From: an uncultured Eubacteriales bacterium
Lineage (GTDB): Bacteria > Bacillota > Clostridia > TANB77 > RGIG9151
NCBI GenBank assembly: GCA_964475435.1
Contig: CAYYWT010000005.1
Coordinates: 1-26,470 of the forward strand
DNA: 26,470 bases
Direction: 5' to 3'
A program made the position numbers and the translations under genes. Shown one piece after another: positions 1-26,470 of this stretch. The notes under the pieces are model-generated. The model searched no databases, was not told where the DNA came from, and worked only from the letters and a program-made list of their open reading frames with translations. Within the stretch, counting starts at the first letter, position 1. Every line of letters starts with the position of its first letter.

Positions 1-109
1 ACTAAAACTTTTACTTTGTCAACTACTTTTTTAAAGTTTTTTAAAAAATTTGTTACTATTCAGTCTACTTGTTTAACAAGCGAATTTCAAATACAAAAAA
101 AGATGAGTT

Positions 110-931
110 TTAATCCTCATCTTCCATTATCACACTTTTCGTTTCAATATTTAATTTTTCAATATTAAGCGCAGTCATCCTATCTATTTCAACCTTTATC
201 TTTTCCGCCAATCTAGACATAACATCCATCAAATTATATCCATATAAGCATACAATTTCAATATCAATAACAACCCCATCATTAAAATTCTTATTTCTCA
301 CTTTAGTAACCTTTTTTATTCCATCAAAATTTTTAGCTACATTATATACAAGCGAATTAATAACATTTTCCGAAATCGTATACTCTCCCATATAGCTAAA
401 CGCAGGACGTACAATAGTCTTTTCTGACGGCAAATTTTGAGCATTATCTTTCTTCATAAAAATTTTTAACGGATTCATAAAATAACCGGAAAATTGATTC
501 TTAATTTCCACAATAGGAACAGGAATTACGTGTTTCCCAAGTTCTTTTCTTAAATACTTAGCCTTCTCTATTTCTTTTTCGCTCGCTACATCTTCAATGC
601 GTATTATTTTTTCAATATTAGGCAACTTCAATCTCTCAACTATCTTATTTACCATTTCATCAGACGTACCTAAAATAAGTAATCCTTTTGGCTTTTCGCT
701 TTCTATCGCACGTATTACACCTTCAGCATGGCTCCTATCATTAAATATAGCACACTTAACAGAGGCAATTCTACTCGCCTCTTTCTTAGCAGATTTCCCA
801 GCTAAAATTTTATTTTCTTTTATCAAAAGTCCATCGTCTATTATACACTCTAAACCATTTTCTCTGGCAATCCACTGTGCTCTATAACTCTTTCCTGTAC
901 CACTAGGTCCAACAAAAGCATAAACTTTCAA
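110..931 (-). CDS. P-loop NTPase fused to an Asp23/Gls24-like C-terminal domain
   Basis: 273-aa ORF. Walker A GPSGTGKS at residues 8-15. The C-terminal third (ISENVINSLVYNVAKNFDGIKKV...VVIDIEIVCLYGYNLMDVMSRLAEKIKVEIDRMTALNIEKLNI) resembles the Asp23/alkaline-shock family. It lies 18 nt downstream of tgt on the same strand. Confidence 0.6.
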   Translation of the reverse strand: MKVYAFVGPSGTGKSYRAQWIARENGLECIIDDGLLIKENKILAGKSAKKEASRIASVKCAIFNDRSHAEGVIRAIESEKPKGLLILGTSDEMVNKIVERLKLPNIEKIIRIEDVASEKEIEKAKYLRKELGKHVIPVPIVEIKNQFSGYFMNPLKIFMKKDNAQNLPSEKTIVRPAFSYMGEYTISENVINSLVYNVAKNFDGIKKVTKVRNKNFNDGVVIDIEIVCLYGYNLMDVMSRLAEKIKVEIDRMTALNIEKLNIETKSVIMEDED

Positions 932-949
932 TATTCAAACCTCCCAATT

Positions 950-2071
<1,122 letters not shown>

Positions 2072-3118
2072 CTAAATAATAAGCATTGCATCGCCAAAGC
2101 TAAAAAATCTATATTTTTCATCTACAGCAATTTTATAAGCATTCATAATATAATCATATCCGGCTAATGCAGATACTAACATAATCAAAGTAGACTCCGG
2201 TAAATGGAAATTCGTAATAAGTCCATCTAAAACCTTAAAGTCATACCCTGGATAGATAAAAATATCCGTATTGCCTGTCATCGGTACTAAATCTTCTCCT
2301 TTTTTAGACACGCTCTCTAAAACCCTACAAGACGTAGTACCTACCGCAATAATTCTTCCGCCATTTTTCTTAGCTTTATTTATCTTTTCACAAGCCTCCT
2401 CGTTAATTTCATACCATTCAGAATGCATTTTATGTGCTAAAATATTATCTTCTTTTACAGGTCTAAAAGTTCCAAGTCCAACATGTAACGTAACTTCAGC
2501 TATACTTATCCCTTTTTCTTCAATCGCTTTTAATAAATCTTTAGTAAAATGCAATCCTGCAGTAGGAGCAGCAGACGAACCCTTAAATTTCGAATAAACC
2601 GTTTGATAACGTTCTTTATCCTTTAACTTATTATGAATATATGGTGGTAAAGGCACTCCCCCTACTCTATCTAATACTTCTTGAAAAATCCCATCATAAA
2701 ATAACTTTATTATCCTATTTCCGTCATCCTTTACTTCTAATACTTCAGCTCTAAGCTCCTCCATCTCGCCAAAAACGAATTTAGTACCCGGAATAGCACG
2801 CTTCCCGGGTTTAGCTAAAGCCTCCCAACAGTCATTTCCTAAATCCTTTAGCAAAAACAATTCTATTTTACCTTCAGTTTCTTCTTTTTTACCAATAAGA
2901 CGTGCAGGAATAACCCTAGTATTATTAATAACTAAACAATCTCCGGGATTAAGATAGTCTATAACATCCTTAAAAGTCTTATGAACAATCTCTCCATTAG
3001 TTTTATTTAATACAAGTAATCTAGACTCATCTCTCTTTTCTAACGGATCTTGGGCTATAAGCTCCTCCGGCAAATCATAAAAATATGTACTCTTCTTTAA
3101 TAACGCTTCTTTATCCAT
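2072..3118 (-). CDS. queA: S-adenosylmethionine:tRNA ribosyltransferase-isomerase
   Basis: 348-aa ORF. N-terminus [26 protein letters not shown], plus TAGLHFT and [11 protein letters not shown], are typical QueA. Conserved queA-tgt pairing. Confidence 0.95.
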
Positions 3119-3131
3119 TTCTTTATCCCTT

Positions 3132-3782
3132 CTATAAAATATTAAAACCTACTATACGAGATAGCCTGTCCTCTCTCTCTTTTATATCCTCTATTAATTT
3201 CTCAACATCTTTAATCGCATCTTCATCAGTTCTAAAAAATTTCACACCATACTCATTACCAACATTAGAATCACTAACCCTCATTATTTCAGCATCAATC
3301 ATAAAAGAACTTGAAGGTAACATTATGGACAACCTAACCATTTCACCAATCATAAAATCCTGTTTACAAACAAAAGCCAAACCGGAAACACTAATATTAG
3401 TAACTACTCCAAAAACGCCATCAAGCTCTGAGAAACTTTGAATCGTCATTGCATAATTAACAGAATATCTTTCGTCTTTTCTTAAATTTTGAACTTTATT
3501 TATTTCTTCAACTCTAAGTAACATAGTCCTCGTAGGTTCTATTCTTATTTGAGTTATTACAGCATCAATAATATATTCATATCCGTCTATAGTTTTAGTA
3601 ACTTTCATTTTATCTCCAACCATAACCAGACTATTTAAATATCTTCCGTCAAAAGCAATTTCAAGTTCATCATCGTCAGAAAAAACTTTATATGCAACAT
3701 TAGCAATCCACTCATTTGATTTCTCTAAATTAGTCTTTATAATGTCATCATTATATAAAAAGTCTCCAAGTTTAATACTCAT
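3132..3782 (-). CDS. PilZ-domain (c-di-GMP-binding, YcgR-like) protein
   Basis: The C-terminal half carries the PilZ signature RKDERY (RxxxR) and NISVSGLAF (D/NxSxxG). The ORF track starts at a GTG at 3791 that abuts the Shine-Dalgarno-like GAGGGAG. I prefer the ATG at 3782, which has ~8-nt spacing. Confidence 0.7.
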
Positions 3783-3847
3783 ATACTCCACTCCCTCTTA
3801 TACACTTATTCATTCTACCATATTTTTATTAAACTTTCTACATAATA

Positions 3848-4561
3848 TTAATTAAGTTCATACATTAATATAGAAATCAAATTAAGACTAGCCGTTTCAG
3901 CCCTTAAAATCCTATCTCCCAAACTAACAGAACTACAACCTTTATCAATTAAAGATTTTATTTCATCTTCTTCAAATCCGCCTTCTGCCCCAATAATAAT
4001 AGCAATTTCTTTAACATTATTATTCTCTTTCAAAAAATCTTTTAATTTGGTATTCTCTTTTTCATAAGCAACAATACATTTTTCATAATTAGGAACATCA
4101 TTTAACAATTCATTAAAAGAGCAAAAATTCTCAACTCTTACAATATCACTTCTTCCACATTGTTTAGAAGCCTCAAGACTTATTTTGTTAAACCTTTCTA
4201 TTCGTTTAGCCTTATCTTTATCATCTAATTTAACAATAACATTTTTACTATTAAACGGAACTATCCTACTAACTCCAAGTTCAACAGCTTTTTGAATAAC
4301 ATATTCCATTTTATCAGCCTTTAACATCGCTTGATATAAAGTTATTTTTAATTCAGGAACACCTTTTACATCAGCATCTTCTATTACCTTACATTCTATA
4401 TTCATCTTCCCGATAGAAAGAATTTCACACATTTTATCATTAACTTGAATTATTTCTCCGACATTATGCCTTAACACCAAAATATGTTTTGCTTCATCAC
4501 CGATAATTTCAAAAATTTCATTATTTCTTAACTCTTTTTCAATTATAAACCTTCTTGCCAT
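3848..4561 (-). CDS. rsmE: 16S rRNA (uracil1498-N3)-methyltransferase
   Basis: 237-aa ORF. N-terminal PUA-like region (RFIIEKE...GDEAKHILVLR) and a C-terminal SPOUT knot (IIIGAEGGFEEDEI...LGDRILRAETA). Confidence 0.9.
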   Translation of the reverse strand: MARRFIIEKELRNNEIFEIIGDEAKHILVLRHNVGEIIQVNDKMCEILSIGKMNIECKVIEDADVKGVPELKITLYQAMLKADKMEYVIQKAVELGVSRIVPFNSKNVIVKLDDKDKAKRIERFNKISLEASKQCGRSDIVRVENFCSFNELLNDVPNYEKCIVAYEKENTKLKDFLKENNNVKEIAIIIGAEGGFEEDEIKSLIDKGCSSVSLGDRILRAETASLNLISILMYELN

Positions 4562-4569
4562 AATTCCTC

Positions 4570-5619
4570 CTATTCCGCTACTTCAAGCAAAATTTCAGAA
4601 AAAAGTTCTCCGGCTCTTAAAACTTCTTCCATCGTATTACCTGTAGCGCCCATTTCAACTATAATTGCTCCATTTGAAACCTGTTGATTAAAACGTTCTT
4701 TTCTCAAACTTACATATCTACAAAATCCGGGATATTTCTCGTTTGCAACCTGTTGTAGTTTTAATGCAAATTTCAAATTTTCTCTCCAGTTCGCATGACT
4801 TAGTCCTCCCTGATTAGTTCCGACAACTAATAAAATCTGCGCCGTATCCTTTCCATCAATGTTTACAACAGGACGATATATTTGTTCTCCGGTTCCAAGC
4901 GCATCCCTATGTACATCCAAAACGATTTTTGCACTTGTATATTTCTTTACTAAATTCAAAATTGCTTTTCCCGCTTTACTATACGAAAGATTATAAGATG
5001 GATAATCATAATATTCCGTATCATGATACACGCCGACATTATTTGCTTCCAAGCATTTTTTTATTTTTTCTCCAACTCTAACAACATTCGCATTTTTATC
5101 AAGTGTCCTAAACTCTCCGCTTGCTTCATAATCTAAAGATTTATCTTTACTGTATGTTTCAGTTGTATGAGTATGATATATTATAACCTCTGTATCTTTC
5201 TTTTTCAAATTAAATTTCAAATCTTCATTTTTTAATTTTTCAATATCTATCTTATATTTAGTATCATTTCTAAGTTCATTTTTCCAATCAAGTGTCACAC
5301 TTTTTACTTGAGGTATATCCACATCTTCTATAATAGCTTGATTTTCTTCATAAATTACTTCATTTTTCTCAATATCCTCTACTTTTTCAACTTTATCTTC
5401 AGGTAATTCAACAAAAATATTTTCACTCATAAGTTTGTATCTCATTATATTTAAATAAGTAAAATTAACCAAACCGGTACCATCTTCATTAGCCACTCTC
5501 ATAACAGGAATTGTATGTACAATAAAAAATCCCCTTATTTTCTCACTTTTTACGAGTATTTTTCCAATAAAAACAACAAATATTAAAAACAAAAAAATAT
5601 ACATAAATGATTTTTTCAT
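4570..5619 (-). CDS. spoIIP: Stage II sporulation protein P (engulfment peptidoglycan hydrolase)
   Basis: 349-aa ORF with an N-terminal TM helix. SpoIIP-typical motifs: VIIYHTHTTETY, VLDVHRDA, IIVEMG. Confidence 0.85.
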   Translation of the reverse strand: MKKSFMYIFLFLIFVVFIGKILVKSEKIRGFFIVHTIPVMRVANEDGTGLVNFTYLNIMRYKLMSENIFVELPEDKVEKVEDIEKNEVIYEENQAIIEDVDIPQVKSVTLDWKNELRNDTKYKIDIEKLKNEDLKFNLKKKDTEVIIYHTHTTETYSKDKSLDYEASGEFRTLDKNANVVRVGEKIKKCLEANNVGVYHDTEYYDYPSYNLSYSKAGKAILNLVKKYTSAKIVLDVHRDALGTGEQIYRPVVNIDGKDTAQILLVVGTNQGGLSHANWRENLKFALKLQQVANEKYPGFCRYVSLRKERFNQQVSNGAIIVEMGATGNTMEEVLRAGELFSEILLEVAE

Positions 5620-5689
5620 AGGCTACCTCAAGACTTTTTACTTGTCTTAAAAATATATATGAAAAATATTATCATTTATGTATTTATAA

Positions 5690-6634
5690 TCACAAACTTA
5701 CTTGTATAATAGATTCGTATATAGCCTCCGCCATAGTTTGCTTAAAGCTATCCTTTCTTAACTGACGTCTATCAGTTAAATTACTCATACAAGCAACTTC
5801 AACCAAGACTCCGGGCATATCAATATTTTTTAATACCACTAAATCCTCTCTCGATCTAGCACCAATACCTTTAAGTCCGCTGGCTTTTTGAAGTATATTT
5901 TGAAAAATATCAGCAATTTCTTTGTTTTTAGCTAATCTGGAAGAATTATAAAGTAGCATCGTTCCGGAAAAGCCGGAAGGCATTGAATTATTATGAATAC
6001 ACACAAACAAATCAGCATTTTTATCATTAGCAAACTTAGCTCTATCTAACAATTCTACAAAAACATCATTCTCTCTAGTCATATATACATCAAATCTTTC
6101 ATCCGCTTGAAGTAATGCTTGTACACGTTTTGAAATATCTAAATTTAACGTTTTTTCGTATAATCCTCCAAAAATCGCACCGGGATCTTTTCCACCATGA
6201 CCCGGATCTAATACAATTATCTTCTTTTCTATTGGAGTAATATTAGCTTCAAATAATATGTACAAAGTTTTTTTGTCATCAGATAAAGAAGTTGTATAAT
6301 CTTTCATTTCTTTCATATCTAAAACTACTCTACTCACATATGTAGGTTTCGTAGTATTTTGAGCCGCTCTTACAGAGGTTACTAACTCATTGTTTACAGC
6401 AATACTCTTTTTTTCTCTAACAATCGTATCCTTAAAATCAAAATATATTCTTTTATTATAGCTAAGACTACCGGCAGTGTACTCCATCGGCTCAGAAGTA
6501 GTAACTGTTATACCAAGCGATTGGTTATCAATTACAACTTGTACATCTTGTATATAATTAGTCGCCTCAGCGTGCGATACTGTTAACAAAAAGAACATAA
6601 ATATAAAAAGAAAACTTCTTTTCATTTGTATCAA
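5690..6634 (-). CDS. N-acetylmuramoyl-L-alanine amidase (AMIN-like N-domain + Amidase_3)
   Basis: Signal peptide MKRSFLFIFMFFLLTVSHA. AMIN-like beta domain (RIYFDFKD...SRVVLDM). Amidase_3 motifs IVLDPGHGGKDPGA, VCIHNNS, VLVEVACMSN. Confidence 0.85.
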   Translation of the reverse strand: MIQMKRSFLFIFMFFLLTVSHAEATNYIQDVQVVIDNQSLGITVTTSEPMEYTAGSLSYNKRIYFDFKDTIVREKKSIAVNNELVTSVRAAQNTTKPTYVSRVVLDMKEMKDYTTSLSDDKKTLYILFEANITPIEKKIIVLDPGHGGKDPGAIFGGLYEKTLNLDISKRVQALLQADERFDVYMTRENDVFVELLDRAKFANDKNADLFVCIHNNSMPSGFSGTMLLYNSSRLAKNKEIADIFQNILQKASGLKGIGARSREDLVVLKNIDMPGVLVEVACMSNLTDRRQLRKDSFKQTMAEAIYESIIQVSL

Positions 6635-6687
6635 CTCCCAGCATAATAATACTATTTATTACAAAAAAAGTCCATACCATAATAAAA

Positions 6688-6759
6688 ATTGTAACATTCT
6701 TTTAATATTTATTTTTGTTAGCATTTCAAAGGAAAAAAGAGAAAAAAACGAATATATTT
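6688..6759 (+). repeat. Intergenic repeat copy A (partner at 9373-9442)
   Basis: aattgtaa...tatttatttttgttagcatttcaaaggaaaaaagagaaaaaa..cgaatatattt. The 42-nt core differs from copy B at one position, and there are two indels. It lies 55-125 nt upstream of the amidase start on the minus strand. Confidence 0.8.
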
Positions 6760-6795
6760 AAAAAGCTATATTAAACGAGAAATTATACTTGCTCA

Positions 6796-7506
6796 CTAAT
6801 TTTTTTGCTTTATTTTTGAAGATAAAACAGATATAATCAACTTAGGTGTAGGTTTTCTATTATCTTTAATTCCTAAAAATTCACAAACAGATTTTTCATC
6901 TGAATATCGCCACATAGAATTAACAGCTTTTTGTATATTCCATTTTATATTAAGAACTGATACTTCATAATTATCAGCCATTTTTTTGTATAACCCATTT
7001 TCCAAATTATCCGTATTCGACGCTTCAAATAAAATCATATAAATCGCCTGAGTTAAATATTTGTATCCCAAACTTGTTCTACTGATATTCATCAAATCTA
7101 ACATTTCTTCAATCTCTCTTTTTTTATTTTCAATATTAAGAGCATTAACTATCTCGTTTAAAATTGTCATTATTCGCTCATATGATGTATTTTTCTCAAT
7201 TAGCAAATAATCTTCGGTTAACTCATTCAATTCCATAATTCCGGAGGCATCTCCTGATAAGAAAATAAATTTAGGTTGATAATTATTTATCATTTTAATT
7301 TTTTTCATAACATCTATTCCAGAAAAATATGGCATTTTTATATCTAACAATATTATCTCTGGTCTAATTTCATTAATAGTGTTTATAGCTTGATTTCCGT
7401 CAGTAACTATATCAGCAATTCGTATATCGTTATTATATTTCATCACATAATTAATCAATGCAATACAAAACTCTTTATTATCATCTGCAATAACTACATT
7501 TACCAT
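6796..7506 (-). CDS. Spo0A-like response regulator (receiver + divergent Spo0A_C-type DNA-binding domain)
   Basis: The receiver has VVIADDNKEFC (near-identical to Spo0A N-termini) and the phospho-acceptor context IILLDIKMP. The C-terminus aligns by eye to Spo0A_C (LGYKYLTQAI ~ IKGYxYLReAI; KPTPKLIISVL ~ KPTNSEFIAMV). The recognition-helix region reads SVLNIKWNIQKAVNSMW instead of the canonical TASRVERAIRHAIEVAW. Confidence 0.65.
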   Translation of the reverse strand: MVNVVIADDNKEFCIALINYVMKYNNDIRIADIVTDGNQAINTINEIRPEIILLDIKMPYFSGIDVMKKIKMINNYQPKFIFLSGDASGIMELNELTEDYLLIEKNTSYERIMTILNEIVNALNIENKKREIEEMLDLMNISRTSLGYKYLTQAIYMILFEASNTDNLENGLYKKMADNYEVSVLNIKWNIQKAVNSMWRYSDEKSVCEFLGIKDNRKPTPKLIISVLSSKIKQKN

Positions 7507-7567
7507 TTTTTATCGTCTCCCAAAATTAAGTTATAAAATCAAGTAATTTTATACTTATAATATATAC

Positions 7568-7595
7568 AAAAAGGAGACTGCTTTCAACAATCTCC
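7568..7595 (-). terminator. Putative intrinsic terminator after the Nudix-fusion gene
   Basis: Minus strand reads ggaga(ttg)...(cag)tctcc followed by TTTTTG. The stem is short (5 bp + 2 bp). Confidence 0.4.
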
Positions 7596-7603
7596 TCATC
7601 TTT

Positions 7604-9274
7604 TTAATAATTTCCATTCTGAAAAATTTCTAACCATATTTTTGCAATTTCCTTTTTATAATTTATATCTACTTCTGAAATTTTTTCACCTACTTTTATT
7701 TTTCCATCAATCATAAGTTTTGCGGCTACAAGCATTTCACTCCTAACTAAATGAATAAAATTATACATAACTGCTTTATGAACAAAATTCACAGCATTTC
7801 CTTTCCTGACAAGGTAAAAATAATTGCATTCATTTTCATATTTATAAATATGAGAACTGATTTGAGTAACTTTATATTCTGTTTCTAGGTATTTTGAATT
7901 TATCTCGTCATCAGATGATGTAACAGAAAAAATATAAGCACCTTTTTTAACATTTCTAAAATCAAGTATATTTAATGAATGATTTCCGGTAGATAAAAAT
8001 AAAACATCAGAATTTTCTACTACATACTTTTTCTTTCTTATGTTACACATTCTATTACAAGCTTCTATTTGCTTTATTGGATTCGAATCATAAACCAAAG
8101 GTTTGATACCTTTTTGTAATAAATGTCTACCTATGGAGGCTCCAATTTTTCCAAAACCAATTATTCCACACTCATTATACTCAATTAAAGTTCCAACTTC
8201 TCTTAATAATGTTTCAGCAGAAAATACTATGGATTCTCCAACTAAGTAATCTTCATTTTCTTTTAGGCAACTTCTAGCAACGGATATTATTTCTACACCA
8301 GTATCAACTTTTTCATACTTTTGATAACCATTTTCGGTATCTTCAATAATACATTTTATATTTTGACACAAATCATTCTTTTGAGCAACATATTCAGCAA
8401 AATATCCGCCAATATCAAAAATAATAATTTTTTTATTAGAATTTTTTATAATAGTTTCAATTACTTTAGAAATAATAACTTCTTCTCTTTTAATCTTTGC
8501 TATGGGTAATTTTCCACTTAGTTTGTTAAAAACTTCTTCGTCTATGGAATTAGGCTTAGGAATCAATAATTGAATTGGACATACATCATTTAAACTTTCC
8601 AAATATTCAACACAATCAGGTATTATATGACTTACAACTATGCTGTTATATTCCATTAAATCTATGTTAAATTTTTCAATTATTTTATTATAATACCGAA
8701 TAATTTTTTGATCCGTATTCAATATATCAAAAATCTTATTTATGATTCTTTCAAATCTGCTATTCGCTTTTAATTCATTTATATCTACCCATCTATATCC
8801 ATTTGATTCGGCTTCATCAATCTCAATCTCACTTGAATTTTCAACAACAAATAAATATCTAAAATCGTGGTGATAATGTGGTGGCATATCTTTTTTTAAA
8901 TTCTCTGGTATGTAATGAGTATTTATATCAAAGGGCACATTTCTATCACTAAAAACACTCACAAGTTCTAAATCTTTTAATTTAGTTTCTTCATAAATTT
9001 CTCTTTGAGCAGCCTCTAATAAACTATTATCTTCTTTTTCAATATGACCTCCGGGTTGCAACAACTTATTTAACTTTTTATGTTCCAACAACAATATTTT
9101 TTTATCATTTCGCGAATAGATAAATCCACTGGCAGTTATATGACCTATTGTATTCTTTCCATTATAAATATCTTCATTATTTTGAATAAAATCTTCCAGT
9201 TGTTTTAGTCCTTCTCTTTCGTTATTATAATACTCTAAATACCTTTTTAAAATTTTTCCTAAATCAATTGTCAT
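7604..9274 (-). CDS. Nudix hydrolase domain fused to an S-adenosylhomocysteine-hydrolase-like Rossmann module
   Basis: 556-aa ORF. Nudix box GGHIEKEDNSLLEAAQREIYEETKL in the N-terminal ~180 aa. The C-terminal ~370 aa align by eye to SAHH landmarks: IFDIGGY ~ DDGGD; IEDTENGYQKY ~ EETTTG; GIIGFGKIGASIGRHL ~ GYGDVGKG; YDSNPIKQIEACNRM ~ EIDPICALQAAMEG; LSTGNHSLNILDFRNVKKGAYIFSVTSSDDEI ~ TaTGN..I....MK..AIvcNIGHFDnEI. Confidence 0.6.
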   Translation of the reverse strand: MTIDLGKILKRYLEYYNNEREGLKQLEDFIQNNEDIYNGKNTIGHITASGFIYSRNDKKILLLEHKKLNKLLQPGGHIEKEDNSLLEAAQREIYEETKLKDLELVSVFSDRNVPFDINTHYIPENLKKDMPPHYHHDFRYLFVVENSSEIEIDEAESNGYRWVDINELKANSRFERIINKIFDILNTDQKIIRYYNKIIEKFNIDLMEYNSIVVSHIIPDCVEYLESLNDVCPIQLLIPKPNSIDEEVFNKLSGKLPIAKIKREEVIISKVIETIIKNSNKKIIIFDIGGYFAEYVAQKNDLCQNIKCIIEDTENGYQKYEKVDTGVEIISVARSCLKENEDYLVGESIVFSAETLLREVGTLIEYNECGIIGFGKIGASIGRHLLQKGIKPLVYDSNPIKQIEACNRMCNIRKKKYVVENSDVLFLSTGNHSLNILDFRNVKKGAYIFSVTSSDDEINSKYLETEYKVTQISSHIYKYENECNYFYLVRKGNAVNFVHKAVMYNFIHLVRSEMLVAAKLMIDGKIKVGEKISEVDINYKKEIAKIWLEIFQNGNY

Positions 9275-9308
9275 TTTTACCGCCCCCTTATATAAATAAA
9301 TAATTTAT

Positions 9309-9337
9309 TTATACGGTAGAATATCATTTTTCGTCAA
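9309..9337 (-). promoter_or_regulatory. Candidate sigma-A-type promoter for the Nudix-fusion gene
   Basis: Minus strand reads TTGACG (9337-9332), a 17-nt spacer, then GTATAA (9314-9309). An AAGGGGG ribosome-binding site precedes the ATG at 9274. Confidence 0.4.
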
Positions 9338-9372
9338 TATTGTATATAAAAGTGGAAAAAAGTGTACTTACT

Positions 9373-9442
9373 AATTGTAATATTTATTTTTGTTAGCATT
9401 TTAAAGGAAAAAAGAGAAAAAATGAAAAAAGCGAATATATTT
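9373..9442 (+). repeat. Intergenic repeat copy B (partner at 6688-6759)
   Basis: Same orientation as copy A. Lies ~100-170 nt upstream of the Nudix-fusion start (minus strand) and ~90 nt upstream of the plus-strand CBM25-like gene. Confidence 0.8.
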
Positions 9443-9533
9443 TAGGAAAAATGTCAAAAATAATGATTGCATAATCTAATTAAAAAAATGAAAATAAATT
9501 GTATTTAACTATTCGATGAAAGGAGTGTTCGAA

Positions 9534-9902
9534 ATGGCTACAAAAAAAGCTAATTCAACTGCCTCAAGTACAAAAAGTGTTAAAACTAGTGCTACAACAG
9601 CGAAAAATCCTTATAAGAATAATGGATTAACTGTTAGCCCATTAAATTTTAATGCTGGTGATAAAATAAAAGTTACCTATAACGGTTTACTTTCGCAATC
9701 CGGAGCTGACGAGGTTTATGCTCATATTGGTTGGGGCGATACTTGGGAAAATATTAACGACGTAAAAATGTCAAAAACAAAGTCTGGCTTTACAACAACA
9801 ATCACAGCTTATAACTCATCATTAAATCTTTGCTTCAAAGATACATCTAACAATTGGGATAACAATAATGGTTGCAATTATACATTGTATTCAAACGACT
9901 AA
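9534..9902 (+). CDS. Small CBM25-like (starch/glycan-binding module) protein
   Basis: The ATG at 9534 is preceded by AAAGGAG with 8-nt spacing; the track start at 9516 has no ribosome-binding site. The C-terminal ~90 aa (KIKVTYNG...VYAHIGWGDTWENINDVKM...LNLCFKDTSNNWDNNNGCNY) match the CBM25 pattern ending F.D..NNWDNNNG.NY. No signal peptide is visible. Confidence 0.55.
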   Translation: MATKKANSTASSTKSVKTSATTAKNPYKNNGLTVSPLNFNAGDKIKVTYNGLLSQSGADEVYAHIGWGDTWENINDVKMSKTKSGFTTTITAYNSSLNLCFKDTSNNWDNNNGCNYTLYSND

Positions 9903-9933
9903 AAAATCGGAACGATATGTTCCGATTTTTTAT
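9903..9933. terminator. Bidirectional intrinsic terminator between convergent genes
   Basis: Stem aatcggaac (9905-9913) pairs with gttccgatt (9919-9927), loop gatat, with an A-run before and a T-run after. Confidence 0.8.
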
Positions 9934-11111
9934 TAATTTTTTGTTTTTAAATTATACTGCGAACTAATTTGAACCTTATCACTATCTTCCTTATCTATAA
10001 CAAAAGTCATAGGATCTCCGTCGCTAACATATTTTTCTTCGGGATGCTCATCAAAATATTTAATCCAATAATCAAAATCTTTATCAACTTTATCTTTTCC
10101 GGCTACTCTAACTCTTGAAAGGCTCTTTAAATTAAGCTCTTTATTTATAGGAGAAAGTTCAGGAGAAGAACCATAAAGTAACACTACACCTTTATTTTCA
10201 TATTTAAATCCATCATATGTTCCCGAATAAACCTGTTCTTTATAATTCTTTGTCATACTTCCACCAGGGATTGAAAAAGAATTAATTACATATCCGGGAA
10301 TTAATTCATCAACAAATTTAGCCAATCCTCCTACTTCTTCTATAACCTTTTCAGCAGAAGTAGCTTTCTGTAACGCATAGTGATTTTTCGTTTGATTGCC
10401 TATTTCAAATCCTTGTTCAACTAAATACTCAAGCCTTTGCCTTAATGTTCCGGTAGAGCCGAAAAAATTAGTAGACATTATATAAAAAGTTCCCCTCATA
10501 GGAAAATCTGAATGTTCTTCCGAAAATTTTTTGTATATCGCTACTGCTGTATTTTCCTTTGGTACAAGCTTTCCGTCCACTCTCTCAAAACTAAGTTGAC
10601 CGGCAGTTCCATCATCAAAAGTTAAAATAACCGGAGTTTTTCCATAAGGCACATCTATATATCCGTTTAGATAATCACTCATATTTATAGGATAATAATT
10701 TTTTTCATACAAAGTTTGTAAATCATTTTTAAAATTATCAAATGATCTCGTCCATCCATCTGATTGAGTTTCAGCAAATTTATGATACATTAAAATCATT
10801 ATCTTCCCATTTTCATTACATATAGATATATCTTTCTCCGAAGTTTTATTTTCCTCTTCAATATTCTTATTTTCTTCTTTTTGATTAACATTGTCTTTTG
10901 AACTAAACCAACCATCCAACCAACTTTTTTTATCATCATTATTGTTCTCTTCTTTTACTTCCTCATACTTAGGTAATTCAACATAAGACAAATCCTCTTT
11001 TTTTTGAATAGTTGTTTGTCCGTTAGTAAAATCCACATTTTTATAATAAAATACTGACGAAAAAGTAACTAGCAATACCGTTGCTCCTGCTAAAACAATT
11101 GCTTTTTTCAA
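9933..11111 (-). CDS. Membrane-anchored polysaccharide deacetylase (NodB-homology) family protein
   Basis: 392-aa ORF. N-terminal TM helix, charged linker, then ILMYHKF and VILTFDDGTAGQ motifs of the polysaccharide deacetylase family. Confidence 0.75.
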   Translation of the reverse strand: MKKAIVLAGATVLLVTFSSVFYYKNVDFTNGQTTIQKKEDLSYVELPKYEEVKEENNNDDKKSWLDGWFSSKDNVNQKEENKNIEEENKTSEKDISICNENGKIMILMYHKFAETQSDGWTRSFDNFKNDLQTLYEKNYYPINMSDYLNGYIDVPYGKTPVILTFDDGTAGQLSFERVDGKLVPKENTAVAIYKKFSEEHSDFPMRGTFYIMSTNFFGSTGTLRQRLEYLVEQGFEIGNQTKNHYALQKATSAEKVIEEVGGLAKFVDELIPGYVINSFSIPGGSMTKNYKEQVYSGTYDGFKYENKGVVLLYGSSPELSPINKELNLKSLSRVRVAGKDKVDKDFDYWIKYFDEHPEEKYVSDGDPMTFVIDKEDSDKVQISSQYNLKTKN

Positions 11112-11125
11112 ACTTAATCAACTCC

Positions 11126-11851
11126 TTAAAACAGTTCCTTAAATTCATTGCTCGAAAATACATCTTTAGGCGTTCCTTGTTTTACTACTGTTTTATCCAA
11201 TAGAACTACTTTATCCGCATATTTCTTTACTGATTCAAAATCATGCGAAATCAAAATTATAGTTAAATCATACTTCTTTCTCATATTGGAAACTATATCG
11301 TAAAAAATGCTCATTCCCTTCATATCTACACCGGAAACAGGCTCATCAAGTAATAATATATCCGGCATAGGCGTTAGAGCAAGTGCAAGTAATACCCTTT
11401 GTAACTCTCCACCTGATAAATCTCCTAATCTTTTTTCAATTAATTCTTCAGCCTCTACTTTCTTTAGAGCTTCTATTGCATTTTTCTTCACACTTTTTTT
11501 ACACAAAATCCAAGAAGGAAAATTAGAGTATGTAATATTAAACAAATCTTTTACGCTAACAGGACTAGTTTTATCAAAATCTAAAAATTGAGGAACATAG
11601 CCAATTCTAGGCTCTCTGGCTAATCTATCTTTTTCATCTACAAAAGATAATGTTCCCTCATGAGGAATTTCTCCCAAAACAGCTTTTAAAAAAGTGGTTT
11701 TTCCAGCTCCATTAGGTCCTATTATTGCCGTCAAATCTCCGCAATGAATGTGAAGATTTACATTTTCTAAAATCGTAGTATTACCTTTTTTTACTGAAAA
11801 ATTAGTAATTTTTGTACAACACAAATTACACTTTTTCAATTTTAAAATCAT
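11126..11851 (-). CDS. Metal (Zn/Mn-type) ABC transporter ATP-binding protein
   Basis: Walker A GPNGAGKTT, signature LSGGELQRVLLALAL, Walker B ILLLDEP. Its start overlaps the stop of the upstream binding-protein gene (ATGA). Confidence 0.85.
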   Translation of the reverse strand: MILKLKKCNLCCTKITNFSVKKGNTTILENVNLHIHCGDLTAIIGPNGAGKTTFLKAVLGEIPHEGTLSFVDEKDRLAREPRIGYVPQFLDFDKTSPVSVKDLFNITYSNFPSWILCKKSVKKNAIEALKKVEAEELIEKRLGDLSGGELQRVLLALALTPMPDILLLDEPVSGVDMKGMSIFYDIVSNMRKKYDLTIILISHDFESVKKYADKVVLLDKTVVKQGTPKDVFSSNEFKELF

Positions 11852-12723
11852 TTTATACTCTCCCTTATCGTTTCTATATTTTGTTTCATTTTATTTTCAT
11901 AATCAAAGATATCGCCATTTCCACTAGTTATAGAATCTAAAGTATACACCTTAACATTACTTTCACTCGCAATAGTTTGCGCTAACTTATTAGAATAATC
12001 CGGTTCTATAAAAATCCCACACACATCATTTTCTTTAATATTATTTATAATACTCTTTAATTCCTTTTGAGTAGGAGATTGTCCTTCTTCTCGCTCAATA
12101 ACATCAACTATTTCGATATCAAAATCATCTGCAAAATAAGGGAACGCATCATGTGTTGTAACAATTTTTATATCCTTATTCACATCATATAAACTTTCTC
12201 TAAGTTCATTTTTTAATTTTTTTAATCTATCTATATAATTAGCTTTATTCTCTAAATACTTATCTCTGTTAGTTTCATCTACTTTTGCAAGTTCGTTTCC
12301 TATCTTTTCAACTTGCAAAATAGCGTTAGAAATACTAAGCCAAGTATGTTCATTAGGCTCGTCCTCATATTTACTTTGTAAAAGTTCTAAATCACTACTT
12401 GCATCAATTACGCATAAATCCTCTTTTTCATAGACTTTTTCCAAAAAACTCTCAAGTCCTGCACCGTTTATAATAAAAACATCAGCATTTTCAATTTTCT
12501 TCATATCACTTGTATCCAAATGATAATCGTGCAAGCATCCACTATGGTTATCGGACATATTTTGAACCGTAACATTAGGAATATCTTTCGCTATATTTTT
12601 CGCAAAAACATATGTTGTATAAAAAGAAGTAACAATATCAAAAGACTCCGTTTCTTCCTTTTCTACTTTTCCACACCCTGTAAGAACTAAAATTAAAGCA
12701 ACTACTAAATATTTAACCTTCAC
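11848..12723 (-). CDS. Metal ABC transporter substrate-binding lipoprotein (ZnuA/TroA cluster-9 type)
   Basis: Lipobox LTGC at residues 14-17. Motifs IVTSFYTTYVFAKNI, GCLHDYHL, EHTWLS and VTTHDAFPYF are typical of cluster-9 metal-binding proteins. Confidence 0.85.
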   Translation of the reverse strand: MKVKYLVVALILVLTGCGKVEKEETESFDIVTSFYTTYVFAKNIAKDIPNVTVQNMSDNHSGCLHDYHLDTSDMKKIENADVFIINGAGLESFLEKVYEKEDLCVIDASSDLELLQSKYEDEPNEHTWLSISNAILQVEKIGNELAKVDETNRDKYLENKANYIDRLKKLKNELRESLYDVNKDIKIVTTHDAFPYFADDFDIEIVDVIEREEGQSPTQKELKSIINNIKENDVCGIFIEPDYSNKLAQTIASESNVKVYTLDSITSGNGDIFDYENKMKQNIETIRESIK

Positions 12724-12746
12724 ACCAAACCCTCCATACTTCTACG

Positions 12747-13493
12747 TTATAAGGTTGTAACCAATATTCCCGCAAGAAACCCAAAAATATATGCAACAAC
12801 AGAACTTCTTCCCTTATAAAGCTCTCTTGACTCAGGAATTAACTCTCCACTAACAATATACAACATTGCACCACCGGCAAATCCTAACGACAATCCAATT
12901 GTAACCTCAGAAATTCCGCCGGCAATTGCCCCAATCAAAGCACCTATTCCCGTAGGAACTCCAGACAAAAAAGCAAGACCAACAGCCTTAGAAAAACCAG
13001 TTCCCGCTCTCCTTAATGGTAAAGTAATCGCAATTCCCTCCGGAACATCATGTAAGGCAATAACAATAGCTAACGTAATTCCCATATTCATTGAAACGCC
13101 AAACCCTGATCCAATCGCAAGTCCTTCCGGCAAATTATGCAACATTATCCCGATAAAAATTAAAAAACCCGCTCTAAATAAATCTTTGTCAGTATTATAA
13201 ACTTTAGTAGACTTTTTTTGAATTCTTTGGATTATATCTTCTATCAAAAGGATACTTAAAACTCCAATAACAAAACCTATTAAAGTAACTTTCATATTAG
13301 CTAATTTAAAACCTTCCGGCAATAAATCAAAACATACCACTGAAGTCATAACTCCGGCAGAAAGTTGAAGAAAAATACTTGACACCTTATTAGAGGCATT
13401 TTTTATAAAACATCCTATTATTCCTCCAAGCCCTGTGCCTAAAATCCCCATTACAGTTCCAAATAAAGCAATATAAAAGATATTATCTTCCAT
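12747..13493 (-). CDS. zupT: ZIP-family divalent metal transporter
   Basis: 248-aa polytopic membrane protein with ZIP motifs HNLPEGLAIG and HDVPEGIA. Starts 13 nt after the prfA stop. Confidence 0.85.
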   Translation of the reverse strand: MEDNIFYIALFGTVMGILGTGLGGIIGCFIKNASNKVSSIFLQLSAGVMTSVVCFDLLPEGFKLANMKVTLIGFVIGVLSILLIEDIIQRIQKKSTKVYNTDKDLFRAGFLIFIGIMLHNLPEGLAIGSGFGVSMNMGITLAIVIALHDVPEGIAITLPLRRAGTGFSKAVGLAFLSGVPTGIGALIGAIAGGISEVTIGLSLGFAGGAMLYIVSGELIPESRELYKGRSSVVAYIFGFLAGILVTTL

Positions 13494-13506
13494 TAAAACT
13501 TCCTTT

Positions 13507-14568
13507 CTAGCTATTTTGTGCAGATAATTTAATAGCTCTATCAGCAGTAATCAACGCATCTATCATCTCATCTAAATCTCCATCGGTAAAGTTTTCTAAT
13601 TGGAAAACACTATAATTTATTCTATGATCAGTTATTCTTCCTTGCGGATAATTATACGTTCTTATCTTCTCACTTCTATCTCCTGTACCAACTTGCATTT
13701 TTCTATCGCTTGCCATCTTCTTCATTCGTTCTTCTTCTTGTTTTTCAAATAGCTTAGCACGAAGCATAGTCATCGCTCTTTCTCTGTTTTGAATTTGAGA
13801 ACGTTCTTCTTGACAAGCAACGACAATTCCTGTAGGAATATGTGTAATTCTTATCGCAGACTCCGTTTTATTAACGTGTTGACCGCCTGCTCCGCTAGAA
13901 CGATAAGTATCAGTTTTCAAATCAGCAGGATTAATTTCTATATCAACTTCTTCAAGTTCAGGCAAAACAGCAACAGTAACAGTAGAAGTATGAATTCTAC
14001 CGTTAGTTTCAGTCTCCGGTACACGTTGTACACGATGCACACCACTTTCAAACTTTAATTTACTATATGCTCCTTTTCCGGAAATCATGAAACTAACTTC
14101 TTTATACCCTCCAAGTCCGGTAGGATTATCGTTTAATACTTCAACTTTCCATCTTTTTCTTTCAGCATATCTACTGTACATTCTAAACAAAGTTCCCGCA
14201 AATAAAGCAGCTTCTTCGCCACCGGCTCCACCACGTATTTCAACAATAACGTTTTTATCGTCATTAGGATCCTTAGGTAAAAGTAAAACCTTTAATTCTT
14301 CTTCAATAACTCTTAATTTTTCTTCACCTGTAACAAGCTCCATTTGAGCAAGTTCATGAAGTTCTTTGTCATTTAACAATTCTTTCGCACTATCTATATC
14401 CGTCCTTACTTGTTTATATTCACGATACTTAGTAACTATGTCTTCCATATCAGCTCTTTCTTTCATAAGCTTCTTCCAAGTATTTTGATCCTCAATAACT
14501 TCCGGTTTACTAATCTCAGCAGTAAGCTCGTCATACCTTTCTTCCACACCTTTTAACTTATTAAACAT
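13507..14568 (-). CDS. prfA: Peptide chain release factor 1
   Basis: 353-aa ORF. GGQ motif [25 protein letters not shown]1-type tripeptide context [17 protein letters not shown]. Confidence 0.95.
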
Positions 14569-14692
14569 TTAATTCATCCTTTCAAAACAACTTTTTAACC
14601 TTTTACATTGTATCACAGATTTTGTAAAAACACTAGCCATATTTATAAACTTTCCAATCTTAATGTTACTTATTTAGACTTGACCTACATTT

Positions 14693-14938
14693 TTCGAAAG
14701 GAGCTGTAAAAATCCTCATTTATCATTTAAATAACGTATTGTACTGTACCAAGCGAAACAAAAATTGCTTTTTTGTCCCTCTATGTAAATCGCATTTTAA
14801 AGTTGCCCAGGATGTGAGCGTAAGCTCCGTTCCGTACTTTAAATTTACTCTACACTTCCCACAAAAATATTTTTGGTAAGCGAGGTACAGTACAATATAT
14901 TATGAATTTTATGAATATTTTTACAGCCCCTTTCGTAA
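14693..14938. repeat. MITE-like palindromic element (~245 bp, ~80-nt imperfect inverted arms)
   Basis: Left arm is ttcgaaaggagctgtaaaaat...attgtactgtacc..gc..caaaaat. The reverse complement of the right arm is ttacgaaaggggctgtaaaaat...attgtactgtacc..gc..caaaaat. No ORF inside. A solo right arm recurs at 23581-23670. Confidence 0.75.
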
Positions 14939-14950
14939 ACAAATAACTTC

Positions 14951-16741
14951 TTAATTAATAAAGCTCCTATTAAGTTTCCTCATATCTTTACCGGTTGAAC
15001 TAATATACTCCTCCGTTTTCTTTTGCTCTACCGGTCTTTTTATCTTTAATGTAGTAGTTTTAATCAAATCTTCATTCGTCAATATAAAATATCTTATAAT
15101 TTTATATTGCGGAACATCTTTATTTAATCTTTTTATTACTTCTTCAACTTTATTAATTATTTCGTCATCTTTACCATCAACAACTATTTTCGCACAAATC
15201 TCTATATCATCGTCTTTTGTTTTATACCCCCAAACAAAAGATTCTTTCACAAAACTTTCCATATTAAGTATTGACTCATATTCTTCCGGGAAAGCCTTTT
15301 TCCCGTTAGGAAAAACAATCATAGATTTAGCTCTTCCAACAATTTTCACTTCACCTTTTGAAGAAATTTGAGCTAAATCACCTGTTTTAAACCAGCCGTC
15401 TTCGGTAAATACTTCTTTAGTTTCTTCCTCGTTTTCAAAATATCCTAAAGTAACATTTCCTCCCTTTACCAAAAGCTCTCCCATTCCATTTTCATCAACA
15501 TTATCCAATGTAACACAAACATCTTTTACAGGATATCCAACTCCACCAATCATTCTTTCTTCCGGATTAGTAGCACATACAATCGGCGCAGTTTCAGTAA
15601 GCCCATACCCTTGAACAAATCTTATGCCTATATTCTCAAATTCTTCCATTATCTCTTCCTTCATAGGAGCTGCTCCTGAAACCATAAATCTTAGTTTAGG
15701 CGATATTTTTTTCCTTACAGGAGCCATAATCGTCCTTCGTGCATTAATCTTACATTTATCACATACTGTCGATACTTTTTTCAAAAAATTTACAAGTTTA
15801 ACTTTTCCACTCTTTTTTATACCATCATTAAATTTTTTATATAACGCTTCATAAATAGCCGGAACAGCAATCAATATACTGACATTAAATTCCTGTAAAT
15901 TTTGAGCTAAATGCTTTATACCTTCGCAATATGCGATACATACTCCTGAGTATATCATATATAAAAATCCTATTGTATTCTCAAAAGTATGATGTAAAGG
16001 CAATAATGATAAATGAACATCATCTTTATTTAATTTTATTATTGCCGAACACGAGTTAATACCTGAAATAATATTTTTATGAGATAACATTACTCCTTTT
16101 GATGCTTTCGTAGTACCAGAAGTAAATATTAAGAAATTCATACATTCATTATCAATTTCTGTGCTTGTAAAACATTTATTACCTTTCATTAACTCTTTTG
16201 TTCCTTTATCAAAAAGACTATTAAAAGTTATAAATTTTTTATCTTTATTCAACGAAATTTCATCCATACAAATATATTTTTTCATAAAGCTATTCTTTTT
16301 TGAAATATTCTCCATTATTTCTTTATATTGCTTACTAAAAATTATAGCCTCGCATTTGCTACGCATAAGCAAATTTTCAATTTCCGTTTCCGGTAAATGT
16401 TTATCAAGCGGTACAACTACCCCTGTTCCATTCGCAATTGCTAAATAACTTACCGCCCATTCATATCTATTTTCAGCAATAATAGCAATTTTTTTATTTT
16501 TTAATCCTAAACTACAAAGAGCCGTACCCATACAATCTATATCTGATGCAAACTCCAAGTAAGTTTTTTCAACAATTTTTCTATTTCTTTTAAACTTAAA
16601 CGCAATCCTTTTACCGTATTTAGTTTTTGAATTAATCACCAAATCTCTTAAATTAAGTAATTTATCTCCTTCTATATTTCCCATACCTTTATATATAATT
16701 CTATTTCCTTCTTTATAATCAGAAACCCATTCATTTTTCAT
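14951..16741 (-). CDS. AMP-dependent synthetase/ligase (long-chain fatty-acid-CoA ligase-like)
   Basis: 596-aa ORF. AMP-binding motif FTSGTTKASKGVMLSH, plus GYGLTET, GWFKTGD and the C-terminal KIKR. Confidence 0.85.
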   Translation of the reverse strand: MKNEWVSDYKEGNRIIYKGMGNIEGDKLLNLRDLVINSKTKYGKRIAFKFKRNRKIVEKTYLEFASDIDCMGTALCSLGLKNKKIAIIAENRYEWAVSYLAIANGTGVVVPLDKHLPETEIENLLMRSKCEAIIFSKQYKEIMENISKKNSFMKKYICMDEISLNKDKKFITFNSLFDKGTKELMKGNKCFTSTEIDNECMNFLIFTSGTTKASKGVMLSHKNIISGINSCSAIIKLNKDDVHLSLLPLHHTFENTIGFLYMIYSGVCIAYCEGIKHLAQNLQEFNVSILIAVPAIYEALYKKFNDGIKKSGKVKLVNFLKKVSTVCDKCKINARRTIMAPVRKKISPKLRFMVSGAAPMKEEIMEEFENIGIRFVQGYGLTETAPIVCATNPEERMIGGVGYPVKDVCVTLDNVDENGMGELLVKGGNVTLGYFENEEETKEVFTEDGWFKTGDLAQISSKGEVKIVGRAKSMIVFPNGKKAFPEEYESILNMESFVKESFVWGYKTKDDDIEICAKIVVDGKDDEIINKVEEVIKRLNKDVPQYKIIRYFILTNEDLIKTTTLKIKRPVEQKKTEEYISSTGKDMRKLNRSFIN

Positions 16742-16923
16742 ACCGGTATCCTCCTCTTTCTACTAGTTACTATTCAGACTGCTTGTCTTAAAAAGATAAT
16801 ATCATTAGTCTGACCTTTAACTTCTATTAGACTATATTATTAATTTTTTCTTGTCAAATTATAATTAAATGGTATTAATATTGAAAAACTGGAAATAATC
16901 AAAACTAAAGGGGGAATTTAACC

Positions 16924-17526
16924 GTGTTAAAAAAAATTGTCTCAATTTCAATTATATCTCTACTAGTTTTATCAACATTATATATTTTTAACTGTGTATC
17001 AATTCAACATTCTTTAGCTAATAAAGTTTTACGACTTCATATACTTGCAAACAGTAATTCTAATTTCGACCAAACACTAAAATTAAAAGTTCGAGATAAA
17101 GTTGTAGAGTTCCTAACTCCCAAACTAAAAGATAGCAAAAATCTCAATGAAACAAAACAAATAATTTCAAATAATTTAGTAAATATAAAAGATATAGCAG
17201 AACAAATAGTTTCACAAAATTCTGATTATTCGGTAAATGTATCGCTTTCCACATCATCATTTCCGACAAAATACTATGAAGATTTTTCCTTCCCTGCCGG
17301 AACATACGAATCATTAAAAATAGTAATCGGAGAAGGAAACGGAAATAACTGGTGGTGTGTAATGTTCCCGCCATTATGTTTTACAAATAGTTCTGCAGGT
17401 ACATTCAATGAAACTTCTACCCAAACATTAAAAGATAACCTTACAGAAGAAGAATATAATTTAATAAATTCTAAAAAAACTAATGTGCAAGTAAAATTTA
17501 AGTTACTTGAATGGATAAATAGTTAA
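16924..17526 (+). CDS. spoIIR: Stage II sporulation protein R
   Basis: GTG start preceded by AAAGGGGGA. N-terminal TM helix. SpoIIR-typical motifs: VLRLHILANSNS, FPAGTYESLKIVIGEGNGNNWWCVMFPPLCF. Confidence 0.85.
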   Translation: MLKKIVSISIISLLVLSTLYIFNCVSIQHSLANKVLRLHILANSNSNFDQTLKLKVRDKVVEFLTPKLKDSKNLNETKQIISNNLVNIKDIAEQIVSQNSDYSVNVSLSTSSFPTKYYEDFSFPAGTYESLKIVIGEGNGNNWWCVMFPPLCFTNSSAGTFNETSTQTLKDNLTEEEYNLINSKKTNVQVKFKLLEWINS

Positions 17527-17587
17527 AAATTGATTATAAATAATTTTTATGTTACAATAGTCTCACCAAAAGGAAAGGAGACTTAAT

Positions 17588-19222
17588 ATGCCATATGACG
17601 GTCTTGTAACAAAAAATATATGCAACGAATTATCAACTCTCCTACTAGGAGGAAAAATAGATAAAATAATTCAACCAACCAAAGACGAAACACTGTTATT
17701 TATAAGAAATAACAGGACTACATATAAATTATTATTATCCGCAAATGCTGAAAATGCAAGAACTCACATAACAGAAATAAAAAATATAGAAAACCCATTA
17801 AAACCGTTTAATTTCTGTATGGTTCTTAGAAAATACTTATTAGGTGCGAAACTAATGAACATTTTCCAACCTAACAATGATAGGATAATAAATTTTACTT
17901 TCGAAACCAGTAACGAACTAGGCGATAAAGAAATAAAAATACTCATAATAGAAATGATGGGAAAACACAGCAATATAATTTTAACTTCTGAATCTAATAC
18001 AATAATAGATTCTATTCGCCATATAGACTTTGAAATAAGTAGTGTACGCGAAGTTATGCCCGGAAGGAAATATCAACTTCCACCATCTCAAAATAAGTTA
18101 AACCCATTTTTAGTAACCAAAGCCGAATATGACAACATAAACTCAAACAACAAGTTATCATCAAACTTTACCGGTATATGCACATTCGTTTCAAACACAC
18201 TAAGTTCTCTATCTTTCGATGAGTTTTCAAATTTTATCAACAAAAAAATAGAACCTGTTGTTTTTTTTGAAAATAATATGCCAAAAGACTTTTACTTTAT
18301 ACCATTAGATATTAATTACAATATAAAAAAATTTGATTTCTTATCTCAAGCAATTGACTATTTTTATACAAATAAGCTCGAGAATCAAAAAATAGAAAGT
18401 GCTAAAAATGAACTAGCAAATATTATTTCAAAATTAGTAACAAAACATGAAAAAAATCTTGAAATTGCGCAAAATAAATTGGACTCAACAAAAGATATGG
18501 AAAATATACGAATTACCGGAGAACTTTTAAGTGCGAATTTATACAAAATAAAACCTTATGATAATGAAATTACTCTCGATAATTACTATACCGGAAAATC
18601 AACTACTATACAACTAAACCCTAACTTAACAGCCTCCGAAAACTTACAGAATATATTTAAAAAATACAATAAACTAAAACACACACAAATCGCCTGCTTA
18701 AAACAAAAAGAGGAAATTATATCTTCACTTAATTACTTTGAAAGTCTTTTTTATGAAATCTATACTCAAAAGTATATTGAAGATTTAGAAGAAATAAAAC
18801 TTGAATTAATGGAACAAGGAATAATAAAGAAAAATGCAAAAAAGCAAAAAGAACTACCTTCAAAACCAATAGAATTTGAACTTGAGAACTATAAAGTATT
18901 AATCGGAAAAAACAACATTCAAAATGATAAACTTACCTTTCATATTGCCTCAAAAAATGATATATGGTTTCACGTAAAAAATGCTCCCGGATCCCATACA
19001 ATCCTAAGATTAAACAATATTCCGATTAATAATGTTTCATATGAAACATTAAACTTAGTTGCATCACTTGCCGCGTACCACAGCAAATTAAAAAATTCTT
19101 CAAAAGTAGAAGTCGATTATACACAAGTAAAAAATGTAAAAAAAATACCCGGAGCAAAACCGGGTATGGTAACATACGATAACTATAAAACTTTATATGT
19201 TGAACCTAATGACAAAGCGTGA
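17588..19222 (+). CDS. rqcH: NFACT/FbpA-family ribosome quality-control protein
   Basis: 544-aa ORF. N-terminus MPYDGLVTKNICNEL...GGKIDKIIQPTKDE (NFACT-N). Central coiled coil. C-terminal NFACT-R/DUF814 region (VLIGKNNIQNDKLTF...DIWFHVKNAPGSHTIL). Confidence 0.85.
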   Translation: MPYDGLVTKNICNELSTLLLGGKIDKIIQPTKDETLLFIRNNRTTYKLLLSANAENARTHITEIKNIENPLKPFNFCMVLRKYLLGAKLMNIFQPNNDRIINFTFETSNELGDKEIKILIIEMMGKHSNIILTSESNTIIDSIRHIDFEISSVREVMPGRKYQLPPSQNKLNPFLVTKAEYDNINSNNKLSSNFTGICTFVSNTLSSLSFDEFSNFINKKIEPVVFFENNMPKDFYFIPLDINYNIKKFDFLSQAIDYFYTNKLENQKIESAKNELANIISKLVTKHEKNLEIAQNKLDSTKDMENIRITGELLSANLYKIKPYDNEITLDNYYTGKSTTIQLNPNLTASENLQNIFKKYNKLKHTQIACLKQKEEIISSLNYFESLFYEIYTQKYIEDLEEIKLELMEQGIIKKNAKKQKELPSKPIEFELENYKVLIGKNNIQNDKLTFHIASKNDIWFHVKNAPGSHTILRLNNIPINNVSYETLNLVASLAAYHSKLKNSSKVEVDYTQVKNVKKIPGAKPGMVTYDNYKTLYVEPNDKA

Positions 19223-19237
19223 TATTAACGCTTTGTC
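19211..19237. terminator. Hairpin shared by the convergent 3' ends of rqcH and the surface-protein gene
   Basis: gacaaagcgt (19211-19220) pairs with acgctttgtc (19228-19237), loop gatatta. Both stop codons fall within or next to the loop. A T-rich tract follows on the plus strand. Confidence 0.6.
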
Positions 19238-22029
19238 ATTTTATTCACAGCCAGTCCAACGCCTGCTATTGCTAAAAGTCCAACAGAAACTGCGGCAACT
19301 GGAAGAGCATTTCCTTTACTTGAACTATTGCCACCCCCATTATTTCCTGAAGAATTGCCGGACCCTCCGCCACTCGAACCACCGTATGAGCCTCCACTTG
19401 TTGAAGTAGAATCCAGTTCATAAACATAAATACCTCTTTTTAATTCTCTTTCTATTTCATCTACTAAATCTTCATTCTCATACTTTGCCGTTGCTGTAAT
19501 AATTAATTGTGCAACTTCATTACCGGAAGTTGATACACCCGTAACCTGTCCTTTTATATATCCTTTTGAATCAGGCGTAGACGCTCCGCTTGCCGTTATT
19601 CCTCCGCTACTTTCCCAAGTAACCTGTATATCTTCATATTTTACAAGATTTTTACTATTATAGTAATCTTGTACTTCTTGACGATCAGATTTTCCATATC
19701 CATATAAAGATTTACAATAAATAGTAATATCCTTTGTTTCCCCTACCTTAATCGAATTAAACACATCAGATGTAAATCTTAAAACAAATTGCGCTCTCTC
19801 CGGAGCTTCTTTTATTAATTCTATCGTTTCTAATCTTTTTTCGCCAAAATTATTTTCAACAGTTACATCCATTTCGGTTCTTGTAGGCTGCATATATCCA
19901 TCTTTTAATTCAACAGTTATTATTCTTTCATCGTCACGTTTTTCAAATTTAATGTCAAAAGCTTCTCTTGCATACTCATCTTTTACATCCCATTTTAATG
20001 TAATACAATTATTATCTTTTCTTCCGTCAGTCCATTTTAAATTATTATCATAAACAGAGCCATATTGTATTGCTAAATCTTTTTCAACTCCGGTTATAAT
20101 TACATCTATTTCAGTTGTTTCATCCTTTACAACAAAAAACTGAGATTGTAAAATATCAATTCCAAAGTCTCTAGAATGTATTTTTTGCGGTTCTGTTTGT
20201 CCACTGCCTTTTTCATAATAACAAATTATACACATATCAACATCTTTATCATCATTATGTTTATATCTATGCTCAGCCTTCGTTCCCGCAATACCTTTTG
20301 TATAATATTCACATTCGGTGTAATAACATCTTTTTAGATGTCCCGATTCAGGATTTTCCGGATCCGGGAAATATTCCCCGTAACTACATACGTGTCTTCT
20401 ATTCACAACCGCTCCGCTATTTCCATCAACCGGTGCCTCAGGCGAATGACTTGGCCCTTCTATGTTTGTACTTCCACTTGAACTTGGAGTAGGGCTTGGT
20501 GTTACACCCGGACTTGTACCTCCACTTGTGCTTGGACTTGATGTTCCTCCAGAGCTTGTACTTCCACTCGTGCTTGGACTTGATGTTCCTCCAGAGCTTG
20601 TACTTCCACTCGTGCTTGGACTTGATGTTCCTCCAGAGTTTGTACTTCCACTCGTGTTTGGACTTGATGTTCCTCCATTTGTATTTGTCCCCTCACTTGG
20701 GCTTGTACTTATACTTGGACTCAGAGTTTGCTCCGGTACACTAATATAAATTATAATTTTTATAACTTTCTTTATTCTATATAGTTCTTTTTGAATATCA
20801 ATTTCTTCGTATTGTATTTTTTTATCGAATTCATTAAGTTCTGTTTCTGAATATGTTTTTTCTTTGTTGTCAATTTTTTGTTTTAAATATTCCAATTCTT
20901 CTTTGCTATATTTAACAATATTCTTTTTCAGCGATTCTTCAATCTTATCTTTTATACACTCTAATTTATTATTAAGCCATATATTCACTTCTACCGGATC
21001 TTCTGATGCATTTATCGCTTTAAATAAAATTTTATTTTCTGATCCCTTCTTTATATTAACTTTTAATATATCTTTATCCCATCTAAAAGCACTGAAATCT
21101 ACGTATTCATTTATATTTATTGTCTTATTCTTTTCCTTATAAGTAACATTAATCTCTCCTTCAGCTTGCTCATTAACTTCTAAAGTATACTCCGTTGGTT
21201 TTACTTCAAAGCTTAAGTCACCACCAACAACTACACAACTTGCTTCATATTCGCCATATGTAACAGAAACAACCGCTATACCTTCTCTAAGCGTTTCTAT
21301 ATTTCCATCATTGTCAATCTTTACAACATTCGGCATACTGGATTTCCATTTATATCCCTCTTTGCTTTCAGGAATTTCTATACCTTCAGGAATAAACTTA
21401 GCTACAAGAGTATCTTTATCACCAACTTTATATTCCGCATATTCATATTCATTAATTTGTAATTTAGCAACATATAGTTTGTTACAAAGTTCATATTCGC
21501 AATATCCATTATTGCTACTTCCACCATAATGTTTCTGGCTTTCAAATCTATACGGACAATCAGTTAAAACACACCTATACCAATGATATGTCAAATCAGA
21601 TTCAACATAAATCGTCTCTAAATGTTCCTCTTTTTCATAAACAAAATCACAATCTTTATACGAACATTTATACCAATGATATGTATCATCAGTTTTTATA
21701 TTTTCAACATCTAAGCCGTGAGTTTGATATATCGCTCCACACACACTACATTTTCCGTTATTTTCGTGATTTCCACCAATATGACTATCATTATATTCAT
21801 ATAAACAACCGGCAACATCACACTTAAAAATATGATTTTCACCTAAATCATCATATGTCCATTTTCCGGATGGGTTATGAACTTCCTTCAAACCACACTT
21901 TGTACACTTCGTGTTATGTACTCCATACTGTAAATCTTCTATTTCAAAAGTATGTTGACATTCAGCAAAAGAAATATTCAGTGTTATAAAAACAAAAAAT
22001 ATAAAACTAAAAAATAATCCTTTTTTCAC
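19225..22029 (-). CDS. Large modular cell-surface protein (signal peptide, Cys/His-rich modules, Big_2/Ig-like domains, S/T/G/P tandem-repeat linker, C-terminal TM anchor)
   Basis: 934-aa ORF. Signal peptide MKKGLFFSFIFFVFITLNISFA. Repeated H-x3-C-x2-4-C-x5-13-H units in residues ~23-185 and again at ~545-600. Big_2-like segment KWKSSMPNVVKIDNDGNIETLREGIAVVSVTY. GGTSSPSTSGSTSS repeats. Gly/Ser-rich stalk, then LPVAAVSVGLLAIAGVGLAVNKMTKR at the C-terminus. Confidence 0.8.
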   Translation of the reverse strand: MKKGLFFSFIFFVFITLNISFAECQHTFEIEDLQYGVHNTKCTKCGLKEVHNPSGKWTYDDLGENHIFKCDVAGCLYEYNDSHIGGNHENNGKCSVCGAIYQTHGLDVENIKTDDTYHWYKCSYKDCDFVYEKEEHLETIYVESDLTYHWYRCVLTDCPYRFESQKHYGGSSNNGYCEYELCNKLYVAKLQINEYEYAEYKVGDKDTLVAKFIPEGIEIPESKEGYKWKSSMPNVVKIDNDGNIETLREGIAVVSVTYGEYEASCVVVGGDLSFEVKPTEYTLEVNEQAEGEINVTYKEKNKTININEYVDFSAFRWDKDILKVNIKKGSENKILFKAINASEDPVEVNIWLNNKLECIKDKIEESLKKNIVKYSKEELEYLKQKIDNKEKTYSETELNEFDKKIQYEEIDIQKELYRIKKVIKIIIYISVPEQTLSPSISTSPSEGTNTNGGTSSPNTSGSTNSGGTSSPSTSGSTSSGGTSSPSTSGSTSSGGTSSPSTSGGTSPGVTPSPTPSSSGSTNIEGPSHSPEAPVDGNSGAVVNRRHVCSYGEYFPDPENPESGHLKRCYYTECEYYTKGIAGTKAEHRYKHNDDKDVDMCIICYYEKGSGQTEPQKIHSRDFGIDILQSQFFVVKDETTEIDVIITGVEKDLAIQYGSVYDNNLKWTDGRKDNNCITLKWDVKDEYAREAFDIKFEKRDDERIITVELKDGYMQPTRTEMDVTVENNFGEKRLETIELIKEAPERAQFVLRFTSDVFNSIKVGETKDITIYCKSLYGYGKSDRQEVQDYYNSKNLVKYEDIQVTWESSGGITASGASTPDSKGYIKGQVTGVSTSGNEVAQLIITATAKYENEDLVDEIERELKRGIYVYELDSTSTSGGSYGGSSGGGSGNSSGNNGGGNSSSKGNALPVAAVSVGLLAIAGVGLAVNKMTKR
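20513..20680 (-). repeat. In-frame 42-bp tandem repeat, 4 units (encodes GGTSSPSTSGSTSS)
   Basis: Units start at 20513, 20555, 20597 and 20639. Units 2 and 3 are identical and the outer units are degenerate. More degenerate copies flank the array. Confidence 0.9.
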
Positions 22030-22058
22030 ATTACCACCTCGTCCGTATATTTATCGAC

Positions 22059-22100
22059 AAAAAAAGAGTATAATATTACCTCTATTATACTCTTTTTTTC
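22059..22100 (-). terminator. Intrinsic terminator after the DUF234-type ATPase gene
   Basis: agagtataat (22065-22074) pairs with attatactct (22084-22093), flanked by an A-run and a T-run, so it could act in both directions. Confidence 0.75.
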
Positions 22101-22124
22101 TTATTTAGACAACATAATATATAT

Positions 22125-23489
22125 TTATTTTTTTGAAAAGAAAAATCCGATTTTTTTAGGTTTAACAAAACTATCACTTACCATATCCGAAAAAGAAATA
22201 AGTTTCAAATCATCTCTTACTTTTTCAAGTTCCAACAACTCTTTAGTAAAGCCACCTTTTGAAAACAAATAATAATCTCTTTCTATAACGTCTACATCTT
22301 TTGCTTTTTTTTCAAGATTATTCAATTCCTCTATTCCAACATTATCTTTATTCCAAAAACAATCAGCAACAATCGCCTCAAGTCCGCTTCCGGCAATAAT
22401 ATCTATTTTTTCATCTTTATTCCACCAAATATTATTTTCTTTAATATCTAATTTTATTTTATCTTCCTTTTTCATTTTATTAATATAATCTCTACATAAA
22501 TCCGGAAATTTAGTTTCTAAATAAAGATTCATATTCTTTTCTACTTTTTCTTCAAAAACTTTATCTCCTTTATTAAGAGATATATCACTTATATTTTCCG
22601 GTACAAAATAATACCAAAAATTCATAACAGGATTAACAATTTTATATCTACTCTTTCTTGTATCTTTTCCGAAAGCTGGTTTTATCTTTTCAATTATTCC
22701 TAAAGAAATCATAACAGTAATATACTTATTACAAATACTAGTCGGCATATCAACATACTCAGAAATATCGTTTAACGTAGATGCACCCTTAGCTACAGCC
22801 TCCAAGATAATATTATAAATTTGAGTTTCTCTAAGCTCTTTTTTTAATATCTTTTTAGGTTCAAAATAAAAATAACCGTTTTTATTAAGAAATCCATCTA
22901 TAATATTCGCTTTTAACCCTTTTGTATAATCAACTTTATTCCTATACTCTTTTTTCGTACCTAAAATAGCATAATACTTAAACTTATCCTCAGCAGACAT
23001 GTTATCTTCTTGATTTAACGTATAAAAATTTTTTATATTACTTAATTCTTTATTTATCAAATATTTAGTAAGTTTACTTTTCTCAAATTTATTAGCAAAT
23101 GATGCACTATGAGATATAAAAATAACCATATTGTTAGTACTCTTTAACGCCTTTAACATCTTTTCTACTTCTAAAAAATCAGAATCATCAATAACTTCTT
23201 CAATTCCTTCTATTATCCAAATCATTCTGTTCCTTGCATTACTTACAATATAATCACAAGTTTCTTCTAAAGTAACCTCTTTCTTAGATGTATCCTTCAT
23301 TTCAAAGAATATATTCATTTCTTTATATAGCCTATTTATATTATTTTGCTTTCCAAATTCTAACGCTGAAAAGAAAAAGGCTTTTTTATTTGTAATAAAA
23401 TTTTTAATATCTTCTATCGTATTTTCTCCCGGTTCTTCTCTTATAAAAATAAAAGAAAATTCTCCCTTTTCAAACTCATCTTGAAACAT
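22125..23489 (-). CDS. DUF234/archaeal-type ATPase family protein with degenerate Walker motifs
   Basis: 454-aa ORF. The central and C-terminal parts look like the ATPase+DUF234 family: winged-helix segment LNDISEYVDMPTSICNKYITVMISLGIIEK, NFWYYFV, and the C-terminal IDIIA...DCFW...YYLFSKGGFT. Where the family has F-x-F-x-x-IYGRRRVGKT, this protein reads FSFIFIREEPGENT. Confidence 0.65.
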   Translation of the reverse strand: MFQDEFEKGEFSFIFIREEPGENTIEDIKNFITNKKAFFFSALEFGKQNNINRLYKEMNIFFEMKDTSKKEVTLEETCDYIVSNARNRMIWIIEGIEEVIDDSDFLEVEKMLKALKSTNNMVIFISHSASFANKFEKSKLTKYLINKELSNIKNFYTLNQEDNMSAEDKFKYYAILGTKKEYRNKVDYTKGLKANIIDGFLNKNGYFYFEPKKILKKELRETQIYNIILEAVAKGASTLNDISEYVDMPTSICNKYITVMISLGIIEKIKPAFGKDTRKSRYKIVNPVMNFWYYFVPENISDISLNKGDKVFEEKVEKNMNLYLETKFPDLCRDYINKMKKEDKIKLDIKENNIWWNKDEKIDIIAGSGLEAIVADCFWNKDNVGIEELNNLEKKAKDVDVIERDYYLFSKGGFTKELLELEKVRDDLKLISFSDMVSDSFVKPKKIGFFFSKK

Positions 23490-23580
23490 TTTTTACGCTC
23501 CTTACTTATAAACTTTTAAGTATATTATATTTAAATAAGCGTAACCTGTCAATGTTTTAAGGTCTTAACAAATTTTTTAT

Positions 23581-23670
23581 AAATTGACTCTACACTTCCC
23601 ACAAAAAATATTTTTGGTAAGCGAGGTACAGTACAATACATTATGAATTTTATGATTTTTTTACAGCCCC
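23581..23670 (+). repeat. Solo copy of the right arm of the 14693-14938 element
   Basis: aaattgactctacacttcccacaaaaaatatttttggtaagcgaggtacagtacaatacattatgaattttatgatttttttacagcccc is near-identical to 14841-14930, with a few substitutions and indels. Same orientation. Confidence 0.85.
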
Positions 23671-23692
23671 AAACAATTAATCTAAATAGTAA

Positions 23693-24772
23693 CTATCTTT
23701 TTGTTCCAACAGCTACTACTAAATCTTGGATTTCTCCATCTCTTAAAATTTTTACTCTCATCTTTTCATCAATCTCTTTAGAAAACAAAATTGTTCTCAT
23801 TTTACACAACGTATCTAATTCTAAATCATCAATAGAAAGTATTATATCGCCTTTTTTTATTCCGGATTTATATGCCGGACTTCCGTTTTCAACATCATAT
23901 ACATATATACCTGTATCAATTATTACTTTTGATGCAAAACTTGAAGTAATGGCTCTATCATATCCTAAAACGCCAAAATAAGGTTCCTTAAATTCTCCGG
24001 TTTCCTTAAATTTTTCTATTATAGGTTTTATCTGATTAACAGGAATAGCAAATCCAATCCCTTCTGCGCTTGCAACCTTTACAGTATTAATCCCAATAAC
24101 TTCCCCTTTACCATTCATAAGTGGTCCACCACTATTTCCACTATTAATACTCGCATCAGTTTGAATTAAATCTTCCATATAATTTCCTTCTACCTCTATA
24201 CTTCTGTTAAGTCCGCTTATAACTCCCGAAGTTAAAGTACCTTGAAATTCAAAACCTAACGGATTTCCAATAGCTATTGCTTTCTCTCCTATTCTAAGAC
24301 TATCCGAATCCCCCATAATAGCAGAAGGAAGACCCGCAACATCAATTTTTATAACTGCCAAATCCATATTCTTATTAGACCAAACAGCTCTTCCCTTTAT
24401 AACTTCTCCGCCATATAAAGTAACATATATTTCATCTTTTACATTCCCTATGACATGATAATTTGTAACTATATAACCTTTAGAATCCAGGATACATCCA
24501 CTTCCCACGCTCCAACTATTATCAAGTGTTGTCGCAAGTTTGTTTCCTGAATTTTGTTTAACCGCAATTCCTACAACAGAACTTGTTGAAACAACTGAAT
24601 TACTTTCCTCATTGACAAATTCTATATTTTTAACCTTATCACTTTCGTATGAAATATATTCTAAATTTTCCGTATTATTTTTCTTATCGCTAACTATGTT
24701 ATCTAGTCCTACTAAAGCAAAAACAATAACTAAAACAGAAGTTATACCCGAAACTAAAATAGATTTAAACAT
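23693..24772 (-). CDS. htrA: HtrA/DegP-family serine protease with PDZ domain
   Basis: 359-aa ORF. N-terminal TM helix. Trypsin-like domain with TNYHV (His), DLAVIKI (Asp) and GNSGGPL (Ser). C-terminal PDZ (GSPAYKSGIKKGDIILSID). Confidence 0.9.
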   Translation of the reverse strand: MFKSILVSGITSVLVIVFALVGLDNIVSDKKNNTENLEYISYESDKVKNIEFVNEESNSVVSTSSVVGIAVKQNSGNKLATTLDNSWSVGSGCILDSKGYIVTNYHVIGNVKDEIYVTLYGGEVIKGRAVWSNKNMDLAVIKIDVAGLPSAIMGDSDSLRIGEKAIAIGNPLGFEFQGTLTSGVISGLNRSIEVEGNYMEDLIQTDASINSGNSGGPLMNGKGEVIGINTVKVASAEGIGFAIPVNQIKPIIEKFKETGEFKEPYFGVLGYDRAITSSFASKVIIDTGIYVYDVENGSPAYKSGIKKGDIILSIDDLELDTLCKMRTILFSKEIDEKMRVKILRDGEIQDLVVAVGTKR

Positions 24773-24870
24773 ATTTTCATCATTCCTTTTGTTTTTATTA
24801 TTTTAGTATGGCTTTTTTAGTCAAAATAATGTATAATAATTCTAGCATTTTTCGAAAGGCGTTGATAACT

Positions 24871-24966
24871 ATGAATATAAATACTTTAAAGAAAGTACTA
24901 CTTTATTTAGCTTATTTTGCATTATTCTATTTTGCGATAAAATTACTTCTTTCATTATTCATTTAA
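24871..24966 (+). CDS. Possible 31-aa hydrophobic small protein (MNINTLKKVLLYLAYFALFYFAIKLLLSLFI)
   Basis: Not in the ORF track because it is too short. TATAAT at 24832-24837, GAAAGG ~10 nt before the ATG, one predicted TM helix, and a strong terminator 7 nt after the stop. Confidence 0.35.
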   Translation: MNINTLKKVLLYLAYFALFYFAIKLLLSLFI

Positions 24967-24972
24967 AACCTT

Positions 24973-24997
24973 AAAACACAGGTGTATCCTGTGTTTT
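24973..24997. terminator. Bidirectional terminator between the small ORF and the Cys-rich gene
   Basis: aaaacacagg (24973-24982) pairs with cctgtgtttt (24988-24997), loop tgtat. T-rich on both strands. Confidence 0.8.
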
Positions 24998-25000
24998 GTT

Positions 25001-25261
25001 TTACCAACTATATCTTGCATACCTGTCTACATAAGTACATCGACAGCATCTTGTCATATCTCTAATTGCCCAAAATAACAAAGGAGAAATAAAATCATTG
25101 CATCCGCAACAATTATTTTGACAACATAGTCCAAAATTAGGACCGCAACAATTATTAAATCCACACATTCTCCCACAATTACAGCAATTCCTACGACAAC
25201 AAAAATTATTATAACCGCAATTACAATTTCTATTACAACAACCACATCTATTACAACCCAT
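25001..25261 (-). CDS. 86-aa extremely cysteine-rich protein (22 Cys)
   Basis: Start moved to the internal ATG (residue 21 of the 106-aa track ORF), which is preceded by AAGGGGTG plus 5 nt. Sequence: MGCNRCGCCNRNCNCGYNNFCCRRNCCNCGRMCGFNNCCGPNFGLCCQNNCCGCNDFISPLLFWAIRDMTRCCRCTYVDRYARYSW. No family recognised. Confidence 0.6.
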   Translation of the reverse strand: MGCNRCGCCNRNCNCGYNNFCCRRNCCNCGRMCGFNNCCGPNFGLCCQNNCCGCNDFISPLLFWAIRDMTRCCRCTYVDRYARYSW

Positions 25262-25298
25262 TTTTTCACCCCTTATACAGTTTATGAAATAAGGCAAT

Positions 25299-25330
25299 AA
25301 AAAAGATACACCCGCAAACACGGATGTATC
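25299..25330 (-). terminator. Intrinsic terminator downstream of the FGE-like gene
   Basis: Minus strand reads ggatacatccg-tgtttg-cgggtgtatc followed by TTTTTT. 10-bp stem with one mismatch. Confidence 0.65.
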
Positions 25331-25349
25331 CTTAACTTTAAACCATTTT

Positions 25350-25378
25350 CCGGGGAAGATACAATGTATCTTCCCCGG
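25350..25378. other. Perfect 13-bp hairpin
   Basis: ccggggaagatac-aat-gtatcttccccgg. A T-tract (ttttagcttctttttt) follows only on the plus strand. Confidence 0.7.
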
Positions 25379-25471
25379 TTTTAGCTTCTTTTTTATTCTT
25401 TCAACTTTCTACTCCATAATTAGCTTACATAATTAAGCGATTTTGCGTTACCGCTCCAGGGACCAGATTCC

Positions 25472-25493
25472 TGTCGTGCGCTTGCGCACTACA
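25472..25493 (-). promoter_or_regulatory. GC-stem/4-nt-loop hairpin downstream of the putative variable region (DGR target-recognition-like)
   Basis: Minus strand reads tgtagtgcg-caag-cgcacgaca (5 GC-rich bp, one mismatch, 3 bp). It starts ~45 nt 3' of the stop codon, inside the GC-rich block. Confidence 0.45.
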
Positions 25494-25537
25494 AGTGAAA
25501 GCGTCCTTGCGGCAAAGCCGTTCAAAAAGAGCTTTCA

Positions 25538-25700
25538 CTACCGTATCGCGAGAACGGGACGGAAACCGCGGTTGTCGATAGAATTGCCGCCAGCGCTGAG
25601 GAAACAGAAGACCCCGGCGCCAGACGCAGAGCTGCAGCGACCACCGCGTAAGAAAACAGGGGTGCGGGAATACGGCGCGCTCGAGTAATCTCCATCCCAT
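25538..25700 (-). other. Putative DGR variable region (VR) at the 3' end of the target gene
   Basis: Roughly 60-65% G+C inside a ~30% G+C gene. About 9% A on the coding strand by hand count. Codons are mostly NNC. Encodes the RGG...AGVF...GFR end of an FGE/C-type-lectin fold. Confidence 0.55.
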
Positions 25701-26470
25701 GAGGCTGTACCTGAGTAACTGTTACTCGTCTCATACACTGCATCGCCTTTTATACCACTCCATGCCGCATAGTTATTAGCTTGACTATCACTTGTTCCTA
25801 CTGGATACACATCTACATATTTAGTTCCGTAGTTACTATACGAATTTACTAAGCTACTCACATAACTAGTTACATTCTCATTGTTTACATATGCAGATAC
25901 GTATTCATATGCTCCACCAGACAAGTCATATATTCCATATACATTATGCGTTGTACTTGCTTTAACTCCACCTGTTGTATTCCAAGCGTTTGTTACTCCG
26001 GAAGCACTACTTGCATCTTGAGTTCCTCCTGCGTTTCCGGTTATATAACTACTACTATTATTTATATACGGTATTCGTCCTATTGCGTTAGTTAAATACG
26101 CTACTGCTCCCCATTCTACGTTTTTCATTAAATGCGAGTCTAAGTCTCTATTTAAGTTATATGAGTAATCAAACATATCGCTTACAATCAAACTTCTCCA
26201 AGAAATTACTCCGGGTTTAGAACTTACAGTTGTTCCACTACCGGCACTAGATGCTGTTGCATCATTACGGCTTGCCTCAAATTTTGCTACCCATATGCCT
26301 TTTAAATCTGTTGTCCCAAGTGTAAATGCCGGATGAGAAATATAGCTATCCGTTGTATAGTCGCTTGTTCCGTTACTGAATTTTATTTCTATTTTTCCTG
26401 TTTTATTTTCTCCACTGTCTGCGTTCCATGAGTCTACATCTTGATGGTATCCGTTTTCTTCTGTAATTCT
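25538..26470 (-). CDS. FGE-sulfatase/C-type-lectin-fold protein, partial (N-terminus beyond the window edge); candidate DGR target
   Basis: The frame stays open from 26470 to the TAG at 25538-25540. The track start at 26191 is an internal TTG. FGE-family landmarks: NVEWGAVAYL, NVYGIYDLSGGAYEYV, FLRGG...NRGFRPV. Confidence 0.8.
   Translation of the reverse strand, partial: RITEENGYHQDVDSWNADSGENKTGKIEIKFSNGTSDYTTDSYISHPAFTLGTTDLKGIWVAKFEASRNDATASSAGSGTTVSSKPGVISWRSLIVSDMFDYSYNLNRDLDSHLMKNVEWGAVAYLTNAIGRIPYINNSSSYITGNAGGTQDASSASGVTNAWNTTGGVKASTTHNVYGIYDLSGGAYEYVSAYVNNENVTSYVSSLVNSYSNYGTKYVDVYPVGTSDSQANNYAAWSGIKGDAVYETSNSYSGTASWDGDYSSAPYSRTPVFLRGGRCSSASGAGVFCFLSAGGNSIDNRGFRPVLAIR

Follow-up and report, generated by a model that had tools for sequence, protein, structure and literature searches.

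A gene end in an uncultured spore-forming Firmicute as the probable variable region of a diversity-generating retroelement target, judged from the template repeats of relatives

The 3' end of a gene at the edge of a 26,470-nt stretch of DNA from an uncultured Eubacteriales bacterium (the whole of which is hereafter called the window) is very probably the variable region (VR) of a diversity-generating retroelement (DGR) target gene. DGRs are a familiar route to targeted hypermutation of proteins. This region, at 25539-25691 on the minus strand, aligns without gaps to the template repeats (TRs) of DGR cassettes in related bacteria, and differs from them mainly at template adenines. The target is most likely a non-adjacent one that is served in trans. 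We infer that its cognate TR and reverse transcriptase (RT) are located elsewhere in the genome and that homing has been recent or is ongoing, current diversification being a deduction since neither component was found in the collections searched. The features of the locus, all on the minus strand, are as follows:

25538..26470, minus strand: 3' part of the target gene, 310 codons plus stop, with the frame open to the TAG at 25538-25540
25539..25691, minus strand: stretch homologous to TRs, read as the VR, comprising codons 261-310 of the fragment and 2 bases of the stop
25538..25567, minus strand: 3'-terminal part of the VR, GGTTTCCGTCCCGTTCTCGCGATACGGTAG, A-free and G+C-rich, which hardly differs from the TR ends of loci L035 and L038
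25470..25538, minus strand: G+C-rich 69-nt insertion, a clean gap against the flank of locus L028, at the end of the TR homology
25449..25469, minus strand: conserved flank motif, AATCTGGTCCCTGGAGCGGTA, matched in L028 by AATCTGGTGCCTGGAGAGGTA right after the stop
25348..25382, minus strand: perfect 13-bp hairpin, AAAACCGGGGAAGATACATTGTATCTTCCCCGGAA, terminator-like on the plus strand
25302..25333, minus strand: intrinsic-terminator-like hairpin followed by a T run

Ungapped alignments were obtained from 25691 to 25539 with the TRs of L028 and L036, and from 25689 to 25539 (151 nt) with those of L035, L038 and L040-42. When the positions are sorted by the base that occurs in the L038 TR, the mismatches in the window are distributed as follows:

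TR base A: 33/49 mismatched
TR base C: 5/44 mismatched
TR base G: 2/25 mismatched
TR base T: 4/33 mismatched

The mismatch rate is 67 % at template adenines and 8-12 % at each of the other three bases. For the nearest TRs (L035 and L038), which are surrogates and not the cognate TR, this corresponds to 33/49 A against 11/102 non-A positions (Fisher p = 2.4e-12). At the adenine positions of the TR the window carries A in 16 cases, G in 17, C in 8 and T in 8. Nine of the eleven non-A mismatches are synonymous third-position changes, while the other two fall in two AGC codons where the TRs of other lineages differ too. The predominance of synonymous changes is what would be expected of a diverged cognate TR, rather than of random decay. 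The TRs of the L035/L038 group differ from one another at 0-6 positions and from those of the next clades at 22-30, and the window's own TR can thus be expected to be a sister of this group. As a control, TR regions (TR plus spacer) were compared between species and showed no A bias (p = 0.09-0.86). The DGR variable region proposed in a first-pass annotation of the window is therefore supported by ungapped TR homology, by mismatches placed at template adenines and by a largely synonymous residue of other changes; an absence of adenine bias among the mismatches, which that annotation had envisaged as the contrary outcome, is not seen against the TRs of relatives.

An abrupt switch in composition within an open reading frame could also arise where a block is recombined or horizontally acquired from a high-G+C homologue, with no retroelement involved. 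This is very improbable here, as the homologous TRs belong to low-G+C relatives (locus G+C 0.27-0.36) and the edges of the block coincide with the edges of the TR. Furthermore, a G+C-biased replacement would affect T too, and the sparing of T positions points to strand-specific adenine mutagenesis and not to AT-to-GC replacement by a high-G+C donor.

The composition of the region is extreme in the context of the whole window. The minus strand of 25541-25680 contains 13 A in 140 nt (9.3 %) and 27.1 % T, and among all 140-nt stretches of the 26,470-nt window it has both the highest G+C content (0.636; z = +5.8) and the lowest minus-strand A content (0.093; z = -4.4), with values elsewhere reaching only 0.514 for G+C and 0.150 for A. 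The adenine depletion reported in the first-pass annotation was thus reproduced with the same counts and represents the window-wide minimum, and a recount of its approximately 59 % G+C for 25441-25680 gave 58.8 % (141/240). Its description of a composition switch within an unbroken frame was likewise borne out, the frame being open down to the TAG, and the C-terminal peptide it quoted matches the translation. The backdrop of approximately 30 % G+C that it assumed holds for the window (30.7 %) and not for the remainder of the gene, where 37.8 % was measured outside the variable end. Similarly, its statement that the codons are overwhelmingly NNC was worded too strongly: NNC is enriched in the last 50 codons (52 %, against 14 % in the remainder of the gene), but NNT accounts for another 30 %. 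NNA codons constitute 4 % of the last 50 codons and 41 % of the remainder.

Residues whose codons are G+C-rich (Gly, Arg, Ala, Ser, Cys) abound in the peptide, and it could be argued that amino acid content, or chance, produced this composition. This explanation is scarcely credible for a stretch that is the most extreme of its length in 26.5 kb and in which the third positions themselves shift from 14 % to 52 % C and from 41 % to 4 % A. Homologues without a TR-type end (L002, L010, L011, L014, L017, L019 and L048) retain the same RGG...G[VI]F...FR.VL scaffold and encode it at a G+C content of 0.35-0.41 and a GC3 of 0.12-0.25, as compared to a G+C content of 0.62 and a GC3 of 0.63 in the window VR and a GC3 of 0.73 in the proven VR of L028. 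As the same scaffold is specified by AT-rich codons elsewhere, the composition marks TR-derived DNA and not the protein. The persistence of a GC3 of 0.63 in a genome of 31 % G+C furthermore argues for recent writing.

Variability within the protein family is concentrated at the same codons. This hypervariability was measured in family members, none of which is more than 67 % identical to the window target. In an alignment of 48 members, the entropy was 2.56 bits for VR codons with a TR adenine at position 1 or 2, 0.71 bits for the remaining VR codons and 1.12 bits for the protein outside the VR (Mann-Whitney p = 2e-8 and 2e-11 for the two contrasts). Among 18 orthologous homologues of 404 amino acids, identity is 98.9 % outside the last 52 residues and 74 % within them, and nearly all multi-allelic positions are located in residues 356-395.

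The target gene runs past the end of the window at 26470, and the N-terminus of its product lies beyond this point. A total of 1848 homologues were found at E <= 1e-20, although no protein in the collection is more than 67 % identical to the target. FGE-sulfatase motifs had been noted upstream of the variable end; the Pfam FGE-sulfatase model scores this fragment below its cut-off (E = 0.002; 18.3 bits against 23.3), while 39/48 family members match it, with a best E-value of 2.8e-6. When the family profile was compared with solved structures, the best match was 5VF4 (E = 0.0066), the Thermus aquaticus DGR variable protein TaqVP. Two AlphaFold runs (pLDDT 45 and 61.5, with the VR below 50) gave no usable model, and Foldseek comparison of these poor models against the PDB returned no significant match, with formylglycine-generating enzymes first in the ranking. 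The domain is thus likely, as judged from sequence, to belong to the FGE subtype of the C-type-lectin fold, although the weakness of these sequence matches counts against reading the gene as a DGR target. The gene product is probably a surface protein with the VR, which is located at the 3' end of the ORF and terminates at the stop codon, forming a C-terminal ligand-binding face.

The nearest homologues carry Flg_new (Listeria-Bacteroides) repeats, and in L004 and L005 such repeats come after the VR, which has an internal location and not one at the extreme C-terminus. More distant family members (~50 % identity; P0010, P0015, P0030, P0036-P0038 and others) have a pilin-like hydrophobic N-terminus (GITLIALVVTIVVLLILAG), and 8/48 family members show a weak match to Pfam N_methyl.

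The TR/VR homology in L028 and L047 stops at the stop codon. From its position at this boundary, the A-free 25538..25567 segment would be the equivalent of the IMH. The first-pass annotation had described a G+C-rich block of approximately 50 codons and 100 nt past the stop, and had placed the IMH and a hairpin in this tail. The codons fit this description, while the tail (52 % G+C over ~100 nt) is situated outside the TR-homologous repeat. Hairpins are indeed present in the tail, but the IMH-equivalent falls within the last ~30 nt of the ORF, and the G+C-rich DNA after the stop instead comprises the 69-nt insertion and the conserved flank motif.

Folding of this lineage-specific insertion gives a long hairpin (25494-25539) and a short one (GTGCG-CAAG-CGCAC; 25476-25489). 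Its DNA fold has an energy of -22 kcal/mol (z = -2.3), and the RNA fold of the entire 3' region has a z-score of -6.9. The possibility that it is a repeated mobile element was rejected, as it is unique in the window, among the 47 loci compared and in viral contigs, as was derivation from the spacer of the DGR RNA, for which a local alignment was no better than those of 22/300 shuffles. As the insertion parts the VR from the flank motif, it could impair recognition of the target, which counts against the DGR-target reading.

Beyond the insertion, the 3' flank of the window is homologous to that of L028 from AATCTGG onward (~70 % over ~130 nt), and L001 and L003 share the ATCTGG of the flank motif. 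In the relatives, the equivalent of this flank leads into the cassette. The 25348-25382 hairpin matches the opening bases of L038 in 35/35 positions and the starts of L040 and L042 in 30/30, and these three loci run from the hairpin into HRDC, TR, bAvd and RT genes. In the window the hairpin is followed by the 25302..25333 terminator, which likely marks the end of the target transcript, a Cys-rich ORF and htrA, with no cassette. Since the hairpin has been kept with other genes behind it, the window gene is either a paralogue with a cassette-proximal flank or one from which the cassette has moved away. A hairpin with no cassette behind it also weighs against the DGR-target reading, as this copy may have lost its cassette. 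The DNA downstream of the target stop is structured and non-coding up to the 86-aa ORF (25001-25261, minus strand), which contains 22 cysteines (MGCNRCGCCNRNCNCGYNNFCC...CCGCNDF...) and lies between the target gene and htrA. No Pfam model matches this ORF, and the gene calls for the strain's Logan contig leave it out; its product could be a small Cys-rich protein, spore-coat-like or otherwise, or it may not be a gene at all.

The other ORFs of the window constitute ordinary chromosome of a spore-forming Firmicute. These include tgt, queA, spoIIP, spo0A, spoIIR and prfA, a zinc-uptake set (ZnuA-, ZIP- and ABC-type), and genes for an acyl-CoA ligase, an NFACT protein and htrA. A repeat search of the window revealed no second copy of the VR, and a TR within the window was therefore rejected; no RT, Avd or HRDC gene occurs there either, which agrees with the earlier placement of the TR/RT cassette outside the window. 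Rfam comparison over the window gave nothing at the gathering score, and only sub-threshold noise around the VR.

Several other repeats are present in the window. Four tandem 42-nt units at 20471-20680 encode a Ser/Thr/Pro/Gly linker of the GGTSSPSTSGSTSS type within the minus-strand ORF 19225-22029, which specifies a 934-aa protein with a weak Big_2 match, and in G+C content (0.51) this spot ranks second within the window. A 59-nt intergenic repeat (AAAAATATTTTTGGTAAGCGAGGTACAGTACAATA...; 95 % identical) occurs at 14863-14921 and 23604-23662, with a third, inverted partial copy at 14718-14765 and no Rfam match, and may be a shared regulatory site. Two minus-strand genes, coding for an amidase and a NUDIX/dehydrogenase fusion, have upstream of them a 48-nt intergenic repeat (96 % identical; 6700-6747 and 9375-9422) that may represent a shared promoter.

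A scan of one genome per species identified 32 loci encoding target homologues, the best of which is 66 % identical. Their hosts are uncultured Clostridia, Bacilli and Mollicutes-like MAGs, and many of the loci are truncated at contig ends. Paralogues are common, often with several per MAG on separate contigs. In related gut MAGs and read assemblies, target homologues adjoin complete DGR cassettes, and TR/VR pairs were found by an all-against-all repeat screen of the loci. The cassette of L028 is arranged as follows:

236-391: VR, in the target gene
713-1306: HRDC/RQC gene
1333-1488: TR
1622-2008: bAvd
1989-3011: RT (RVT_1)

In the L028 TR/VR pair 23/24 mismatches fall at TR adenines, while in that of L047 mismatches occur at 18/39 A positions and at 0/105 of the others (p = 1.7e-12). 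The L028 TR also matches VRs of another MAG, again with mismatches mostly at A (15/19 in L004 and 28/34 in L001). As these VRs are located on the contigs of another MAG, targets off the cassette contig occur in this clade.

The RT homologues of the clade fall into a handful of 90 % clusters. Cassettes were fetched for eight RT proteins (P0122, P0123, P0124, P0125, P0126, P0128, P0241 and P0242), and all those with sufficient flank have the gene order HRDC, TR, bAvd, RT. The best fetched TRs retain at least eleven non-A mismatches to the window VR, and none is thus cognate to it. The spacer that separates TR from avd shows strong conservation throughout the clade (L028 1485-1625, L038 991-1210, L047 1367-1540 and L045 173-345), for example in TTATCGTATGA.C.ATATTCC and GTTAGTAG...CGAAAAAGG, and is presumably a structured part of the DGR RNA for priming. 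Two distinct DGR cassettes (L037 and L038) derive from a single sample, SRR33036523.

The left side of the cassette (hairpin, HRDC, TR and bAvd) is common to L038/L039 and to L040-L042 and L035, and the right side differs, with dtd, MBL, spoIID and murB in the former and two small ORFs, thyA and folA in the latter. The RTs in question are more than 90 % identical (P0241 and P0242, the right neighbours being thyA/folA or dtd/spoIID/murB). Either the cassette is mobile or the genomes have been rearranged at it.

The cognate TR, RT, Avd and HRDC were not found in any of the collections searched (JGI metagenomes, IMG/VR and the clade RT clusters), which stands against the DGR-target reading for this genome. 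An A-free 21-mer of the VR (GGTTTCCGTCCCGTTCTCGCG) was used as the scan query. It had no match in IMG/VR viral contigs, and its one match in JGI metagenomes, in an unrelated high-G+C contig, was taken as chance. No relatives of the nearest RT were found in viral contigs, and the absence of this RT clade from them fits a chromosomal DGR. An exact look-up of HtrA gave as sole match a 1.7-kb Logan contig from SRR10277277 that ends at ~25329. As the strain is represented in the collections by this one contig, failure to find the cassette is expected. The contig (L033) covers 23626-25329 and stops just 3' of the terminator hairpins of the target, while the cassette contigs of relatives begin exactly at the perfect palindrome CCGGGGAAGATACATTGTATCTTCCCCGG; these contig ends are probably assembly breaks at palindromes and not biology. 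A Logan homologue, P0003, was considered as a same-sample paralogue and rejected, as its source is a different sample and its end is AT-rich and not of the TR type.

These observations bear on whether the VR is still in use. It may be a relic that was written by a DGR in the past and is no longer diversified, because the cassette was lost (e.g. deleted at the conserved hairpin) or homing was disabled by the insertion. A flank homologous to the cassette-adjacent flank of L028, a hairpin that elsewhere forms the left edge of the L038/L040/L042 cassette contigs, an insertion exactly where the TR homology ends, and cognate components missing from the searched collections would all suit such a history. 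We nevertheless regard it as unlikely. A long-abandoned VR should have drifted towards AT, which does not accord with the GC3 of 0.63 and the A content of 9 % that persist against a genomic G+C of 31 %, and the synonymous nature of 9/11 non-A differences is a better fit to a diverged live TR than to decay. The frame and every scaffold residue are intact, and the missing cassette would be expected in any case for a strain known in the collections from 1.7 kb.

A still more doubtful interpretation is that the locus is the footprint of a DGR cassette that moved, with the target, the VR and the flank up to the hairpin being kept. The occurrence of RTs that are more than 90 % identical behind the same hairpin in at least two chromosomal contexts (thyA/folA and dtd/spoIID/murB) speaks for it. 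If this were the case, the HRDC-TR-Avd-RT unit would relocate as a whole at the hairpin, and the targets orphaned in this way would be served in trans. The unique double-hairpin insertion, placed exactly where the TR homology ends, might then be a side product of homing or a recognition element that has taken the place of another.

Under the preferred reading, of a DGR target that is served from elsewhere in the genome, and following what is established for DGRs, a TR with AAC or AAT codons at approximately 24 positions, judging by the relatives, would be transcribed. The DGR RT and bAvd, probably with the HRDC protein, would copy it into cDNA with misincorporation opposite the template adenines. 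This cDNA would then replace the VR, with the A-free, G+C-rich 3' terminus of the repeat and structure downstream of it as guides. The outcome would be G+C-rich, adenine-poor NNC/NNT codons that randomise ~24 residues on a fixed RGG...AGVF...GFRPVL scaffold.

The gene adds one more DGR target to a very large gut-microbiome set, in an uncultured spore-forming Firmicute lineage, and belongs with a cassette type (HRDC plus Avd) that makes up approximately 4 % of one curated DGR survey. For annotation purposes, it suggests that a VR can be recognised by its composition alone and corroborated by means of the TRs of relatives when the cassette is off the contig. Less ordinary are the flank, which is common to cassette-adjacent targets up to an identical hairpin, and the structured insertion at the homing boundary; these two points are relevant to the way targets and cassettes become separated, and to what a DGR requires beyond the end of a VR.

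Among known systems, TaqVP (5VF4) resembles the target in that the RGG...AG segment of the family profile is placed on TaqVP residues 348-378, within its VR (341-374), in a match that is marginal (E = 0.0066) and in which the VR segment alone does not score. The DGR of Bordetella phage BPP-1 (Mtd, TR, Avd and Brt) resembles the window in its adenine-specific TR-to-VR pattern, seen here against the TRs of relatives, in a VR at the 3' end of a gene for a C-type-lectin fold, which is likely for the window target, in a repeat whose end is A-free and G+C-rich, and in the inverted repeats that follow the VR (PMC3240598). It differs in being phage-borne, with a single adjacent target. Targets of the BPP-1 type need a G+C-rich hairpin with a 7-10 bp stem and a GRNA loop, ~4-34 bp past the VR (PMC3240598), whereas the short hairpin of the window has a 5-bp stem and a CAAG loop, and is found ~50 nt past the stop in an insertion that the relatives lack. 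The likeness of the window's hairpins to the BPP-1 element is thus a loose one.

The DGR of Treponema denticola, with TvpA and seven dispersed targets, offers further likenesses and differences. The window belongs to a spore-forming Firmicute of low G+C content from gut metagenomes, its target is known without its cassette, and the lipoprotein signal of the T. denticola targets is replaced among the window homologues by Flg_new repeats or a pilin-like N-terminal helix. The T. denticola DGR is chromosomal and not phage-associated, as is probable here. It includes an HRDC gene, where the cassettes of the window's relatives carry HRDC plus bAvd, and HRDC-containing DGRs form 'Architecture C' in the classification of Wu et al. 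2018 (PMC5758913). Both systems have targets with the VR at the C-terminus, of an FGE-type C-type-lectin fold that is likely in the window's case, and several paralogous targets per genome, which may lie far from the RT, occur in T. denticola as in the window's relatives; remote, non-adjacent targets of this kind are documented for chromosomal HRDC-type DGRs (PMC5758913).
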